Assembly: GCA_048270185.1 (NCBI GenBank)
Contig: JBLWTJ010000003.1
Span: forward strand, 1-64,000
DNA length: 64,000 nucleotides
Direction: 5' to 3'
From: Bacteriovoracaceae bacterium
GTDB lineage: Bacteria; Bdellovibrionota; Bacteriovoracia; Bacteriovoracales; Bacteriovoracaceae
Notes under the pieces: generated by a model
What the model was told of the DNA's origin: nothing
Databases searched by the model: none
The model's input: only the letters and a program-made list of their open reading frames with translations
Program-made: the position numbers and the translations under genes
In this document: piece after piece, positions 1 to 64,000 of the stretch
How positions within the stretch are numbered: position 1 is the first letter of the stretch
Layout of the letters: each line of letters begins with the position of its first letter

Positions 1-118
1 TGAAAACACAAGAAAAAGAGCATCGATACATTCACCATTAACCATCTTCTTAATTACAAAATAAAGATTAAACATAAATAAAAATAATAGGCTGAATAAT
101 TAGTCAAAGGAGATTTAT

Positions 119-1036
119 ATTAAAAATTTAGCATTTAAGAATGAGGATGAAGAAAATTTTAAATTAAAGAAGAAGTACTTTAAGAAACTAAAAAAACTAA
201 AAGAAGTTGAAGCTTATTCTTATAAGAGAAAAGTAGCAGGTAAGAAGACTTATGTCTTCTCCAAAGAATCTTTAGAAGATGTCCAATTAGGGTACCAAAT
301 TCTTTTCTCTATATTGAAATATATTGAAATGGGAAGAGAAGAAAAGCTTAAGTACAAGTACCTAGAGTCAGTAGGAGGACTAAAGGAATTTATCAGAAAA
401 GGTGGAATTATCACAATCTTAGTTGATGGTAAGAGTGTCATTGCTTTTAGTGCTTGTATGCTTCTTGAGAGTGCTAGGTATCAATGTATTACTCTTACAT
501 TGGGGCTTACTTTTGCTATTGCAAATTCGTCATGTAATGAGGTGATGAGACTTCTAAGTGTTGCTTATTTGGAGTATGCATCTGAAATTGCTTTCCAAAA
601 AGAATACAGGCTAAATGCAACATGCCCTCTTAATTGTCCTAGAACTTTTAGTGCTGTAGAGCCTATCTTTAATAAAAACTGTTATCCCTTTAGAGGTAAT
701 TCAGATGCAACATTAAAGGACTCTAGGGAGTTAACTTTTGAAAATTATATTACTCCTAACTTTCCTGAGGCAAAGCTCTTTAAGGGATTTCCAATTTTTT
801 CTAGTAATAAAAAAGAGATGGGGTTTATTGAATCATACCAATTCTCAAAGGCTACAGGGAATTCTAAATATGATGGATTTATTGCAAAGTATATTCATGA
901 TTTTAGTACCCAGGACTTAATCATATCTGGAGACTTATTTGATGAGGTCATAAGTTATTTGAAGTTTATTAATATTATTAAGAATATTGAACATAGCTGT
1001 AATCAGGCTAATAACAAAGGAGACAAAATTGATTAG
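119..1036 (+). CDS. Hypothetical protein, possible GNAT/acyltransferase-like fold; probable ATT start
   Basis: Frame of track ORF 314..1036 is open back to TAG at 101-103. SD AAAGGAG (106-112) lies 6 nt before in-frame ATT at 119. The fold guess rests only on the strand/helix pattern. Confidence 0.6.
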   Translation: MKNLAFKNEDEENFKLKKKYFKKLKKLKEVEAYSYKRKVAGKKTYVFSKESLEDVQLGYQILFSILKYIEMGREEKLKYKYLESVGGLKEFIRKGGIITILVDGKSVIAFSACMLLESARYQCITLTLGLTFAIANSSCNEVMRLLSVAYLEYASEIAFQKEYRLNATCPLNCPRTFSAVEPIFNKNCYPFRGNSDATLKDSRELTFENYITPNFPEAKLFKGFPIFSSNKKEMGFIESYQFSKATGNSKYDGFIAKYIHDFSTQDLIISGDLFDEVISYLKFINIIKNIEHSCNQANNKGDKID

Positions 1037-2000
1037 TAAGAAATTTATTAAAATTCAGGTTAAAAATGTGGAGTCAGAGATTCAAAAGGAAATGGACAGT
1101 GCTTTATTGGCTGTTCTTCAAACAGAAGGAGAGAAGTTTGATATTAAGGTAAAGTCCTTCCTTTCCTTTAAAGATACCTTTAGAAACCTTAGAACATTTA
1201 AGGCAGATGACATCACCCTTAGAATGAGAGAGATGTTTAGTAGGATTTGGTTAACAGCTCCAGAGAAGGAGATGACTAAAAGGTTTAATAAGAAAATTAT
1301 GCTATGTGGGCTTGGGATAAGTTCAAACTTAATACCTCATCTTATTAAAGAAGGTTTCATAACAATAGGGCTAATTGATGGTGATATTGTTGAACACCAG
1401 AATATCTTAAGGCAGAGATTTGAATCTCTTGATATTGGTAAACCTAAAGCAGAGGTTCTCTATGAAAGATATAAGAGAGAGTTTCCCTTTTCTAGGCTTT
1501 CTTATGTGAATGAATATCTTGAGCATTGGTCAACTAAGCTGTTACTTAAGGAGAGTGGTGTTGACTATATGGTAAATGCTATTGATTTTGACAGTGAAGC
1601 CTATCTTTCATCACATAAGCTAGCTCATATGTATTGTGGACTAGAGTTATTTCCATTTGTTCTTGGGGATATTGGAGTTGTCATTGCTGTTGATAGAACA
1701 TGTCCAACATTTGAAGAATATTTTAAAACAAGTAATCCTGAAGAGATGAAGTTTAAAATAATTCAACACTGTATAGATGAAGTTAAGAAGTCATGTGATG
1801 ACTATGATAGGAATCAGCTTGATAATTACTTTAATGAGTATCTAAAAAGTGGGCTATTTCATCACTCTGACCCACAATGTGACAATGCTGTTCAGAAAAT
1901 AGCTTCACTAATAGTTAGTATACTTAAAAAGGATACAAGAAATGAAGGTAAAGATAGAGAGAAGTTGTTTAAGTTATTTCCAGAAATCAATTTCTATTAA
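1029..2000 (+). CDS. ThiF/E1-like adenylyltransferase family protein
   Basis: KIMLCGLG..LIDGDIVEHQNILRQ..DIGKPKAE..NAID motifs. SD AAAGGAG (1016-1022) lies 6 nt before TTG at 1029. Confidence 0.85.
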   Translation: MISKKFIKIQVKNVESEIQKEMDSALLAVLQTEGEKFDIKVKSFLSFKDTFRNLRTFKADDITLRMREMFSRIWLTAPEKEMTKRFNKKIMLCGLGISSNLIPHLIKEGFITIGLIDGDIVEHQNILRQRFESLDIGKPKAEVLYERYKREFPFSRLSYVNEYLEHWSTKLLLKESGVDYMVNAIDFDSEAYLSSHKLAHMYCGLELFPFVLGDIGVVIAVDRTCPTFEEYFKTSNPEEMKFKIIQHCIDEVKKSCDDYDRNQLDNYFNEYLKSGLFHHSDPQCDNAVQKIASLIVSILKKDTRNEGKDREKLFKLFPEINFY

Positions 2001-2001
2001 A

Positions 2002-2676
2002 TTATTCTATATTATGTAAGGCAAGGCTTCCTTTTTTGGACTTTGCCTTAATTCCAAAGCATTTAATCTTCTTATTTAAATTACTAATATGAGTCGCTAA
2101 ATTATTAGCTGACATATTGCTATTTGCCCCCCAGATATCATCGATGATTTCTTCAATAATAACATCTTTTTGAGATAATATCTTTGAAATGAGTAGAACC
2201 TCTTTATGTGTGAGCTGAACTTCTATTCCTAATTTGGATATTGTAAATCTTGTATGATCAATATTAATTCCAAATGAGTTTCTTGAATCATTTATATTAG
2301 TCTTAGTTGGCGAGATCTTGTTAAGAATTCTCATTCTTTTTACACTCCAAGGCATATCTGGAGTAAGAAGTTCACCTGAGCCATACTTCAGTGCTTCAAG
2401 CATTAACTCTTCATCAATAGTCTCTGAGAAGAAGAATGTTGGTTGACCTTTAAAATTATCCATTTGAGAAAGGCGTTGAAATAATTGAAAACCATCAAGA
2501 AATGGCATCATAATATCTAAAACTAATACGTCATAATCGATAAATCGGGCTTCATTGAGAGCTTCAAGAGGATTGGAGAAAGTTTTTATCTTGTATCCTT
2601 CAATTTGTATATTTTCGACAAAATCGTTTATCTTGCCTTCATTATCATCAATGTAAAGTATTCTCTTAATGTCCAT
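2002..2676 (-). CDS. Response regulator (receiver plus winged-helix, OmpR-like)
   Basis: ILYIDD, VLDIMMPFLDG receiver motifs; C-terminal LTHKE..IWG..THISNLNKK. ATG at 2676 fits the domain start. Confidence 0.88.
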   Translation of the reverse strand: MDIKRILYIDDNEGKINDFVENIQIEGYKIKTFSNPLEALNEARFIDYDVLVLDIMMPFLDGFQLFQRLSQMDNFKGQPTFFFSETIDEELMLEALKYGSGELLTPDMPWSVKRMRILNKISPTKTNINDSRNSFGINIDHTRFTISKLGIEVQLTHKEVLLISKILSQKDVIIEEIIDDIWGANSNMSANNLATHISNLNKKIKCFGIKAKSKKGSLALHNIE

Positions 2677-2776
2677 GAAAATATTGTGACATGCATTATC
2701 TAATAGGTAAATATCGACTAAAAAAATTATCTCTAGGGCCATTGCTAGAGTGCATCATATAGTGGAGAATCTATTT

Positions 2777-3901
2777 ATGTTTAATATTTCAAAATACTTA
2801 GAACCAGAAGAAGCAAGACTATTTAAAGTAATAATGGCCATTGCACTTACGCTTTTGCTTGTTATTATATGGGATATCGTTGGTATTAAAGTTGAAGTGA
2901 CAGCTTTTTATATTATTCAAAAAGCGATATTTATTTTTGGACCTATGCTAGTCTTCTTTATTCCTCGTTTAAATTATAAAGTTAAGCATACAATCATCGC
3001 GTGTCTTTATTATCTATATGCATATATTAATTCAATCTATGTTGATAGTAGTTATTTTACGGCCTTTATCCAGTTCTATCTTGGTTGTGTTTTCATTCTT
3101 AGATATAATACTTTAGGCTTTGCGATAAGCCATGCTGTAGGGTTCATTCTATATTTTCTTGTTCTAATTGATCAACAATCAAAGTTATCGATGGTCGAAT
3201 TCGATCAAATGGCCAAGATGATGAATGGTGCGGTTTACCCAATCTTTTTCATCACCGTCATGATTTATTTCTATATTAGAAGAAAAGAGGCAGATGATCA
3301 GGTTAAGTCTGAGTTCTTTAGACAAGTTGGGCAAAATGTCGGCTTTATCCTTCATGAAATTAAACAACCGCTTAAGCAATTGCAATTTGCACAAAATGAT
3401 CAAACTCTAACGGAAGTTAATGAGCTTCTTGAGACCGCAAATATTCTATGGCCTAGTGGAAAGAGTAGTAATGCAGTTAAAGTCGATTTAAATATTAGAG
3501 AAGTTATAAATGGAATTATTTCTGAATTTGATTCTTATACAAAATTTTTGAATATTGAAATTTCTGTTTTTGAAGAGGATCATTTCATTAGAAGTAATCG
3601 AGCAATTCTACGAATTATTATAAAAAATATTATTAAGAATGCTCTTGAAGAAATTGCAGGTAATGAAGGTGAAAATTACTTGAAAATTAAATTACATAGC
3701 GATCATTCAATCGTGATAAAGAATAATATCAGTAAGAAAGTAAATATTAACAAAGTCTTTGATGCTGGCTATTCAACGAAGAGGCACGTTGCTAATAAGG
3801 GCCTAGGTCTCTACATCTGTAAAAACCTAAGTGATAAAATTGGTACTAAACTTAGTGCATACTCAAATAAATCTGAATTTGTCGTTAAAATTAAATTTTA
3901 A
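2777..3901 (+). CDS. Multi-TM sensor histidine kinase
   Basis: About 6 hydrophobic segments, H-box LHEIKQP, N-box NIIKNALE, GYSTK..GLGLY. ATG 2777 preferred to GTG 2750. Confidence 0.88.
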   Translation: MFNISKYLEPEEARLFKVIMAIALTLLLVIIWDIVGIKVEVTAFYIIQKAIFIFGPMLVFFIPRLNYKVKHTIIACLYYLYAYINSIYVDSSYFTAFIQFYLGCVFILRYNTLGFAISHAVGFILYFLVLIDQQSKLSMVEFDQMAKMMNGAVYPIFFITVMIYFYIRRKEADDQVKSEFFRQVGQNVGFILHEIKQPLKQLQFAQNDQTLTEVNELLETANILWPSGKSSNAVKVDLNIREVINGIISEFDSYTKFLNIEISVFEEDHFIRSNRAILRIIIKNIIKNALEEIAGNEGENYLKIKLHSDHSIVIKNNISKKVNINKVFDAGYSTKRHVANKGLGLYICKNLSDKIGTKLSAYSNKSEFVVKIKF

Positions 3902-4278
3902 CGACAATTTGGAATCGTATATATTTCAACTCGCTCAGGCTTCTTTGAGTGAAGATGCTGCACTAGATTTGAACTATCTCCGTCATCTCGATTTCCTACT
4001 GTTCCGCGGTAGATTGGAACATCCACTTGCTTTTCAACATAGTGACCTTGAATTTCACAGTTGAAATAATTAGCTGTCGTACAATTTTTATCACTATTAA
4101 TGACACGTTCAACCTCGCATCTTGTTGACGAGATGAGTTCTCTTTTAAATTTCCAGTCTTCTATTTTATACTTGTAGTGATTAACTTTCTTAATTGAGGC
4201 CAGGGTATTATCATCTTTAATACAAATTTCTTTCCTCCCTAGCGAAAGTGAATATTTGTTAGTATTTGATGAAAAGAT
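3898..4278 (-). pseudogene. Start-less 126-codon ORF, probable degenerate secreted Cys-containing protein (paralog-like to 57294..57788)
   Basis: Manual translation IFSSNTNKYSLSLGRKEICIKDDN...VEIYTIPNCR*, bounded upstream by TAA at 4279-4281 with no usable start. The C-terminus resembles YTIPKCL. Confidence 0.55.
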
Positions 4279-4432
4279 TTATATTGGCCGGGAATTACTT
4301 CTTCAATTTTTTGAAAGTTTTTATTTTTTTTATGGGACATGTCCCTAAATTTAGGCCAAACTTTTTTAAGGTGTCCTTATCAAAGTCTGATCTGGATCAT
4401 TAAATAGTCATTTTTATTTGGTAAAATAAAGT

Positions 4433-5020
4433 ATGAAGAAGATAAAAATAACTCTCATTTCACTCTTATTAATCGTATCATCTGCTGTTGTTGGCTACTT
4501 CTCAACAGATTATAGCGAAACACAAAAACAAAGATGGGTTTTCTTTGATCTCGGTAATACGATTGTAAACACTCATACTAGTGGACACTATCACTACTAC
4601 GCAGGATCTTATGAGTACCTTAAGGCCTTAAAAGCGATGGGGATTAATGTTGCAATCATTTCAAATATCCCGGAATCTTTTGGTGAGACATATGAGCAAA
4701 AAGTAGAGTCACTTAAGAAGTACCTCGCTTCTCACTGGGATGATAGTCGCGAATTTGATTGGTCAATTTTTGATAAAATCTATATCCCAATGAATAACTC
4801 AGAGCTTAAACCTGCGCCTTATATTTTCTTAAAGGCCCTGGAGGAAACAGGGGGGCACCCAAGTCTCTATATCTCTGAATCCCTAAAAGAAGTTGAGGCC
4901 GCAAGACGCCTTGGCATGGCCGGATTTCACTTTTTAGAGGGGATGAAGAAGGCCAAGTCGAATATTTATATCAAGCTTGAGGAAATTATTCAGTATATTG
5001 ACGAAAATAGTCATATTTAA
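4433..5020 (+). CDS. HAD-family hydrolase with N-terminal signal/anchor
   Basis: FFDLGNT motif I, IISN motif II, KPAP motif III; hydrophobic N-terminus. Confidence 0.8.
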   Translation: MKKIKITLISLLLIVSSAVVGYFSTDYSETQKQRWVFFDLGNTIVNTHTSGHYHYYAGSYEYLKALKAMGINVAIISNIPESFGETYEQKVESLKKYLASHWDDSREFDWSIFDKIYIPMNNSELKPAPYIFLKALEETGGHPSLYISESLKEVEAARRLGMAGFHFLEGMKKAKSNIYIKLEEIIQYIDENSHI

Positions 5021-5084
5021 CTTCATTTAGTGACTTTTATCAGGTATTTATCATCCCTCATAAGATAGATTTGTTGAGGGAGGG

Positions 5085-7385
5085 GTGATGCTCTATTCAT
5101 TTTCAAACTTAGATAAGAATATGCGAGATGTAGGTGGAAAAGCCTATATGCTTGCCATGATGTTACAAGAAGGAATTCGTGTTCCAAATGGAATGATTCT
5201 TAATAGTCTTCCGACTGAAGAAGAGTTTCAATCTCTTAGTCGATTCTTAAAAGAAATCAATTCGAGTGTCGCAGTAAGAAGCTCTTCACGCGCAGAAGAT
5301 TCAAAAGAAAATAGTTTTGCAGGTCAAAATTCAACTTTCCTCTATATCGATAATGATAAAGATCTAAAAGATGCAATTAATAAATGCTTTGCTTCTGTTA
5401 ATAACGATTCATCAAAGGCCTACCGTAAATACTTCATGGGAAGTGAAGCTGATGTGGCCATGAATGTTGTTGTACAAGAGATGGTTGATCCAATTTACTC
5501 TGGGGTATACTTTTCTAAGGACCCACGAGGAGTGAAAGAAGGTTGGATTCTCGAGTATATTGACGGTGTCGGTGAAGATCTTGTTTCTGGTAAGAGAACT
5601 CCTGAGTCAATGTCTGAGTTCGCACAAAAGCATGATGCTCTATCTCAAAAACAAGTTAATGAATTAATTGGTTATACAACAATCATTGAAGAAAGATTTA
5701 ATGATCTCTTTGATATCGAATGGGCAATCGGTCAGGATCAAAGAGTATATATTCTTCAAGCAAGACCGATTACTGCTAAATTCTCTCATTCTAATATTAA
5801 AAATATCATTTCTTTAGAATTAGATAGATTAAGAAAAGAATACTCTAAAGATACAATTTGGGATGGACAAACTTTTTCAGAATTAACAGTTTCACCTTCT
5901 CGTTTTTCAAGTGCTCTCTGGACTGAAAGCTTTGCGCCTGATAGGGCCTTTGATTTGGCCTTAAAGAAAATCGGCTATCTTGGCTTTGAAGATGTCATGG
6001 CCCCTTCTATTCTCAATACAATATTTGGTCAGAGCTATATTAACCTCAAAGAGCTTGGGAAGTTATACTTTGGCGATATTCCATATCAAATTGTGCCAAA
6101 GCCTAGGCCTCATCTTAAATTTAAACTCTCTCTTATTACTTTTAAGATGCTATTAAATGCCCCTAAGAGTATGTGGAAGATGTTAAGTGTTGGGTTATCT
6201 GTTAATACTAGTCGAAACTCAATCATTAAAGATTCTCTAAAAGATCTGGTTAAATTTAGAGAGAGAATGCAAAGACCTAGTGATCCACAATTTTATGAGT
6301 CTTGGTCTGATACTGAAATAGATGAGCGCATTTTAAAAGAATGGCACGTTTTCTCTAAACATACACTCTGTTGGCCTTATATTCTTATAAGCCTCACAGA
6401 AACAACTATTCAAACTCTTCAGTCACTCTTATCAAGTATTGTTTCAGATGATAGGGCCCGCGATATGATACGTGAGTGGTGTGGCCAAGGAATTCATACT
6501 AAGACATATGAAATGAATCGCTACTTTAAGAAAGCTTGTGCAAGGCCCGAGCTTAGACCAATGTTCTTAGCTCGCTATGGACATAGAGGGCCTGGAGAGC
6601 TCGATTTATCATCAATTCGCTGGGCAGAAATGGGTGAGGATTCATTCTATGATCTTTCGATCGAAGATTATGAAAAATCGAAACTAAATCACAAGATCCT
6701 TGATGTGAAAGCAGAGATTGAAAATTTAAAGTCATTTAAGAAATCTATTGTTTTAGAAGAATGGATAATTTTAAAAAAATTACTTGAGTTAAGAGAAGAG
6801 TGGAAGATGCAGATGTTAAAACCATTTGCTCATATTCGATTTTTACTTTTAGAAAAGGCCAAGAGAATTGGTTTAAATGATGCCAATGATATATTCTGGC
6901 TTGATTTAGCCGAGGTAATGAATTTCTTTAATTTAGAAAATCCACAGCAAATTATCAATTCACGAAAAGAAGAAGCAAAGCTATTTAAAAATATTAATTT
7001 ATCGGCCGTTACTTCTCTTAACGAGATTGAAGATATTCTCAGTGGGAAGTCTTCTGGAAGTGATAACTTAAAGGGTGAAGGGCTTTCAACTGGACTTGTA
7101 AAAGGAAATGTTGTGGTCGTTGATAATCCAGCAAATTTTAAAAACTACAATTGGCCAGAGAATCCAATCATTGTTGCTCAATCAACAGATCCTGGTTGGA
7201 CTTCAATTTTTACAAAGGCCAGCGGTATTATCGTTGAACGTGGTGGTGTTCTATCTCATTGTGCTATTGTAGCAAGAGAGATGGGAATTCCTGCAGTAAG
7301 TGAAATTAATAATTGTCACTTAAGATTTAAAGGGGGAGAAAGTGTTTGGGTTGATGGAAGCACAGGAAATATTAAGCTCAACTAA
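5085..7385 (+). CDS. PEP-utilising dikinase-like enzyme (rifampin phosphotransferase/PigC-like architecture)
   Basis: VGGKA, VAVRSS..ED..SFAG ATP-grasp; DIEWA..LQARPIT; central YGHRGPGELDL..RW; C-terminal TDPGW..GGVLSHCAIVARE swivel His domain. Confidence 0.88.
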   Translation: MMLYSFSNLDKNMRDVGGKAYMLAMMLQEGIRVPNGMILNSLPTEEEFQSLSRFLKEINSSVAVRSSSRAEDSKENSFAGQNSTFLYIDNDKDLKDAINKCFASVNNDSSKAYRKYFMGSEADVAMNVVVQEMVDPIYSGVYFSKDPRGVKEGWILEYIDGVGEDLVSGKRTPESMSEFAQKHDALSQKQVNELIGYTTIIEERFNDLFDIEWAIGQDQRVYILQARPITAKFSHSNIKNIISLELDRLRKEYSKDTIWDGQTFSELTVSPSRFSSALWTESFAPDRAFDLALKKIGYLGFEDVMAPSILNTIFGQSYINLKELGKLYFGDIPYQIVPKPRPHLKFKLSLITFKMLLNAPKSMWKMLSVGLSVNTSRNSIIKDSLKDLVKFRERMQRPSDPQFYESWSDTEIDERILKEWHVFSKHTLCWPYILISLTETTIQTLQSLLSSIVSDDRARDMIREWCGQGIHTKTYEMNRYFKKACARPELRPMFLARYGHRGPGELDLSSIRWAEMGEDSFYDLSIEDYEKSKLNHKILDVKAEIENLKSFKKSIVLEEWIILKKLLELREEWKMQMLKPFAHIRFLLLEKAKRIGLNDANDIFWLDLAEVMNFFNLENPQQIINSRKEEAKLFKNINLSAVTSLNEIEDILSGKSSGSDNLKGEGLSTGLVKGNVVVVDNPANFKNYNWPENPIIVAQSTDPGWTSIFTKASGIIVERGGVLSHCAIVAREMGIPAVSEINNCHLRFKGGESVWVDGSTGNIKLN

Positions 7386-8772
7386 TAGTATCTTCGAACA
7401 ATATCATTATTCAATTGTTCCAACGGTATTATTGCCTCTTGCCTTCTTGAGTACTGGTATAAGTGTTATTGCAACATTTGTTGCGGGACTATTTGGGGTG
7501 AAGCTTAAGGCCGAAGGTCCAAGAAAGCTTTTAGAGCTTCTACTAAAGCCAAAGATACTTATTAGTGCGATGGTTCTCAATGGTGTTCTTTATTTAGGCT
7601 TTATGGCCTATGAAGATTTTGATCGTGGCCCAAGTCCTGTATTTGTGCAAAATGCTCTAAATTCAAACTTGGCCCCAACAATTGAAATCAAAAAGACAGG
7701 TCTACCAAACTCTCAGTGGGCCATCAATATCGGTGAAGGAATGTTTTCTCGTGGTATTGTTATTGATAGTGAATTATTTGTTGGAACTAAAGATGGTCAT
7801 CTCTTAGTTATCGACTATAAAAGCGGGGAAGTTAAAGAAGAAGTCTATTTTGGAAGCTTCTTGTCGCCAGAGCCTATTCTTTATAAAGGATTCTTATATT
7901 TCGGAGAGGGGTTGCACCGCTCTCACAAAATGAGAGTTTATAAATTTGATCCTAAGAAGAAAGAGATTGTTGCAATCTTTGATACTAAAGGGCACACAGA
8001 GATTAGAGCTGTCGTAAAAGAATTTGATAACCAAGCAATTCTTTTTCAAAGTGCAGGTGGAGATGGACTCTATGCGATTGATCCTATTTCAATGAAGAAG
8101 GTTTGGAATTTTCAAGGAGGACATATGGACTCCTTTGTTAATGTCGATCATGACTCAGTCTACATTGCCTCTGGTGTTCCTGATGAGGATCTTGGAAAGG
8201 CCCGTCCAATGGCCTACCGAATTGATGCTAAAACTGGAAAACAGCTATGGGCACAAGAGTTACCTCTTTCATCATGGTATCAACCAATCCTTATCGGTGA
8301 TAAGGCCTGCTACTCACAAGGAGAACTTCATCAGAAATCAATGCTTGGTGGTGTGATCTGTTTTTCTAAAGATGGAAAGAGGCTAGGAAATGTCTTAATT
8401 GATTACCCAATTGTAAATAAGATGATTGCTAAAGGAAGTAATATTTTTCTAAATGACTTCTACGGTAACCTTTATTCAATCGATAGCGACCTTTACAAAG
8501 TAAACTGGGAAGTTGCGGGTAATAAGGCCAAGTACAATTACAGTTCTGTTCAATTCTACAATGAAGATATTCTAGTACTTGTTTCTAGAGATGCTAAGAT
8601 GAAATTCATTAATGCCAAAGACGGAAAAGTTCTTTTTGAACAAGATGTCTTTGAAGATGAGAGCGTGTTTGCCGATCCTTTAATTCAAGATGGTGACATC
8701 CTCGTCTTTGGTTATGCCGGACAAATTGTTAAATACCCTGCTGAATTTATTAAGTCTAAGCTAAGCTTTTAG
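7342..8772 (+). CDS. Membrane-anchored PQQ-like beta-propeller repeat protein
   Basis: N-terminal TM segments and repeated propeller blades (IDAKTGKQLW, IDPISMKKVW, INAKDGKVLF). Confidence 0.75.
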   Translation: MFGLMEAQEILSSTNSIFEQYHYSIVPTVLLPLAFLSTGISVIATFVAGLFGVKLKAEGPRKLLELLLKPKILISAMVLNGVLYLGFMAYEDFDRGPSPVFVQNALNSNLAPTIEIKKTGLPNSQWAINIGEGMFSRGIVIDSELFVGTKDGHLLVIDYKSGEVKEEVYFGSFLSPEPILYKGFLYFGEGLHRSHKMRVYKFDPKKKEIVAIFDTKGHTEIRAVVKEFDNQAILFQSAGGDGLYAIDPISMKKVWNFQGGHMDSFVNVDHDSVYIASGVPDEDLGKARPMAYRIDAKTGKQLWAQELPLSSWYQPILIGDKACYSQGELHQKSMLGGVICFSKDGKRLGNVLIDYPIVNKMIAKGSNIFLNDFYGNLYSIDSDLYKVNWEVAGNKAKYNYSSVQFYNEDILVLVSRDAKMKFINAKDGKVLFEQDVFEDESVFADPLIQDGDILVFGYAGQIVKYPAEFIKSKLSF

Positions 8773-9631
8773 CCGCATTCATTAGTTTTTCATTAAATAG
8801 CTTTATGTGTTCCCTTTGATACTCCCACTGGTGAAGATAGAGGGGAACACTAAAATCCTTAACAGGATTTAGCTGCACTAATTGTTTCTTCTTCATTTCT
8901 TTTTCCATATCAATAAATGGAAGTAGTCCATAGCCAAAACCACCAAGTATTGCTTTCTTAAAACTTGGAACAGATGGCATAAGATTAATCTTTGTAATCT
9001 TATCGATTTTGAAATTTTCTTTTAGATAAGTATGTTGGGCCTTATCGTACTTATCAAAGACTACAAGTGGCGCTTGGGCGAGGGAGTTTTTATTAACACC
9101 ATCCTTAAAATGTCTTTGGTAGAACTTCTTTGAACAAACCAGAGAATAGACCATATCCCCAAGATGTGTTGTTGTGTGATTAGGAAGTGGTTTTGATTCG
9201 GAACTAATACACATATCCACTTGGCCACTCTTTAAATACTTTAAAGTGTTATCTTGATCATCGGCAATAATTTGTAATGTTATAACTTGTGAGAGCTTAT
9301 TATCTGAAAGAACATCGAGAAAGAATAAATCGAGGCTATCTCGATTGACAGCAAGTTTTATTGTGGGCCGAGTCTTCTTTGTATCAAAGTCTTCCATAAT
9401 CTCATTTTCTAAACTTGTTACTTTTCTAAGAAGATTGAGATAGCTCTTACCATCCTCTGTCGCATGATAAGGAGCATTCCTAACCAATAATTTCTTACCT
9501 AAATAAGATTCAAAGTTTTGTATTCTTTGAGTCACTGCCGATTGAGATATGCCAATTGCTTTGGCCGCTAAATCAAAACTTTGGTATTCGATAACCGCCT
9601 GTAGGGCCCTAAGAGCATGATAATCAATCAT
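8756..9631 (-). CDS. argP: LysR regulator ArgP/LysG
   Basis: DYHALRALQAVI..SFDLAA..SQSAVTQRI, LAVNRDSL, DDQDNT; divergent from a LysE-family exporter. Confidence 0.88.
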   Translation of the reverse strand: MIDYHALRALQAVIEYQSFDLAAKAIGISQSAVTQRIQNFESYLGKKLLVRNAPYHATEDGKSYLNLLRKVTSLENEIMEDFDTKKTRPTIKLAVNRDSLDLFFLDVLSDNKLSQVITLQIIADDQDNTLKYLKSGQVDMCISSESKPLPNHTTTHLGDMVYSLVCSKKFYQRHFKDGVNKNSLAQAPLVVFDKYDKAQHTYLKENFKIDKITKINLMPSVPSFKKAILGGFGYGLLPFIDMEKEMKKKQLVQLNPVKDFSVPLYLHQWEYQREHIKLFNEKLMNAAKSLA

Positions 9632-9724
9632 TAGTTTTCCTTATTAGAGATCAGAATTATTAATTTAACTTATATCAGGTTTTCCATTAAATTGCGACCT
9701 ATAGACAGACTCGGCAGGTTTTAT

Positions 9725-10360
9725 ATGGAATTTTTTACTCAAGGTTTTTTATTGCAAGCAAGCTTAATTCTAGCATTGGGTGCACAAAATTTATTTTTAA
9801 TTGATATTGGCACAAAGAAAAAGAACCACTTCTTAGCAGCCGCTATTTGCTCTGTCTGTGATATGGCCTTGATCCTATTGGCCGTTCTTGGAGCCTCTGG
9901 CTACATTGTGAAGACTATCGAGTTTAAGGTTGCCATAGGACTTTTAGGAGCGTCTTTCCTTCTTTATTATGCTGTCACAAAATTTGCTGAATCAATTAAA
10001 GGTGTGAAGACAAACAAGAATGACCAGAAGTTTGCCCTCTCTCGTCGAATTGTTATCCTGACAACGCTAAGTTTTACTCTTCTTAACCCACACGTTTATA
10101 TTGATGCCTTCTTTCTTATTGGCGGTTATTCAACTCGCTTTGATTTAGTTCAGCATCGTTTCTTCTTTGGGTTAGGGGCCGGAGTTTTTTCTATCGTTTG
10201 GTTCTACTTCCTAGTAAGTTTTTCTTCGAAGTTCTCTCATATTTTAACAAAGGAAAAGAACCTAAGAATTACTTCATTTGCCACTGCAATTATTCTCGGA
10301 TATTTAGCGCATAAGCTGGGGACAGAGTCAGTTAGTGATTTTATTAAAATTCTATCTTAG
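9725..10360 (+). CDS. argO: LysE/ArgO amino-acid exporter
   Basis: ASLILALGAQN and TLLNPHVYID motifs; ATG at 9725. Confidence 0.88.
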   Translation: MEFFTQGFLLQASLILALGAQNLFLIDIGTKKKNHFLAAAICSVCDMALILLAVLGASGYIVKTIEFKVAIGLLGASFLLYYAVTKFAESIKGVKTNKNDQKFALSRRIVILTTLSFTLLNPHVYIDAFFLIGGYSTRFDLVQHRFFFGLGAGVFSIVWFYFLVSFSSKFSHILTKEKNLRITSFATAIILGYLAHKLGTESVSDFIKILS

Positions 10361-10426
10361 TGCTGTAAAATAAAAATATTGTATATTATAATAAAACCCA
10401 AATCTACTTTAAGGCAGGGTTATAAT

Positions 10427-11212
10427 ATGCGAAACATTTTATTTTTATCTTTGTTTATTCTATTCTTGAGTTCTTGTGGGCACTATCGAACAACAATTCC
10501 ATATGATTATAAACTAGAAAGTGTTCTCTCTAAGTATAAGAATAGACCAATTCGTGTAGATTTTAAAACAAACTACTATCAAAATAACTTAAGTTTTGAT
10601 GTTGGCCAACATTTATTAAATCATAATTATAAGGTTATCTATACAAGCAAAAAGGAAGTATCAGAAGGTGAGATGATCCTAGAAGGTAATGCAATAAATT
10701 ACTTCCGTTTTGAAAAATGTTTAAAAGATGCTGAACCTAACTGCTATCGAAGACAATCGAATATTACTATTATACTTTCTGAAGGAAAAGACGGAACAGT
10801 CGTTTATTCAAAAGCTCTTAATCTCAATCAAGATGTTTGGAGTGCTTATAAGACTGATATTGATGAGTATAAGAGTGAATTTTATCAAAAAATTGTTTCA
10901 GGTATTACTGACATAATTGCGAAGGAAACTCATTTAGTTAATGTTCCATTTGTCACAGATGAAGAAATTCCAAAATTAAATGAAATAAGGAAGCGCTATA
11001 CTCGTGATACTTTAAACGCAACTTTAAAAGAACTTAAGGATCTGGAGAAAGGAGCTAGTCCAAAGTTAAAAGAAGCACTAATAATCAATCAAGCTTCACT
11101 TCATTATATTTCTGGAAATAAAAAGATGGCAAAGAAGTTAATCAATAGTACTAGTAGTCAGTATTATCAAGAATACTATAATGGACTAGTCTACGCGATG
11201 AGTATCTATTAA
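10427..11212 (+). CDS. Hypothetical lipoprotein
   Basis: MRNILFLSLFILFLSSC lipobox from ATG 10427. Confidence 0.75.
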   Translation: MRNILFLSLFILFLSSCGHYRTTIPYDYKLESVLSKYKNRPIRVDFKTNYYQNNLSFDVGQHLLNHNYKVIYTSKKEVSEGEMILEGNAINYFRFEKCLKDAEPNCYRRQSNITIILSEGKDGTVVYSKALNLNQDVWSAYKTDIDEYKSEFYQKIVSGITDIIAKETHLVNVPFVTDEEIPKLNEIRKRYTRDTLNATLKELKDLEKGASPKLKEALIINQASLHYISGNKKMAKKLINSTSSQYYQEYYNGLVYAMSIY

Positions 11213-11262
11213 GCTGATATAAGTCATATTTAGTTTGGCCATGACTTGTTCGATAAGCTAGC

Positions 11263-11592
11263 ATGGCGCAAAGTAAGAGAAACTTAAAAGAATTCCTAAA
11301 TTACTTAGATAGTGATGACACTTTCTGTATTCTAGATTCAACTGATCTAGCAGCACCTTATTCATATAGTGAGGATCTTCTTTTCTTTTTAAAAGACTTT
11401 GAAAATACCTGCAACCAAGAGCTTAAATCTGAGTATGTATTAGAGAATTTAAAAAGCCTTTCAATTGAAGACCTCGAATCATCAATTGCTCAATATTGTA
11501 CTGAGGAAGAGACGAGACCTGGAACTATCTCATCTTTGCTAAATTCAGGTTTTATTAAGAAAGTTGTTAAAGAGTTATTAAATCGAAAATAA
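11263..11592 (+). CDS. Hypothetical protein
   Basis: 109-aa ORF filling the gap between genes. Confidence 0.6.
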   Translation: MAQSKRNLKEFLNYLDSDDTFCILDSTDLAAPYSYSEDLLFFLKDFENTCNQELKSEYVLENLKSLSIEDLESSIAQYCTEEETRPGTISSLLNSGFIKKVVKELLNRK

Positions 11593-11641
11593 GTAAAACA
11601 TCCTCTGTCTTATCATCTTTTTATTATGATAAAATATTGTC

Positions 11642-11839
11642 ATGATAAAAACTTTAATAACAATAATTCTCACAATTATTTTCCTCGTTCCATTCTTTTC
11701 GACGCCTATTGGCGAAGAACTCTACCTCTCATATCAGAGTACTGATCTCTATCGATCAATTTACTGTCAGTATGTGGAGTGGTTTGGGGCCGAAGGCTTT
11801 GATAAGATCAAGTTTGCGGTTCAGTGTAAGATCCTGTAA
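11642..11839 (+). CDS. Small membrane-anchored hypothetical protein
   Basis: 65 aa, hydrophobic N-terminus, two Cys. Confidence 0.55.
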   Translation: MIKTLITIILTIIFLVPFFSTPIGEELYLSYQSTDLYRSIYCQYVEWFGAEGFDKIKFAVQCKIL

Positions 11840-11893
11840 TCACACAACCAGACTTCTTTTATCTTGAGTAATATTCTTCGGTGTGGCATAGTG

Positions 11894-11921
11894 TAGAGCT
11901 AATGTCTAGACAGGTTGTCTA
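11894..11921. promoter_or_regulatory. Putative TetR operator (TAGACA-ggt-TGTCTA plus overlapping imperfect copy)
   Basis: Perfect dyad at 11907-11921 and imperfect TAGAgc-taa-TGTCTA at 11894-11908, just before the TetR gene. Confidence 0.55.
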
Positions 11922-11934
11922 TAACTGAGGTTGT

Positions 11935-12519
11935 ATGAAACAAGAATCGAAAGATGCCATTTTTGATGGGGTACTCGAGCTCATGGAAAATGAGTCCATT
12001 CTCGATATTTCTGTTTCTAAATTAAAAAGACACACCGGGCTTTCGACGGGAACATTCTATTATCATTTTCCAAATGGCATTGAAGATATCTTTCGCGAGT
12101 TATTTATTAAGCTTACTAGTGGATTAAGAAAGAAAGTTTTTTCTGCTGCTTATAACTCATCTTCTGTTGAAGAAACATTAGAGAGTATTGTTGTCACTTA
12201 CTTTGATTGGCACCAATCTAATATCCGAGAAAGTAACTTTTTTTGGGTAGTATCGGAATCAGGCTTTAGCCAGGTTCGTGAGTTAATGGTTAGTGAGTAC
12301 AAATTACTCTCAAGTAAGGTTTACGAAATACTTGATGAGCAGGCAGGTAAAGATGATGTTAAGATCGTCGGCCACTATATTTTAGATGCTATACTATTTG
12401 GTGCGGCCCGTGAGTTTATCCATTCATGGATTGAGCGTGGACGAAAAAAGAAAGAAATAAATAATTTAAAAGAAGAATTTATTAACACACTTTATCGTGC
12501 ATGCATTCAGGTGAGCTAA
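11935..12519 (+). CDS. TetR/AcrR-family regulator
   Basis: N-terminal HTH ISVSKL..TGLSTGTFYYHF. Confidence 0.88.
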   Translation: MKQESKDAIFDGVLELMENESILDISVSKLKRHTGLSTGTFYYHFPNGIEDIFRELFIKLTSGLRKKVFSAAYNSSSVEETLESIVVTYFDWHQSNIRESNFFWVVSESGFSQVRELMVSEYKLLSSKVYEILDEQAGKDDVKIVGHYILDAILFGAAREFIHSWIERGRKKKEINNLKEEFINTLYRACIQVS

Positions 12520-13040
12520 TGAAATACACTAAGGACTATTGGGAGTATTTAAATAAGGATTACGAGCAATACGTCATTCGCGCCGTTAATGGCCTTGATC
12601 GTGATGGCTACATCGAAGCTTTTAATATGTCTTCTCGTAAGACTCTAACAAACCGATTTCTTGCCGCAAAGAAAGGTTTAACAGATGATGATCTTAAGAT
12701 GCTGACTGAACCAGATTATGTGGATCATGTTGCCATCGTAATTATAAAAGAACAGGAAGAAGGCTTTCTTCCAATCGCTTCAACTCGCTTCTTTAGAGAT
12801 TATAGTGGTTCTGATAAAGCTGAGTTTTCAGTTGCTGTCGTCGATCAGGAACAAGGCAAGGGATTTGGTGGAATAATTCTTGATCACTTAATTGAGGCGG
12901 CCAAAGAGCGTGGAATAAAAGAATTATATGGTACTGCAAGTGTAAATAATGGTGCCATTTTAAATTTATTAAAAAGTCGCGGTGAAGTTGTTGTTGAACA
13001 TGAAACAACTGGAGTCGTGAATATGAGATTAAAAATATAG
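12519..13040 (+). CDS. GNAT acetyltransferase (Pat-like GNAT domain)
   Basis: DYVDHVAIV, AEFSVAVVDQEQGKGFG; TAATG coupling to TetR. Confidence 0.85.
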   Translation: MKYTKDYWEYLNKDYEQYVIRAVNGLDRDGYIEAFNMSSRKTLTNRFLAAKKGLTDDDLKMLTEPDYVDHVAIVIIKEQEEGFLPIASTRFFRDYSGSDKAEFSVAVVDQEQGKGFGGIILDHLIEAAKERGIKELYGTASVNNGAILNLLKSRGEVVVEHETTGVVNMRLKI

Positions 13041-13048
13041 GATTTTTT

Positions 13049-14698
13049 ATGGAAAAAGTTTGGCAAAAAAATTACCCAGAGGGTGCTGCATTCGAAATTA
13101 ACCCAGATCAATACAACAGTGTTGTTGAAGTTATCAATGAGACATGTGAAAAGTATAGTGATCGTACTGCATTTATTAATATGGACGTTTCACTGACATT
13201 TCGTGAAGTTCAAGAAAAATCTGATGCATTTGCAAACTACTTAATCAATGACCTTAATCTTAAGAAGGGTGACGTCATTATGATTCAAATGCCAAACCTT
13301 CTCCAGTATCCAGTCGCTCTTTATGGTGCATTTAAAGCGGGTCTTATTGTTGTAAATACAAATCCACTTTATACGACAAGAGAAATTAAGAAGGTTTTAG
13401 ATGATAGTGGAGCAAAGGCGATTGTTATTTGTTCAAACTTTGTTTCAAAACTTGAAGAGGTCGTGGCCGATAGTAAAATTGAACATATTATAACTACTCA
13501 AATTGGAGACTTTTTTCCATTTGTGAAAAGAACTCTCGTTAATTTTGTCATTAAGAATATAAAGAAGATGGTTCCAACCTATAAAGGAAGCTACACTTCA
13601 TTAAATGAGGCCATTGCAAAAGGTGCACAATCAAAGGCCACATATCCAAAGCTTTCAAATACTGATACGGCCTTATTTCAATATACAGGTGGAACAACAG
13701 GAAAGACAAAAGCAGCAGTTCTTACACATCGAAATGTTATTGCCAATATGTTACAAATGGCCGTTTGGATTAGTGATGCAACAGATGGTGAGACAGTTAA
13801 AGTTTTAGCGCCTCTTCCAATCTATCATGTTTTCACTCTTTCCGTTAATATCTTTGGATTCTTCTACTTAGGTCAAGCGAACTTATTAATTACGAATCCT
13901 CGAGATCTTCCATCTGTTGTTAAGGATATAAAGAATCATAAGCCTAAAGTTGCGACGATTGTTAATACTCTTTTACAGGCACTTGTTGCAAATGAAGAGT
14001 TTCAAAAGCTTGATCTAAGCTACATGAAATTGAGTGTTGCTGGTGGAATGGCCCTTAAAACTTCTGTAAAGAATAAGTGGGAAGTTCTCACTCATTCTAA
14101 AGTTATTGAAGGTTATGGGCTAACAGAGGCTTCGCCTGTTGTGACATGTAATCCTCCAAAGAATGATATTGCAGGCTCAATTGGAATACCAATCCCTTCT
14201 ACAAATATTAAAATCATTGATGAAGATGAAAATGAATTAGGCTTTAATGAAGAAGGAGAACTTTGTGTTCAAGGTCCTCAGGTTATGAAAGAGTATTGGA
14301 ATCAACCAGAGGAGACTGCCGAAACTTTTACGAAAGATGGATGGCTTAAAACTGGTGACTATGCAACAGTTGATGAAGAAGGATTTGTTAGAATATTAGA
14401 TCGTAAAAAAGATATGATCGTGGTTTCTGGCTTTAACGTTTATCCAAATGAAGTTGAAGAAGTTCTAATGGAATGTAGCGGAGTTCAGGAAGTCGCGGCC
14501 ATCGGTATTGATAGTGATAGATCAGGTCAAATCGTTAAAGTATTTATTGTTAAAGATAAAAAAGACCTTGATGTAAAGGCAGTAAGAGATTTTGCAAAGA
14601 AGAATCTTGCAGCATACAAAATCCCAAAAGAAGTTGAATTTGTAGCTGAGCTTCCAAAGAATAATGTTGGAAAAGTTTTAAGAAGAGAACTTAGATAA
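13049..14698 (+). CDS. fadD: Long-chain fatty acid-CoA ligase
   Basis: QYTGGTTG, EGYGLTEASP, WLKTGD, DRKKDMI, LPKNNVGKVLRR. Confidence 0.93.
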   Translation: MEKVWQKNYPEGAAFEINPDQYNSVVEVINETCEKYSDRTAFINMDVSLTFREVQEKSDAFANYLINDLNLKKGDVIMIQMPNLLQYPVALYGAFKAGLIVVNTNPLYTTREIKKVLDDSGAKAIVICSNFVSKLEEVVADSKIEHIITTQIGDFFPFVKRTLVNFVIKNIKKMVPTYKGSYTSLNEAIAKGAQSKATYPKLSNTDTALFQYTGGTTGKTKAAVLTHRNVIANMLQMAVWISDATDGETVKVLAPLPIYHVFTLSVNIFGFFYLGQANLLITNPRDLPSVVKDIKNHKPKVATIVNTLLQALVANEEFQKLDLSYMKLSVAGGMALKTSVKNKWEVLTHSKVIEGYGLTEASPVVTCNPPKNDIAGSIGIPIPSTNIKIIDEDENELGFNEEGELCVQGPQVMKEYWNQPEETAETFTKDGWLKTGDYATVDEEGFVRILDRKKDMIVVSGFNVYPNEVEEVLMECSGVQEVAAIGIDSDRSGQIVKVFIVKDKKDLDVKAVRDFAKKNLAAYKIPKEVEFVAELPKNNVGKVLRRELR

Positions 14699-14704
14699 AA
14701 AAAT

Positions 14705-14729
14705 AAAGGCCCTTTTAAAGGGCCTTTTT
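14705..14729. terminator. Bidirectional intrinsic terminator
   Basis: AAAGGCCC..GGGCCTTT hairpin with A/T tails between convergent fadD and grxB. Confidence 0.75.
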
Positions 14730-15350
14730 ATATAGAGTTTCAACATTCGTTAATTCTTCCATTCTTAGAATGTAATTATGAACATGTGTTGGAAACTTAA
14801 TCCCATCAACGATTGTTAAAGACCTTAGAATTGCGTAGAGATCAAAGTCGACAATATTTAGTTCATGGCCTTTACTGAGCATTGTATCTAGCTCATCTAA
14901 TAATGGATTAACTTCTTTTAGATAGAGGTCTGTATTCTCGATCATTTCATTTAGATCACCAAAGGCAGCCTTTTCTCTTTCTGTATAGAATTCACGCGAA
15001 AATTTTGTATTGAGCTCCGGAAAATCTGCTTTTGTGAAGCGTGGAATAACAAGACCCAAGGTTGGCTTCCAAATCTCTTTGATCCAATCTTCAATATCTT
15101 CATGAGGATGGTCATCAAAAATTTCTTGGCCGAAATTCTTATCGATATAGCGAACAATATCCATGCTTTCAAATATATGAGTACCATCTTCTTTTTCAAG
15201 GATGGGAACAACTTTTTTTCCTACTAATTTAGTAGGAGTAATTGAGTCACCTTCCATGATGATTTCCTCGACGAAACTTAAATTCTTAAGGCCAAAAATC
15301 ATTCTTGCTTTCACGCAAAAAGGGCAGTGGTCATAGATGTAGAGTTTCAT
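14715..15350 (-). CDS. grxB: Glutaredoxin 2
   Basis: MKLYIYDHCPFCVKARMIFGLK, VPILEK..ESMDIV. Confidence 0.93.
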   Translation of the reverse strand: MKLYIYDHCPFCVKARMIFGLKNLSFVEEIIMEGDSITPTKLVGKKVVPILEKEDGTHIFESMDIVRYIDKNFGQEIFDDHPHEDIEDWIKEIWKPTLGLVIPRFTKADFPELNTKFSREFYTEREKAAFGDLNEMIENTDLYLKEVNPLLDELDTMLSKGHELNIVDFDLYAILRSLTIVDGIKFPTHVHNYILRMEELTNVETLYKKAL

Positions 15351-15564
15351 AAGTCATCCTTCTTTAATATAGATATGATAGACGATCAGGGTACTTTTAA
15401 CGATAAAAATGGCCATAAAATACATAATCTTAATGAAATCCTGACGTTAGAAATGATTAAACAATTGATTAAGCTATTAGAACCATATTGGTTAAATTAA
15501 ACATTATTTAGCTATATTTATTGGCATTTATTTCTTAAAATATTGAAAAACGAGGGAATGTTTT

Positions 15565-16230
15565 ATGTTATTTCTAAGAAAGAATATTATGGCCTTTACT
15601 GGGCTTTTCTTGTGCCTATTTTTGGTCATTCACCTAGCGGGAAACCTAATCCTCTTACTTCCAAAAGATCATGCTAAAGATATCTATAATCTCTACTCTC
15701 ATACTCTTGGTGAGAATTTACTTATCAAAGTCGTATCAATTGCATTGTACTTATCGATCATTCTACACAGTATCTATGCGTTGCTTATTACGCTTAAAAA
15801 TAATAAGGCCCAAGGAGTAGAGTACGCTGTTAAGTCAAATACAGGTATTTCAACTTGGACATCTCAAAATATGGGAAGTCTTGGTTTTATTATCCTCATT
15901 TTTATTGTTATTCACATGGCAAATTTTTGGATGAGAATTAAGCTTGGTATTGGAGAGGCTGTACCAATAACACAACAAGGGTATAAAGACGTCTACTCGG
16001 TAACGACAGCACTCTTTAGGAATCCTTTCTATGTAATTTTCTATTCGGCTTTAATGATCCCTCTATGCCTGCACTTAAGCCATGGTGTATCTTCGGCTTT
16101 TAAAACAATTGGAGTCTATAAGAAATCATATATTAAATGGATCGATAAAGTAGGGAAGTACTATGCCTATGCTATTTCATTTGGCTTCTTTGTGATTCCC
16201 ATCGTTGTTTACCTGCGAGGTATGAAGTGA
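15565..16230 (+). CDS. sdhC: Succinate dehydrogenase/fumarate reductase cytochrome b subunit
   Basis: [14 protein letters not shown], five TMs with His ligands, first gene of the sdh operon. Confidence 0.9.
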
Positions 16231-18137
16231 AATTAGAAGCAAAGATCCCAAGTGGTGATCTAAAAGATAAATGGTCTAATTATCAGGCCCAGTGCAAACT
16301 CCTAAATCCTGCTAACCGTAAGAAGGTTCATATTATTGTTGTCGGCTCTGGACTTGCCGGTGCTGGAGCTGCCTCAACTCTTGGGGAGCTTGGTTATAAC
16401 GTTGACTGCTTCTGTTATCAGGACTCTGCTCGTCGTGCCCATTCGGTTGCAGCCCAAGGGGGAGTAAACGCAGCCAAGAACTATCAACATGATGGTGATA
16501 GTGTTTGGCGTATGTTCTACGATACTTTAAAAGGTGGAGACTTTAGATCACGTGAGGCCAATACTTATCGCCTTGCTGAATTGTCAGCTCCACTTATTGA
16601 TCACTTTACTCAACAAGGTGTGCCCTTTGCTCGCGAGTATGGTGGAGTTCTAACAAATCGAAGTTTTGGTGGTGTGCAGGTTCAACGTACTTTCTATGCG
16701 CGAGGACAAACTGGCCAGCAATTACTTCTTGCTGCTTATTCTCAATTATCAAAAATGGTGAAGGCAGGAAATGTGAAAATGTATCCACGCCATGAGATGC
16801 TTGATCTTGTTGTTATCAACGGTAAGGCAAAAGGAATTATTACACGAAATTTAGAAACCGGAGAGTTTAAGAAGTTCATGGCCAATGCTGTCGTATTAGC
16901 GACAGGTGGTTACTCTCGTGTCTTTAGACTTTCGACTCTTGCAATTGGCTGTAATGGTTCCGCCCTGTGGGCAGCTCATAAGAAAGGTGCTTTATTTGCA
17001 GCACCTAGCTTTACACAAATTCACCCAACTGCTCTTCCTCAGTCAAGTGAGTTACAATCAAAGCTTACTCTTATGTCTGAGTCACTTAGAAATGATGGAA
17101 GAATTTGGGTTCCAAAGAAAGCAGGAGATAGTAGGCCAGCACATGAAATAGCGGAAGAAGAAAGAGACTACTATCTTGAAAGAAAATACCCGTCATTTGG
17201 AAACCTTGCCCCACGTGATATTTCGTCACGTTCGGCCAAGGAGCAAATTGATGCCGGCCACGGAGTGGGCCCTCTAAAAAATGCTGTCTATCTTGATTTC
17301 AAACATGCCATTGAAAGATTAGGAGAACAGACAGTTCGAGATCGTTATGGAAATCTCTTTAATATGTATGAGAAGATCACTGGAATTAATGCTTATAAGC
17401 AGCCTATGATGATCTCTCCTGCAGCTCACTTCTCAATGGGTGGGCTATGGGTTGATTATGAGCTTATGACGACAATCCCAGGACTTTACGCCGTTGGTGA
17501 GTGCAATTACTCTGACCACGGGGCCAATCGTTTAGGAGCAAACTCACTCTTGCAAGCAAGTATAGATGGATATTTTATCTTACCAAATACTATTAATAAT
17601 TATCTTGCTGATGAGATGCGCTTAGAGCAGCCTGATATTAGTGATGCTGAATTTGATAAGAGTCTAACTCACGTCAAAGAGAAGATTTCAAACCTTTTAA
17701 GAATTGATGGCAATAAAACAGTCGATCATTATCACCGAGAGCTTGGAAAGATTATGTGGCAAGAGTGTGCCATGAGTAGAAATAAGGTAGGTCTTGAAAG
17801 AGCGATCTCACAAATTCAAGAATTAAAGAAAGACTTCTGGGCAAATGTGAAAGTGACAGGAATAAATGAAGAATTAAATCCTGAGCTTGAAAAGGCGTTA
17901 AGACTTTCTGATTTTATCGAACTAGGTGAACTTATGTGTGTCGATGCTCTTCAACGAGAAGAATCGTGTGGTGCACACTTTAGAGAAGAGTACCAAAGTT
18001 CAGAAGGCGAAGCTGTAAGAAATGACGATGATTATGCCTATGTTTCAGCGTGGGAGTATAACGGTGGTGACTTTAGACTGCATAAAGAAGAGCTAGAGTT
18101 CGAATATATTAAACCAACAGTCAGATCATATAAGTAG
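16227..18137 (+). CDS. sdhA: Succinate dehydrogenase/fumarate reductase flavoprotein
   Basis: [40 protein letters not shown]. Confidence 0.95.
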
Positions 18138-18143
18138 GTTCAT

Positions 18144-18887
18144 ATGAAAGTAGTATTTAAAATTTGGCGCCAAGAAAATAAGAATTCAGAAGGTGAGTTT
18201 CGAATATATGAAGTGGAAGGACTAACTGAAGATATGTCATTTCTTGAAGCCTTAGACCACTTGAATGAAACCCTTGTAATCAAAGGCGAGAAAGTCATTG
18301 CCTATGACTATGATTGCCGTGAAGGTATATGTGGCCAGTGTGGAGTCTTTATTAATGGACGTGCTCATGGCCCCCACTCTAATACGACAACATGTCAGCT
18401 GCATATGAGAAGTTTTAAAGATGGAGAAGAAATTGTGGTTGAACCTTGGCGTGCAAAGTCTTTTCCTATTATTAAAGACCTTGTGGTTGATCGCAGCTCT
18501 TTTGATCGTATTGTTCAAAGTGGTGGTTTTATTTCGGCAAAGACTGGAACAGCACCCGAAGCAAATTCTATTCTTATTGGAAAGGAAGTCGCTGATGATG
18601 CGATGGATGCTGCTGCTTGTATTGGTTGTGGCGCTTGTGTAGCAACATGCAAGAATTCCTCGGCCGCTCTTTTTACATCTGCAAAAATTAATCACCTCAA
18701 TATGCTTCCGCAAGGAGCTATAGAAGAGAGGGCAAGAACACTTGCCATGACTGAACAAATGGAATTAGAAGACTTTGGTCATTGTTCTTTCACTGGTGCA
18801 TGTGAGATTGAATGTCCTGAGAATATATCAATTTCAAATATCGCGAGAATGAATTTTACTCGCCTAAAAGCAAAATTGCTAAAGTAG
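18144..18887 (+). CDS. sdhB: Succinate dehydrogenase/fumarate reductase Fe-S subunit
   Basis: CREGICGQC, CIGCGACVATC, CSFTGACEIEC. Confidence 0.95.
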   Translation: MKVVFKIWRQENKNSEGEFRIYEVEGLTEDMSFLEALDHLNETLVIKGEKVIAYDYDCREGICGQCGVFINGRAHGPHSNTTTCQLHMRSFKDGEEIVVEPWRAKSFPIIKDLVVDRSSFDRIVQSGGFISAKTGTAPEANSILIGKEVADDAMDAAACIGCGACVATCKNSSAALFTSAKINHLNMLPQGAIEERARTLAMTEQMELEDFGHCSFTGACEIECPENISISNIARMNFTRLKAKLLK

Positions 18888-18892
18888 AGACT

Positions 18893-20236
18893 ATGGAAAA
18901 TCTAAATTTAATTTTTTACGGTGCCACAGAAACAGTTACAGGCTCAAAGACACTTTTAGAAATCAATGGAAGTAAAATTCTTATTGATAGTGGAATGTAT
19001 CAAGGTGATCGAGACTCTGACTTTAAAAATCGAAAACCTCTTGAGTTTAACCCTCATGAGATTGATTCAATCTTTCTAACACATGCTCACTATGATCATT
19101 CTGGTTATCTTCCTGTTGTTGTAAAAAATGGCTTCAAAGGACATATTTACTGTACTGATGCGACTAAGAAGATTGTGGAAATTATTTTGAAAGACTCGGC
19201 CAATATCCAGGCCTATGACTTTAAGGCAGGTAAAGTTAAAGAAGTACTCTACGATATTGAAGACGTCGAAAAGGCCATGACGCAATTTAAAGTTGTTGAG
19301 TCTGGTAAGTGGCATGAGCAAAATAGCTTTAAGTATTATTTAGAAGAAGATGGACATATCTTAGGTGCCACAAGTATTACCTTTGATAATAATAAGTACA
19401 AAATTTGTTTTTCTGGAGATGTCGGTCGCATGGATGATAAAATTCATCGTGCTCCTGTCAAAGAAGTAGAAGCGGATTATCTTGTTCTTGAATCAACTTA
19501 TGGAGATCGACTTCATAAGCAAGAAGACACTTTGTTAGAATTAAAGAAGCATGTCGAGCGAATCAAGCAAACACAAGGTGTTCTTCTTATTCCTGCTTTT
19601 GCAGTGGCCCGCTCTCAAATCGTTATCTATGAACTTTTTGAATTATTTGAGAAATACCCGGATCTTGAAATTCCTGTTTATTTTGATACGCCAATGGGAA
19701 TTAAAGTTACAAAACTCTATATGGATATGAGTGAACAATTAAAGATTGAGCCAAAACGTTTTGTTGAGGCAATGAAGAGTATTCGTTTTGTTGAGTATAG
19801 TTCAGACTCTAAAAAACTTGCTCGTGCAAAGAAACCGTTTATTCTCATTAGCTCTTCTGGAATGATTAGTGGTGGAAGAATCCTTCAGTATATGGATATG
19901 TATGCTAAGCACGAGAATAACACTGTTCTTATTACCGGATATCAAGGAGAGGGAACAATTGGCAGACAACTTGTTAATGATGAAAGAAGTATTTCTCTTT
20001 TCGGTCATACCATGAATGTTAGGGCCCATGTTGAAAAGCTTGAATCACTTTCGGCTCATGCTGATCGTGACGAATTACTCGAATATATACGAAAATGTGG
20101 TAAAAATCTCAAAACTGTCTACGTTAATCACGGAGAAGAGGAGACAGTTGAGAAATTTGTTGAGACAATTAGATCTGAATTAAAAATTGATGCCATTAAT
20201 GTGGAAGATCATAAGAAGTATAATTTGGGGAATTAA
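18893..20236 (+). CDS. MBL/beta-CASP ribonuclease-family hydrolase
   Basis: THAHYDH, GHILG, LESTYG, SAHAD, NHGE motifs. Confidence 0.92.
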   Translation: MENLNLIFYGATETVTGSKTLLEINGSKILIDSGMYQGDRDSDFKNRKPLEFNPHEIDSIFLTHAHYDHSGYLPVVVKNGFKGHIYCTDATKKIVEIILKDSANIQAYDFKAGKVKEVLYDIEDVEKAMTQFKVVESGKWHEQNSFKYYLEEDGHILGATSITFDNNKYKICFSGDVGRMDDKIHRAPVKEVEADYLVLESTYGDRLHKQEDTLLELKKHVERIKQTQGVLLIPAFAVARSQIVIYELFELFEKYPDLEIPVYFDTPMGIKVTKLYMDMSEQLKIEPKRFVEAMKSIRFVEYSSDSKKLARAKKPFILISSSGMISGGRILQYMDMYAKHENNTVLITGYQGEGTIGRQLVNDERSISLFGHTMNVRAHVEKLESLSAHADRDELLEYIRKCGKNLKTVYVNHGEEETVEKFVETIRSELKIDAINVEDHKKYNLGN

Positions 20237-20796
20237 TGAAGATTGTTGTTACAGGTGGACCAGGTGGTGGAAAGACTACTGCTCTTGATTTATTTAAACG
20301 TGAATTAAATGAAAATATTGTCATCGTTCCAGAGGCTGCAACCGCGATTTTTCAATCAGGAGTTGGTCGAGATAAACGACCAGAAGTCATTAAAGATATA
20401 CAGAAAATGATCTATGACTATCAAGTGAACCTTGAGGCCATTTACGAAAAGCAACACCCTGATAAAATTCTTCTATGTGACCGTGGAACACTTGATGGTA
20501 TGGCCTATTGGCCGGATGAATGTGACTCATTCTTTGATAAAATTAATTCATCTTATGAGAAAGAAATTGAACGATATGATGCTGTAATCTTCTTTGAAAC
20601 AGGGGCAAGCTCTGGTGGTGATATTACTAGTAATAATATCTATCGAAGCGAAACGAATCGCCAAGCAATTGAGCTTGATCATAAGTTAAAAGAAATTTGG
20701 TCACTTCATCCGAAGTTTTACTTTGTCGATAGTAAGAAATCTTTTATGGATAAAATTATTAGTGGTATCGATATATTAAAATCAGTAGTTGAATAA
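20236..20796 (+). CDS. P-loop NTPase/kinase (AAA_28, NadR-like)
   Basis: VVTGGPGGGKTT, VPEAAT, CDRG..D. Confidence 0.85.
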   Translation: MKIVVTGGPGGGKTTALDLFKRELNENIVIVPEAATAIFQSGVGRDKRPEVIKDIQKMIYDYQVNLEAIYEKQHPDKILLCDRGTLDGMAYWPDECDSFFDKINSSYEKEIERYDAVIFFETGASSGGDITSNNIYRSETNRQAIELDHKLKEIWSLHPKFYFVDSKKSFMDKIISGIDILKSVVE

Positions 20797-21632
20797 TGAA
20801 CGCTAGAAAGAACAAGAAATTAAAACTCTTTATTAGAAAAATGAATCAAAAGCTTGAGGCCTTTGATGAAAAGAAATTCAAGAGAAGTCTCAAAGCTGCT
20901 GGTATTTCAGATGAAGTTTCAAAAGAAGTTGTAAAGGAAGTATCAAAGGGTCTTGATATAGGCTCAACAACAACAAATATTCACCAAAAGACTTATCGAG
21001 CATTGAAGAGGCGTTCAAAAATTGGCGCAGCAAATTATCATATCAAGAGGGCCATTTATAAATTAGGGCCCACTGGTTACCCATTTGAAGTGCTTTGTGC
21101 TGAAATGCTTAAGGCCAAGGGCTATAAGACGCAAGTTTCAGTTCTTAAGAAGGGCAAGTATGTTAAACACGAAGTGGATGTCGTTGCCAGACGTAATGAT
21201 GGTGATATTTACTGTGAATGTAAGTTTCATAACCGAAAATTTTATAAGAATGATGTGAAGATTCCACTCTATGTTCATTCTCGTTACTTGGATATCTTAG
21301 AGGGAAACCCTGAGCTTAATATGCACTATGCCTTAATTTCCAATACTCAGTTCTCTGATGATGCGATTAAATACGCAGAAGGTGTAGGGCTTAAACTATA
21401 TTCAATGAATTATCCAAAGAAGAATACCTTCTGCCATTTAATTTCTCGTTATAAGATTTATCCAATCACTGTTCTTTCGACACTTCGTGCGAGGGATCAA
21501 AAAACTCTATTGGCACGACGAATTGTCATTATCAAGCATATCAAAAGAAGTCATTTAGAAAGACTTGGCCTCACCCCTAGTGAGATTCGTAAAGTCTTAA
21601 ATGAAATTAAGTTACTTCTTGGTCGCGACTAA
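20796..21632 (+). CDS. ATP-cone domain fused to PD-(D/E)XK (Mrr-like) endonuclease domain
   Basis: IRKMNQKLEAFDEKK..STTTNIH ATP cone; GYPFE..HEVDVVA..CECKFH nuclease motif. Confidence 0.82.
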   Translation: MNARKNKKLKLFIRKMNQKLEAFDEKKFKRSLKAAGISDEVSKEVVKEVSKGLDIGSTTTNIHQKTYRALKRRSKIGAANYHIKRAIYKLGPTGYPFEVLCAEMLKAKGYKTQVSVLKKGKYVKHEVDVVARRNDGDIYCECKFHNRKFYKNDVKIPLYVHSRYLDILEGNPELNMHYALISNTQFSDDAIKYAEGVGLKLYSMNYPKKNTFCHLISRYKIYPITVLSTLRARDQKTLLARRIVIIKHIKRSHLERLGLTPSEIRKVLNEIKLLLGRD

Positions 21633-21683
21633 GCTTTAAGCTATCTAAATCATAAGTTTTGTTTATGTTTTTCTGTTTGCGTC

Positions 21684-21719
21684 ATAGGGTAAATCTATCA
21701 TGCATTAGATAATAATTAT
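21684..21719 (+). promoter_or_regulatory. Putative OxyR site upstream of ahpC
   Basis: ATAG-N7-CTAT-N6-TTAG-N7-TTAT, close to the OxyR consensus ATAG-N7-CTAT-N7-ATAG-N7-CTAT. Confidence 0.6.
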
Positions 21720-21793
21720 TAGATATTTATCTGCTCAGATGAAAGAATACTGAAGTAGAAAATCACTTAATAAACTTCCAAAGGAGATGTAAA

Positions 21794-22360
21794 GTGCAAA
21801 CATTAATCAACACAAAACTTCAAGACTTCAGTGTACAAGCTTACCACAATGAAGACTTCAAAACAGTTTCTGCAAAAGACCTAGAAGGAAAATGGTCAAT
21901 CCTTTTCTTCTACCCAGCAGACTTTACTTTCGTATGTCCAACTGAGTTAGGTGACATGGCAGACAAGTATGAAGAATTCCAAAAAATGGGTGTAGAAGTT
22001 TACTCAGTATCAACTGATACTCATTTCACACACAAAGCATGGCACGATACTTCTGACACAATCAAGAAGATCAAGTACCCAATGCTAGCAGATCCAACAG
22101 GGCAACTAACAAGAGCATTTGGTGTCCATATTGAAGAAGAAGGTCTTGCTTATAGAGGGACTTTCCTAATTAACCCAGCTGGTGAAATTAAAATTGCTGA
22201 AGTTTCTGACAACGGAATCGGACGTAACGCTGACGAACTTATGAGAAAAGTTCAAGCAGCTCAATTCATCGCTGAGAACCCAAATGAAGTATGTCCAGCT
22301 AAGTGGAAGCCAGGAGCTGAAACACTTAAGCCAGGTCTAGACCTTGTAGGTAAAATCTAG
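21794..22360 (+). CDS. ahpC: Alkyl hydroperoxide reductase C
   Basis: FFYPADFTFVCPTE, EVCPAKW, LDLVGKI. Confidence 0.97.
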   Translation: MQTLINTKLQDFSVQAYHNEDFKTVSAKDLEGKWSILFFYPADFTFVCPTELGDMADKYEEFQKMGVEVYSVSTDTHFTHKAWHDTSDTIKKIKYPMLADPTGQLTRAFGVHIEEEGLAYRGTFLINPAGEIKIAEVSDNGIGRNADELMRKVQAAQFIAENPNEVCPAKWKPGAETLKPGLDLVGKI

Positions 22361-22428
22361 GAATTTCCTAGACGATTACATATGTGGCCCAAGCTGTGCT
22401 TGGGCCATCTAAAAGTTTGGAGAATAAA

Positions 22429-23976
22429 ATGTTAGATAGCGCCATCATTGAACAATTAAAATCAGTCTATGCTCAACTAGAAAGTGAGATTGGTCTTGTT
22501 TATAGTGAGTCTAGTAATGCTAAACAAGCTGAGCTTGTTGAGATGCTAGAAAGTATTGCTAGCACATCTCCAAAGATTACAGCGAAGCCTAGCGGACAGG
22601 CTAATGATTTCCCTCATTTTGAAATTCAAGTAAATGGTAAGGCAAACGGGATTAAGTTCTCTGGAATTCCTGGTGGACATGAGTTTACATCACTAATCCT
22701 TGCTATCTTAAATAGTGATCAAAAAGGGAAGCTTCCTGATGATATGATCATTAATCGAATAAAAGCTCTAAAGGGGCCAATTGGCCTTAAGACATATATT
22801 TCACTTTCATGTGAAAACTGCCCTGATATCGTTCAGGCCCTAAACCTTATGGCCATCTACAAAGAGGATTTCACTCATGAGATGGTTGATGGTGAATTTG
22901 CTCAAGATGAAATTTCTCGTCTTAAGATCCAAGGTGTACCAAGTGTTATCGATGGTGATGACCTTGTTCACTCAGGAAAGTCATCGCTAACAGATCTTTT
23001 AGAAAAGTTAGAAGCTCGTTTTGGAAAAGATGAATCTGCTTCTAGTGTGGAAAAAGATCTTGGAGAATATGACGTTATCGTCATCGGTGGTGGACCTGCT
23101 GGTGCTTCAGCTGCCATCTACACAGTGAGAAAGGGACTTAAGACTGCTATCATCACTGACCGTGTTGGTGGACAGATGCAAGATACAAAGGGAATCGAAA
23201 ATTTTGTCTCGACAATTTATACTGAGGGACCGCAACTTTCTGCCGCCCTTGGCCAGCATTTGGGACATTATGATATTAAAGTTCTGGAACATCGCCGTGT
23301 CGAAAATATTGAAAACGGTGCTGTAAAAAAACTTCAGCTTAACAGCGGTGAAACCGTAAAGGCCAAGTCTTTAATTGTGACAACTGGTGCTAAGTGGCGC
23401 GAGCTTGGAGTTGACGGTGAGAAGGAATATATCGGCCGTGGTGTCGCTTATTGTCCGCACTGTGATGGACCTTATTACAAAGGTAAAGATGTAAGTGTTA
23501 TCGGTGGTGGTAACTCAGGTGTTGAAGCAGCAATTGATCTTGCCGGTATTGTAAAGTCTGTGACTTTATTTGAATTCGCACCAGAGCTTAAAGCAGACCA
23601 GGTTCTTGTTGAAAAATTAGAGTCTCTACCGAATGTGACGATTATTAAAAATGCCCGCACGGATAAAATTGTGGGAGACGGTGAGAAGGTTGTTGCTCTC
23701 TCGTTTGAAGATCGTGCATCTGGAGAAATTAAGAAAGTTGATCTTGATGGAGTTTTCGTTCAGATCGGACTTGTGCCAAATAGTGCTTTCTTAGGTGAGC
23801 TTGTAGAAAAGAATAAATTTGGTGAGATTGTCGTCACAGATAAGTGTCGTACTAATCAGAAAGGTATCTATGCTGCAGGTGACGTGACAACTGTACCATA
23901 TAAGCAAATCATCATTGCCATGGGAGAAGGGGCGAAGGCCGGGCTCTCTGCTTTTGAAGATTTGATGTTAGCTTAG
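22429..23976 (+). CDS. ahpF: Alkyl hydroperoxide reductase F
   Basis: [25 protein letters not shown] 22429 after GGAG. Confidence 0.96.
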
Positions 23977-24039
23977 TATTAAAGATTTAAGCGCAATACT
24001 CTCTCTCTTTTTGCGCTTAAGTGTTCATAAATAATCTTG

Positions 24040-24070
24040 AGGCCTCTCACTCTCATGAGAGGCCTTTTTT
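24040..24070 (+). terminator. Intrinsic terminator after ahpF
   Basis: AGGCCTCTCA..TGAGAGGCCT followed by a T run. Confidence 0.75.
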
Positions 24071-24425
24071 ATTTTAATCTTAATCCCTGTGCTTGAATGT
24101 CGTTACAAATCCCTAGATAGAACGGAAAGAAAAACTTCACACTTGAAGTGATTTCAACATTACCTAAAGAATGAAGATTCTTCTCCTGTGTGATGTCTTC
24201 AACCGCGTAGTGGATTTTATTCACATCAAAATTCCCAACAGGAATAAGGCCTAGAATAAAATAAAGGCAACTTGACTCATCAATCTTGTCATTCGTTAGA
24301 ACGAGAGTTTCACCCGCCTTCACATCTTTTGTGGAGATAACACCATACTGAACTTTCTTTTTATTCATTGAACAAGAAGAAATCATGAATGTCATAGCAA
24401 ATAGAAGGAGAAGTTTCTTACTCAT
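24069..24425 (-). CDS. Small lipoprotein (TRL/Bor-like)
   Basis: MSKKLLLLFAMTFMISSC lipobox; SCLYFILGLIP motif. Confidence 0.7.
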   Translation of the reverse strand: MSKKLLLLFAMTFMISSCSMNKKKVQYGVISTKDVKAGETLVLTNDKIDESSCLYFILGLIPVGNFDVNKIHYAVEDITQEKNLHSLGNVEITSSVKFFFPFYLGICNDIQAQGLRLK

Positions 24426-24747
24426 GACAAACTCCTTGGTAATCAAAATTCATATTGTGCCAGACAAGAGGGATGAACCAGAATGAGTAATCCAGTGTAA
24501 GATTAGAGATACTATCACTCCCTTCACAAAGCTGTGTTGGCACTTGAAGAATATTAAAATTGTCATAGGAATTTGAAATAAAGATTAGTGCAGCCCACCT
24601 GTGGACATTGACATGATCAGGATCTTGCCCTTTAGTCTTTGTAACGACATGTTGAACTTTTACGGGTTCTCTCTTTAGATACTTCACATCTAAGAAAATT
24701 TGAGAACACGAGGTAAGAATTAAGCTAAGTATTAAGAATCTAAACAT
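24418..24747 (-). CDS. Small lipoprotein
   Basis: LILTSC lipobox; overlaps the start of the next lipoprotein. Confidence 0.7.
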   Translation of the reverse strand: MFRFLILSLILTSCSQIFLDVKYLKREPVKVQHVVTKTKGQDPDHVNVHRWAALIFISNSYDNFNILQVPTQLCEGSDSISNLTLDYSFWFIPLVWHNMNFDYQGVCHE

Positions 24748-24937
24748 AGTTAAACTTTAAACTCTGGAGTCATTTTGCGCTAGAAATATAAATAGCGCGT
24801 GGCGCATCTGTAAGTTTTAAAAGTAATCTCTACAAGAGAAGAAAATTATTTTATTTATAAGTTAGGCTAATGAACAAAATTAGAAAAAGTTATTTTTTTA
24901 ATTTGTATTCACATTTTTTCCAAGATACATTTATCCC

Positions 24938-25762
24938 ATGAAAAACACACACATCGCAATTCTGGCCCTTTTAATCTCAAACTTAACATTCGCAGCTTGC
25001 AATCCTAATAGCTACTATGACGGATTAAACACTAACCTTAATGGTTATCAATTCAAGTCTGCGCTTTCAAGACTGCTGTCTCGTACTCACCGTAGTATCT
25101 CTTACGGAGATCTTCTTAGTGCCTACAGAAAGACTGATCTTGATACGACTTATGATGCAGACTTCACGATCATGGATATGTATTCTGAAAATCCAAAAGG
25201 ACGTGATCCATATGAATTCAAGGCCGGAAAAAGAGTTTGTGGTCAATACAAAGGTGAAGCCGATTGTTATAACCGCGAGCACTTATTCCCACAGGGACTT
25301 TTTAATAAGCAAAGACCAATGAAGTCTGATATCTTCCATGTTTACCCAACTGATGGTTATGTAAATAATAGAAGAGGATCACTTCCATTTGGTGAAGTTG
25401 GAAGAGCAAGTTGGGTTTCTGAGAATGGATCAAAAGTAGGGATGAGTAAGGACCCAAATTATGGTGGTGTTGTTTTTGAACCGATCGATGAATTTAAAGG
25501 TGATATTGCTAGAGCACTACTTTACTTCGCAGTTAGATATGAAGAAAGAATTCCTTTCTTTAAAGATAATCCAATGACTAATGGTTCTTATGAGCAAACT
25601 TATTCAACTTGGTTTCTCAAGACACTACTGAGATGGCATAAAGAAGATCCTGTAAGTGAGCATGAAAGAACAAGAAATGATAAAGCTTGTAATTACCAAA
25701 AAAATCGTAACCCATTTATCGATCACCCAGAGTGGGCACTATCAATTTGGGAAGTTCAATAA
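24938..25762 (+). CDS. Secreted endonuclease I-family (Bsn/EndA-like) nuclease
   Basis: Signal peptide; NREHLFPQ, DIFHVYPTDGYVNNRRG, KGDIARALLYF, NRNPFIDHPE. Confidence 0.9.
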   Translation: MKNTHIAILALLISNLTFAACNPNSYYDGLNTNLNGYQFKSALSRLLSRTHRSISYGDLLSAYRKTDLDTTYDADFTIMDMYSENPKGRDPYEFKAGKRVCGQYKGEADCYNREHLFPQGLFNKQRPMKSDIFHVYPTDGYVNNRRGSLPFGEVGRASWVSENGSKVGMSKDPNYGGVVFEPIDEFKGDIARALLYFAVRYEERIPFFKDNPMTNGSYEQTYSTWFLKTLLRWHKEDPVSEHERTRNDKACNYQKNRNPFIDHPEWALSIWEVQ

Positions 25763-25791
25763 GAAATTAAATTTTAAATTTAGATAAGAAG

Positions 25792-25820
25792 AAGGCCCTG
25801 ATAATCAGGGCCTTTTTATT
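25792..25820. terminator. Intrinsic terminator between convergent genes
   Basis: AAGGCCCTGA-taa-TCAGGGCCTT followed by a T run. Confidence 0.8.
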
Positions 25821-25828
25821 TCAGTGAC

Positions 25829-26218
25829 TTATTCTGTATAGATCACGTGTTCGATATCTTTAGTATAACGACCTGATTTAAGATCAATTAGAACGAAGAA
25901 GCCAACTTCTCCATATCCACCCCAGTATTCAGCACTTAAAAGAACATTATATGCACTACAGATTGAGTTTTTGATACATGCTTCGATTTCAGCAATCTCT
26001 TCAGAATTGAGTCTTTCTTCGTAGTATGGTTGAGCAAGGTATTCAGCTAGGTATTTTTCATCAACTTTATATGAGCTTGACTCAACATTTTCATAACCTT
26101 GTACCCAGTGTGATCTTCTAATTGATTTCGCTGCATTTTCAATGATTTCAGATTCAACAACTTGTGCCATTGAAGTTAGTGATAATAGAGCTGTCGCTAC
26201 TAAAATTAGTGATTTCAT
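25829..26218 (-). CDS. Secreted hypothetical protein
   Basis: MKSLILVATALLSLTSMA signal peptide after a GGGGG SD. Confidence 0.7.
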   Translation of the reverse strand: MKSLILVATALLSLTSMAQVVESEIIENAAKSIRRSHWVQGYENVESSSYKVDEKYLAEYLAQPYYEERLNSEEIAEIEACIKNSICSAYNVLLSAEYWGGYGEVGFFVLIDLKSGRYTKDIEHVIYTE

Positions 26219-26370
26219 ATTTCCCCCAAGTAAAAGTTTATGGGCCATTTCTAGCGCAGTGCCTAAAGGGATGTAAATAACAAATATATGATGGGTCTCA
26301 TCTAATTATGAGATGATGTAAAACTTTCTTCACTATATTTTATTGAGAGGGAATATGGTATTTAGGGTAT

Positions 26371-26859
26371 ATGAAAATACTAGTCACAATACTATTTCTA
26401 CTAACTTCGGCATCCTCTTCTTCGATGGAGTTTAACTATGAAATCGACTCTAATCTAAATGGAAAGCTTCGAGATAATGTCGAGATCGCTATTAAAAATA
26501 TTCAAAGAATCTTAGTTGATGATGAGTACTGGGAAAGAGTGAATGAAGTAGATAGCTTCACTTGTACTGATGAGACAACACCTAGTATTCAAGAGATACG
26601 CCAAATGAAGATTGAATTCAAATTACGTAAGTATTGGCATTTTAAGAAGAAAGTAAAGGCAAAGACTGTAGGTAAGACAATTTCTCTTAACTCAAGGGCC
26701 GGTGCACGTACCCCTGAAGCTCTTTCAAATACGATTTTTCATGAAATGCTCCATGTTGCAGGCCTTGGCCACTGTGGAGTAAACAATATTTCGAAGTATC
26801 CATATATAAAAGACTCCATTCCTTACACACTAGGAAGTATTCTCGAAGATATGCTTTAA
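26371..26859 (+). CDS. Secreted zinc metallopeptidase-like protein
   Basis: Signal peptide; HEMLHVAGLGH (HExxHxxGxxH metzincin motif). Confidence 0.75.
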   Translation: MKILVTILFLLTSASSSSMEFNYEIDSNLNGKLRDNVEIAIKNIQRILVDDEYWERVNEVDSFTCTDETTPSIQEIRQMKIEFKLRKYWHFKKKVKAKTVGKTISLNSRAGARTPEALSNTIFHEMLHVAGLGHCGVNNISKYPYIKDSIPYTLGSILEDML

Positions 26860-26913
26860 TAAGCTCTCCAATCCATGATATGTAGGTCTAATAAATTTAG
26901 ATAAGGAAAAATT

Positions 26914-27201
26914 GTGAGAAAGAATTTTAGTCTCATTCATGAGAAAATTAAGCCTGAGAGAATGGCCGATAAAATTAAGAACGAAGTTAAGAGATATATC
27001 AAAAGAGAAAGAAATAAAACCCTTCCAGAAGGTGTTGATTTTTGGGATTTTGATTGTCGTATTGGATTAGATAGTGAAAATGCTATAGCCGTTCACGAAA
27101 AAGAAATCAATATGAAAATTACTGAAATCGTTGAACAAGAAGCAGATGGCTTCTATCTTGAAATTCTTGCGAAAGAAGGAAAGCGTACAAAGAAGAAGTA
27201 A
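26914..27201 (+). CDS. Conserved small protein (DUF6172-like)
   Basis: KRYIKRER.K.LPEGVDFWDFDC..FYLEILAK pattern, recalled from this family. Confidence 0.65.
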   Translation: MRKNFSLIHEKIKPERMADKIKNEVKRYIKRERNKTLPEGVDFWDFDCRIGLDSENAIAVHEKEINMKITEIVEQEADGFYLEILAKEGKRTKKK

Positions 27202-28040
27202 TGAAAGAGCTGCTTACCATTGGACATTCGATTGAAGAGCTAAAGAAACAAAATCCTAATATGGATTTCTCTTTGATATGTACTGACTATCTTTTAGAGA
27301 AGAAACTTAATTTCAAATTAGAAGAGATTGAAAACTTCATCGCGACTTGGAGCTTGGAGAACGAAATTCTTCCGGATCAAGTCAATGTCTACAATGGTTT
27401 TGGTCAGCCGCCTGTTACTATTTTTAATAATGGAGAGTTTGTTGTTGATTTATACTTTTGGCAAACTCTTGATACATCAATTCACTCTCATTCATTTTCT
27501 GGAGCCTTTCAAGTTTTACATGGAAGCTCTCAACATGAAGTCTTTAAAGTCGAAAAGAAAGAAGAGTTTTTTGATGATATTTTCATTAGTAAACTTGAAA
27601 AGGTAACTGATGAAATGCTTGAAGTAGGTGAGGTTCGTGAAATTAAAAGAGGCCTTGAATTTTCACACCGTGTACTTCATCTCGAAAATCCTACTGTGAC
27701 ACTTTGTATTCGTACTGTTAATGATAAAACACCACAGTGGCATCACTTTGATAATGGCCTAAGTATTCAAAAGAAAGGCCCTGAAGCTTGTGATATCAAG
27801 AGACTTTCAATCTTTGATTATCTTCTAAGTCGAAATGTTCAAAGTGGATTAAATTACCTTGAAGAACTTATGAATACTTTTAGTCCAAGTCTTGTGATGA
27901 ACCTCTATGAGCAATTGTCATATGACCAAATGGGACTTCAAGAAGATAGTGTTGAAGTCTTCTTTGATAAAGTTGTCGAGCGCTACGGTAATACCCCTTG
28001 GTTTCAAGTCTATATGGACTTCTTTAACGAAGCCAATTAG
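27201..28040 (+). CDS. Cupin-fold hypothetical protein (cysteine-dioxygenase-like His triad)
   Basis: LYFW..TSIHSHSFSGAFQVLHG..SHRVLH..TVTLCIR. Confidence 0.6.
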   Translation: MKELLTIGHSIEELKKQNPNMDFSLICTDYLLEKKLNFKLEEIENFIATWSLENEILPDQVNVYNGFGQPPVTIFNNGEFVVDLYFWQTLDTSIHSHSFSGAFQVLHGSSQHEVFKVEKKEEFFDDIFISKLEKVTDEMLEVGEVREIKRGLEFSHRVLHLENPTVTLCIRTVNDKTPQWHHFDNGLSIQKKGPEACDIKRLSIFDYLLSRNVQSGLNYLEELMNTFSPSLVMNLYEQLSYDQMGLQEDSVEVFFDKVVERYGNTPWFQVYMDFFNEAN

Positions 28041-28866
28041 GAAAATAACCTAGCTCTTCCTGCAAGTAGTAATCATGAGTCGGAATGATCTCATATCCTT
28101 TATCTTGGATATCCTTAATGACTTTGATCTGCTTAAAAGTCTCTTTCTTATTCGTATCAACTAATTTTGAAGAAATAAAGGCCTTACTTTGTGGTGGGTT
28201 TAGTTGTCTCGTTGTCCAAATACTATCGCCCACGAAGAAATACTTCTTCTTTTCTCCAATTAGGAATAATCCAACAGATCCATCTGTATGGCCAAAGAGG
28301 GGAACGAGAATGAGGTTTCCACTTCCGGTAATATCATAGTATTTTTCAAAGCCTTCATAATTTCCCATCGTCCATTTAAACTGATCAACTTTGGCACCAC
28401 TGAATTGAGAAGGAAATGTTCGATTGGCCACAATATGTTCGATCTCATGTATCTCTTCCTCGCTCACTAGGGCCGTTGTTTGTGGAAAGTCCTTAATCCC
28501 GCTAGCGTGATCCCAGTGTGAATGAGATAGGATTATCTTTTCAATATTATACTTATTCTTAAGTTGCTGCTTAATAGAGATGCCTTTTTTGTAGTCAAAG
28601 AGTGGCTTGGCCCAAAAAGGCATATCACTTGAAAACTGTGAATCTATCTCTTCACCTAAACCTGTTTCAAAGAGTAGATACTTTCCGTCTTCCTCAATAA
28701 GAAATCCCGAATGATTAACTTCCATCGTTTTAAAGAGTGAGCCATCTTCATATATTAACGCTTCAAGTGACTTAGCACTTCCGGTTTTGATTATTGTAAA
28801 CTTAGCTCCAGAGGCCACAGCACTCATTGCTAAAATGGTAATAAGTATTACTTTGATCACTTTCAT
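28024..28866 (-). CDS. Secreted MBL-fold hydrolase (AHL-lactonase-like)
   Basis: Signal peptide; SHSHWDH, GHTDG, VGD, THD. Confidence 0.82.
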   Translation of the reverse strand: MKVIKVILITILAMSAVASGAKFTIIKTGSAKSLEALIYEDGSLFKTMEVNHSGFLIEEDGKYLLFETGLGEEIDSQFSSDMPFWAKPLFDYKKGISIKQQLKNKYNIEKIILSHSHWDHASGIKDFPQTTALVSEEEIHEIEHIVANRTFPSQFSGAKVDQFKWTMGNYEGFEKYYDITGSGNLILVPLFGHTDGSVGLFLIGEKKKYFFVGDSIWTTRQLNPPQSKAFISSKLVDTNKKETFKQIKVIKDIQDKGYEIIPTHDYYLQEELGYFPNWLR

Positions 28867-28890
28867 TTATACTCCTTTTCGATTAAGATG

Positions 28891-28922
28891 ATTATAAAGC
28901 TTAAACTATACTTTAAGGTCAA
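28891..28922 (-). promoter_or_regulatory. MerR-type promoter/operator for the MBL gene
   Basis: Minus-strand TTGACC-20 bp-TATAAT with dyad CTTAAA-N6-TTTAAG (28900-28917) in the spacer. Confidence 0.85.
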
Positions 28923-28930
28923 GGTTCTTT

Positions 28931-29272
28931 ATGAAAATAGGTGAATTATCAAAGTCCACAGGAATTCCATCATCAGCAATTCGTTATTATGAGAAAATGG
29001 GCCTACTTGTTCCTAAGAGAAATATGAATGGCTACCGTGACTATCCTGTTGAGGCAGTGGATCTTATGAAGCTTATTATTCAGGCCAAGTCTCTCGGTTT
29101 CTCTTTAGGGGAAATCAAGGCCATGGCAAAGGTCTTGGCCAGCAATCGACCAAATGGCAGACTTAGAGAACAACTAGAATTAAAACTAGAAGATTTAACT
29201 CAGCAGATTAAGGTTATTCGTCAGTTTCAGAAGAATATCAGGCAGATGCTCGATTCAAATTGTCCCTTATAG
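28931..29272 (+). CDS. MerR-family regulator
   Basis: MKIGELS..AIRYYEKMGLL..NGYRDY..GFSLGEI; C-terminal CPL. Confidence 0.92.
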   Translation: MKIGELSKSTGIPSSAIRYYEKMGLLVPKRNMNGYRDYPVEAVDLMKLIIQAKSLGFSLGEIKAMAKVLASNRPNGRLREQLELKLEDLTQQIKVIRQFQKNIRQMLDSNCPL

Positions 29273-29376
29273 TTATTCACAAAATGTGTGAAAATATTTC
29301 AGTGACAATTTACTTAGCGGCCAAAGCTCTCTAAAACTTAATGGAAAGTCATTTTATTTATTTTAGGGAGATAAAT

Positions 29377-30162
29377 ATGAAATCAATTCTAGTATTGGTT
29401 TGCATGGCCGTTCTATCAATAACAGCTAAGGCAAATACGTCTGAAGAATTAAAATCAAAGACAATTAAAAAACAAGCATGTGAGTTCCTAAAGTATGAGT
29501 ATGAAGGGAATAACTCTGATTATGATTACTATGGCAAATCACTCGAATCTTTTGGAATAGAAATCACACTAGAAAGTTGCCAAAAGATGGAAGCCATCGT
29601 GACAAGAAAGAAGACACAAGAGTTAGGTTCAAAGACATATATCGTGGGCCTTGAGCTTACACTATCAGATGAGAATTATACATGTGATTTAAGAGCAGAC
29701 CGCCGTGTGTCCGTAACTCTTAATAAACAAGACCAACCTGTAATTTTAGTTTCAGACTGGAGAATTGAAGAAGACCGTGATCCTGTTTGTTATGTTAAAG
29801 CAGCTCCTTCTTTAATCTCTTTTAATATCGAAAAAGATAGCGCAAAACTAAGAAAGATTGACTCTTCTAAGTTACCTGCAAAGCTTTATGTTCCAGATTA
29901 TTTAGAATTAGGTGAGCCTGATGATGGAACTTATGGTGCAGATTATGAAGCATTTGAACTTGTTGAAAATGGAGTTGTGATTGGTTTTATCCTCGACTAC
30001 TGGTATGCAAATACTGAGGGGGATTGGGCAAATCGCTATACACTTAAGTATAACGAAAATGGATTGTTACTAGGCAATCTCATTGCAAAAGATTACTATG
30101 ATCTTTGTGATTATCCTTATTTCGATAAAGATGAGGATAATAGTTATTGCTCAGAAAATTAA
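29377..30162 (+). CDS. Secreted Cys-containing hypothetical protein
   Basis: AGGGAG SD; MKSILVLVCMAVLSITAKA signal peptide. Confidence 0.72.
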   Translation: MKSILVLVCMAVLSITAKANTSEELKSKTIKKQACEFLKYEYEGNNSDYDYYGKSLESFGIEITLESCQKMEAIVTRKKTQELGSKTYIVGLELTLSDENYTCDLRADRRVSVTLNKQDQPVILVSDWRIEEDRDPVCYVKAAPSLISFNIEKDSAKLRKIDSSKLPAKLYVPDYLELGEPDDGTYGADYEAFELVENGVVIGFILDYWYANTEGDWANRYTLKYNENGLLLGNLIAKDYYDLCDYPYFDKDEDNSYCSEN

Positions 30163-30171
30163 AAAATATAG

Positions 30172-30196
30172 AGGGCCACTCCGATGGCCCTTTTTT
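30172..30196 (+). terminator. Intrinsic terminator
   Basis: AGGGCCA-ctccga-TGGCCCT followed by a T run. Confidence 0.75.
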
Positions 30197-30206
30197 GTGG
30201 ACGTTT

Positions 30207-30476
30207 ATGTATTCAGGCTCAAGAAGATATCGAAAAAATGATTGGTGGGATTTTGTGGAAGTAATCGAACAAGAGCTTACACGTGATCCTAGTGCTCAGA
30301 CATATTACAATATCTTTGACGAATTAAAGTGGCGTATCGTCGAATCCATCTCTGAGGGCGGAAATTTCAAAATTCGCATGAAGACCGAAGAATTAAAACT
30401 AAGATTTGAAGGTGAGAATTTTGAAGAAAATCAATTGCTTACTGAAATCAATGCTATCATTTCCTTTATTCTTTAA
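30207..30476 (+). CDS. Hypothetical protein (start uncertain)
   Basis: The track ORF runs through the terminator; ATG 30207 is the first start beyond it and has no clear SD. Confidence 0.45.
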   Translation: MYSGSRRYRKNDWWDFVEVIEQELTRDPSAQTYYNIFDELKWRIVESISEGGNFKIRMKTEELKLRFEGENFEENQLLTEINAIISFIL

Positions 30477-30550
30477 TAAATTTTAATATTCTTAAGTTTT
30501 TTTTAAAGTCACCTGCACGGTATCAATAGAGCTATAAAATTTTATAGTGT

Positions 30551-31762
30551 GTGGGGGATTCAATCGAATTAAGCAATGAAAACCTATTTCAAACAAAGCT
30601 TAAGTCTCTAGGGAGTCAAAGGCTTTTAAAGAACTACGAAGCGGTCAGAAGAACTAGTCTTAGGCTTTGTGATGGCCTAGAAGTCGAAGACTTTGTGGTT
30701 CAGCCAACTCCTGAAGTCAGCCCTCCTAAGTGGCATCTTGCTCATACTACTTGGTTCTTTGAAGAATTAATTCTCTGTAAACACGTTCCTGATTATCGTC
30801 GTTACGACGAGGGTTTCGCTCTCTTATTTAATTCATATTATAAGTCGCTAGGAAAGCACTGGTTACAGGGGGAGCGAGGGCAGCTTTCACGTCCAAGTGT
30901 TAGAGGAGTTCTTGCTTATCGCCAATACGTTGACAAGGCCATGAGCGAACTAATCTTAAGCTGGCAGATGGAACCAGAGGTCTTAAACCTTATTGAAGTA
31001 GGACTTAATCACGAGCAACAACACCAAGAGTTACTGCTGATGGATATAAAGTATATTCTTGCCTTGAATCCATCGCCCCCTAAGTTACAAATAAAAGAAA
31101 GTATTTCTATCGATCGTGATATTTGGCTTGAGCTACCAGAAGGTGTCTATGAAATAGGACACTCAGGTGAGAGTTTCTCTTATGATAACGAAAGACCTAG
31201 ACATAAATCATATATTCACCGTTTCTCGATAAGGAAGAATATGGTTTCAAATAAAGAATATCTGGAATTCATCGAGAACGGTGGGTACGAAAGTTCCGAG
31301 TATTGGTTAAGTGATGGTTGGGACTGGATTAATGATTTTAGTATTAAAGCTCCACTTTATTGGAAGAAGATAAACAGTCAGTGGTGTGAGTATAAATTAA
31401 ATGGCATGGAGTTATTGGACTTGAACTCACCGGTAAGACATATAAGTTATTATGAGGCGTATGCATTTGCTAAGTGGAGAGGGGCCAGGCTTCCAAGTGA
31501 GTCAGAGTATGAATTGATATTTGGTGAAGATAAGAGTGACCTTTGGTGTTGGACACATTCGGCTTATCAGGCTTATCCCGGGTTTCGCCCTATGAACGGC
31601 GTCCTTGGTGAGTATAATGGAAAGTTCATGTGTAACCAGCAAGTCTTACGTGGAGGTAGTTTTGCTACTCCAGATGGACATTACCGAGGAAGTTATCGTA
31701 ATTTTTTTAGGGCACATCAGAGATGGATGTTTTCTGGGATTAGAATTGCAAGGGATATTTAA
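30551..31762 (+). CDS. egtB: Ergothioneine sulfoxide synthase EgtB
   Basis: SPPKWHLAHTTWFFE, FNSYY, NHEQQHQELLLMD, GEYNGKFM; followed by egtD. Confidence 0.93.
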   Translation: MGDSIELSNENLFQTKLKSLGSQRLLKNYEAVRRTSLRLCDGLEVEDFVVQPTPEVSPPKWHLAHTTWFFEELILCKHVPDYRRYDEGFALLFNSYYKSLGKHWLQGERGQLSRPSVRGVLAYRQYVDKAMSELILSWQMEPEVLNLIEVGLNHEQQHQELLLMDIKYILALNPSPPKLQIKESISIDRDIWLELPEGVYEIGHSGESFSYDNERPRHKSYIHRFSIRKNMVSNKEYLEFIENGGYESSEYWLSDGWDWINDFSIKAPLYWKKINSQWCEYKLNGMELLDLNSPVRHISYYEAYAFAKWRGARLPSESEYELIFGEDKSDLWCWTHSAYQAYPGFRPMNGVLGEYNGKFMCNQQVLRGGSFATPDGHYRGSYRNFFRAHQRWMFSGIRIARDI

Positions 31763-32749
31763 ATGGAAATTACAAGCTTAATTGATTTTAAAGACAAAAG
31801 TGCAGACCTCGATCAATTTGCTCTAGATGTATTAACGGGGCTCTCTGTTAAGGAGAAAAAGATTTCAACGAAGTACTTCTATGATGATATTGGAAGTGAT
31901 CTCTTTCAAAAAATTACTCGTCATAAAGATTACTACCTAACAAGGACAGAGTTTGAAATCCTTTCAAATGCACGAGATGAAATTGCTAATAAACTCAGTG
32001 AAGATGAGGTCGATATTATCGAACTAGGAGCTGGCGATGGACATAAGAGTGAGCTTCTACTCGATTCTCTCTTAGCACAGGGAAAGACTGTTAATTACTA
32101 TCCTGTCGATATTTCAAGTGAGGCCATTAATCAATTAGAAGATACACTTAGACCTAAAGAGAATTTAAATGTACATGCAATTGTTGCAGACTATCTTGAT
32201 GGGTTAAAATTCTTGAAGGAGAAGTCAAAGAATCGAAAGATTGTACTCTTTCTAGGGTCAAATATTGGCAATTTTAACCGCGAAGGTTGTCTGAATTTCT
32301 TGAGTCAGGTTTGGATGAATTTGAATGATAATGATTATGCCTTAATTGGTTTTGATCTAAAAAAGGATATTTCAAAACTTAATGCAGCCTACAATGATTC
32401 AAGTGGCCACACTCGTGCTTTTAATTTAAATCTCTTAAAGCGTATCAATAAAGAATTAGGGGCAAACTTTAATATCGATAAGTTTCAACATGTCGGCTTC
32501 TTTAACCCTAAGATCGGTGCAATGGAGAGTTATCTTGTTCCAATCCAAAAACAAGAAGTCTATATTGAAAAGCTTGAGCAAAAGTTTGTTTTTGAAGCCT
32601 TTGAACCTCTGCACTTAGAATACTCTTTTAAGTACTCGGCCGACGATATTCATGAGATTTGTCAGCAGACAGGTTTTGTTGTGGAAGAACACTATAGTGA
32701 TAAGAAGCACTACTTTATCGACTCACTTTTAAGGGTGTGTAAACATTAG
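31763..32749 (+). CDS. egtD: L-histidine N-alpha-methyltransferase EgtD
   Basis: KYFYDDIGSDLF..YYLTRTE, ELGAGDG, LGSNIGNF, AAYND. Confidence 0.93.
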   Translation: MEITSLIDFKDKSADLDQFALDVLTGLSVKEKKISTKYFYDDIGSDLFQKITRHKDYYLTRTEFEILSNARDEIANKLSEDEVDIIELGAGDGHKSELLLDSLLAQGKTVNYYPVDISSEAINQLEDTLRPKENLNVHAIVADYLDGLKFLKEKSKNRKIVLFLGSNIGNFNREGCLNFLSQVWMNLNDNDYALIGFDLKKDISKLNAAYNDSSGHTRAFNLNLLKRINKELGANFNIDKFQHVGFFNPKIGAMESYLVPIQKQEVYIEKLEQKFVFEAFEPLHLEYSFKYSADDIHEICQQTGFVVEEHYSDKKHYFIDSLLRVCKH

Positions 32750-32785
32750 TTATAGCAATAAGTCTCTTTAGCGGTTATCCTATTT

Positions 32786-33151
32786 TTGATGAAATGGATG
32801 AAGAAGATTGAAGATATTTATCTTAATGGTGTGCTTTATGTTGCATCAAAGAAAAAAGGAATGCTCTTAAGGCTACGTCGTTCACTAGTCATTCTAAAAG
32901 AAGGATTAGAGCAAGAAACCTTTGAAACAAAGGAAATGTTCTCAATCTATAGTCGCTATACTCAAGGACAAGCAACGAAGGAAGAGATGCAAATTGCCAA
33001 TATGCAATTTCGTGAGATTCTAAAGGGACTAGGATTAGGAGTTCTACTTGTCTTACCATTTGCACCTTTGACCCTTCCCTTTGTTGTAAAACTAGGAAAG
33101 AAGTTTGGAATTGAGATAATTCCATCATCATTTAGAGATAAGAATAGATAG
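32786..33151 (+). CDS. LETM1-like small membrane protein
   Basis: ANMQFREILK..LLVLPFAPLTLP..IIPSSF pattern. Confidence 0.65.
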   Translation: MMKWMKKIEDIYLNGVLYVASKKKGMLLRLRRSLVILKEGLEQETFETKEMFSIYSRYTQGQATKEEMQIANMQFREILKGLGLGVLLVLPFAPLTLPFVVKLGKKFGIEIIPSSFRDKNR

Positions 33152-33159
33152 GAGCTATT

Positions 33160-33594
33160 ATGGGGATATATACAACAGTAACAAAAGGCTACTCTGATAG
33201 AATTGAGTTGGATCTGACTGCCGAACACAAAGATGGCCTAACGATCACTCCTCCTCCAGAGTTTAATGGTGTTGAAGACCAGTGGAGTCCCGAAGATCTC
33301 TTCAGTGCAAGTATATCAAGTTGTTACATACTAACATTTAAGTCTTTTGCTGCTTTTAAGAAAATGGAATTTAACCATATCGAAGTCAAAGCAGATGCTC
33401 ATCTCGAAAAAGTAGACAAGGGATTCGCTTTTACCAAGTGTGATATTTACGCTAATCTCGAAATTTGTTGTGAGAGTGATGTTGATCCTTATTTAGATTT
33501 GCTTTATAAAGCAAAGGATAACTGTCTTGTTACAAAGTCCATGAAGTGTGAATTCACACTCCATCCTAAGATTAAGAATCTTGCAAAGAAGTAA
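33160..33594 (+). CDS. OsmC/Ohr-family protein
   Basis: PPPEFNG..WSPEDL..SSC and CLV cysteine pair. Confidence 0.85.
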   Translation: MGIYTTVTKGYSDRIELDLTAEHKDGLTITPPPEFNGVEDQWSPEDLFSASISSCYILTFKSFAAFKKMEFNHIEVKADAHLEKVDKGFAFTKCDIYANLEICCESDVDPYLDLLYKAKDNCLVTKSMKCEFTLHPKIKNLAKK

Positions 33595-33595
33595 T

Positions 33596-34777
33596 TTACA
33601 TAAGACCTTTAAGCATTCCATACCAATAGACAGATGGTAGAATGTGGGCCTTCAGAAAGTACATACTCCATCGGGGCTTTGCCTGATCAAATGGAAAAGT
33701 TTCACAAGGCTTACCATCGTAATCAAACTCGGCAAGAATCAGTTGCCCATATCCTGTGACTATTGGGCAAGAAGAGTAGCCATTATATGAAGTATTGAAA
33801 TCAGTTTCTTTATTAATGAATTTAGCAATATTATCGGCCAGGACTGGTGCCTGCTTTCTTACTGCTGCTCCTGTTTTTGCTGTCGGTGCATTTGTGGCAT
33901 CTCCAATTGCAAAGACATTTTCAAACTTTGTGCTTTGAAAAGTGTGCTTGTTAACATCGACCCAACCATTCTCATCAAGAAGATTACTATCCTTTAGAAA
34001 ATCTGGTGCCGACATTGGGGGAACGATATGAATAAATGAGAAGTCTTTTTCAATAACTTTTTCTGAATCCATTTCCTTGAAGTACGCCTTTTGATTCTCG
34101 GCATCAACCTTTTGTAGATCAATTCTAAAGTGAGTATTAATTCCTCTCTCTTTAATGATTTTTTCTAGCGCAACCTTATACTTTGGCACTCCAAAGATAG
34201 CCTGACCTGCACTTGTGAACTCAATATTAACTCCATCGCGCTTACCATGACGACGTAGATAATCCTCAACTAAGTACATGATCTTTTGAGGTGCACCACC
34301 ACACTTTAAGGCCGATGATGGGAAGGTAAAGAGAGCATTACCCTTTTCAAGTTCCTGTAAGAACTTCCAAGTATAGTCCACATAGTTATAGTTATAATTT
34401 GAACAGACGCCGTTTTTACCCATACCTTCTGGAAGTCCCTCGATAGCACTCCAATTGATTTGAATACCTGGTGCGACTACGAGAATATCGTAGCTTTGCG
34501 TCCCACTCTTTTCCAATTCAATTTCATTCTTATCTGGTCGGATCTGAGTACAACGTTCTTGACGCCAATTAACGCCACTTGGAAGAACTGATGAAGTAAG
34601 TCTTCTAGTATCTTCTTTTTTGCCTATTCCGGCTCCATTGAGGGTCCAAAAAGGTTGATAATAGTGATATTCAGATGGTTCGATGATATCAATCTTAATT
34701 GACGAATTTAGTTTACGACGTAAGCGTGCCGCCATCGTCATTCCTGCAGTACCACCACCAATAATAATCACTTTCAT
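33596..34777 (-). CDS. sqr: Sulfide:quinone oxidoreductase (type II-like)
   Basis: HYYQPFWT, KCGGAPQKIMY, YNGYSSCP, LAEFDY. Confidence 0.88.
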   Translation of the reverse strand: MKVIIIGGGTAGMTMAARLRRKLNSSIKIDIIEPSEYHYYQPFWTLNGAGIGKKEDTRRLTSSVLPSGVNWRQERCTQIRPDKNEIELEKSGTQSYDILVVAPGIQINWSAIEGLPEGMGKNGVCSNYNYNYVDYTWKFLQELEKGNALFTFPSSALKCGGAPQKIMYLVEDYLRRHGKRDGVNIEFTSAGQAIFGVPKYKVALEKIIKERGINTHFRIDLQKVDAENQKAYFKEMDSEKVIEKDFSFIHIVPPMSAPDFLKDSNLLDENGWVDVNKHTFQSTKFENVFAIGDATNAPTAKTGAAVRKQAPVLADNIAKFINKETDFNTSYNGYSSCPIVTGYGQLILAEFDYDGKPCETFPFDQAKPRWSMYFLKAHILPSVYWYGMLKGLM

Positions 34778-34890
34778 AGCATTCCCCTAATTATAATTGT
34801 TCAAATTTTACCATAAAGGATTTTGGGCTCAACTTTAATTATCATTAAGAATCAGATAGAATAATGACAAACAAAAAATAGGAGACTCAG

Positions 34891-35745
34891 ATGAGTGAAA
34901 AATATATCCCACCAAAAGTGTGGACTTATGAAGAAGGCAATGGCGGAAAGTTTGCAAATATTAATCGTCCAACTGCTGGCGCAAGATTTGATAAAGATCT
35001 ACCACGAGGAAAGCATCCATTTCAATTATATTCACTTGCCACTCCTAATGGTGTGAAAGTCACAATCATGTTTGAAGAATTACTTGAGCTTGGAATTAAA
35101 GAAGCGGAGTATGATGCCTATACGATCGATATTGGAGAAGGCAATCAATTTGGATCTGAGTTCGTTGCGATTAATCCAAACTCAAAGATTCCTGCACTCT
35201 TAGATATGAATGGTGGAAATCCGATACGACTTTTTGAATCAGGCTCAATTCTCTTACACCTTGCTAATAAATTCGATAAATTTCTTCCGAAAGATGAAAA
35301 CAAAAGAGCGCAGACTCTTAACTGGCTCTTTTGGCAAATGGGTAGTGCTCCTTACCTTGGTGGTGGTTTCGGTCATTTCTATGCATATGCTCCAGAGAAA
35401 TTTGAATACCCAATTAATCGCTTTACCATGGAAACAAAGAGACAGCTTGATGTCCTCGATAAGCAACTTGCTAATAATAAATATATTGCAGGTGATGAGT
35501 ACACGATCGCTGATATCGCCATCTTCCCTTGGTATGGAGCCTTAGTTTCTGGCAAAGTCTATGATGCAGCAGAATTTCTAAGTGTTCATGAGTATGGGAA
35601 TATCAAACGCTGGATTGATGATTTAATAAAGAGGCCAGCTGTGCTTCGTGGCCGTCTCGTTAACCGAGCTTGGGGTGAAGAGAATCAACAGTTACTTGAG
35701 AGGCATGATAGTAGTGATTTTGAAGGGTTAGACCTTACATACTAG
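34891..35745 (+). CDS. yghU: GST-family disulfide oxidoreductase YghU
   Basis: YIPPKVW..NRPTAG..YSLATPNGVK, GGGFGHFYAYAP, ERHDSSDF. Confidence 0.93.
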   Translation: MSEKYIPPKVWTYEEGNGGKFANINRPTAGARFDKDLPRGKHPFQLYSLATPNGVKVTIMFEELLELGIKEAEYDAYTIDIGEGNQFGSEFVAINPNSKIPALLDMNGGNPIRLFESGSILLHLANKFDKFLPKDENKRAQTLNWLFWQMGSAPYLGGGFGHFYAYAPEKFEYPINRFTMETKRQLDVLDKQLANNKYIAGDEYTIADIAIFPWYGALVSGKVYDAAEFLSVHEYGNIKRWIDDLIKRPAVLRGRLVNRAWGEENQQLLERHDSSDFEGLDLTY

Positions 35746-35811
35746 CTAAATAAATGCTGTATAATTTTCAAAAGTATTTGCATATAGGTTCATAAAAGCT
35801 ACATAGGCTTG

Positions 35812-37017
35812 ATGAACAAACAACTGCTTATCTTTATCCTTATTCAGATGCTAGGCCCTTGTGCCTTTGCCCTTAATCTTGAAGGTAAGAGTTCCTATTT
35901 CAAAGACAAAGAAATTGAACGTGTTAATTCAGAGTTAACATCTTCTCAAATGGGCGAGCTTGATGCTTTCGAAGTGGAAAAGATCACTTGTGAGTACGAA
36001 TATTTTAAGGCCGTAAGAGAGCTTGATGGAGATATTAATCTTTCTGACTCGCTAATCTATCTAAGAGGGCAGGGAAGAATTGATGATACAAAGTATCGTC
36101 TAATTAACCGCAGTCTAAAATCATTTCAAGAAAGTTTAAAAGATAAGCACCTTGCTCCACTTTATCGTCGCGATAAAGACTTTGATAAGTCTCCGTATAA
36201 GAAATTTAATGAGGCCCTTGAAAAAGGGCAATGCTTCAATCTAGCCTATAAGAATCTTGTAAGCTCTATTGGTGAAACGAAGAAAGCTAAGATTATAAAA
36301 AGTCTTAAAGTTGCTTATCGAAAAAAACAAATTAATAAGCAGACCTACTGGCAGCTTAAAAGACTAGCTCAAGATCAGTATCAGGACGAGCCAAAATCAC
36401 TTCTTGATTATATCAAGGTTCAAGCATCTCTAACGAGACAATTTCCATCTCGAGTTGATATTGAAGCATCTGACTATATCTCTGGACGCAAGAGCAAGAA
36501 GAGCAAGGTTTCAAGACGTGAGCTTTTCTTAGCAAAGTATAATCAATTTCAAATTATCTATCTTAGAAAAATGATGGATCGTCTCCTTAATCGTCTTAAT
36601 GCTGATGAAGTGACAATCAGTGTAATTATTGATGATGAAGTGGTTGAAGAGATTCTTCTTGATCCTCTTGAACAATATCGTTTCGCTGCAAAAATGATTC
36701 GTAAAGAATTAGGGGACCTTCAGGTCATGAGTCTTTTTAATGGGACGAATGTGACTTTTGAGGATTTACTGGCCGCCGGTTTTGAAACAGCTTTAGTTTC
36801 AGGAAGTGATCTAGCAACACTTGAACTTGTTGAAGATGTTTGGAATCCAGAATTAACCAAATCAGAAAAAAGAAAGAAATTTATTAAGAAGTATGGAACG
36901 ATCTTTGCCGCAGCATTACCGACATCAGTATACTTTGTGAAAGTTCTCTCTCTTGTGGGAATTGAAATGTTAACTAAGACGAAAGAGGAGCCAAAGCGTG
37001 ATCACTCAATTTTCTAA
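35812..37017 (+). CDS. Secreted hypothetical protein
   Basis: Signal peptide, about 400 aa, basic, hydrophobic C-terminal helix. Confidence 0.7.
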   Translation: MNKQLLIFILIQMLGPCAFALNLEGKSSYFKDKEIERVNSELTSSQMGELDAFEVEKITCEYEYFKAVRELDGDINLSDSLIYLRGQGRIDDTKYRLINRSLKSFQESLKDKHLAPLYRRDKDFDKSPYKKFNEALEKGQCFNLAYKNLVSSIGETKKAKIIKSLKVAYRKKQINKQTYWQLKRLAQDQYQDEPKSLLDYIKVQASLTRQFPSRVDIEASDYISGRKSKKSKVSRRELFLAKYNQFQIIYLRKMMDRLLNRLNADEVTISVIIDDEVVEEILLDPLEQYRFAAKMIRKELGDLQVMSLFNGTNVTFEDLLAAGFETALVSGSDLATLELVEDVWNPELTKSEKRKKFIKKYGTIFAAALPTSVYFVKVLSLVGIEMLTKTKEEPKRDHSIF

Positions 37018-38200
37018 GTTATTCATTGTGATACTCATTTTTACCCAAAGCTCTTTTGCAGCTTTTAAAACAAAGGTTCTTACTCGTGATGAGGATATGG
37101 ATCTTGTTGAGAAAGTAGTGACTTTATCTGCAATTAACTCCGAAGGACTTCTTGAAGATGAGAACTTTAAGGTCGTTTCAGGTAAGTCTAATGAAGCTCT
37201 TATTCTCTCTCAAATAATGAATGAGAAAGAGCGTATGCGTGCAGCAAGCGTTTACTTTCACTTGATGAAGGCTAAGACTTATTTCCTTGAAGAGGTAAAG
37301 TCTGATTACGTAAAACAAATGAAGCAGCTAACTATTCGCTTAAATATCAAAAATCAATTTAATTCAATTGGTCACTTTGCTCATGATAATTTATCGCCAG
37401 AGTATAATAATGCCTTATCAATTCCTCCTGGTGAGGGACGTGCTAAGTTCGGTATCAAGCCATGGGACTATGAAATCTGGTTTCGGCCAGCAAAGGTGAT
37501 TAGTCTGCCTAAAGAAGGAACAGAAAATGACTTCAATGAGGTTTCTGTTCTTTTTAAAGAATTTAGAAATCAATCTCGTATGGCAAGTTTTCAAAAATTT
37601 GTGGCCGACATGTTTGTACTTAATTCGACTGAACTAACGGCTTCTGGTTTAAATCTACTTGGCTCGACAGCAATTCTTGAAGCGTCATTTATTGCGATGA
37701 AATACCTCTATGGCTTTATTCAGCCTAAGAACTTCATGCTTGATACAAGTTTCGTTCCTGAAATTGTCTATCATGAATTCGCCCATGTGGCACTTAGTGA
37801 TCACTTAACATTAAGTCACTCTTCTCCTGTTAATGAAGGAATGGCCGATTTCTTTGCGGCCGCTATCGCAAAGAGTTCTAAGATTGCTCATAATATTAAA
37901 GGTTATGCTAAGCGAGTACGCGAAAAGGATGCCTTTAGAGATGAACTATATCAAGTAGGGTATGAGTCAAATGCTTATGCCAATATTGATTTTGTTCTTG
38001 GTGTTCTTTGGCAAGTAAGGCAGATCAATGAAAAACGAAGCAATGAAATTATCTACAATGTTAGAAAAAATATAAATAGTAGTTCGACAATTAGAAAAGA
38101 TCTTGTGCGCTCCATTTTAAAGGAATGCCGCAAATCTTGTGAGTCTCCATTTCGTGATCGTATAAAGCTTCTTGATGCATACGATGATATGGGGCTCTAA
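36998..38200 (+). CDS. Secreted gluzincin-like metallopeptidase
   Basis: Signal peptide; IVYHEFAH..NEGMADFF (thermolysin/M36-type ligands). Confidence 0.72.
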   Translation: MITQFSKLFIVILIFTQSSFAAFKTKVLTRDEDMDLVEKVVTLSAINSEGLLEDENFKVVSGKSNEALILSQIMNEKERMRAASVYFHLMKAKTYFLEEVKSDYVKQMKQLTIRLNIKNQFNSIGHFAHDNLSPEYNNALSIPPGEGRAKFGIKPWDYEIWFRPAKVISLPKEGTENDFNEVSVLFKEFRNQSRMASFQKFVADMFVLNSTELTASGLNLLGSTAILEASFIAMKYLYGFIQPKNFMLDTSFVPEIVYHEFAHVALSDHLTLSHSSPVNEGMADFFAAAIAKSSKIAHNIKGYAKRVREKDAFRDELYQVGYESNAYANIDFVLGVLWQVRQINEKRSNEIIYNVRKNINSSSTIRKDLVRSILKECRKSCESPFRDRIKLLDAYDDMGL

Positions 38201-38312
38201 TACAAGTAACTTAACTTTTTTTAAGATCATCTATGCCATATGGCGTTGACAAATATTGTTTAGTTGTGTACTTACACATCGTTGTTAATTATTAATTTTT
38301 TGGGAGACTTAA

Positions 38313-38819
38313 ATGTTTAAAAGACTAGTTGCGTTACTTGTTGTATGTTGTTCTTTCTCTGCAGTTGCTAGCGTTGATGCTAAAATTGCTCCAATTTTTG
38401 AAGAACTTGAGTTTAAATTATCTGTTGAGTGGGATCAAAAAGATCAAGCTTTCTATGATTCAGCTGTTAAAAACTTCGAAGGTAAACTTTCAAAGTTAGC
38501 TGAAGAAGGTGTAGAGCCAACTGCTGTTCTTAACTACCTACAAACGAATATCAAAGATAAGAAAGTTGCAACTGAACTTTCAGATATTATCAACTCAGTA
38601 GATGTTCAAAGTATGTCTCTTGAAGAATCAAAATCACTTATCAAAGATTACGTTGATGGAATGAATAATACAGGTGCTAATTACTCTGGTCGTTATGGTT
38701 ACTACTATGGTTGGTACTACATCGCTTTTGGTGGGGTAATTTTCTATACTTACTACTACTCAAGCTATTACTACTATGACTGTTACTATGATTACTACGG
38801 TTACTATGTTTGTTACTAA
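38313..38819 (+). CDS. Secreted protein with tyrosine-rich C-terminal tail
   Basis: GGGAG SD, signal peptide, 22 Tyr in the last 45 residues, own terminator. Confidence 0.8.
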   Translation: MFKRLVALLVVCCSFSAVASVDAKIAPIFEELEFKLSVEWDQKDQAFYDSAVKNFEGKLSKLAEEGVEPTAVLNYLQTNIKDKKVATELSDIINSVDVQSMSLEESKSLIKDYVDGMNNTGANYSGRYGYYYGWYYIAFGGVIFYTYYYSSYYYYDCYYDYYGYYVCY

Positions 38820-38839
38820 TTAGAAATTAACATAAAAAG

Positions 38840-38864
38840 AAAGCCTCCAATCGGAGGCTTTTTT
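38840..38864 (+). terminator. Intrinsic terminator
   Basis: AAAGCCTCC-aatc-GGAGGCTTT followed by a T run. Confidence 0.85.
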
Positions 38865-38990
38865 ATTACCAATATCCTAGACATAATCCACCCCAATTTT
38901 AAATGAAACAAATTAATACTATTTGATTAGAGTATAAATCAATTTACTTATTGAGTGGCTAAGAGAGAAAGAAAGAGATAAGATGCACCT

Positions 38991-39965
38991 ATGGAAAACC
39001 AATTTATCTTTGTTTGTACAAATGTCGGAAATGAAAAACTCTTAAAAGAGGAAGTTCTAAACTTTTACCCCGAGCTGAAGTTTAGCTTTTCTAAGAAAGG
39101 ATTTGTAACATTCAAAAACACTGGTGTTCTCTACGATTTAAAGTCAATAGCACAGCTTCAATTAGCATTCTCAACACGAATTGGCCTCTTCTATGGAAAG
39201 GCAAAATCGGCGACAATTAAAGATGAAATTGAAAAAGTAGGATTTGATTTAAACGAAGTATTAATCCATTCTTTTAGTATTAATACTGATTATATTTTTG
39301 ATGCAGAAGAAGTTTTTGGCCCAGAGGTGAATTCTTATAGTGCCGACGGTAAAACGGTTGTGGATATTATGGCCCTTGGTGATGATGATCTATGGTTTGG
39401 TGCTCATACTGTTGCAGCGGGGATCACTCGTTATCCAAATGCGAATGCTAATTTAGATATTTCTGTGAAAACTCTATCTAGTGGATATGAAAAGCTAGCT
39501 CAAATTGTTCACTTATACTCAATTAAAATTTTTCGTGGAGATCTTTGGTTGGACTTTGGTGCGGCCCCAGGTGGTTCAAGTCAATTCTTATTAGAACAAG
39601 GATTAAAAGTTGTTGGTATTGATACCGCAAAGGCCCATGATGAAAATTTAAAAGATCGTAATTACAAACATATTAGAAAGTCTGTTCAGGACCTTTCACA
39701 AGAAGAGTTACCAGATGAAGTTCGTTGGGTTCATGCTGATCTTAATATAAACCCAAAGCAATCCATTAAAGAAGTTCTAAGACTTATTAAGAAGTACAAT
39801 AAGACATTAAAAGGGATTATCTTTACTGTTCAAGTTGTAAAGCCAGATATTATTAAGCATGTTGAGGAATTTGAAGATCAATTTTATGATTGGGGATTTC
39901 ACAATATCATTAGTCGCCAAGTGCCTGCCCATAAGAGCGAGTATGTGATCTTGGCAACTAGATAG
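38991..39965 (+). CDS. FtsJ/RlmM-like SAM-dependent RNA methyltransferase
   Basis: SSGYEKL, DFGAAPGG..VVGID; THUMP-like N-terminus. Confidence 0.75.
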   Translation: MENQFIFVCTNVGNEKLLKEEVLNFYPELKFSFSKKGFVTFKNTGVLYDLKSIAQLQLAFSTRIGLFYGKAKSATIKDEIEKVGFDLNEVLIHSFSINTDYIFDAEEVFGPEVNSYSADGKTVVDIMALGDDDLWFGAHTVAAGITRYPNANANLDISVKTLSSGYEKLAQIVHLYSIKIFRGDLWLDFGAAPGGSSQFLLEQGLKVVGIDTAKAHDENLKDRNYKHIRKSVQDLSQEELPDEVRWVHADLNINPKQSIKEVLRLIKKYNKTLKGIIFTVQVVKPDIIKHVEEFEDQFYDWGFHNIISRQVPAHKSEYVILATR

Positions 39966-39967
39966 TA

Positions 39968-40873
39968 TTATTTACGACGGCGATGCTTACCCTTGGCGTT
40001 TTGCTTTCGCTTTTCTTCGCGTTTAGTTGTCTTCCCACTGAAGTTAAATTCTTTATCCAACTCTTTAAAGAGTTTATCGTACTTACTCTTTTTCTTCTTT
40101 TGTTGCTGTTGTGGTTTTTTGACGATCTTCTTAGGGGCCTTCTTGTCTTCAGAAGAGGATCCCTCGATAAGCTTGTAGAGCCTTGCTATTTCGTCCTCAG
40201 TTAACTCGCGCCAGTCTCCAACACCAAGGCCAGATAGGCCAATATTCATAATGCGGACTCGATCTAACTTTGTCACATTGTAGCTGAAGTATTCGCACAT
40301 TCTTCTAATCTGACGGTTGAGACCTTGTACGAGAGTGATACTAAAGATATTCATACTTTCTTGTTCAACACGACACTTCTTAGTCATTGTTCCAAGGATT
40401 GGAACACCGCCGGCCATTCCTTCAATAAAGGCATCGGTGATTGGCCTATCAACAGTAACCATGTACTCTTTTTCGTGATTATTTCCAGCTCGTAGAATCT
40501 TATTAACGATATCACCATTATTTGTGAGAAAGATGAGTCCTTGTGAATCCTTATCGAGACGTCCGATAGGGAAGATTCGTTCGACGTGATTAACATAGTC
40601 GACAATATTATCTTTTTCACTACTCTCTGTAGTACTCACAATTCCACGTGGTTTATTAAGAGCAATGATAATTTCTTTTTCTTTAACCTTAGGCTTAACA
40701 ACAACACCGCGAACCTCAACGACATCACCTTCATGTACAGTCGCACCAATTCCAGCAATTTTTCCGTTAATTTTAACAACTTGTTGCTCGATTAAATCAT
40801 CAACCTCGCGACGAGAGCACATACCACTTTGGCTAATATACTTATTGATTCTCATTGAATTATCATTTTCCAT
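39968..40873 (-). CDS. rluF: 23S rRNA pseudouridine synthase RluF
   Basis: S4 domain [41 protein letters not shown]; basic tail. Confidence 0.92.
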
Positions 40874-40959
40874 GAGGCTTATTTAGCATATTTTTATGTC
40901 ATAAATATAGCATCATGAAAAAAATCTCTCTTTTTAATTCCAATGTGTTATGTAAGGGC

Positions 40960-42126
40960 ATGAGCAAAAAGAAAAAATCGGCTATGGCACTACAAGGTGT
41001 AGGAATTGCACCAAATATTCTCCTTCAACATGTTGAAAATACAGCACCTTTTCTCTTTCAAGGGGAGCTTGATACAAAGGGTGAAAAGAAAGAATTCTTA
41101 GAAAAACTGAGGTTCTATAAGAAGAATCTCAAACAGCTAAATAATATCAATCTAGCTGAGTATTTTCATATCTGTCTATGTGCTCACTGGACGACGGCCG
41201 GAACTTTTGTTCCAACTGATGTGGACAATCAAATTCGCGAGACATTGTGGAAGCATAATCAAATTCTAAAATATATCGATAAAATGGCCCAGCTTACAAT
41301 TGATTCATGGACATGGGATTACTCTCAGGTCACAAGTCGTAAGGCATATAACAATGATAATAATACAGTCATGAGCACTCACGAGGGGACTTGGCTAAGT
41401 GTTGCCATTGGTGCTTACTGTGCTCTCGTTAAATACAAGAAGACAGAGCTTGCTCAAGAGATGGCCGATGTTATTCTTGAAGAAATTAAGAAAGAAGAAT
41501 TGATCATGCTTAAGCTTCGTGAAGAGCGAGACCATATCAACTTCTTAAGAGCTGCTCCTCTTATGGCCCATAACTTTGGTGATCTTGATCGCGTGATGGT
41601 TCAATGGAATATGGATCCAGAAGATGCATTCTATAAACGTATCTTTAAACTAGGCCACCAGCTTAATGAAAATTATGACCCAATTCTAGTTTATACAGGA
41701 AAAGTTAATAAGGAATTCTCTTCAAAAGAAAATCACCGCCATATGTCCATGAGACAACCAAAATGCTTAAGAAAATCTTCAAAATTTCTAATTCCTGTTG
41801 GTCCGTTTATGGATGATTGGGGGAAAGTATTAGGTGAGAGTGAACTTCTTTCAATGGAAGAGAAAGCCGAAATCGTGACAGCTTTCTACGATGGTTATAA
41901 GAGGCAAGATGAAGCCTTCGGTTATATTAGAGGATATAAGAATCTAGTCGAATCGATTGATGGTGGTCTGGCCGCTCTTGAACAATATCTTCCATTTGAT
42001 CTCGTTGCAGAAATGAAGAAGTCTGAATTTAGTGAGCAGGCTAAAATCTCACAAGAAGAATTTGAGGCTAGCTACAAGAAGCGTCTTGAAGATTTTGAGT
42101 GCCCGGTTACAAAAATTAAATTTTAA
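40960..42126 (+). CDS. Conserved hypothetical protein, His/Asp-rich motifs
   Basis: AHW..FVPTDVDN, STHEG, AHNFGDLDR, ENHRH; ATG 40960 after AAGGG. Confidence 0.7.
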   Translation: MSKKKKSAMALQGVGIAPNILLQHVENTAPFLFQGELDTKGEKKEFLEKLRFYKKNLKQLNNINLAEYFHICLCAHWTTAGTFVPTDVDNQIRETLWKHNQILKYIDKMAQLTIDSWTWDYSQVTSRKAYNNDNNTVMSTHEGTWLSVAIGAYCALVKYKKTELAQEMADVILEEIKKEELIMLKLREERDHINFLRAAPLMAHNFGDLDRVMVQWNMDPEDAFYKRIFKLGHQLNENYDPILVYTGKVNKEFSSKENHRHMSMRQPKCLRKSSKFLIPVGPFMDDWGKVLGESELLSMEEKAEIVTAFYDGYKRQDEAFGYIRGYKNLVESIDGGLAALEQYLPFDLVAEMKKSEFSEQAKISQEEFEASYKKRLEDFECPVTKIKF

Positions 42127-42134
42127 TGACTTTT

Positions 42135-42812
42135 TTAAGTTCGCTTTAAGTACCACCAGAAAAGTCTATTCAGTGGTGATAGAATTCCCGGTAAGAAGTT
42201 AAGGCGATTTTCTACCCATGAAATAACAAGGCAACCATCATCACTTGTTGCAACAGGTGCATGATGATCACTCTCTGTAAATGTTGAAAAATCACCTGTC
42301 GTTAAATCCTGTCCATTGCTTTGATAGCTTCCGGCAACAACATAAGAGTACTCTCGTCCACTGTGGCCGTGGTCTGGAATTGTTTCACCAGGTCCGACAT
42401 AGATAAAGAAGAGTCCACCATTTTCTCCCGAAGAAAGTTGAGCAACTCCACACTCTTTTCCAAACTCTTTCCACTTTACTTCAGTGTCCTTTACAAAGGC
42501 CATTGACTTAGGAAGCTCAAATTTACGATCATGAAAATTAACAGTAATGACATTATCTTCAACAACCTCTGAAGTTTTCTCTTCTTCATCTAAGAGATTA
42601 AGAATATCATTAAATGCATCATCGCTATTTTCTTTTTCGGATACTTCCTCAAAGAGTCGGTTAGATAGTTCATCTGTTTTTTGACTAATGTAATTACGAC
42701 ATTGCTGACAGTGATTAATGTGATTTGTTACTAGTAGTGAAATACCTGGCTCAAGTTGGCCATCGGCATACTTATTTAATACTAGGTTTTCAGGATGATA
42801 GAGCATATTCAT
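42135..42812 (-). CDS. chrR: ChrR anti-sigma factor
   Basis: HP..HINHCQQC ZAS motif plus cupin PDHGHSGRE..HHAP. Confidence 0.9.
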   Translation of the reverse strand: MNMLYHPENLVLNKYADGQLEPGISLLVTNHINHCQQCRNYISQKTDELSNRLFEEVSEKENSDDAFNDILNLLDEEEKTSEVVEDNVITVNFHDRKFELPKSMAFVKDTEVKWKEFGKECGVAQLSSGENGGLFFIYVGPGETIPDHGHSGREYSYVVAGSYQSNGQDLTTGDFSTFTESDHHAPVATSDDGCLVISWVENRLNFLPGILSPLNRLFWWYLKRT

Positions 42813-43360
42813 TTCTCCTCCTCCAATATAGTTTTTAAATTTTTAATTGCCAGTCTTGCTCGGGATTTAACAGTACCAAGAGGGATATTCTCCTTTTCGG
42901 CAAATTCACTTTGAGTTAGACCTTCAATATATAATCCATTTAGAACAGATTGTTGTTCATCTGATAAAGTAGAAATCATATGCTTTGTTTGGGCCAGTTC
43001 AAAAATTGTTTCACTATCATATTCAGTGACTTCTTCACTTTCATAAATATCTTGTGAACTGAGCTCAAGTGGATCTCGACTTTGTTTTCTTAGAAGATCA
43101 TATTTTAAATTTCTTGCTATGGTAAAAATCCAAGTATTTGGATTGGCGATATCTTTTTGATAGAGGTGTGCGCTCTTCCATACTTTAAGCATCGAATCTT
43201 GAGCTAGTTCTTTTGATACTTCACTGCTGAGACCTGACTTATGGCCAAAACTTACAAGGCGAGGATAGTAGAAATCAAATAAGGACTTAAAAGCCTTCTT
43301 TGATCTTTCCTTGGCAACAAGGCTTAGTAAATCTTCTAGATCTGATAGATTTAGTTGCAC
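42809..43360 (-). CDS. rpoE: ECF sigma factor (sigmaE-ChrR/ECF11 type)
   Basis: WIFTIARN..D, IPLGTVKSR; GTG 43360 after AGAGGA preferred to the track start, which overlaps its own promoter. Confidence 0.88.
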   Translation of the reverse strand: MQLNLSDLEDLLSLVAKERSKKAFKSLFDFYYPRLVSFGHKSGLSSEVSKELAQDSMLKVWKSAHLYQKDIANPNTWIFTIARNLKYDLLRKQSRDPLELSSQDIYESEEVTEYDSETIFELAQTKHMISTLSDEQQSVLNGLYIEGLTQSEFAEKENIPLGTVKSRARLAIKNLKTILEEEK

Positions 43361-43471
43361 ATTTCCTCTTTTATTTAAAACAGGCTCAATTTTATCACGT
43401 CCTCTCCATTTATCGAGTGGGTAATTAAGGATAAATTGATTTTGTAAGCTCAAGCTCTTCATATAAGTAAC

Positions 43472-43497
43472 TACGAAATTCCATCGTATTTGGATCA
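43472..43497 (-). promoter_or_regulatory. sigmaE(ChrR)-type promoter for rpoE-chrR
   Basis: Minus-strand TGATCC-N16-CGTA. Confidence 0.8.
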
Positions 43498-43575
43498 CTA
43501 AGGCCTAAAACTTTCTTAAATGGATCTCTTAAGTACTTAATATTTATAGAAAATAGTATTCTCTTAGCTTCAAGG

Positions 43576-43601
43576 TGATCCAATAATGACTTCATCTCGT
43601 A
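43576..43601 (+). promoter_or_regulatory. sigmaE(ChrR)-type promoter for the lipid-modification operon
   Basis: TGATCC(43576-81)-N16-CGTA(43598-601). Confidence 0.8.
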
Positions 43602-43626
43602 CTTACTAATAACGAAATAAAACAAG

Positions 43627-44901
43627 GTGAGTAACGTGTTTGAAAATTTAGGTGTGATTCTATTTATGGTTTTGGCCTACTTTATCGTTGGCTGGTTTAT
43701 CTGCTTTCGCATAAAAGTATTTGCATACCTAGACTTTATTTGGAGCTCAAGCTTCTTACTTGTGATGGGTATACTTTTTTATCAATATCCTCTTGCCCTT
43801 GAATCCTTACAAACAAAATTCATCTTTCTGATGTACACAATTTGGTCTTTAAGACTCAGCAGTCATCTCTTCTTTAGGATAAGAAAGCAAGGTGAAGATA
43901 ATCGTTATATTACTTTAAAGAAAGAATGGAAAATGATGTATGGAATTAAATTTCTGGGTCTCTTTGTCGTTGAAGCAATACTTACTTTCATTCTCTCAAT
44001 TCCTCTCTACCTATCTTTAGAAACTGAGTTTAGTTTCGTTAGTTATCTTGGTATTGCTCTCTTTATTATTGCACTAAGTGCTGAAATAATTTCAGATTCT
44101 CAATTAAAGAGATTTGTTGCTACAAATAAAGGTAAGGTTTGTAATGTTGGATTGTGGAAGTACTCACGTCATCCAAATTATTTCTTTGAGACACTAATTT
44201 GGTTATCATTTGGAATTTATGGGTTATCAACTGACTGGTGGAGTGCAATAGGCTTAATACCGTATTTAATTATGCTCTATCTCATTACCAATATTACAGG
44301 TGTACCACCTGCGGAAAGTTCATCATTGGCCTCTAAAGGTGATATCTACCGTGAGTATCAAAGACAAACAAGTCGCTTTATCTTGTGGTTCCCAAAAGCA
44401 GTTGTAATTTTTCTTTTAATTATTGGAGGATCAATGGATATGTCATATGCACAAGAAAGAACACAAGGATCATTATCGCAGCAAGATCGCATTAAGTATG
44501 CTTTTACAAATTTACGAGCAGATAATTTAGAGATTCTTGATGGCTTCTATGACCCTAAGACACTCTTTGTTGACCCTCTTGGTGAACATAAAGGAATTGA
44601 AGAGGTTAAGAAGTATTACTACAACCTTTATAAGAATGTAGAAGATATTAATTTTGAGTACCGAGATATTATTTCAAATGGAAACTCTCATGTCTTGATT
44701 TGGAAAATGAACCTAAAGGCACCAGGGTTAAACTCAGGTGAGCTTGTCACATTAGAGGGGAATTCGGTTATTCGCTTTAATGAAGCCGGACTTGTCTCTT
44801 ATCACCGTGATTACTTTGATATGGGAGAGTTTGTTTATGAAAATGTTGCGGTTCTAGGCTCTATTATTAAATACGTGAAAAAACGTATGAAGGGTGAGTA
44901 A
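43627..44901 (+). CDS. DUF1295 membrane domain fused to SnoaL/NTF2-like domain
   Basis: GEDNRY..GLWKYSRHPNYFFE..YQRQTSRF, then FVDPLGEHKG..HRDYFDMG. Confidence 0.85.
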   Translation: MSNVFENLGVILFMVLAYFIVGWFICFRIKVFAYLDFIWSSSFLLVMGILFYQYPLALESLQTKFIFLMYTIWSLRLSSHLFFRIRKQGEDNRYITLKKEWKMMYGIKFLGLFVVEAILTFILSIPLYLSLETEFSFVSYLGIALFIIALSAEIISDSQLKRFVATNKGKVCNVGLWKYSRHPNYFFETLIWLSFGIYGLSTDWWSAIGLIPYLIMLYLITNITGVPPAESSSLASKGDIYREYQRQTSRFILWFPKAVVIFLLIIGGSMDMSYAQERTQGSLSQQDRIKYAFTNLRADNLEILDGFYDPKTLFVDPLGEHKGIEEVKKYYYNLYKNVEDINFEYRDIISNGNSHVLIWKMNLKAPGLNSGELVTLEGNSVIRFNEAGLVSYHRDYFDMGEFVYENVAVLGSIIKYVKKRMKGE

Positions 44902-46139
44902 TGAAAATCGCGATCATTGGCTCTGGTATTGCAGGCCTTACATGTACTTATAAGCTTGCCTCAAATCATGATGTGACTCTATTTGAGGCCAATGACTACT
45001 TAGGTGGTCATACCCACACACATGATATCAATCTTGATGGAAGAGACTATTCTATTGATACTGGCTTTATTGTCTTTAACAAGAAAACATATCCTCACTT
45101 TCTAAAGCTAATTGAAGACCTAGATGTTTCTTATAAGCCAACTTCCATGAGCTTTAGTGTTTCATGTGAGAAGACTGGACTTGAGTATAATGGGACAGAT
45201 ATGAACCGTCTCTTTGCTCAAAGACGAAATATAGTACGTCCGTGGTTCTACTCAATGCTTAAAGGGATCATGGACTTCAATAAGCATGCCAAGGATTATC
45301 TACAAGATGATGCCGGTGATATCTCTCTGAGTGAGTTCTTTGAAACAAGAAAAGTTAAACCAAGTGTTATTGATTTCTATATTGTTCCCATGATGGCCGC
45401 CGTGTGGTCGACCGACCCAATCGATGTTTGGCGCTTCCCAGCTCGCTTTGTGTTACGCTTCTTTGAAAACCATGGCTTTCTTGAGGTTGATGATCGCCCT
45501 CAGTGGTACGTTATTGATGGTGGCTCAAATTCTTATATTAAGAAAATGCTCCCACATATTTCAAAAAGTGTTCGACTTTCAACTCCTGTCTTAGGAGTTA
45601 AAAGAGAAGAGAATCGTGTACTTGTAAAAACAAAAGACGGTGTTGAGGAATTCGATTATATCATTATGGCCACTCATAGTGATACTGCCTTAAAGTTACT
45701 AAGTGATAAGACTCAGGATGAAGAGCAAATTCTCTCTTCAATTCCATATATTGCAAACCCAACTTATCTTCATACGGATCGTAGCTTTTTACCTAAGAGA
45801 AAACTTGCTTGGGCCGCTTGGAATTATCAATTACCAAAAGAGAGTAGTGTCGGTTCAACTGTAACCTACAATATGAATATTCTTCAAGAGATTGAAAGTG
45901 AGCATGAATTTAATGTCACATTAAACCCATTTAATAAAATTGATCCGAGTAAAATTATTAAAGAAATGAACTATATGCACCCATTATTCTCTTTAGAAGG
46001 AATGCAAGCTCAGAAACGCTGGAGTGACATTAGTGGACGAAATCGTACCTTCTTCTGTGGTGCTTATTGGCGAAATGGATTCCATGAAGATGGTGTCTTT
46101 AGTGCTCTAAGAGTAATTGATCAGTTGGAGGGAAAATGA
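44901..46139 (+). CDS. FAD-dependent oxidoreductase (RSP1091/UfaD-like)
   Basis: [37 protein letters not shown]. Confidence 0.88.
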
Positions 46140-46912
46140 AAAGCTGCCTCTATACAGGTGATGTGATTCATCACCGCTTTACTCCAAAGAAGCACTACTT
46201 TAAGTATGGCCTCTTCCTAACTTATCTTGACCTTGATGAGCTTAATGACGTCTTTTCGAAATCAATATTCTGGTCTGTGAGTCGTTTTAACTTCGCCACT
46301 TTTAGAAGAAGTGATTATCATGGTGATCCAAAGAAAGACTTAAAAGAAGAGGTTCTTAATACAGTCGAAGAAAATATCGGTCATCGACCAACTGGACGAG
46401 TGAGAATTCTTACAAATATGAGATTCTTTGGTGTCTGTTTTAACCCTGTGTCTTTCTATTACTGCTTTGATAAGACAGAAAGTGGTGAAGAACTTCGAGT
46501 TATTATGGCCGAGATTGAGAATACTCCTTGGGGAGAGAGGTATACTTACTTCCTTGAAAATCTCGATTCAAAGCTGAAAAAAGAATTTCACATTTCCCCA
46601 TTCTTCCCAATGAATATTAATTACCATTGGAAATTTTCTAAACCAGAAGAAAAAATAAATATCAATATGGTTAGTAACCAAGATGGCCAAAAAGTCTTTG
46701 TTGCTAACCTTAATTTAAAGCGTGTTGAGATCAGTCGTTCAAGTCTCAACCGTATGTTGTTGCGGTATCCCCTCATGACCCTGAAGGTGATTGGGGGGAT
46801 ATATTACCAGGCCCTAAAGCTCTGGTTGAAGAGGGTGCCTTTCTATGAACATCCAAAACCAGAAAGCCGTCGAAGTATGCTTGTAAAAAAGGAGATTGAA
46901 TATGAGAAATGA
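46136..46912 (+). CDS. DUF1365 protein (RSP1090/UfaO-like)
   Basis: [45 protein letters not shown]. Confidence 0.88.
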
Positions 46913-48164
46913 AGCTGAAATTACAAATGGAACTGGGCAGCTAAGTGTTGTCTCAAGTGATAGTTGGATCCTTTCATCTCTTAAGAATCTAATCATTGGT
47001 AAACTTAATTCTCTTGAGAATGTTCGTCTTATAATTACCATTGGAAAAGAAAGGTATACTTTGGGACAAGGAGAGCCTCTTGTAGAGGGCGAGATTAATG
47101 TTTTTGATCTGAATTTCTTCATGGATATATTCTTAAGAGGATCGATAGGTGCCGCAGAGTCTTATGTTCTAAAGAAGTGGGATACACCAAATCTCGATAA
47201 TGTCATGAGTGTCTTCGCCCTAAATAAATCAACTCTTAGTCAAATGGATTCAGGTGTTGTTGATTTCTTAAAGCCTGTTCGCTTCTTAGAGTACTGGCAG
47301 AGCCGAAATACTCTTAAAGGATCAAAGAAGAATATCAAGGCCCATTATGATCTTCCTGATGAGCTCTTTAAGCACTTTTTAGATGATTCGATGATGTATT
47401 CGTCGGCCTATTTTCCAACGGAGAAGTCAACTCTCGAAGAGGCCCAACAGGCAAAGCTTAATCTCATCGCAGACAGGCTTCAGATTCGTCCAGGGGATAC
47501 TATTTTAGAAATTGGAACAGGTTGGGGTGGTCTTGCGATTCATCTGGCCAAAAATTATGACTGTCATGTTACGACAACTACAATTTCAGATAATCAATTT
47601 GCTGAAGCACAGAAAAGAATAAAAGAGAATGGCCTAGAAGATAAGATAACACTTCTTAAAGATGACTATCGTCTCCTTACTGGAGTCTATGATCGCGTCG
47701 TTTCAATTGAAATGATTGAAGCCGTTGGAGAAGCCTATCTTGATAATTATATTCAAAAGATTTCAAGTGTACTTAAAGAGGATGGCCTAGCTCTATTGCA
47801 AGTTATCACGATTAATGATCAAGAATATGCAAGAGCGGTTAAAGAGTTAGACTTCATAAAGAAGTTTATCTTTCCAGGAAGTTTTATTCCTTCTGTTCAC
47901 GCTGTTCTGAGTAGTGCCAAGAAGACTGATATGAGAATGTATCTTCAGTCTGACTTTACTAGTCACTATGCACGCACGCTTGAAGAATGGAAGAAACGAT
48001 TTAATACAGACACATATAAAATTGGAAAGTTAGGAACAGATGAAGAATTTATTCGTCTTTGGAATTTCTATTTTTCATATTGTATTGGTGGATTTGCTCA
48101 AAGAGCAATCGGTGTCTCACATATGGTTTTTGGAAAGCCTGAGTTTCGTGGTGAAATAAGGTAA
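46902..48164 (+). CDS. cfa: Cyclopropane/unsaturated fatty-acid methyltransferase (Cfa/UfaM-like)
   Basis: [36 protein letters not shown]. Confidence 0.88.
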
Positions 48165-48174
48165 GGAGTTAAAA

Positions 48175-49200
48175 ATGTCATTAGTAATGAATGCAGTAGA
48201 AAGAGGACTTGTTCCTGAACCAATTGTTAGAGCAGGAATTAGAAAACTCATTAAACAGCGTAAAGATGAAATTGAATCTAATTTTGACTTTCATCGAGAT
48301 GGAATTATTGGTGAGTTCAATAAATCAAAGATAGCAGAAGAAACACAAGCAGCAAATGAACAGCACTATGAATTGCCTAGTGATTTCTTTCTCTATGCTC
48401 TTGGCCCAAATTTAAAGTATTCGAGTGCTCTCTATGAAGACTCGACTAAGACTTTAGGCGAAGCTGAAGAGTTAATGCTTGAAGCCTATTGTGAAAGAGG
48501 TCAATTTAAAGACGGACAAACGATTTTAGAGTTAGGTTGTGGGTGGGGCTCGTTAACTCTATACCTAGCAAAGAAATATCCAAACTCTAAGATTAAGGCT
48601 ATTTCAAACTCTCATAGCCAAAGACTCTTTATTGAAGAACGAATTAAAGAACGTGGATTAAAGAATGTTACGATTCTAACTCGTGATATCAATGAGTTTC
48701 AAATTGATGAAAAGTTTGATCGAATTATCTCAATTGAAATGTTTGAGCATATGAGAAATTATCAAGAATTATTCTCCAAAGTATCTTCTTGGTTAAAAGA
48801 TGATGGAAAGCTTTTCTTACATGTTTTCTGTCATGATAAAGCATCTTACTTCTTTGAAACAGAAGGCGAGGACAATTGGATGGGACGCTACTTCTTTACT
48901 GGTGGTGTGATGCCAAGCTTTGATCTTTTTGAGAGAATTCAAGATAGCTTTAGTCTTGTAAGTAAATGGAAGGTTAATGGTAAGAGTTATCAGAAAACTT
49001 CTGAAGCATGGTTTGATAATATGCAGAGTAATCGCCATAAGATCATGCCTATTCTTGAGAAAACATATGGTAAATCCGATGCAAATATTTGGTTTAATCG
49101 TTGGAAAATCTTCTTTGCCTCATGTGCTGAATTATTTGGCTACAATGATGGGAATGAATGGTTTGTTGGACATTTTCTCTTTGAAAAAACGAGAAAGTAG
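48175..49200 (+). CDS. Second Cfa-family SAM methyltransferase
   Basis: ANEQHYEL, LELGCGWG, SIEMFEHMRN, WMGRYFFTGG. Confidence 0.87.
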   Translation: MSLVMNAVERGLVPEPIVRAGIRKLIKQRKDEIESNFDFHRDGIIGEFNKSKIAEETQAANEQHYELPSDFFLYALGPNLKYSSALYEDSTKTLGEAEELMLEAYCERGQFKDGQTILELGCGWGSLTLYLAKKYPNSKIKAISNSHSQRLFIEERIKERGLKNVTILTRDINEFQIDEKFDRIISIEMFEHMRNYQELFSKVSSWLKDDGKLFLHVFCHDKASYFFETEGEDNWMGRYFFTGGVMPSFDLFERIQDSFSLVSKWKVNGKSYQKTSEAWFDNMQSNRHKIMPILEKTYGKSDANIWFNRWKIFFASCAELFGYNDGNEWFVGHFLFEKTRK

Positions 49201-49221
49201 AAGCTTAAAGTAACGGAGTCG

Positions 49222-49917
49222 ATGATGATTTTTGCAATTATTTTCTTAGTAGGACATTGGTATCTCTCTCTCTTTTGCCAATCCTTCTATTTACATCGCT
49301 ATATTTCACATCGACTTTGTTATTTAAGTCCAGGTTGGGATCGTTTTTTTCTCATTTTGACTATCGTCTCTCAAGGTCCAAGTTTTTTAAGACCTCAACA
49401 CTATCGTAAATTACATATGGATCATCATCGACACTCAGATTCAGAAAAAGATCCTCATTCTCCTAATACAAATCGAAATATCATCGAGATGATGAAAAGA
49501 ACTTACCATGAGTATATGAGTGCTAAGGCCTCGAAAGAAACTTTTCCAAAACTTGTTGCCTTTGCCGATTCGATTCCTGTTAGAGTCTTTTTTGTTTTAT
49601 TCTATGTCGGCCTATACTTGGTTTTTACCGATAGTTACTGGTACTTGTTACTCGTTCCTATCCATTCTTTTATGGGACCAATCCACGGTGCTATAGTTAA
49701 TTGGTGTGGACATAAATACGGTTATCGTAATCATGATTTGGAAGATCAATCTAAGAATACACTTCTTATCGACTTTCTTATGATGGGGGAGCTCTATCAG
49801 AACAATCACCATGCAAACGCTAATAGCTTAAACTTTGCGACAAGAAAAATTGAAATGGATTTCACTTATATGACTTTAATTATTTTGAAACGCCTAAGGA
49901 TTCTAAATTATGATTAG
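49222..49917 (+). CDS. Fatty-acid (acyl-CoA-type) desaturase
   Basis: His boxes HRYISH, HMDHH, QNNHH. Confidence 0.87.
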   Translation: MMIFAIIFLVGHWYLSLFCQSFYLHRYISHRLCYLSPGWDRFFLILTIVSQGPSFLRPQHYRKLHMDHHRHSDSEKDPHSPNTNRNIIEMMKRTYHEYMSAKASKETFPKLVAFADSIPVRVFFVLFYVGLYLVFTDSYWYLLLVPIHSFMGPIHGAIVNWCGHKYGYRNHDLEDQSKNTLLIDFLMMGELYQNNHHANANSLNFATRKIEMDFTYMTLIILKRLRILNYD

Positions 49918-50365
49918 AGTAATCTTCGTCTTTCTATTCATGAGTTGTACTTTTGCAAGTAACTTCAAAGAAGTAGGCAAAGGTATATTGACTTACATTT
50001 TTTGGGATGTCTATGAAGTGACTTACCTAAAAAGCGATAATGGACAGAATGAAATTATGAAGATTAAGTATCTCAGAGATATTGAACAGGACTTATCAAA
50101 GAGAGGATGGACAGAGTCCTTAGCTCATATCAAGGATGCGGATAAGCAGATTGAATGGCTTAGAGAGAGTACTGTGAATATAAAAAAAGGTGACCTTCTT
50201 ACATTGAGCCGCTCTAACGGTGAGAATGTTTCGATCAGTTATAATGGTAAAATTATTTCAAAAAAGAATAATGATAAGAAATTATACCGACTGATTTATG
50301 AACCCTGGTTAGGTGATAAACCAGTCGATGAAGATTTAAAGCAAGAGTTACTAAGTGGTAAGTAA
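49910..50365 (+). CDS. Chalcone-isomerase-like secreted protein
   Basis: Signal peptide; VGKG.L.YIFWDVY..YLRDI..WLG pattern. Confidence 0.7.
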   Translation: MIRVIFVFLFMSCTFASNFKEVGKGILTYIFWDVYEVTYLKSDNGQNEIMKIKYLRDIEQDLSKRGWTESLAHIKDADKQIEWLRESTVNIKKGDLLTLSRSNGENVSISYNGKIISKKNNDKKLYRLIYEPWLGDKPVDEDLKQELLSGK

Positions 50366-50366
50366 T

Positions 50367-51389
50367 TTATTGTTGGTATACACATCTCATTAGCTTTCCA
50401 AGATTATCTCCCATCGAATTTTGAAGTGGCCCAAAGTGATTATAGGCCCATCCTGCATAGAAGTGTGGTGTCACACAACGATTTGCTGGTGCTTTATTTT
50501 CATTACTTGGATGTGTATTCTTCGCCTTTGTCGTGTGTAATTGAACATTGAAAGTCTGTAATAACTTATGAACACCACAGTAAGCATTAAAGTCTTGTGA
50601 TACTGAACCTAAGGTTCTTATTAATCCATTTTGCGATTTATCTGTTATTTTACAACTTGAATAGCTACGGTTCCAATCCTTAATACACGGACTAATATTT
50701 CCATAGCGATTAGGTGTAAATTGATACATTCCAATATTTAGACGACTCTCTTTAGGTTGAAGTTTGTCATAGTAGAACTTCACTCCAGCTGGTTTTTGGT
50801 AGTCACTTGGAGCATATTTTTTTGCTACATTTTGGCTACTTCTTAAATCTGCTGTTGAAAGACTTTCTTTATAGGCAAGACAGCCAAAGAACTTTCCCCA
50901 CAACTTTTTAAGTTCAGTAGGATTTGTCTTTCTTAGACGGTTGTGATCATTTGCAAAACGATTTGCGAGGGCAATTGTTTCGTCAGTAGGTAGCTTTTTA
51001 ATTGTTTTTGATAGACTTTCCTTCGTCACCTCACATAGGGGGTGTGATATAAGGCTTACTTCTTGATATTTTGAGGTATCACTTGGCATTTTAAAGGCCG
51101 AGGCCACTGACAGGGACATTTTTCTCTTAACACTTAATTCATTGATAAAGAAGCCAAGACCGTCGGCAAAACGATTGTGTCCTTTTAAATTATCAAGACA
51201 TGAATCAGTATCTCGTTGGGCCGAAAGCTCACTGCTTTGAAGATAAGTATCAACTTCTGTTGCAATTTCATCGGCAACACTAGTCCAAGCAAGCTGGTTT
51301 TGCGCGTCAGCATGGACGGCCTTAGTTGAAGACATTGCAAAACTCTGAAATGATAAAACTGCTAGAATTGTTAATACACTCGTTCTCAT
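50367..51389 (-). CDS. Secreted Cys-containing hypothetical protein, possible lysozyme-like fold
   Basis: Signal peptide; LAYKES and IGMYQF resemble lytic-transglycosylase motifs. Confidence 0.6.
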   Translation of the reverse strand: MRTSVLTILAVLSFQSFAMSSTKAVHADAQNQLAWTSVADEIATEVDTYLQSSELSAQRDTDSCLDNLKGHNRFADGLGFFINELSVKRKMSLSVASAFKMPSDTSKYQEVSLISHPLCEVTKESLSKTIKKLPTDETIALANRFANDHNRLRKTNPTELKKLWGKFFGCLAYKESLSTADLRSSQNVAKKYAPSDYQKPAGVKFYYDKLQPKESRLNIGMYQFTPNRYGNISPCIKDWNRSYSSCKITDKSQNGLIRTLGSVSQDFNAYCGVHKLLQTFNVQLHTTKAKNTHPSNENKAPANRCVTPHFYAGWAYNHFGPLQNSMGDNLGKLMRCVYQQ

Positions 51390-51578
51390 TAAGAGTCTCC
51401 TTAAATATTATCTATTGTTTAAACATAACAAATACCTCAATAAATGCGACTATATTGTAGATTCTTCTGTGCTGTCTAGACGCTGTACATTAGGTAAGTG
51501 TTTAATATTATTATACTTGTTTAGTCGTTCAGGCGTACGATATAATATATTGAATTAACTAAGATAATTAAGGCCAAC

Positions 51579-52865
51579 TTGAATCGTAACTTCAAACTTA
51601 TATTAATACCTATTCTTATCTTCTCATTTATTGAGATCAGTAGCTTCTTTTTAAGAAGCGGTAACCAAAATGAATATGAATCTCGTTATTCAAATACTCA
51701 AATTGATCATTCAAAAATAAGAATAGTTTGTATTGGAGAGTCCACAACTGATGGTGCATATCCTCGTTTTCTACAAACTGCACTTGATAAGAAGTGGCCA
51801 GGAAAGTATCAGGTTTTCGATTTTGGTAAGACAAGCGTAACAACTTTCTACTTTAAGGAAAATATTGATCGTATCTTAAAACTTACGAGGCCACATTATG
51901 TTATTTCCATGTTGGGAATTAATGATACCTTTGAGTTATCTCGAAATAATGATCAGAACAATTCTTGGTATTCGAAACTTTTAACATATCGGATTTTTCT
52001 TTTAATAAAAGATCTCAGTAATAACGATCTTGAAGAGCAGGCAATTCGTCTTCTTTCTGTTGGTAGGGAAGGAGAAGCATTAAGATTAATCGCCATCAAA
52101 AAGTTATTTACCTCTAAACTTAAGCAAAATACTTATAGTACGCTAATTGATTACTATAGCAATGTTAGAAAAGATCTCACGAAGGCACTCGAACTTTCGA
52201 ACGAGGCATACGATTACTATCAAAATGATAATATAAGAATGGACCGCCTTTGGGTTTTACTAGACTTAAAAGATGAGCAAGCAGTCAAGGCCGAATTAGA
52301 TTATTTCAAAATGGCCTCGAATGACTTTAATGATGATCTTGGTGTATTTTATTCACAAGGCCTAGAGAATAATGATGAAGCTTTTGCTTATTTTGAAAAG
52401 GCCAGTAAAACAAACTCTCTTGATCACCAATCAAAAAGTCTATACGCAAGATTGCTAATTAAAAAGGGGATGATTAAAGAGGCCAATGAAATTCTAGCAT
52501 ATGAAGGGTATGTAAACCCTATTATGAGTATCGAAGAATCACGCTTTACTAATTATACTCAGAGTAATCTAAAGAGTATTTATGAAAGAATTTTAGATTC
52601 TGGTAGTAAGCTTTATCTTTTAAATTATCCTCTTAGGCCGATTGCTCCTCAAGTTCACCTGTTTAAGGACTTAGAAATCACAGGCTATATTGAAAATATT
52701 AACAACTTTAATTTGTTAATTAAACAAAGGGGAAGGGATAATATCTTCACTGATTATTTTGCTGGTGATTTTGGACACGTCGGTGATTTAGGAAATCAAG
52801 CAATTGTTGAACAAATTATGAAAGCACTTTTTACGAAGACAAAGGAATCAAATGTCACATTTTAA
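51579..52865 (+). CDS. SGNH/GDSL hydrolase with TPR-like insert
   Basis: CIGESTT, LGIND, DFGH blocks; helical repeat insert. Confidence 0.75.
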   Translation: MNRNFKLILIPILIFSFIEISSFFLRSGNQNEYESRYSNTQIDHSKIRIVCIGESTTDGAYPRFLQTALDKKWPGKYQVFDFGKTSVTTFYFKENIDRILKLTRPHYVISMLGINDTFELSRNNDQNNSWYSKLLTYRIFLLIKDLSNNDLEEQAIRLLSVGREGEALRLIAIKKLFTSKLKQNTYSTLIDYYSNVRKDLTKALELSNEAYDYYQNDNIRMDRLWVLLDLKDEQAVKAELDYFKMASNDFNDDLGVFYSQGLENNDEAFAYFEKASKTNSLDHQSKSLYARLLIKKGMIKEANEILAYEGYVNPIMSIEESRFTNYTQSNLKSIYERILDSGSKLYLLNYPLRPIAPQVHLFKDLEITGYIENINNFNLLIKQRGRDNIFTDYFAGDFGHVGDLGNQAIVEQIMKALFTKTKESNVTF

Positions 52866-53451
52866 TAATGCTGCAAATACATGGGATAGTCCCGATAAAA
52901 TTAAATCAATGAGTATTCTTGCTCAGGATATGATTGAAAGAATAGGGCTTAAATTAAATGAAGAATTAGATATTCTTGATTTTGGGTGTGGAACAGGTTT
53001 ATTGGGCCTTGAGTTTATACAATATGCAAAGACAATTACTGGTGTTGATACTTCGGAAGGTATGCTTGATGTATTTAATAAGAAAGTAATTGATCATGAT
53101 CATATAAACTCTCTTAGGATTGATTTAGAATTAACTGAGTTGAATAAAACTTTTGATCTTGTGGTTAGTGCTATGGCATTTCATCATTTAACAAGTCCAG
53201 ATAAGGTGCTTTTAAAACTTTCAAAGATGTTAAATGAAGGTGGGCGTATTGCTATTGTTGATCTCGAAACAGAAGATGGAAGTTTTCATCCAAGGCCAAT
53301 GGAAATGGGTGTAAAACATTTTGGATTTTCAAAGCAAGAGCTTGAGAGTTGGGCAAAGGAAGCTGGATTAAAAGTTGATGTTAGTCGAATTGCAACGAAA
53401 CAAAAGAACGATCGCGATTATCATCAGTTTCTTGCGGTTTTTACAAAATAG
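52852..53451 (+). CDS. Class I SAM methyltransferase
   Basis: LDFGCGTG, VDTSEGML, MAFHH. Confidence 0.88.
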   Translation: MSHFNNAANTWDSPDKIKSMSILAQDMIERIGLKLNEELDILDFGCGTGLLGLEFIQYAKTITGVDTSEGMLDVFNKKVIDHDHINSLRIDLELTELNKTFDLVVSAMAFHHLTSPDKVLLKLSKMLNEGGRIAIVDLETEDGSFHPRPMEMGVKHFGFSKQELESWAKEAGLKVDVSRIATKQKNDRDYHQFLAVFTK

Positions 53452-53466
53452 AGAAGAGCGGTATTT

Positions 53467-54297
53467 ATGAAAATTGGAATTATTGGTGGAAGTGGGCTTT
53501 ATGACCTGGCCTTATTTGAAAGTGTTGAATCGTTAGATATGATTACGCCTTTTGGTAGACCAAGTAGTAATGTTGAACATTTAAAATTTAATGAGACATC
53601 TTTCTACTTTATTCCAAGACATGGTGTTGGCCATCGTATTAATCCATCAGAGATTAACTACCGAGCGAATATTTACGCCTTAAAAGAATTAGGTGTTACC
53701 CATATTATTTCAATTTCTGCTGTAGGGTCTTTAAAAGAAGAAGTAGCTCCAGGGGATTTCTTTATTCCTGATCAATTCATTGATTGGACAAAGGGCCTGC
53801 GTTCTCGCAGTTTCTTTGAAGATGGTGTTGTTGGACATGTTTCTGTGGCCGATCCGATTGAAATGAATTTAGTTAGGCGAATTAAAGAACTAGAGGCAAG
53901 TGTAAGCACTAAGTTTCATTTTGGTGGAAGTTATATTTGTATTGAGGGGCCACAATACTCAACACGTGCTGAATCTCATTTGTATCGATCTTTCGGTGCA
54001 AGTATTATTGGGATGACAAATGTTCCAGAGAGTTTCTTGGCGAAAGAGGCGGGGATAGCATATGCAACAATTGCGCTTGTGACTGATTACGATGGTTGGA
54101 AGGATGAAGTCTGCTCATTAGAAGAGATAACAAATGTTATTGATAATAATATTGCAAATGTGAAAGAATTTTTAACGATATTAATTCCTAGTCTCGCTCA
54201 AAGTCCTGTTGAATTCGATAAGGCCAATAGTAATGCTATTGTAACTCAGGGGAATCTTTCTAAAAAACAGCAGGATACTTTAAAAGTTCTATTGTAA
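53467..54297 (+). CDS. mtnP: 5'-methylthioadenosine/MTI phosphorylase
   Basis: IGIIGGSG, PRHG..NYRANI, EGPQYSTRAES, GMT..LVTDYD. Confidence 0.88.
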   Translation: MKIGIIGGSGLYDLALFESVESLDMITPFGRPSSNVEHLKFNETSFYFIPRHGVGHRINPSEINYRANIYALKELGVTHIISISAVGSLKEEVAPGDFFIPDQFIDWTKGLRSRSFFEDGVVGHVSVADPIEMNLVRRIKELEASVSTKFHFGGSYICIEGPQYSTRAESHLYRSFGASIIGMTNVPESFLAKEAGIAYATIALVTDYDGWKDEVCSLEEITNVIDNNIANVKEFLTILIPSLAQSPVEFDKANSNAIVTQGNLSKKQQDTLKVLL

Positions 54298-54333
54298 CTT
54301 GGCACTTTGTATTTTTAGAAATATAAGTTTGCT

Positions 54334-54903
54334 ATGGTAAATTATTTTGAAGTTATTATTGTAGGACTTGTTCTTTGTGCTGATTCATTTTCTGCCGCTG
54401 TTGCAATGGGGGCCAGGCCACATAAATTTAGTGATTCTTTAAAGTTTGCTTTTTCTTCAGGTGGAGCTGAGGCATTTGTTGCTTTCTTAGGTGCTATTGC
54501 AGGGGCCAAGATTATTGCTCAATTTGATTATATTGATCATTGGATTTCATTTGCTCTCTTAACTGGAGTTGCCATTCATATGGCATGGGAAGGTTATGAA
54601 GAACTTAGCGGTAAGCATGATTGTGAAGAAGAAGCACCAAAACAATTTCATTCATTTTTTAAAGTAATTCTCGTTTCATTTGCAACAAGTCTTGATGCCT
54701 TTGCCGTGGGTGTAACAATTGGTGCCTCTGGTAAAGTCCTAGGTCCTTATATTGCTTCTATTGGAAGTTGGGCATTTTGTTCAACAATCATTGGAATGAG
54801 TATTGCAAAGCGCGCCTCAGACAAATTGGGCCCAATATTCAGCTTAATTGCTGCAAGTATTTTACAAATTCTTGCAATTAAATTTCTCGTTGAAGGCCTG
54901 TAA
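54334..54903 (+). CDS. mntP: Manganese efflux pump MntP family
   Basis: ADSFSAAV, DHWI, ATSLDAFAVG. Confidence 0.85.
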   Translation: MVNYFEVIIVGLVLCADSFSAAVAMGARPHKFSDSLKFAFSSGGAEAFVAFLGAIAGAKIIAQFDYIDHWISFALLTGVAIHMAWEGYEELSGKHDCEEEAPKQFHSFFKVILVSFATSLDAFAVGVTIGASGKVLGPYIASIGSWAFCSTIIGMSIAKRASDKLGPIFSLIAASILQILAIKFLVEGL

Positions 54904-54977
54904 GCTCTTTTGGCTACTCAAATTGGCAAATTACATCGAATTGATTACAATTTTAGAAAAAGAAAATAGGTGTATAT

Positions 54978-55604
54978 ATGGATATTCAAAAGATTATTGA
55001 AAATAATAAGGAATGGATTAAGACAAAGCTTGGTGAAGATGCTGACTTCTTTAACAAGTTAGGTGCTGGTCAAAATCCAAATATTCTCTATATTGGCTGT
55101 TCCGACTCTCGTGTCACAGCAGAAGAGATGATGGGAGCTGGCCCTGGGGAAATGTTTGTTCACCGAAATATTGCCAATATGGTTATTAGTAATGACTTAA
55201 GTGCCATGGGTGTAATTAACTATGCTGTAAGCCACTTAAAAGTTGATCACATAATTGTATGTGGACATTATGGGTGTGGTGGAATTAAGGCCGCAATGGA
55301 AAGCCAAGACCTTGGTATTTTAAATCCATGGCTTAGAAATATTCGTGATGTGTATCGTCTACATAAGAATACTCTTAATGCAATTGAAGATGAGCAAGAA
55401 CGCTATAAGAAACTTGTTGAGCTAAACGTTCAAGAACAGTGTATCAATACAATTAAGACGGCCGATGTTCAAAGAGCAAACCGAGAAAGAGGTTTACGAG
55501 TATATGGTTGGGTATTTGACGTAAAAACAGGTGTTTTAAAGGACCTAAGTATCGATTTTGATAAGGCCCTTGAGAATATCATGGAAATTTATCACCTCGA
55601 CTAG
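54978..55604 (+). CDS. can: Beta carbonic anhydrase
   Basis: IGCSDSRV, FVHRNIAN, CGHYGCGG. Confidence 0.95.
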   Translation: MDIQKIIENNKEWIKTKLGEDADFFNKLGAGQNPNILYIGCSDSRVTAEEMMGAGPGEMFVHRNIANMVISNDLSAMGVINYAVSHLKVDHIIVCGHYGCGGIKAAMESQDLGILNPWLRNIRDVYRLHKNTLNAIEDEQERYKKLVELNVQEQCINTIKTADVQRANRERGLRVYGWVFDVKTGVLKDLSIDFDKALENIMEIYHLD

Positions 55605-55654
55605 TGTCAGAAGACTGACTTTTTCTTACATTAGCTAATCTAAACGGTTAAACT

Positions 55655-55716
55655 TTCAGACTAAATTTATTTTCTCCTCATTATTAGATATAAGGAGAAA
55701 TTATTATTAGTCTGAA
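55655..55716. repeat. Long interrupted inverted repeat in the 5' region of 55723
   Basis: TTCAGACTAA/TTAGTCTGAA outer stem and TTTCTCCT/AGGAGAAA inner stem. Confidence 0.75.
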
Positions 55717-55722
55717 GGTTAT

Positions 55723-56496
55723 ATGAAAAATCAATTAGTTAAGTCGTTTACCTGCCTGTCTATGACATGTGCTTCACTGCAGTCGCTTGCATTAGAACCA
55801 AAAGTGACCATCGGCTTTGGTGAGTACAATATTTCAACTGTCTGCTTTGATAGTGGAATAATTCGCTTAAAGAATAATTTCTTAATTAATAGGCCAGTAG
55901 TCGAGACGATTAAGTTTAAGCTTGAAAACGGTGAGACTTTCTATAAGACAGATTTCACAAGTCAAAAGATTCGTTTCTATAATCGAGAAACAAAGAATTA
56001 TGAAAACCACTTCATCGCTGAATGCTCAGATCAATTAGTATCAGAATTTATTTCTAAACCAATTGTCAAAGAAGTTGAGCCAAGTACAGCTCAAGCAGTT
56101 ATTTATGGAAACCTACTCAATAATAATATTAATGATATTTTCCAAGTAGAGTGGAAGCGTTATGGAAGTATGGATAATTATATTCGCTATCATGGTGAAG
56201 AAGATCGTCTATATATGTCCAAAGATTTTAGCGTTAAAAGCTCTGATGTTGATTGGAGTCGATACGATCATTGGAGAGACTTTTCAACGATCTATCGCGG
56301 TGGAGATCGCTCTGGTGGTGGCTCTGATGATATTACTATTAGTTTTAAATTCGACTATGAGAGTCTTGGTCGCTTATCGAAGAAGAATAATAAAATTAAT
56401 GAGTGGTTTGGATTCACGAATACTTATGAGCGAGTAATCTTTGAGAGGAAATCCCTTCCAAAGAGCTTAATGTTTATTAAGGATACGCCTAAGTAA
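55723..56496 (+). CDS. Secreted hypothetical protein
   Basis: Signal-peptide-like N-terminus; TAATG coupled to the next gene. Confidence 0.68.
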   Translation: MKNQLVKSFTCLSMTCASLQSLALEPKVTIGFGEYNISTVCFDSGIIRLKNNFLINRPVVETIKFKLENGETFYKTDFTSQKIRFYNRETKNYENHFIAECSDQLVSEFISKPIVKEVEPSTAQAVIYGNLLNNNINDIFQVEWKRYGSMDNYIRYHGEEDRLYMSKDFSVKSSDVDWSRYDHWRDFSTIYRGGDRSGGGSDDITISFKFDYESLGRLSKKNNKINEWFGFTNTYERVIFERKSLPKSLMFIKDTPK

Positions 56497-57230
56497 TGAA
56501 TGCTGTAAGTGAATTATCCACACTTATTCATGACTATCTTGCGAGTCACTCGAACTTGAGTACCAATGCTATCGCAAGGTATTCTGGAGTTGCTGAGACG
56601 ACTCTTAGGCGTATTAAAAATGGTGATTTGAAGAGATTGCCAAGTAACGATAATATACTCAAGATTCTTTTCTATCTTTATAAGAGTCGTGACCTAGGGG
56701 AGATCTCTGAGAAAGTACCAGAGGCATTAGGTGAGCACTTAAAGAAAGAATACCAGCAAGTTTTAACTAGTCAGCAGGAAGTAAGTTTTCTGGATGAAAG
56801 TATTATTCAGAATGAAGTTGATTATCTCATCTTAATTCTAGCTTCTAATACAAGTGGTGTTCATAAGGATGAGATTACACGTCAATTTGGTTTACTTGGT
56901 CATAGTCAAGCTAATACATTAATCGAGAAAGAGATTATTAAACGTGAGGGAGACTATTACAAAAGTTGTATTCAGAGCTTTCGTGTCAGTGACTCTCTCT
57001 TTGTTAAGAACTTTAAGGCCATGGCCAATTACATCAAAGTGGATCGAGAGAAAAGAGAACACTCAAACCTTTATTATAATCTTAGTGAATCATTAAATGT
57101 GGATGCTTATCAGAAAGTGCGTTCAATTCAAATTGAAGCTTCTAAGCAGATCATTGAAATACTAAATGATAGTCGTAATCACGGTGATATTCCAATGTTT
57201 AATTTAATTGCAGTTGATACTGTGATGTAA
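56496..57230 (+). CDS. XRE-HTH regulator with TIGR02147/DUF4423-like C-terminus
   Basis: LSTNAIARYSGVAETTLRRI HTH; second winged-helix-like region; SLNVDAYQKV..I.EI C-terminal pattern (family recalled, not searched). Confidence 0.65.
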   Translation: MNAVSELSTLIHDYLASHSNLSTNAIARYSGVAETTLRRIKNGDLKRLPSNDNILKILFYLYKSRDLGEISEKVPEALGEHLKKEYQQVLTSQQEVSFLDESIIQNEVDYLILILASNTSGVHKDEITRQFGLLGHSQANTLIEKEIIKREGDYYKSCIQSFRVSDSLFVKNFKAMANYIKVDREKREHSNLYYNLSESLNVDAYQKVRSIQIEASKQIIEILNDSRNHGDIPMFNLIAVDTVM

Positions 57231-57237
57231 AAAAAAT

Positions 57238-57262
57238 CGCACTAGATATAATCTAGCGCGAC
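57238..57262. terminator. Hairpin between convergent genes, terminator for the minus-strand gene
   Basis: A run followed by TCGCACTAGA..TCTAGCGCGA stem. Confidence 0.6.
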
Positions 57263-57293
57263 TTTCTTAAGGGAGAGGGGATTAATAATTCTC

Positions 57294-57788
57294 TTATAGA
57301 CACTTAGGGATTGTATAAAGAGAAGATTCAAGTACTTCTTCAACAACACGTGAATCTCTATTAATTCCACCTCTAGTATTCATGCGTACTTTTTGAATTT
57401 CATATGTAAGAGGTCTAACTTTTGAACCGTGTCCAATTTTGATACATCCGTATTCACCATCGTGGTCACGTCCAAATTCGGCACAATAAGAGTAGTTCTT
57501 TGTTGCTGCTGCAAATAGGTCTAGGTCACCGTGTCTTAGACATCCATTTTTAGCATCTCTGTACTCATGTGCACTTCTAAATTTACGTGCATATTTCACA
57601 CAACGATTTTGAGCTGGAACGATTGTTTTGAAACTTCCATCTTCAGTTTGGCAAATATTTGTTACTTCTACACTTTGAAATTCAAATCCATTTTCCATAA
57701 GCATTGATGGAGTAAGAGTTGTTACATAAGTGTAAGCCGAAGCTGAAAAAGTTACGAATGATAGTGTAAGTGCAATTAGTTTTTTCAT
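57294..57788 (-). CDS. Secreted Cys-rich hypothetical protein
   Basis: AAGGAG SD, MKKLIALTLSFVTFSASA signal peptide, six Cys, ends YTIPKCL. Confidence 0.78.
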   Translation of the reverse strand: MKKLIALTLSFVTFSASAYTYVTTLTPSMLMENGFEFQSVEVTNICQTEDGSFKTIVPAQNRCVKYARKFRSAHEYRDAKNGCLRHGDLDLFAAATKNYSYCAEFGRDHDGEYGCIKIGHGSKVRPLTYEIQKVRMNTRGGINRDSRVVEEVLESSLYTIPKCL

Positions 57789-57978
57789 TTTAATTCTCCT
57801 TAAAAAAATATGTTTTGTTGAAGCTGTTTTATGGAGACTTATTCAAAAGATCAATAGCGCAATTGCTATAAGTGTCTGTTATCACGCCGCTTTTTAGGAG
57901 TGGCGAAAATGAAGATCTTAAGCTTTTAGAAATTGATTGAAGAATTCGCCACATAAATAAAATGGCGAAGCTAGAATA

Positions 57979-58007
57979 AAAAAAGACCAAGATAAATTCT
58001 TGGTCTT
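57979..58007 (-). terminator. Intrinsic terminator of 58043..58228
   Basis: AAGACCAAGA..TCTTGGTCTT with flanking A/T runs. Confidence 0.7.
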
Positions 58008-58042
58008 CTTTTTTCTTTATAAATTTTTATTTTAATTTTTGA

Positions 58043-58228
58043 TTATGAACCACAACCGATACAATCAACGAAACTATCAACAGGCTTAACTCCATTTAAT
58101 TTCATTTTAATATTGTGGATTTGACCTCTTATATCCATGTCATCCATCATATTACCTGTCAGTTGAGACTCTAGCGCTTCAATTTGCCCAAGTAACTCGT
58201 TCTTTTTTTCCTCTGTTAAATGTGTCAT
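58043..58228 (-). CDS. Small protein with C-terminal CxxC
   Basis: CAGGAG SD, helical 61 aa ending DCIGCGS, own terminator. Confidence 0.75.
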   Translation of the reverse strand: MTHLTEEKKNELLGQIEALESQLTGNMMDDMDIRGQIHNIKMKLNGVKPVDSFVDCIGCGS

Positions 58229-58476
58229 TTATTCTCCTGTGTGTTGTGTGTAGGTGTTTTAAAATTATGGCCCTAGTCAAAAATATTTGCAACTGACTTT
58301 ACCTTTCAAATGCCTCGCATAGACTAGATCATGTAAAGAGAGATGGTCATTCAATAGGTGACTCAAACATTATCTCTTGATTTCTACTGATAAAATTTAA
58401 CAAATCTTATGTGCTATTAAATGGTCCCCCATATTAAGATACTTCTCATATAGTAATAATCAATAAGGAGATTAAT

Positions 58477-59334
58477 ATGATTGCATTAACTGGTGCCTCT
58501 GGGCAGCTTGGACACTTGGTCATTGAAGAATTAGTAAATGAAGGTATTCCATTAAATGAAATTATGGCAGTGGCCCGCTCAACTGATAAATTGGCCAATT
58601 TACAAGAGAAAGGACTCAATGTTCGCTACGCAGATTATGAGAAGCCAGAAACAATTAAGAAGGCCTTAAATGGGGCCACAAGACTTCTTCTTATTTCTGC
58701 TTCGGAAGTAGGTAAACGATTTAAACAACATAAGAATGTCATTGATATGGCCAAGGAGTCGACGGTTGAGTTTATAGCGTATACAAGTATTCTTAAGGCC
58801 GACTCGTCACCGCTATCACTTGCTAAAGAGCACCGAGAAACTGAAGATTATTTAAAGTCAGCTTCGATTCCCTATACTTTTCTTCGTAACGGTTGGTATT
58901 CTGAGAATTACACTCAATTCATTGGTGCCGCCCTTGAATTTGGTCATGTCTCTGGTTGTGCTGGTGACGCTAAATTCTCTTGTGCCGAAAGAAGAGATTA
59001 TGCACTGGCCGCAGCAAAGGTCTTAGCATCAAAAAACCATGCAGGAAAAACATATGAATTAGCTGGAGATACAGCATTCAAGCTGTCTGATTTTGCAAAG
59101 ATGATTTCAGAGCAAGCCGGAAGAAATATTTCTTATGAAAATATATCTCAGGATGAGTTCGCTGCCCTTATGCAAAAGGCAGGTCTTCCTCCTTTACTAG
59201 CAAAGGCGTTGGCCGATGCTGAAAGAGGGGCTTCTAAAGGAGCTCTCTTTGATGACTCTAAGCAATTATCAAGTCTTATCGGTCGTCCAACGACTCCAAT
59301 ACTTGAGTCGATTAAAAAATTTTTACCAAAGTAA
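58477..59334 (+). CDS. qorB: NAD(P)H:quinone oxidoreductase, NmrA/YtfG(QorB)-like
   Basis: TGASGQLG, LLLIS..QH.NVI, YTSIL, LRNGWY.EN, LIGRPTTP. Confidence 0.85.
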   Translation: MIALTGASGQLGHLVIEELVNEGIPLNEIMAVARSTDKLANLQEKGLNVRYADYEKPETIKKALNGATRLLLISASEVGKRFKQHKNVIDMAKESTVEFIAYTSILKADSSPLSLAKEHRETEDYLKSASIPYTFLRNGWYSENYTQFIGAALEFGHVSGCAGDAKFSCAERRDYALAAAKVLASKNHAGKTYELAGDTAFKLSDFAKMISEQAGRNISYENISQDEFAALMQKAGLPPLLAKALADAERGASKGALFDDSKQLSSLIGRPTTPILESIKKFLPK

Positions 59335-59351
59335 GATAAGTCGCAAGAGTA

Positions 59352-59392
59352 GTAATAGTGTCCTTAAAGGCTTTTGTTCAGGGCACTATTAC
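59352..59392. terminator. Hairpin between convergent genes
   Basis: GTAATAGTGTCCT..AGGGCACTATTAC 13-bp stem with one G-T pair. Confidence 0.6.
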
Positions 59393-59395
59393 ATT

Positions 59396-60277
59396 TCATT
59401 GATCTTCGTTAGCGAGTTTAATTTCCCTGAAAAGATCATACATTTTACTATTTGGTCCATAGTCAATTTCTTCAATATCATGAATATGATTGATTAGGTT
59501 TGAAATATTTGTGATTCGCTCAAGGCCCTCTTCACATCGATTGATATAAACTTCAGATGGATTAGTTTTGATCTTCTCAAGAGATAGTTTAGAAATCGTT
59601 AAGGGATTATTTAGCTCATGAGCAAGAGTAATAATCATTTTAGAGATGGTGTCTCTTTTTTGATACTTTCTAGTTTCAATTACTTTTCTCTGTTCAATCT
59701 TTTCTCGATAGAAGTTAACGATTAAGTAGAAGCTTATTGGAATAGCAAAGTTAACAATAAATTGCCATTTTTCACTTAAGTATGGCCTGCCTGCTTCAGC
59801 GAAGAAGTAATTATACAATATTGACGTTGTCGATATTAAGAATCCACCCAGGGCCAATCGAGCTCCGATAGTATGTGATACCACTATATAAACGTAGAAT
59901 AAAGTTGGTAGTAGAACCCATGCATGTGATTCTAAAATAAAAGCTCTGCTGCTTATCTGAACATAGAGAATTAAAAGTAGAATCATATTATAAATTAATT
60001 TAACTCCTTTTAGCCTGTAGAGCATAAAAGAGCTAAATAGTAACAATAAGCATATTACTGAAGTAATTACTGTTGGATCAAATGGACCTAGGTTTGATAA
60101 AAAAATGAATCCAATGATAGCAAAAATAATAGCAAGACAGAAATGTGTGAAGATAATGAGTCAAGCTTCGTAAGTCTTAGTTATGGACTCGATCCCTTCA
60201 TATTTCTCTAGCGATTTAGGATAGAAATAGCTTAGTAAATCAAACTTAATTTGAGATCCCCTGGAAACTTTTTTCAC
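59396..60277 (-). pseudogene. Membrane sensor with HisKA domain only, interrupted by in-frame TGA
   Basis: The frame of 59396..60046 continues upstream through further TM segments to TGA at 60161-60163, then reopens to GTG 60277. LAHELNNPL H-box present, no HATPase domain. Confidence 0.65.
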
Positions 60278-60513
60278 ATACCAATAAATATTATAAGTAA
60301 ATTTATCCTATGGAAATTAGTTATTTAGACAGGGACAGGCCTAGAATTTTGGCAATTCCTAAGAGCTTCTATGGGAGCGAATTCACTTTTTTTCTATAAG
60401 TACTTAGAATTAAAGAGTATCTACTAAGGTAATTCTTTCCATAATTTAGAATATTGATATGCGGTTAACATACTTTATTGTATATCGTTAAATAATTTAA
60501 ATAAGGAACGAGT

Positions 60514-61842
60514 TTGGATCATTATTCCATCAATAAATTCGGAGAGTTTGCTGATCGCGCTGTTGAAGAAGCCTATCAACAAGATACTTGGGAAAAAGAT
60601 AATCACTACGTTAGAGCGTCGTATCTTATTTGCTGTATTTTACTGCTCTTTGCAGGGATATTTTCTGACTATCGACGATATTACTTCTTTGGCTCCGCTA
60701 ATATAATCACAGGACTGAGAGTTGGACTAGTCGCTTATGGCCTGTACTTCTACTTCATTTGGAAGAATAAGCAATACTCACTTAATACTGAAATTCATTT
60801 GTTAATGCTTAAAGTATATTCAGTTGCAATCATTGCATGCCTTACTCTTATGGTACAGGGGGAAAGCCAAACGCTTCTTGCTGGTATTATGATTATGACA
60901 ACCTCATTCTATGTCATGTTGCCAGGTGAGTTAAAAGGGACCATTCTATCCAGTTCATTATTGTTTATTATTTTTATTAGTGTTCCTTTTATGGCCAGTG
61001 TTGAGCCGGCTTTTTACTCATATAAAACCTTCATGCTTTTTTCTCTAAATATTGTTCTTGTTTTTTTTAAGACTATGTTTAACCGCGCCTCGAGATATAA
61101 TTACCTATCAAAAAAACATCTTGAAGAAATGAATAATGCAAAAGATGAGGTGATATCGACCATTGCTCATGATTTAAAGGGGCCTCTTCAAGTAATTATG
61201 TCATCGGCTCAACACGTTTCACATCGAGGTGAAGAGTTGTCACCTGAACGTATTATTAATTATCAAAAACGTATTCTAAAATCAGTAAAGAAAACAGATA
61301 ATCTACTTAGAGAATTATTGGCATGGGCCATCACAAGTAATGAAAGCCTTGGATACAATCCCAAGTGTTCAAATATCAAAGATACAATTGAGAATGCGAT
61401 TGAATTTGCTAATGAACTAGCTGAGACAAAGAATATTAAGATCAATATTTATATTCAAGATTGTATTTTAGATCATGATCAAAATATGGTTGAGACTTGT
61501 GTTCGAAATATTATTTCTAATGCTATTAAGTTTAGTCCTTCAGGGAAAAATATTAATATTTGTGGGACTATCGACAATGGGTATGAAATCGAGGTCACAG
61601 ATGAAGGAGAAGGGGTTCCAGACATTGTTTTAAGCGCTATTAAGAAAGGTCATAATTCAATGAGTATAAATGGTACTCATGGAGAAAAAGGCTCGGGCAT
61701 TGGTCTAAAACTTGTCCAATCTTTCTTACAGAAACATGATGCTGACCTCGTTATCGAAAATCTTCCAACAAGGGGCTCTCGTGTCGTTTTAAAATTTCCG
61801 CTACCTGATGAAGCAAGATTAGAACCGCAGTTAATAAATTAA
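60514..61842 (+). CDS. Multi-TM sensor histidine kinase
   Basis: About 6 TMs, IAHDLKGPL, RNIISNAIKFS, DEGEG, GTHGEKGSGIGL. Confidence 0.9.
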   Translation: MDHYSINKFGEFADRAVEEAYQQDTWEKDNHYVRASYLICCILLLFAGIFSDYRRYYFFGSANIITGLRVGLVAYGLYFYFIWKNKQYSLNTEIHLLMLKVYSVAIIACLTLMVQGESQTLLAGIMIMTTSFYVMLPGELKGTILSSSLLFIIFISVPFMASVEPAFYSYKTFMLFSLNIVLVFFKTMFNRASRYNYLSKKHLEEMNNAKDEVISTIAHDLKGPLQVIMSSAQHVSHRGEELSPERIINYQKRILKSVKKTDNLLRELLAWAITSNESLGYNPKCSNIKDTIENAIEFANELAETKNIKINIYIQDCILDHDQNMVETCVRNIISNAIKFSPSGKNINICGTIDNGYEIEVTDEGEGVPDIVLSAIKKGHNSMSINGTHGEKGSGIGLKLVQSFLQKHDADLVIENLPTRGSRVVLKFPLPDEARLEPQLIN

Positions 61843-61919
61843 TTTTTCCTTTAGTATCTCTTAATCATATTTATTATTTATTTCTTCAACCTTCACCGAT
61901 ATTTGATTAAAATATCAGA

Positions 61920-63269
61920 ATGAGAATTACTATTGCAGGTGCTTCAGGATTTGTTGGGCAAAAACTAATTAATGAAATTGATTCATCTTTCAAGATACGT
62001 GCACTTGCTCGATCTGATGGCCGAAATGATTCAGAGCAGATTGAATGGCTAAAGTGTGATCTCTTCTCATATCAGAAAACAAAGAGTGCACTAAAAGATA
62101 CTGATATTGCAATTTTTCTTGTTCATTCAATGCTGCCATCTTCCAAGCTTTTTCAAGGTAATTTTCGTGATACTGATTTATTACTGGCCGATAACTTTGC
62201 ACGTTCCTGTGTTGATAATAATGTAAAACAAATCATTTACCTGGGAGGTCTTGTTCCTATTGGAGAAAGTAGTGAACACTTAAAGGCACGGTTAGAGGTA
62301 GAAGAGGTTTTTAGAGAGACAAAAATAGCTACAACAGTTCTAAGGGCCGGTATGGTTGTTGGAGATGGTGGAAGTTCATTTGAGATTCTTCGTAATCTTG
62401 TCAACAACCTACCGATGATGATCTTACCGAAGTGGACAAAGAGTAATACTCAACTCATTTATATTGATGACTTGATTAGAGTCTTGATTCATACACTTAA
62501 TAATGAAAATTTTTATAATCGAATAATAAATGTTGTTAATGGAGAAGATGTTACTTATGGACAGCTTATACGAAAAACAGCAAAGAGTTTAGAGTTCAAT
62601 CAACCAATGATAAGTGTCCCAATTAATTATTTGAAGTTATCAAAGTGGTGGGTTCATCTCTTTGGTCAAGCCCCTATGGAATTAGTATCACCGCTAATTG
62701 ATAGTTTAAAGTGCCATCTTCCTATCCTCGACATAGAAGAGGATATCGATGAGCTTGTAAAAGTTAGAACCTATGATGATATGCTAAAACGTTTAAGATT
62801 TGATAAACGTAAAAATCGTAGAAAATCAAATCATGAAGAGAGTAATGTTCGCTCTATTCAAAGACTTGCTAATATTAATCAATTACCTGTAAATGAAATT
62901 GCAAAAGAGTATATGGAGTGGTTACCGCGCTTCATTAAAAATATTATCCATGTTGAGCAAAGAGAAAACTATATTTATTTTAGAATGCTTCTTTTGAAGG
63001 CACCTCTTTTAAAACTAGAAAAAATAGAGAATCATTCTATCCTTGATCGCGTTAAATTCCATATTGTTGGTGGAATTTTAAGTAAAACGAGAGGGACAGG
63101 ATGGCTCGAGTTTAGAACGATTGCTAATCGGAAATATACAATTGTTTCAATCAATGACTTTGTTCCATCCTTGCCTTGGTATATTTATCGCTACACTCAA
63201 GCTCTTGTGCATCTGTATGTTATGAAGAGTTTTGATAAGCATTTGAATAGGGCTAGTTTAAAAAAATAA
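61920..63269 (+). CDS. NAD(P)-binding SDR/epimerase-like protein (YbjT-like)
   Basis: AGASGFVG, FLVHSM, IIYLGGL..SEHL, GSSFEIL. Confidence 0.85.
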   Translation: MRITIAGASGFVGQKLINEIDSSFKIRALARSDGRNDSEQIEWLKCDLFSYQKTKSALKDTDIAIFLVHSMLPSSKLFQGNFRDTDLLLADNFARSCVDNNVKQIIYLGGLVPIGESSEHLKARLEVEEVFRETKIATTVLRAGMVVGDGGSSFEILRNLVNNLPMMILPKWTKSNTQLIYIDDLIRVLIHTLNNENFYNRIINVVNGEDVTYGQLIRKTAKSLEFNQPMISVPINYLKLSKWWVHLFGQAPMELVSPLIDSLKCHLPILDIEEDIDELVKVRTYDDMLKRLRFDKRKNRRKSNHEESNVRSIQRLANINQLPVNEIAKEYMEWLPRFIKNIIHVEQRENYIYFRMLLLKAPLLKLEKIENHSILDRVKFHIVGGILSKTRGTGWLEFRTIANRKYTIVSINDFVPSLPWYIYRYTQALVHLYVMKSFDKHLNRASLKK

Positions 63270-63867
63270 ATGTAGGTGCGTTTGAAGTAATGCTGACTTT
63301 TCCTGTCGCTTCATTAGATAGGGTATAGCTAGAAAGAGGCTTGATCTTCGTCGCTTTATCGATTGGATACTTACATTCTCCCTTAATTGTGATTTCTACT
63401 TCTTCAAAAGCAATGACTGTGAAGTTTGAGTGATATGTGAAACAAAATTGACCTTGAGAGAAAACGAGAACTTTATCATCAAAGTTACAGGTAACCTGAT
63501 TTTTACACCCTTTAAGATAATAGTGTAGTTCTCCAAAAGTAGTTAATTGATGGTCAAGTCGTTCGCCAATTAATCCATAAAGATTTATATGCTTGATAGA
63601 GGCTGGAACCATCGTCAAAGCAGATGAGAAGTCATTGAAATCCTTTTCCTTATCTAGTTTTATATCGATATCTTCAGGATTAGTGACAGAGTCTCCATCT
63701 CCAATTGATATCGTAGCAGATAGAGAAGAAATTGACTTCTTATGCCTCAAACCACCATCGACGAAAATTGTCGCCAAATTATCGATCTCACTTTCAAAAT
63801 TGAGAGGACCTATAATATTTAGATTTTCTTCTTCTTTTAAAATTTTGATAAATTCATCATATTTCAT
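63253..63867 (-). CDS. thiN: Thiamine pyrophosphokinase
   Basis: VDGG, GDGDS, EKDFND, GERLDH, CKYP..LSNE. Confidence 0.82.
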   Translation of the reverse strand: MKYDEFIKILKEEENLNIIGPLNFESEIDNLATIFVDGGLRHKKSISSLSATISIGDGDSVTNPEDIDIKLDKEKDFNDFSSALTMVPASIKHINLYGLIGERLDHQLTTFGELHYYLKGCKNQVTCNFDDKVLVFSQGQFCFTYHSNFTVIAFEEVEITIKGECKYPIDKATKIKPLSSYTLSNEATGKVSITSNAPTFIFLN

Positions 63868-63918
63868 AACGACCTACTTTTATGTATAATTTAAGCTAAT
63901 CATAATGGAGAAGCAAAT

Positions 63919-64000
63919 ATGCATATTAATTTTGATGTTAATTCACCAGTAGGGGAATTGATTAAATTTGAGGACTTTCTAAATGTTGATATAAGAATTG
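63919..64000 (+). CDS. csaA: tRNA-binding/CsaA OB-fold protein, 5' partial
   Basis: GGAG SD, then MHINFDVNSPVGELIKFEDFLNVDIRI(G), matching the CsaA N-terminal I.FEDF..VDIR.G. Confidence 0.7.
   Translation, partial: MHINFDVNSPVGELIKFEDFLNVDIRI

Follow-up and report, generated by a model that had tools for sequence, protein, structure and literature searches.

A two-gene cassette nearly devoid of CG dinucleotides in a Bacteriovoracaceae genome

The window analysed here, 64,000 nucleotides in length, begins at base 1 of contig C3 of a 3.35-Mb metagenome-assembled genome (G000; 95.9% complete) from a marine bacterium of the family Bacteriovoracaceae. Two genes, ORF1 and ORF2, lie at its start and are followed by genes for a response regulator, convergent with ORF2, and a histidine kinase (Table 1). 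The arrangement of the two ORFs is that of a small operon in which each gene has its own putative ribosome-binding site and translation of ORF2 is probably coupled to that of ORF1. They lie in a tract of 2,069 bp that starts 25 bases from the contig end and is almost free of CG dinucleotides. Over its final 94 bp (2001-2094), which run into the 3' end of the response-regulator gene, freedom from CG may be due to chance.

Table 1. Features at the start of the window
Feature	Position	Strand	Remarks
CG-depleted tract	26..2094	.	single CG at 528-529; GATC and GGCC absent
Putative Shine-Dalgarno AAGGAG of ORF1	107..112	+	6 nt ahead of ATT 119
ORF1, predicted divergent GNAT-fold protein	119..1036	+	305 aa if ATT 119 is the start; fold matches
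Sole CG of the tract	528..529	+	TCG Ser codon in ORF1
Putative Shine-Dalgarno AAGGAG of ORF2	1017..1022	+	within the 3' end of ORF1; probable translational coupling
ORF2, predicted ThiF/E1-type adenylating enzyme	1029..2000	+	323 aa from TTG 1029; PF00899; longest frame from TTG 987
Hairpin between convergent ORF2 and response-regulator gene	2017..2050	+	possible bidirectional terminator
OmpR-type response regulator, flank outside cassette	2002..2742	-	PF00072, PF00486; host-like CG content
Histidine kinase, flank outside cassette	2750..3901	+	host-like CG content

The ORF1 frame is open from position 104 and contains no ATG, GTG or TTG before 314, and a homologous protein (P0003) aligns to it upstream of 314. 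The same geometry, AAGGAG plus 6 nt, is found ahead of ORF1, of ORF2 and of the ORF1 homologue of a sister species (G009), where it precedes a GTG. A promoter scan of the 118 bases present on the contig upstream of ORF1 detected no plus-strand promoter, and an Rfam search of positions 1-2800 gave no match. The hairpin that follows ORF2 has a folding energy of −16.1 kcal/mol (z = −2.54), which 2 of 200 shuffled sequences equalled; it was not called in a consensus terminator scan. Neither paralogues of the cassette nor contig-end overlaps were found in G000. A homologue of a bPH-domain gene at positions 1220-1645 of contig C2 suggests that the start of C2 adjoins the start of C3; the 385-aa gene located there is unique to G000.

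Positions 1-2100 contain just three CGs, at 24, 528 and 2095. This base-level recount agrees with the original prediction that a single CG lies between 24-25 and 2095-2096 and that GATC and GGCC are absent in between. Across 32,919 overlapping windows of 2,069 bp covering the assembly, the mean CG count is 51.7 (sd 9.9) versus 1 in the tract, and all windows with fewer than 15 CGs overlap the tract locus. Other 2-kb windows of similar poverty, which would have made the tract ordinary, are thus absent. Inside the tract lies a CG-free gap of 1,567 bp, longer than any other in the genome, where the second longest measures 607 bp; the observed/expected ratio (o/e) of CG is 0.02 in the tract versus 0.75 genome-wide. 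These results confirm that the loss of CG is real and unique in this genome. Other palindromes are retained, as had been claimed, including AAGCTT (2 occurrences), GGTACC (1), GAATTC (1), CTAG (8) and TGCA (5). By the criterion used for restriction-site avoidance, occurrence of a word below its composition-based expectation, CG is avoided both in the tract (o/e 0.02) and in its G009 counterpart (o/e 0). About 45 CGs are expected in the tract, of which 14.6 would fall in 4-bp palindromes and about two thirds outside them; avoidance of ordinary Type II sites would therefore require many different enzymes.

The avoidance operates at the level of nucleotides, not of codons. All 24 Arg codons of ORF1 and ORF2 are AGA or AGG, as predicted, whereas in 1,295 long host ORFs CGN codons encode 56% of Arg residues. 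CG is missing from all three codon phases, with counts of 0 or 1 per phase in the cassette genes. At codon junctions (positions 3-1) it was not observed at all, against expectations of 8.6 in ORF1, 7.5 in ORF2 and 7.5 in the G009 homologue. The flanking genes differ: the histidine-kinase gene has 12 junction CGs (12.5 expected) and the response-regulator gene has 6 (9.3 expected) among 10 CGs spread over all phases. Codons ending in C never precede a codon starting with G in the cassette (0/249 versus 11.1% in the host), and elsewhere they account for 88 of 676 codons (host, 16.4%). The non-coding leader at 26-118 is CG-free, as is the 5' leader in G009. When the ORF1 and ORF2 proteins were rewritten in host codon usage, 5,000 trials gave on average 21.1 and 26.2 CGs, respectively, with minima of 9 and 13; the earlier estimate had been tens of CGs. 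Apart from CG, codon usage in the cassette is host-like. With CG codons left aside, ORF1, ORF2 and the G009 homologue fall at the 53rd, 43rd and 23rd percentiles of 1,780 G000 ORFs (the G009 gene being scored against the G000 table), and the GC3 of the cassette genes is typical of the host.

The absence of GATC and GGCC, although correctly observed, proved less telling than the loss of CG. For GATC, 4.8 occurrences are expected from the composition of the tract itself and 7.7-8.1 from its frequency in the host, so that its absence is of modest significance, and two occurrences in the homologous G009 tract show that it is not common to both copies. For GGCC the trinucleotide content of the tract predicts only 1.3 occurrences, and its absence is not significant on that basis. 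Its absence gains meaning only in comparison with the footprint of the host: the ratio of GGCC to GGCT plus AGCC is 0:12 in the G000 island and 0:5 in the G009 island (0:17 pooled) versus 12,131:10,793 in the host, a GGCC share of 0.53. None of 199 GC-matched host windows combines zero GGCC with at least 12 GGCT plus AGCC. The missing host GGCC enrichment is a second host-discordant mark, present in both copies. Very-short-patch repair, known from the Dcm/Vsr system of E. coli, is a conceivable source of such a GGCC/GGCT bias; a domain search of G000 found no Vsr (PF03852) and so lends this reading of the bias no support.

The metagenomic origin of G000 and the position of the tract next to a contig end raise the question whether it might be chimeric, a contaminant or a synthetic CpG-free construct. 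A single 7,233-base metagenome contig (X1) spans the whole stretch in question together with 2,942 bases upstream. In a run from an independent study (X3), positions 1-955 and approximately 6.3 kb of upstream sequence lie on one contig, and a second contig includes 944-3000 and continues further. Since independent contigs bridge both edges of the tract, it is not a chimera and stands as a real segment of DNA. The existence of a natural homologue in another species, 39% identical and equally depleted, and the host-like codon usage also speak against an artefact, which we regard as scarcely credible.

This homologue in G009 shares 39% amino-acid and 53.6% nucleotide identity with ORF1 and lies within a CG-free tract of 1,274 bp, in a 20-kb locus whose next CG-free gap is 347 bp. 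Of 112 conserved degenerate residues, 48 are encoded by the same codon in the two genes, where 54.2 are expected at random. Silent sites are thus saturated between the copies, which indicates that freedom from CG has been maintained and not merely inherited. The G009 tract starts within the −35 hexamer of a near-consensus TTGCGA-17-TATAAT promoter and ends no more than 9 bp from where homology to three sister genomes (G011, G004 and G008) begins. In these three the site is empty: mnhABCD is intact and the cassette is absent. In G009 mnhABC is gone and mnhD remains an intact frame of 493 codons with 88-90% identity to its sisters. The other accessory genes in the segment replaced in G009 show an ordinary CG content. 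The CG-free state belongs to the cassette itself and, in G009, ends at the insertion boundary. A 60-codon CG-free stub 3' of the G009 GNAT gene was considered as a remnant of a ThiF gene and rejected, as 663-2,690 of 3,000 shuffled sequences scored equally well.

Among 237 genomes of the family, close homologues of ORF1 occur only in G000 and G009, two of the 13 genomes of the genus. A third genome, G005, has only a decayed remnant next to AbiEii/AbiEi, consisting of 42 codons of a P0007-type gene (described below) with one junction CG. More distant members of the protein family, in G070, G015 (o/e 0.33) and G030 (o/e 0.81), are not CG-free. The rule of CG avoidance thus refers to two independent copies, those of G000 and G009, with the relatives P0004-P0006 and P0008-P0010 lying outside the CG count. 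Sub-alignments and single proteins of P0004-P0010 had no match in metagenome contigs or viral contigs and, in genome contigs, only two weak partial matches in archaea that we regard as spurious. Neither cassette protein had a relative among 50,697 phage records or in five scans of 2.9 million viral contigs, and tblastn against phages and plasmids returned generic ThiF-domain matches only. No integrase, repeats or carrier element was seen at the cassette copies, the G000 contig being without the upstream side. From the empty sites, the exact junction in G009 and the patchy distribution we infer that the cassette is probably a mobile accessory module, moved by some putative vehicle.

The AlphaFold model of ORF1 (pLDDT 82, pTM 0.81) has its best fold match in 5isv (Z = 11.4, 146 aa at 3.0 Å). 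All 50 VIA matches listed have the GNAT fold and nearly all are annotated as (putative) acetyltransferases. Foldseek likewise matched 1tiq (E = 2.4e-5) and gave 34 matches at E ≤ 0.001, GNAT-fold throughout among the matches listed. At the sequence level ORF1 belongs to no Pfam, NCBIfam, PADLOC or PHROGs family (E ≤ 0.1 or 0.01), and a nine-member profile of its family had no match among PDB sequences at E ≤ 1. Its modelled fold thus places ORF1 in the GNAT superfamily as a predicted acyltransferase-like protein.

ORF2 is a predicted ThiF/E1-like adenylating enzyme, matching Pfam PF00899 with 47.2 bits (cut-off 28.1). The core of its model is predicted at pLDDT 75-92 and the remainder is low; fold matches at E ≤ 5e-7 comprise AclA, ThiF, Atg7, SAE2, MccB, TcdA and Cap2. 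A glycine-rich nucleotide loop (G94-L-G96) and D117-G-D119, with the conserved Asp after strand 2, can be recognised, and G96, D117, G118 and D119 are invariant across a four-sequence alignment. ORF2 falls far below the NCBIfam equivalog cut-offs of all 15 families listed, the best being ThiS adenylyltransferase (47.5 bits versus 159); the E1-like families below cut-off include ThiF, MoeB, TcdA, PRTRC ThiF, 6A-MBL Cap2_3 and SAMP E1. In one relative the two proteins are naturally fused (P0007, GNAT-ThiF), and ORF2 matches the C-terminal half of this fusion at E = 1e-35, which indicates that the two proteins work together. The cassette thereby defines a rare enzyme pair without earlier annotation, consisting of a GNAT fold and an AclA/ThiF-type E1-like enzyme that are sometimes fused; it was seen in only nine proteins among 1.84 billion cluster representatives. 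CBASS Cap2, an E2-E1 fusion, was considered as an identity for the pair and rejected: the partner has a GNAT fold and not an E2, the flanking genes encode a response regulator and a histidine kinase, the nine-sequence alignment has no invariant Cys that could correspond to the catalytic Cys of Cap2, and the PADLOC matches of ORF2 are confined to the E1 part. No gene for a precursor peptide, CD-NTase or ubiquitin-like protein was seen beside the cassette.

What might have removed CG from this DNA? Deamination of 5-methylcytosine depletes CpG in vertebrate genomes, where it raises TG and CA and acts genome-wide, and CpG-methylating Mollicutes provide a further instance of depletion of this type. 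The genus does possess one conserved orphan C5-cytosine methyltransferase, and the genome-wide CG o/e of 0.75 could also be taken to favour a mutational origin through local CG methylation and subsequent deamination or through another CG-specific mutator. No cognate nuclease was identified for this methyltransferase, and a host that keeps CG at o/e 0.75 does not fit the CpG-methylating host that had been suggested. The suggestion of local C-deamination fails as well, since the tract has no excess of CA (1.02 versus 1.07 genome-wide) or of TG (1.00 versus 1.05). Unlike in vertebrates, where CG is similarly under-represented, the depletion is restricted to one locus with sharp edges, stopping within 9 bp of the G009 insertion junction and leaving neighbouring genes unaffected. 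CG has been replaced, moreover, by the use of AGR for Arg and of codons with a third base other than C ahead of G, and both ORFs are intact. A mutational origin is therefore very improbable, and we consider that selection was the more probable cause.

Selection might act in place on RNA: the transcript of a chromosomal operon would have to lack CG in order to escape an endoribonuclease cutting at or around this dinucleotide. Such an RNase could belong to the host or a phage or be licensed by the cassette products, and both proteins would then be made while other mRNAs are destroyed. In keeping with this possibility, the tract matches a putative transcription unit, starting in G009 at the −35/−10 elements and ending in G000 just past the hairpin that follows ORF2. 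The avoidance is independent of phase and includes the leaders, codon usage is host-like, as expected of a long-resident gene, and the family remnant in G005 adjoins the AbiE abortive-infection pair. As CG is its own reverse complement, strand cannot separate selection on RNA from selection on DNA. Nevertheless, the G009 transcript would continue into the CG-containing mnhD, with no predicted terminator intervening, and an RNase would not explain the missing host GGCC footprint. To our knowledge, no CG-specific RNase has been described, and none was found here. Engineered transcripts lacking ACA are described as still being translated under MazF (PMC5408214); they too are transcript-sized units without one short word, and the cassette mRNA would similarly be immune to a sequence-specific endoribonuclease. 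MqsR, described as cleaving at 5'-GC-3' (PMC9636575), offers a precedent for specificity at the level of a dinucleotide. The ACA-less case (PMC5408214) is engineered, however, whereas the cassette is natural, and neither a PemK/MazF (PF02452) nor a ParE/RelE-superfamily (PF05016) toxin was found in G000 (95.9% complete). Overall, we consider selection on the transcript unlikely. It is distinctly less probable that the operon is CG-free in place because it must work during CG-directed nuclease activity in the cell, for example as a defence-island module that would stay intact and expressible during host shutdown by a CG-free phage whose nuclease cuts DNA or RNA containing CG. If true, this would imply a hitherto undescribed CG-specific nuclease in phage-host conflict.

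Both copies might instead be passive relics, captured very recently from a phage or other element that is wholly CG-free and matches the codon usage of this host genus, their CG-free state being destined to decay. The G009 insertion does look recent, because mnhD is still intact although mnhABC is gone, and neither island bears the GGCC/GGCT footprint of the host. Hypothetical proteins of phages are among the nearest Atlas feature clusters for ORF1, but the likeness is weak, with only 109-134 of 256 features shared. Against a relic of this kind, neither protein has a relative in the phage and viral collections searched, ORF1 has no PHROGs family, and the G009 copy has no phage genes at its flanks, with 1.27 kb of an accessory segment of approximately 5 kb being CG-free. 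We judge this explanation, too, to be rather unlikely. Ultimately it invokes the same cause as the one we prefer, a mobile lineage selected against CG; the sole difference lies in the place where selection acts.

Our preferred explanation, to which we assign a probability of about one half, is that the cassette is a mobile accessory module whose DNA has been under long-term purifying selection against CG at the nucleotide level, imposed by a nuclease-type barrier during transfer. The GNAT-fold protein and the coupled E1-like adenylating enzyme would act together as the products of a small, horizontally mobile accessory operon. DNA of the cassette lineage would long have been purged of the CG dinucleotide itself, most likely because CG, or many short sites containing it, is recognised by a nuclease or restriction-like barrier as the cassette moves between cells. 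Selection would thus act mainly while the cassette is mobile, and the chromosomal copies in G000 and G009 would be insertions at variable loci that still bear the CG-free signature. We identified no enzyme, in G000 or elsewhere, that recognises bare CG, and a search of G000 (95.9% complete) found no Dam-type (PF02086) or N4/N6 (PF01555) methyltransferase. Of the causes in the original prediction, a CG-avoiding donor and selection for escape from methylation or restriction may each have played a part and are not mutually exclusive; the saturated yet CG-free G009 copy supports a maintained regime intrinsic to the cassette. With approximately 25 synonymous sites per gene, the cassette offers a compact, testable system for finding a CG recogniser in bacteria.

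Among characterised enzymes, the nearest solved structure to ORF2 is AclA of Tenacibaculum discolor (9egb), the best match both by sequence (phmmer E = 1.7e-10) and by fold (Foldseek E = 3.3e-11); ORF2 has the ThiF Rossmann core of such enzymes, including its G-x-G loop. Our literature search found no paper on AclA. P0007 resembles Cap2 in having an E1-like domain fused C-terminally to a partner domain. The cassette nevertheless differs from MccB of microcin C, Cap2 of CBASS and ThiF/MoeB in its partner, which has a predicted GNAT fold and is neither an E2 nor a peptide clamp nor a sulfur carrier.

With regard to CG itself, the closest parallel is the avoidance of restriction sites described in phages (PMC6286503), where a short word is likewise lost almost totally by silent rewriting in genes and spacers, along with a few further short sites. 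Compared with the site purges described there, the word lost here is a bare dinucleotide and not the site of a known enzyme, no phage carrier was found, and the loss is confined to an operon of 1.3-2 kb in a chromosome with a CG o/e of 0.75. Short-word avoidance is thus known from whole phage genomes, whereas here it marks one small bacterial operon, with edges sharp to the base pair, and has been kept past the saturation of silent sites.

The tract at window positions 26-2094 has 31.4% G+C and, by base count, a single CG, at position 528; the nearest CGs outside it are at 24 and 2095. The window makes up the opening 64 kb of contig C3 of G000, the host genome. The genes flanking the tract, which encode a response regulator and a histidine kinase, both have ordinary CG content. 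In the metagenome-assembled G000 genome (30 contigs, 3.35 Mb; genome-wide CG observed/expected = 0.75), windows of 2,069 bp contained 51.7 CGs on average (s.d. 9.9, n = 32,919 windows), and only windows overlapping the tract contained fewer than 15. These counts bear out the near-absence of CG described in the original prediction, and ordinary windows of this genome are not comparably CG-poor. The longest CG-free gap in G000 (1,567 bp) lies in the tract, the runner-up being 607 bp, and no other CG-free gap above 504 bp was found in ~180 kb of DNA examined. The second-lowest CG region of G000 (C2:101000-105000) has 15-18 CGs per 2,069-bp window and an observed/expected ratio of 0.41 over its 4-kb span.

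A chimeric-assembly artefact was rejected from contigs of two metagenome runs. In run X3, from another study and another sample, one contig matches window 1-955 plus ~6.3 kb further upstream and a second (2,879 bases) covers 944-3000 and beyond; in run X1, possibly the source sample of G000, the whole of 1-3000 is covered by one contig of 7,233 bases that extends 2,942 bases further upstream. Since these contigs cross the tract borders, both edges are bridged independently, and the contigs differ from the assembly by only 1-2 bases. At window position 100 the assembly reads T and the contigs of both runs read C, a mismatch that probably reflects the consensus or the strain.

In the tract genes CG is missing from all three codon phases (1-2, 2-3 and 3-1), and arginine codon choice alone does not account for the depletion. 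Rewritten in host codon usage, the ORF1 and ORF2 proteins would each be expected to carry 21-26 CGs. At codon junctions (3-1), no CG was observed in ORF1 or ORF2 against 8.6 and 7.5 expected, compared with 6 (9.3 expected) and 12 (12.5 expected) in the two flanking genes. Pooling both ORFs with a homologue of ORF1 in the sister species G009, codons preceding a G-starting codon never ended in C (0/249; host 11.1%), whereas 13.0% of those preceding other codons did (88/676; host 16.4%). Local C-deamination was one of the causes originally suggested; methylation followed by deamination is ruled out by the dinucleotides of the tract, in which CA and TG are not raised and CT/AG and CC/GG are. In other respects the cassette genes follow the host codon dialect: with CG-containing codons set aside, the codon usage of ORF1, ORF2 and the G009 homologue (the last scored on the G000 table) falls at the 53rd, 43rd and 23rd percentiles of 1,780 G000 ORFs, and GC3 is typical for all three. 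The sole exception is AGG, which makes up 13 of 36 AGR codons versus 14% in the host.

Across 61 relatives, 237 family genomes and a 401-genome phylum sample, G009 alone carried a close homologue of ORF1 beyond G000. This homologue (39% amino acid identity) is contained in a CG-free gap of 1,274 bp, against 347 bp for the runner-up in its 20-kb locus. By comparison, a 766-aa housekeeping-type enzyme shows 60% identity between G000 and G009. ORF1 and the G009 gene share 53.6% nucleotide identity and use the same codon at 48 of 112 conserved degenerate residues, versus 54.2 expected under random silent sites; silent sites have therefore fully turned over on both lineages with no CG arising. The CG-free state is thus an actively maintained regime rather than a frozen ancestral sequence (n = 2 independent copies).

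The G009 CG-free stretch begins in the -35 hexamer of a TTGCGA-17-TATAAT promoter and comprises the GNAT gene followed by a 60-codon hydrophilic stub translationally coupled to it; the GNAT gene ends TAG TAG TGA, a coupled layout like that of ORF1/ORF2. In sister genomes G011, G004 and G008 the mnhA-B-C-D operon is intact; in G009 a ~5-kb accessory segment replaces mnhABC, with the foreign stub fused in frame at about codon 2 of mnhD. The mnhD frame of G009 is still intact and 90% identical to its sister-genome orthologues. Homology to sister DNA starts at position 9592 of the G009 locus, where the first CG lies at 9583. The P-type ATPase gene, bPH-domain gene and 127-aa gene of the same segment have normal CG, which makes CG-freeness a feature of the cassette DNA. 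Relative to close relatives, the cassette reads in these alignments as an insertion with a CG-free edge at a recombination junction.

The start of contig C2 in G000 (C2:1-2334, L035) carries a 385-aa orphan gene found only in this genome (12 CGs in 1.2 kb). Next come a bPH-domain gene homologous to the neighbour of the G009 cassette, within a CG-free gap of 429 bp, and a second response regulator. This contig start may adjoin that of C3.

The open frame of ORF1 extends over 104-1036 and has no ATG, GTG or TTG ahead of 314; upstream of that position the alignment with its homologue P0003 is good. Seventy ORF1 codons (window 104-330) homologous to the relative's N-terminus lack a canonical start. 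The best candidate is ATT 119, 6 nt after AAGGAG at 107-112, a geometry also found ahead of ORF2 TTG 1029 and of the GTG of the G009 homologue, which has GTG (or ATG) in the corresponding position; we infer that ORF1 starts at ATT 119. ORF2 in its longest frame (TTG 987) overlaps the ORF1 end by 50 nt, and from the SD-supported TTG 1029 by 8 nt, the latter overlap suggesting translational coupling.

Family and PDB sequence searches gave no match for ORF1. Its confidently predicted structure (pLDDT 82, pTM 0.81) has a GNAT fold (best match Z 11.4 over 146 residues, 3.0 A), and the fold matches listed were GNAT-fold entries, almost all of which carry a (putative) acetyltransferase annotation. 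ORF2 matches the ThiF/E1-type adenylating enzymes (PF00899, 47.2 bits), all curated sub-families of which score it far below cut-off. Its closest solved structure is AclA of Tenacibaculum discolor (9egb; sequence E 1.7e-10, fold E 3.3e-11), the ORF2 model being reliable in the Rossmann core only; a literature search for AclA found no paper. By fold and family, the two are a predicted GNAT-E1 pair. When 1.84 billion cluster representatives were searched exhaustively with a profile, the family came to only 9 members, among them P0007 (603 aa), a fusion of ORF1-like and ORF2-like domains to whose C-terminal half ORF2 aligns (E 1e-35). This fusion indicates that ORF1 and ORF2 form one functional unit.

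All that is left of a P0007-type gene in relative G005 is its last 42 codons (40/42 identical to P0007), with one junction CG and stop codons upstream. The remnant adjoins an AbiEii toxin/AbiEi antitoxin pair, a setting that looks like a defence island. Distant GNAT-like genes of G070, G015 and G030 are not CG-free.

Coordinates of features in G000 and related genomes
Feature	Location	Corresponding or compared region
Segment replacing mnhABC in G009	L003 (G009:C56) 9583-14545	compared with L033 (G011) 10811-15104
Orphan C5 methyltransferase gene	G000:C1:546351-547541	L026 1447-2637
G005 remnant and AbiE pair	L016 (G005:C55) 1501-3106	

The tract contains no GATC or GGCC, as originally noted, and AAGCTT, GGTACC, GAATTC, CTAG and TGCA all occur within it. 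The suggestion that GATC is selectively avoided has weak backing: the tract's own trinucleotides predict 4.8 GATC (and 1.3 GGCC), and the G009 island holds two GATC, so GATC avoidance is weak and not general. In a Markov model GGCC is the most over-represented host tetramer (1.97x) and GGCT/AGCC the most under-represented (0.57x). The ratio of GGCC to GGCT+AGCC is 0:12 and 0:5 in the G000 and G009 islands versus 12,131:10,793 in the host, and none of 199 GC-matched host windows combined zero GGCC with at least 12 GGCT+AGCC; a second compositional footprint, specific to the host, is thus missing from both islands. This host bias may represent an epigenetic or repair footprint not yet described. 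A single DNA methyltransferase was detected in G000, an orphan C5 enzyme whose catalytic core is HaeIII/HhaI/DNMT1-like and which is present in 13/13 genus genomes at 70-89% identity (88% between G000 and G009), and a search of G000 for a Vsr domain found none. Conservation of this enzyme is far above that of typical proteins.

These results describe a rare, probably mobile two-gene module whose lineage has kept CG out, at the nucleotide level, over more time than silent sites need to saturate, in two copies, and has otherwise tracked the codon usage of this bacterial genus. The cause would be selection against CG as a recognition element, most likely through nuclease-type barriers met by the cassette during horizontal movement. 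Simple Type II restriction fits poorly, since only about one third of the expected CGs fall in 4-bp palindromes. Selection may instead have acted where the operon sits in the chromosome, on its transcript or its DNA, for which ACA-less messages and MazF (PMC5408214) and MqsR, described as cutting at GC (PMC9636575), offer precedents; no MazF or ParE/RelE-superfamily toxin was found in G000. Against all nuclease readings, no CG-specific enzyme was found, nor any phage carrier in phage and viral-contig searches. The cassette may also have been passively carried over from an element that is CG-free throughout. A selective purge of CG as a recognition element would be the same phenomenon as the genome-wide site avoidance known in phages (PMC6286503).

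Follow-up and report, generated by a model that had tools for sequence, protein, structure and literature searches.

The first four genes of contig C3 in a Halobacteriovorax genome, that of a marine predatory bacterium, form a module in which two enzymes are on balance probably an N-acyl amino-acid synthase and a carboxylate-adenylating or cyclising partner, a pair with genetic ties to two-component signalling. In this explanation, ORF1 and the adjacent ThiF gene would constitute a two-enzyme biosynthetic cassette. ORF1, a candidate N-acyltransferase of a new GNAT-fold family, would most likely transfer a fatty acyl group onto an amino acid, and the ThiF enzyme would then use ATP to adenylate the free carboxylate of the ORF1 product. 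Since no catalytic cysteine is conserved, the adenylate would have one of two fates: ring closure to a saturated acyl-oxazolone, or capture by some other nucleophile. The OmpR-type regulator and the six-span kinase encoded next to the pair would be functionally tied to the cassette, either by controlling it or by a response, within the membrane, to its lipophilic product. The probable product of the pair is a fatty-acyl amino-acid derivative, and this derivative may act as a signal. The proposal draws on the fold of ORF1, the intact ATP site of the ThiF enzyme, a gene fusion, recurrent gene contexts and synteny, from which we infer what the substrates and the product are and which way the link with the kinase runs. 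The ORF1 family was previously unnamed, and a literature search found no paper dealing with both Halobacteriovorax and ThiF.

Layout of the locus and fold of ORF1

The window, by which we mean the whole stretch of 64,000 nucleotides that was analysed, starts at base 1 of C3, and the reading of the locus begins there. All four genes are real, and their frames and stop positions agree with the arrangement given in the preliminary description, namely, a coupled pair, a convergent regulator and a divergent kinase. ORF1 (also called X; 119–1036, plus strand, 305 aa), by its predicted fold a putative N-acyl amino-acid synthase of an unnamed GNAT-fold family, is followed by the gene for a divergent ThiF/E1-type adenylyltransferase (1029–2000, plus strand, 323 aa), the stop of which (1998–2000) lies 1 nt from that of the convergent gene for an OmpR-type response regulator (2002–2676, minus strand, 224 aa). 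An intergenic region (2677–2776) with an inverted repeat at 2731–2750 separates the regulator gene from the divergent gene for a sensor histidine kinase (2777–3901, plus strand, 374 aa). Among the six ORFs covered by the domain scan (119–7385), no ThiS/MoaD, JAB or E2 gene was found near the ThiF gene, as had been noted before, and neither a nitroreductase nor an exporter was detected. The closest nitroreductase in the genome lies at C3:356527, and all four PF00881 matches in the genome are far from the cassette. The start of C3 overlapped no other contig end. The start of contig C2, which carries a paralogous bPH and regulator unit, was rejected as the missing upstream neighbour.

The ORF1 frame extends without a stop from 104 as far as the TAG at 1034–1036, and contains no ATG, GTG or TTG between the preceding stop (101–103) and a TTG at 314. 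The apparent start is an ATT at 119, 6 nt past a Shine-Dalgarno sequence, AAGGAG (107–112, plus strand), read from the sequence. This long form of ORF1 is real, because the homologue P0003 aligns with its first 70 residues, which fold at a block pLDDT of 81–96. Bases 1–134 are covered by two public assemblies, one of them from an independent study; the sole difference listed within these bases is T>C at 100, and none is listed at 104–121, so the odd ATT start is not a contig-end error. Public contigs also extend past the contig start: one of 7,233 nt has base 1 of the window at its position 2943, and one of 7,271 nt, from an independent run, seems to reach about 6.3 kb further than that base.

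ORF1 has no match in Pfam, NCBIfam or PADLOC, and a profile of its 29-row alignment (A6) found nothing significant among PDB sequences (best E-value = 0.13). With the same alignment, AF2 gave a model with a pLDDT of 89.3 and a pTM of 0.88 (with only two sequences, the pLDDT was 33 and the model unusable). Foldseek matched this model to 83 PDB entries at E-value ≤ 1e-3, with GNAT acetyltransferases throughout among the matches listed. A VIA search against 48,161 chains returned 114 chains at Z ≥ 8; the best 50 were all GNATs (Z = 10.7–8.8), headed by 1yre (Z = 10.7, 175 residues aligned). These best 50 are general GNATs (Z of about 9–11), and FeeM and BjaI are absent among the matches listed, an absence that does not exclude them. 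The GNAT assignment, which the preliminary description had offered as a weak call, is thus strengthened by AF2, Foldseek and VIA: structure prediction and Foldseek on 119–1036, proposed there as a check, gave an acyltransferase fold, and ORF1 is predicted to be a GNAT acyltransferase by fold.

The canonical pyrophosphate loop of GNATs is R/Q-x-x-G-x-G/A. At this position, ORF1 has A-N-S-S-C-N, whereas its relatives in two other clades (C and D, below) have R-G-x-G-L or R-E-G-G-L. The R-G-x-G loop is missing from ORF1 and clade B and kept in clades C and D, so the acyl donor of the former may be unusual. By sequence, none of the known N-acyl amino-acid synthases was matched; PF13444, which we take to be the OlsB/NAS family, was never among the matches of ORF1 or its relatives at the thresholds used, and the NCBIfam OlsB model reached an insignificant E-value (0.052) in one clade C protein only. 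By hhalign, the ORF1 side is related to clades C and D (89%, E-value = 2.3e-6). The closest homologue of ORF1 (42%, genome G009) stands without ThiF, regulator or kinase.

The ThiF enzyme and the gene contexts of relatives

The ThiF gene is recognised by Pfam (E-value = 2e-12; score of 47.2 bits, cut-off 28.1). Its likely start is the TTG at 1029, which follows an AAGGAG at 1017–1022, and the gene overlaps the ORF1 stop by 8 nt. In the 603-aa protein P0008, the two are fused (ORF1 domain, 36–288; Pfam ThiF, 354–560), and the window ThiF aligns with the C-terminal half of this protein at 29% identity (E-value = 1e-35), up to the last residues. This fusion and the recurrent pairing in relatives show that the pairing of ORF1 with ThiF is functional. 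The predicted complex of the two scored 0.00, which gives no verdict and is evidence neither way. Residues R72, G94, G96, D117, D119, N125, R128, K140 and D186 do not vary among 14 ThiF sequences and, by analogy with MoeB/ThiF, constitute the ATP site; judged by these residues, the ATP-binding site of the window ThiF is intact. The 14 aligned ThiFs share no invariant cysteine. The best solved match of the window ThiF is 9EGB/9EGC (1.7e-10), entries for which a literature search found no paper. In the ThiF tree, the window enzyme is a very long branch that cannot be placed relative to the ThiFs of clades B and D; a word-index search found no relatives beyond P0008, and tblastn of P0008 against plasmids found generic ThiF cores only.

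Relatives of ORF1 in the same bacterial family occur in three further gene contexts (clades B, C and D). In clade B, ThiF lies directly before X in 13 of 14 loci, and a histidine kinase gene is found just upstream, also in 13, the 14th locus being cut by a contig end. The clade B kinase (about 465 aa) has no membrane span as judged by reading, without a hydropathy run, and no regulator lies beside the enzymes at these loci. The clade B ThiF has TcdA as its best solved match (2e-18), and Pfam scans of four clade B loci found no nitroreductase or flavin oxidase. In clade C, a PlsC-type acyltransferase gene, with OlsA as the best NCBIfam match (6e-32), is located within about 2 kb in 12 of 15 loci; by sequence, this pair looks aminolipid-like. 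In clade D, a sister clade of ORF1, X and ThiF follow each other in one operon in all five loci, and the operon also contains an Acg-family FMN oxidoreductase in all three that were scanned (4e-37 to 5e-42), which matches the Rv1355c family over the C-terminal part of the latter. This combination of ThiF with a flavin oxidase of the nitroreductase superfamily is the Oxz/Tyz acyl-oxazolone gene set. No kinase is present at the clade C and D loci. Genome-contig searches with the homologue alignments A3 and A4 gave no further loci, and metagenome-contig searches with A3 and a 29-nt window pattern gave nothing. Predatory bacteria show a radiation of ThiF enzymes paired with members of an unnamed GNAT-like family, and most of these pairs lack a flavin oxidase, so new chemistry is likely.

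The two-component system and the role of the product

The regulator has a Response_reg domain (3.4e-14) and a Trans_reg_C score of 25.9 bits, just below the cut-off of 26.2; a start at M23 agrees with its orthologue in another genome, G005. The kinase has a HATPase_c domain (4.1e-8), the H-box HEIKQPL and an alternative start at GTG 2750. Four hydrophobic stretches in residues 20–176 pass a strict hydropathy window, and, by reading of the sequence, there are about six spans, joined by short loops, and a periplasmic domain is lacking. The kinase is therefore of the kind described earlier, with some six spans and no periplasmic domain, but its proposed likeness to LuxN and CqsS did not hold: it is not a hybrid kinase, and no homology to the sensor domains of LuxN, CqsS or AgrC was found with Pfam and NCBIfam. 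The Atlas lead is 6TM_PilS, a weak one (score 0.90).

Orthologues of the kinase (45% identity) and the regulator (47%) recur in one other species (genome G005). Two genes on from them is a 45-residue remnant, 89% identical to the C-terminus of P0008, which is the decayed remainder of the fusion gene. The synteny that had been suggested as a check thus holds for the kinase and regulator, with the cassette present only as a remnant. The G005 copy sits between AbiE toxin-antitoxin modules. Synthase and kinase genes co-occur in G000, in G005 (remnant) and in 13 of the 14 clade B loci, and the kinase link in clade A comes from two genomes (G000 and G005), one with the remnant only. This recurrence supports the link between cassette and kinase made in the preliminary description; against it stands the closest homologue, in G009, where kinase and regulator are absent. 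Short words common to the G000 and G005 promoter regions are too weak to call a regulator site.

The product might instead be an envelope lipid, an OlsB-like lipoamino acid that is made or remodelled when the two-component system switches under an envelope or prey cue, which we consider rather unlikely. The pairing of clade C relatives with OlsA-like O-acyltransferases fits this alternative, and envelope genes are commonly under local two-component control. However, no PlsC-type gene is found near the cassette of the window, we know of no place for a ThiF step in aminolipid synthesis, and the clade B kinase, having no regulator beside the enzymes, would be odd for a simple switch.

An autoinducer loop, as proposed in full in the preliminary description, in which the product is a diffusible or membrane-borne signal and the six-span kinase is its receptor, as in CqsA/CqsS and LuxM/LuxN, is an unlikely alternative; it is a special case of the explanation given at the outset. 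It would account for synthase-like genes adjoining two unrelated kinase architectures (six-span in clade A, about 465 aa in clade B) and for a kinase without a periplasmic domain, and the authors of the Oxz work, in the accessible part of their preprint, suggest that the water-labile oxazolones may be signals (10.1101/2020.06.11.147165). Against it are the non-hybrid kinase with its weak PilS-type lead and no LuxN/CqsS/AgrC sensor homology, and the lack of a kinase in two other clades of the enzyme family, C and D. More speculatively, and with distinctly low probability, a labile saturated acyl-oxazolone or a lipid derived from an N-acyl-aminoacyl adenylate, made by the GNAT-like/ThiF pair, would serve the predatory Bacteriovoracaceae as a signal of a new class, between cells or between predator and prey, read by dedicated kinases that are encoded next to the synthase. 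The readers would be the six-span intramembrane sensor here and the clade B kinase in sister genera.

It is highly improbable that the substrate adenylated by the ThiF enzyme is the C-terminus of a small ribosomal peptide, as it is for MccB, PaaA and GrcB, with the GNAT giving self-immunity in the manner of MccE; the precursor gene would then sit upstream, beyond base 1 of C3. The window ThiF does have an N-terminal extension of about 85 residues and a weak PDB match to MccB (1.2e-3), and the contig start leaves room upstream for a precursor gene; moreover, ThiF-like enzymes occur in quorum-controlled peptide pathways, according to the accessible part of one report (PMC12596934). However, the overlap of ORF1 with ThiF and the P0008 fusion leave no peptide gene between the two, no conserved small ORF was found in 11 clade B gaps between kinase and ThiF, the six ORFs scanned in the window include no exporter, and the contexts of clades C and D indicate lipid chemistry. 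A McC-like system was set aside, with no peptide or exporter seen downstream or in the relatives.

That the pair conjugates proteins or acts in defence, with the ORF1–ThiF fusion mirroring the E2–E1 fusions of Cap2 type, is scarcely credible: the PADLOC E1–E2 (Cap2) models match the ThiF (best 8.3e-10), the domain order is the same (extra domain, then E1) and AbiE modules flank the G005 copy, but the PADLOC matches are restricted to the Rossmann core, neither the ORF1 relatives nor the ThiFs have an invariant cysteine, the six window ORFs and four clade B loci that were scanned showed no gene for a JAB, ubiquitin-like or effector protein, and the fold of ORF1 is GNAT and not E2/UBC, and an E2-like role for ORF1 was rejected for want of cysteine and for its GNAT fold.

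Returning to the synthase and adenylating enzyme tied to two-component signalling, the repeated siting of such pairs beside histidine kinases makes them a concrete candidate for a means of chemical signalling among Bdellovibrio-like predators. According to the accessible part of the Oxz preprint (10.1101/2020.06.11.147165), the role that acyl-oxazolones play in biology has yet to be settled, and a kinase wired to the pathway would be a handle on it.

Comparison with known systems

OxzA/OxzB and TyzA/B/C turn N-acyl amino acids into acyl-oxazolones, and oxzA is directly upstream of oxzB, according to the accessible parts of the reports (10.1101/2020.06.11.147165, PMC10404671, PMC12596934). As in these systems (OxzA/OxzB being from Pseudoalteromonas rubra), the window has a gene for an acyltransferase-fold enzyme that is directly followed, in the same orientation, by one for a ThiF-type, ATP-dependent enzyme; TyzB, like the window ThiF, is a stand-alone ThiF (about 318 aa), and sister clade D combines ThiF with an Acg/Rv1355c-type flavin oxidase. 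However, the window has no nitroreductase-superfamily oxidase, fused or nearby, ORF1 is from another GNAT family, as yet unnamed, and matches no named acyltransferase family by sequence, and the window ThiF is extremely divergent. The cassette also adjoins a two-component system, of which the accessible parts of these reports make no mention; the term "histidine kinase" is absent from the accessible part of the Oxz preprint (10.1101/2020.06.11.147165). Since no flavin oxidase is nearby, the cassette is not a member of OxzAB/TyzABC. The analogy with OxzA/OxzB drawn in the preliminary description is backed by the flavin-oxidase operon of clade D and the OlsA-like pairing of clade C, though in the window itself the flavin oxidase that defines OxzB and TyzBC is missing.

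The OlsB/OlsA pair for ornithine lipids resembles clade C, in which X is coupled to a PlsC-type acyltransferase with OlsA as its best match; in the window, however, ThiF replaces the O-acyltransferase. CqsA/CqsS and LuxM/LuxN are quorum pairs of a synthase and a membrane kinase, and the window likewise has a putative small-molecule synthase beside a multi-span kinase without a periplasmic domain. However, its enzymes are not homologous to theirs, its kinase is not hybrid and has its own OmpR-type regulator, and the signal role is putative. As for TcdA, the tRNA t6A cyclodehydratase, its substrate is a tRNA and the window ThiF best matches 9EGB/9EGC instead, but it is, like the window enzyme, of the ThiF family, and it prepares an N-acylated amino acid for ring closure by activating its carboxylate.

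Gene layout and the true length of ORF1

Contig C3 starts at window base 1 (host genome 3.35 Mb, 30 contigs), so the four-gene module stands at the extreme start of the contig and the visible DNA begins with ORF1. The ThiF gene (plus strand; probable start TTG 1029, preceded by AAGGAG at 1017–1022; stop 1998–2000) overlaps the ORF1 stop by 8 nt. An OmpR-type regulator gene (2002–2676, minus strand) converges on it with the stops 1 nt apart, and diverges across 100 bp from a kinase gene (2777–3901, plus strand), whose product has the H-box HEIKQPL, an HATPase_c domain and a hydrophobic N-terminal stretch of 180 residues with about six spans and short loops. The arrangement claimed in the preliminary description, of coupled ORF1 and ThiF genes, a convergent regulator and a divergent kinase of about six spans, was thus recovered.

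Receiver domains carry a conserved Lys-Pro; on reading the sequence, the regulator seemingly has Met-Pro at this position, as does its orthologue in the related genome G005. The AT-rich intergenic region between regulator and kinase contains a G+C-rich inverted repeat (2731–2750; 6-bp arms, 8-nt centre), a possible operator. Further along the window (5085–8772), a PQQ/BamB-like beta-propeller protein with an N-terminal membrane segment is encoded by a gene whose start is overlapped by the gene for a 766-aa PEP-utilising enzyme (PPDK_N and mobile domains). Three proteins are encoded at another contig start of the same genome (C2, 5–2337): one of 386 aa, one that is bPH-like (45% to that of the related genome G009) and a paralogous OmpR-like regulator.

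The ORF1 frame is open over 104–1036, and no ATG, GTG or TTG occurs between the stop at 101–103 and TTG 314. ORF1 appears to start at ATT 119 (plus strand), a rare start codon, 6 nt after AAGGAG (107–112). Residues 6–70 align with the homologue P0003 and the N-terminal residues fold as part of the domain in the AF2 model (block pLDDT 81–96), which shows the long form to be genuine. Bases 1–134 are covered by two public assemblies, one of them from an independent study, for which no difference is listed over 104–121 and T>C at 100 is the sole one listed. On these grounds, the database gene call (P0002, 235 aa, start ATG 329) begins 70 codons too late and is too short.

ORF1 fold and pairing with ThiF

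ORF1 had no match in Pfam, NCBIfam or PADLOC, and a two-sequence profile run with HMMER against 1.84 billion representatives returned just nine proteins. AF2 with two sequences gave an unusable model (pLDDT 33); with a 29-row alignment, built by adding more distant relatives from genomes of the same family, it reached pLDDT 89.3 and pTM 0.88. Foldseek matched this model to 83 PDB chains at E ≤ 1e-3, all of those listed being GNAT acetyltransferases, and the best 50 matches of an independent all-against-all structural search were exclusively GNATs (Z 10.7–8.8; 138–183 residues aligned, covering model residues 24–304). The ESM Atlas gave a weak GNAT lead. ORF1 is therefore, as modelled, a predicted GNAT-fold protein of an unnamed family, and the earlier GNAT-like call is borne out by the structure prediction and Foldseek search proposed with it.

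One of the nine HMMER matches, P0008 (603 aa), is a fusion of an ORF1 domain (36–288) with a Pfam ThiF domain (354–560). Its C-terminal half is 29% identical to the window's ThiF over 268 residues (E 1e-35), reaching both C-termini; P0008 aside, no close relative of that ThiF was found in a 5.8-billion-protein index. Judged from these sequences, the ORF1–ThiF pairing is probably functional. In a 14-sequence ThiF alignment R72, G94, G96, D117, D119, N125, R128, K140 and D186 are invariant, residues which we take, after MoeB/ThiF, to form the ATP site. No cysteine is invariant in this alignment, which makes it more likely that ThiF, a putative adenylating enzyme, uses an acyl-adenylate directly than that it forms an E1-type thioester. 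High divergence prevented placement of the window's ThiF in a ThiF tree. Among solved sequences, the closest to the window's ThiF is that of a protein of 265 aa named "THIF-type NAD/FAD binding fold" (PDB 9EGB/9EGC/9EGD), with which it shares NA(I/L)DF and P(F/Y)xLG motifs and on which a literature search found no paper. Neither downstream of the ORF1 start (six ORFs scanned between 119 and 7385) nor in the relatives' loci was there a visible gene for a precursor peptide, an exporter or a JAB, ubiquitin-like or E2 protein, in agreement with the reported lack of JAB, E2 and precursor peptide near the ThiF gene.

Gene neighbourhoods in relatives and the kinase tie

A profile of two distant ORF1-family members gave matches in 32 of 237 Bacteriovoracaceae genomes. 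Clade A, as the window's own group is called, is homologous to clades C and D across 225 columns (profile–profile comparison; 89%, E 2.3e-6); an R-G-x-G loop is kept in clades C and D and absent from ORF1 and clade B.

All 14 loci of clade B (14 genomes) were examined. ThiF lies immediately before the ORF1 homologue in 13, and a kinase of about 465 aa, in which no membrane span was seen on reading the sequence, lies just upstream in 13. The single kinase-less locus meets a contig edge just past ThiF, and one other has the kinase and then a broken ORF1 homologue without ThiF. Conservation is limited to these three genes, with variable flanks. The clade B ORF1-family and ThiF proteins (L034, L035, L070–L079) carry lysine-rich C-terminal tails, absent from the window's own proteins and ending mostly in -AA, -VA or -IA (for ThiF also -VS or -AG), which could be degradation tags or membrane anchors.

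In clade C, a PlsC-type acyltransferase gene lies within about 2 kb in 12 of 15 loci, directly upstream of and overlapping the ORF1 homologue in four of the six scanned with Pfam. Among NCBIfam models, its product is matched best by that for the lyso-ornithine-lipid O-acyltransferase OlsA (6e-32, under the curated cut-off), and two clade C proteins have weak GNAT Pfam matches. At one clade C locus (L080, 7637–11177), the pair of ORF1 homologue and PlsC-type gene follows genes for a LuxC-like acyl-CoA reductase and a LuxE-like acyl-protein synthetase.

Among 40 relatives searched, only G005 has an orthologue of the window's kinase (45% identity, full-length; next best 29%). There the regulator (47%) adjoins the kinase; a bPH-domain gene and a small membrane-protein gene come next, and then, on the convergent strand, an open remnant of 45 residues that shares 89% identity with the P0008 C-terminus. 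The position of the remnant indicates that a fusion gene formerly occupied the same relative place as in the window and has, from the sequence, probably decayed there. Two AbiEii/AbiEi toxin–antitoxin modules (L026, 6947–8442 and 12549–14266), one abutting the remnant and the other flanking the kinase, suggest that this island is a variable region. The synteny put forward for testing was hence found in part: kinase, regulator and fusion remnant recur in G005, and kinases in clade B, but the ORF1 homologue closest to the window's (42%, in G009) has the bPH-domain and small membrane-protein genes beside it and no ThiF, regulator or kinase. Together, the G005 synteny and the clade B kinase rows make the link between kinase and cassette probably more than chance, its clade A part comprising two genomes.

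Comparison with acyl-oxazolone pathways

In published work, oxzA lies directly upstream of oxzB, and OxzA (an N-acyltransferase) and OxzB (a ThiF–nitroreductase fusion) convert N-acyl tyrosine/phenylalanine to acyl-oxazolones (10.1101/2020.06.11.147165; PMC12596934). Another study describes TyzB (ThiF, 318 aa) and TyzC (flavin oxidase) as separate proteins, and Rv1355c as a ThiF–oxidase fusion adjoining an oxzA homologue (PMC10404671).

In all five clade D loci (L093–L097; genomes G270, G423, G418, G422 and G440), the ORF1 homologue and then ThiF head a conserved row, which continues in four with an uncharacterised gene (about 394 aa; absent from L097), GNAT, a 332–336-aa protein and a di-haem cytochrome c peroxidase. 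In the three loci scanned, the 332–336-aa protein belongs to the Acg family of FMN oxidoreductases (full-length matches at 4e-37 to 5e-42, under the cut-off). Further matches of this protein are to C-terminal portions of the Rv1355c family and of PRK14851. Clade D thus carries ThiF, flavin oxidase and an ORF1 relative in the acyltransferase position, the complete Oxz/Tyz gene set; the operon looks like an extended cluster of this type and merits separate study.

TcdA performs ring closure on N-acylated threonine, and is the closest solved protein to the clade B ThiF (2e-18). By analogy with this match and the clade D gene set, we read ORF1 as a putative N-acyl amino-acid synthase and ThiF as a putative activator of the carboxylate on its product. 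The proposed OxzA/OxzB likeness accordingly keeps its GNAT-fold/ThiF pairing and gains the clade D gene set, but whereas Oxz/Tyz systems have a flavin oxidase fused to or separate from ThiF, none was found near the window's cassette or in the four clade B loci scanned with Pfam. The cassette is therefore not an Oxz/Tyz member, and any oxazolone made would be of the saturated, reactive kind. The proposed signal module is supported in part: the ORF1–ThiF pair and the recurrent histidine-kinase tie stand, and a metabolite signal read by the kinase is a hypothesis. From its sequences, we regard the module as a probable new variant on the N-acyltransferase/ThiF theme, distinguished by a GNAT-like family not described before, by the lack of an oxidase and by its repeated link with histidine kinases in predatory bacteria.
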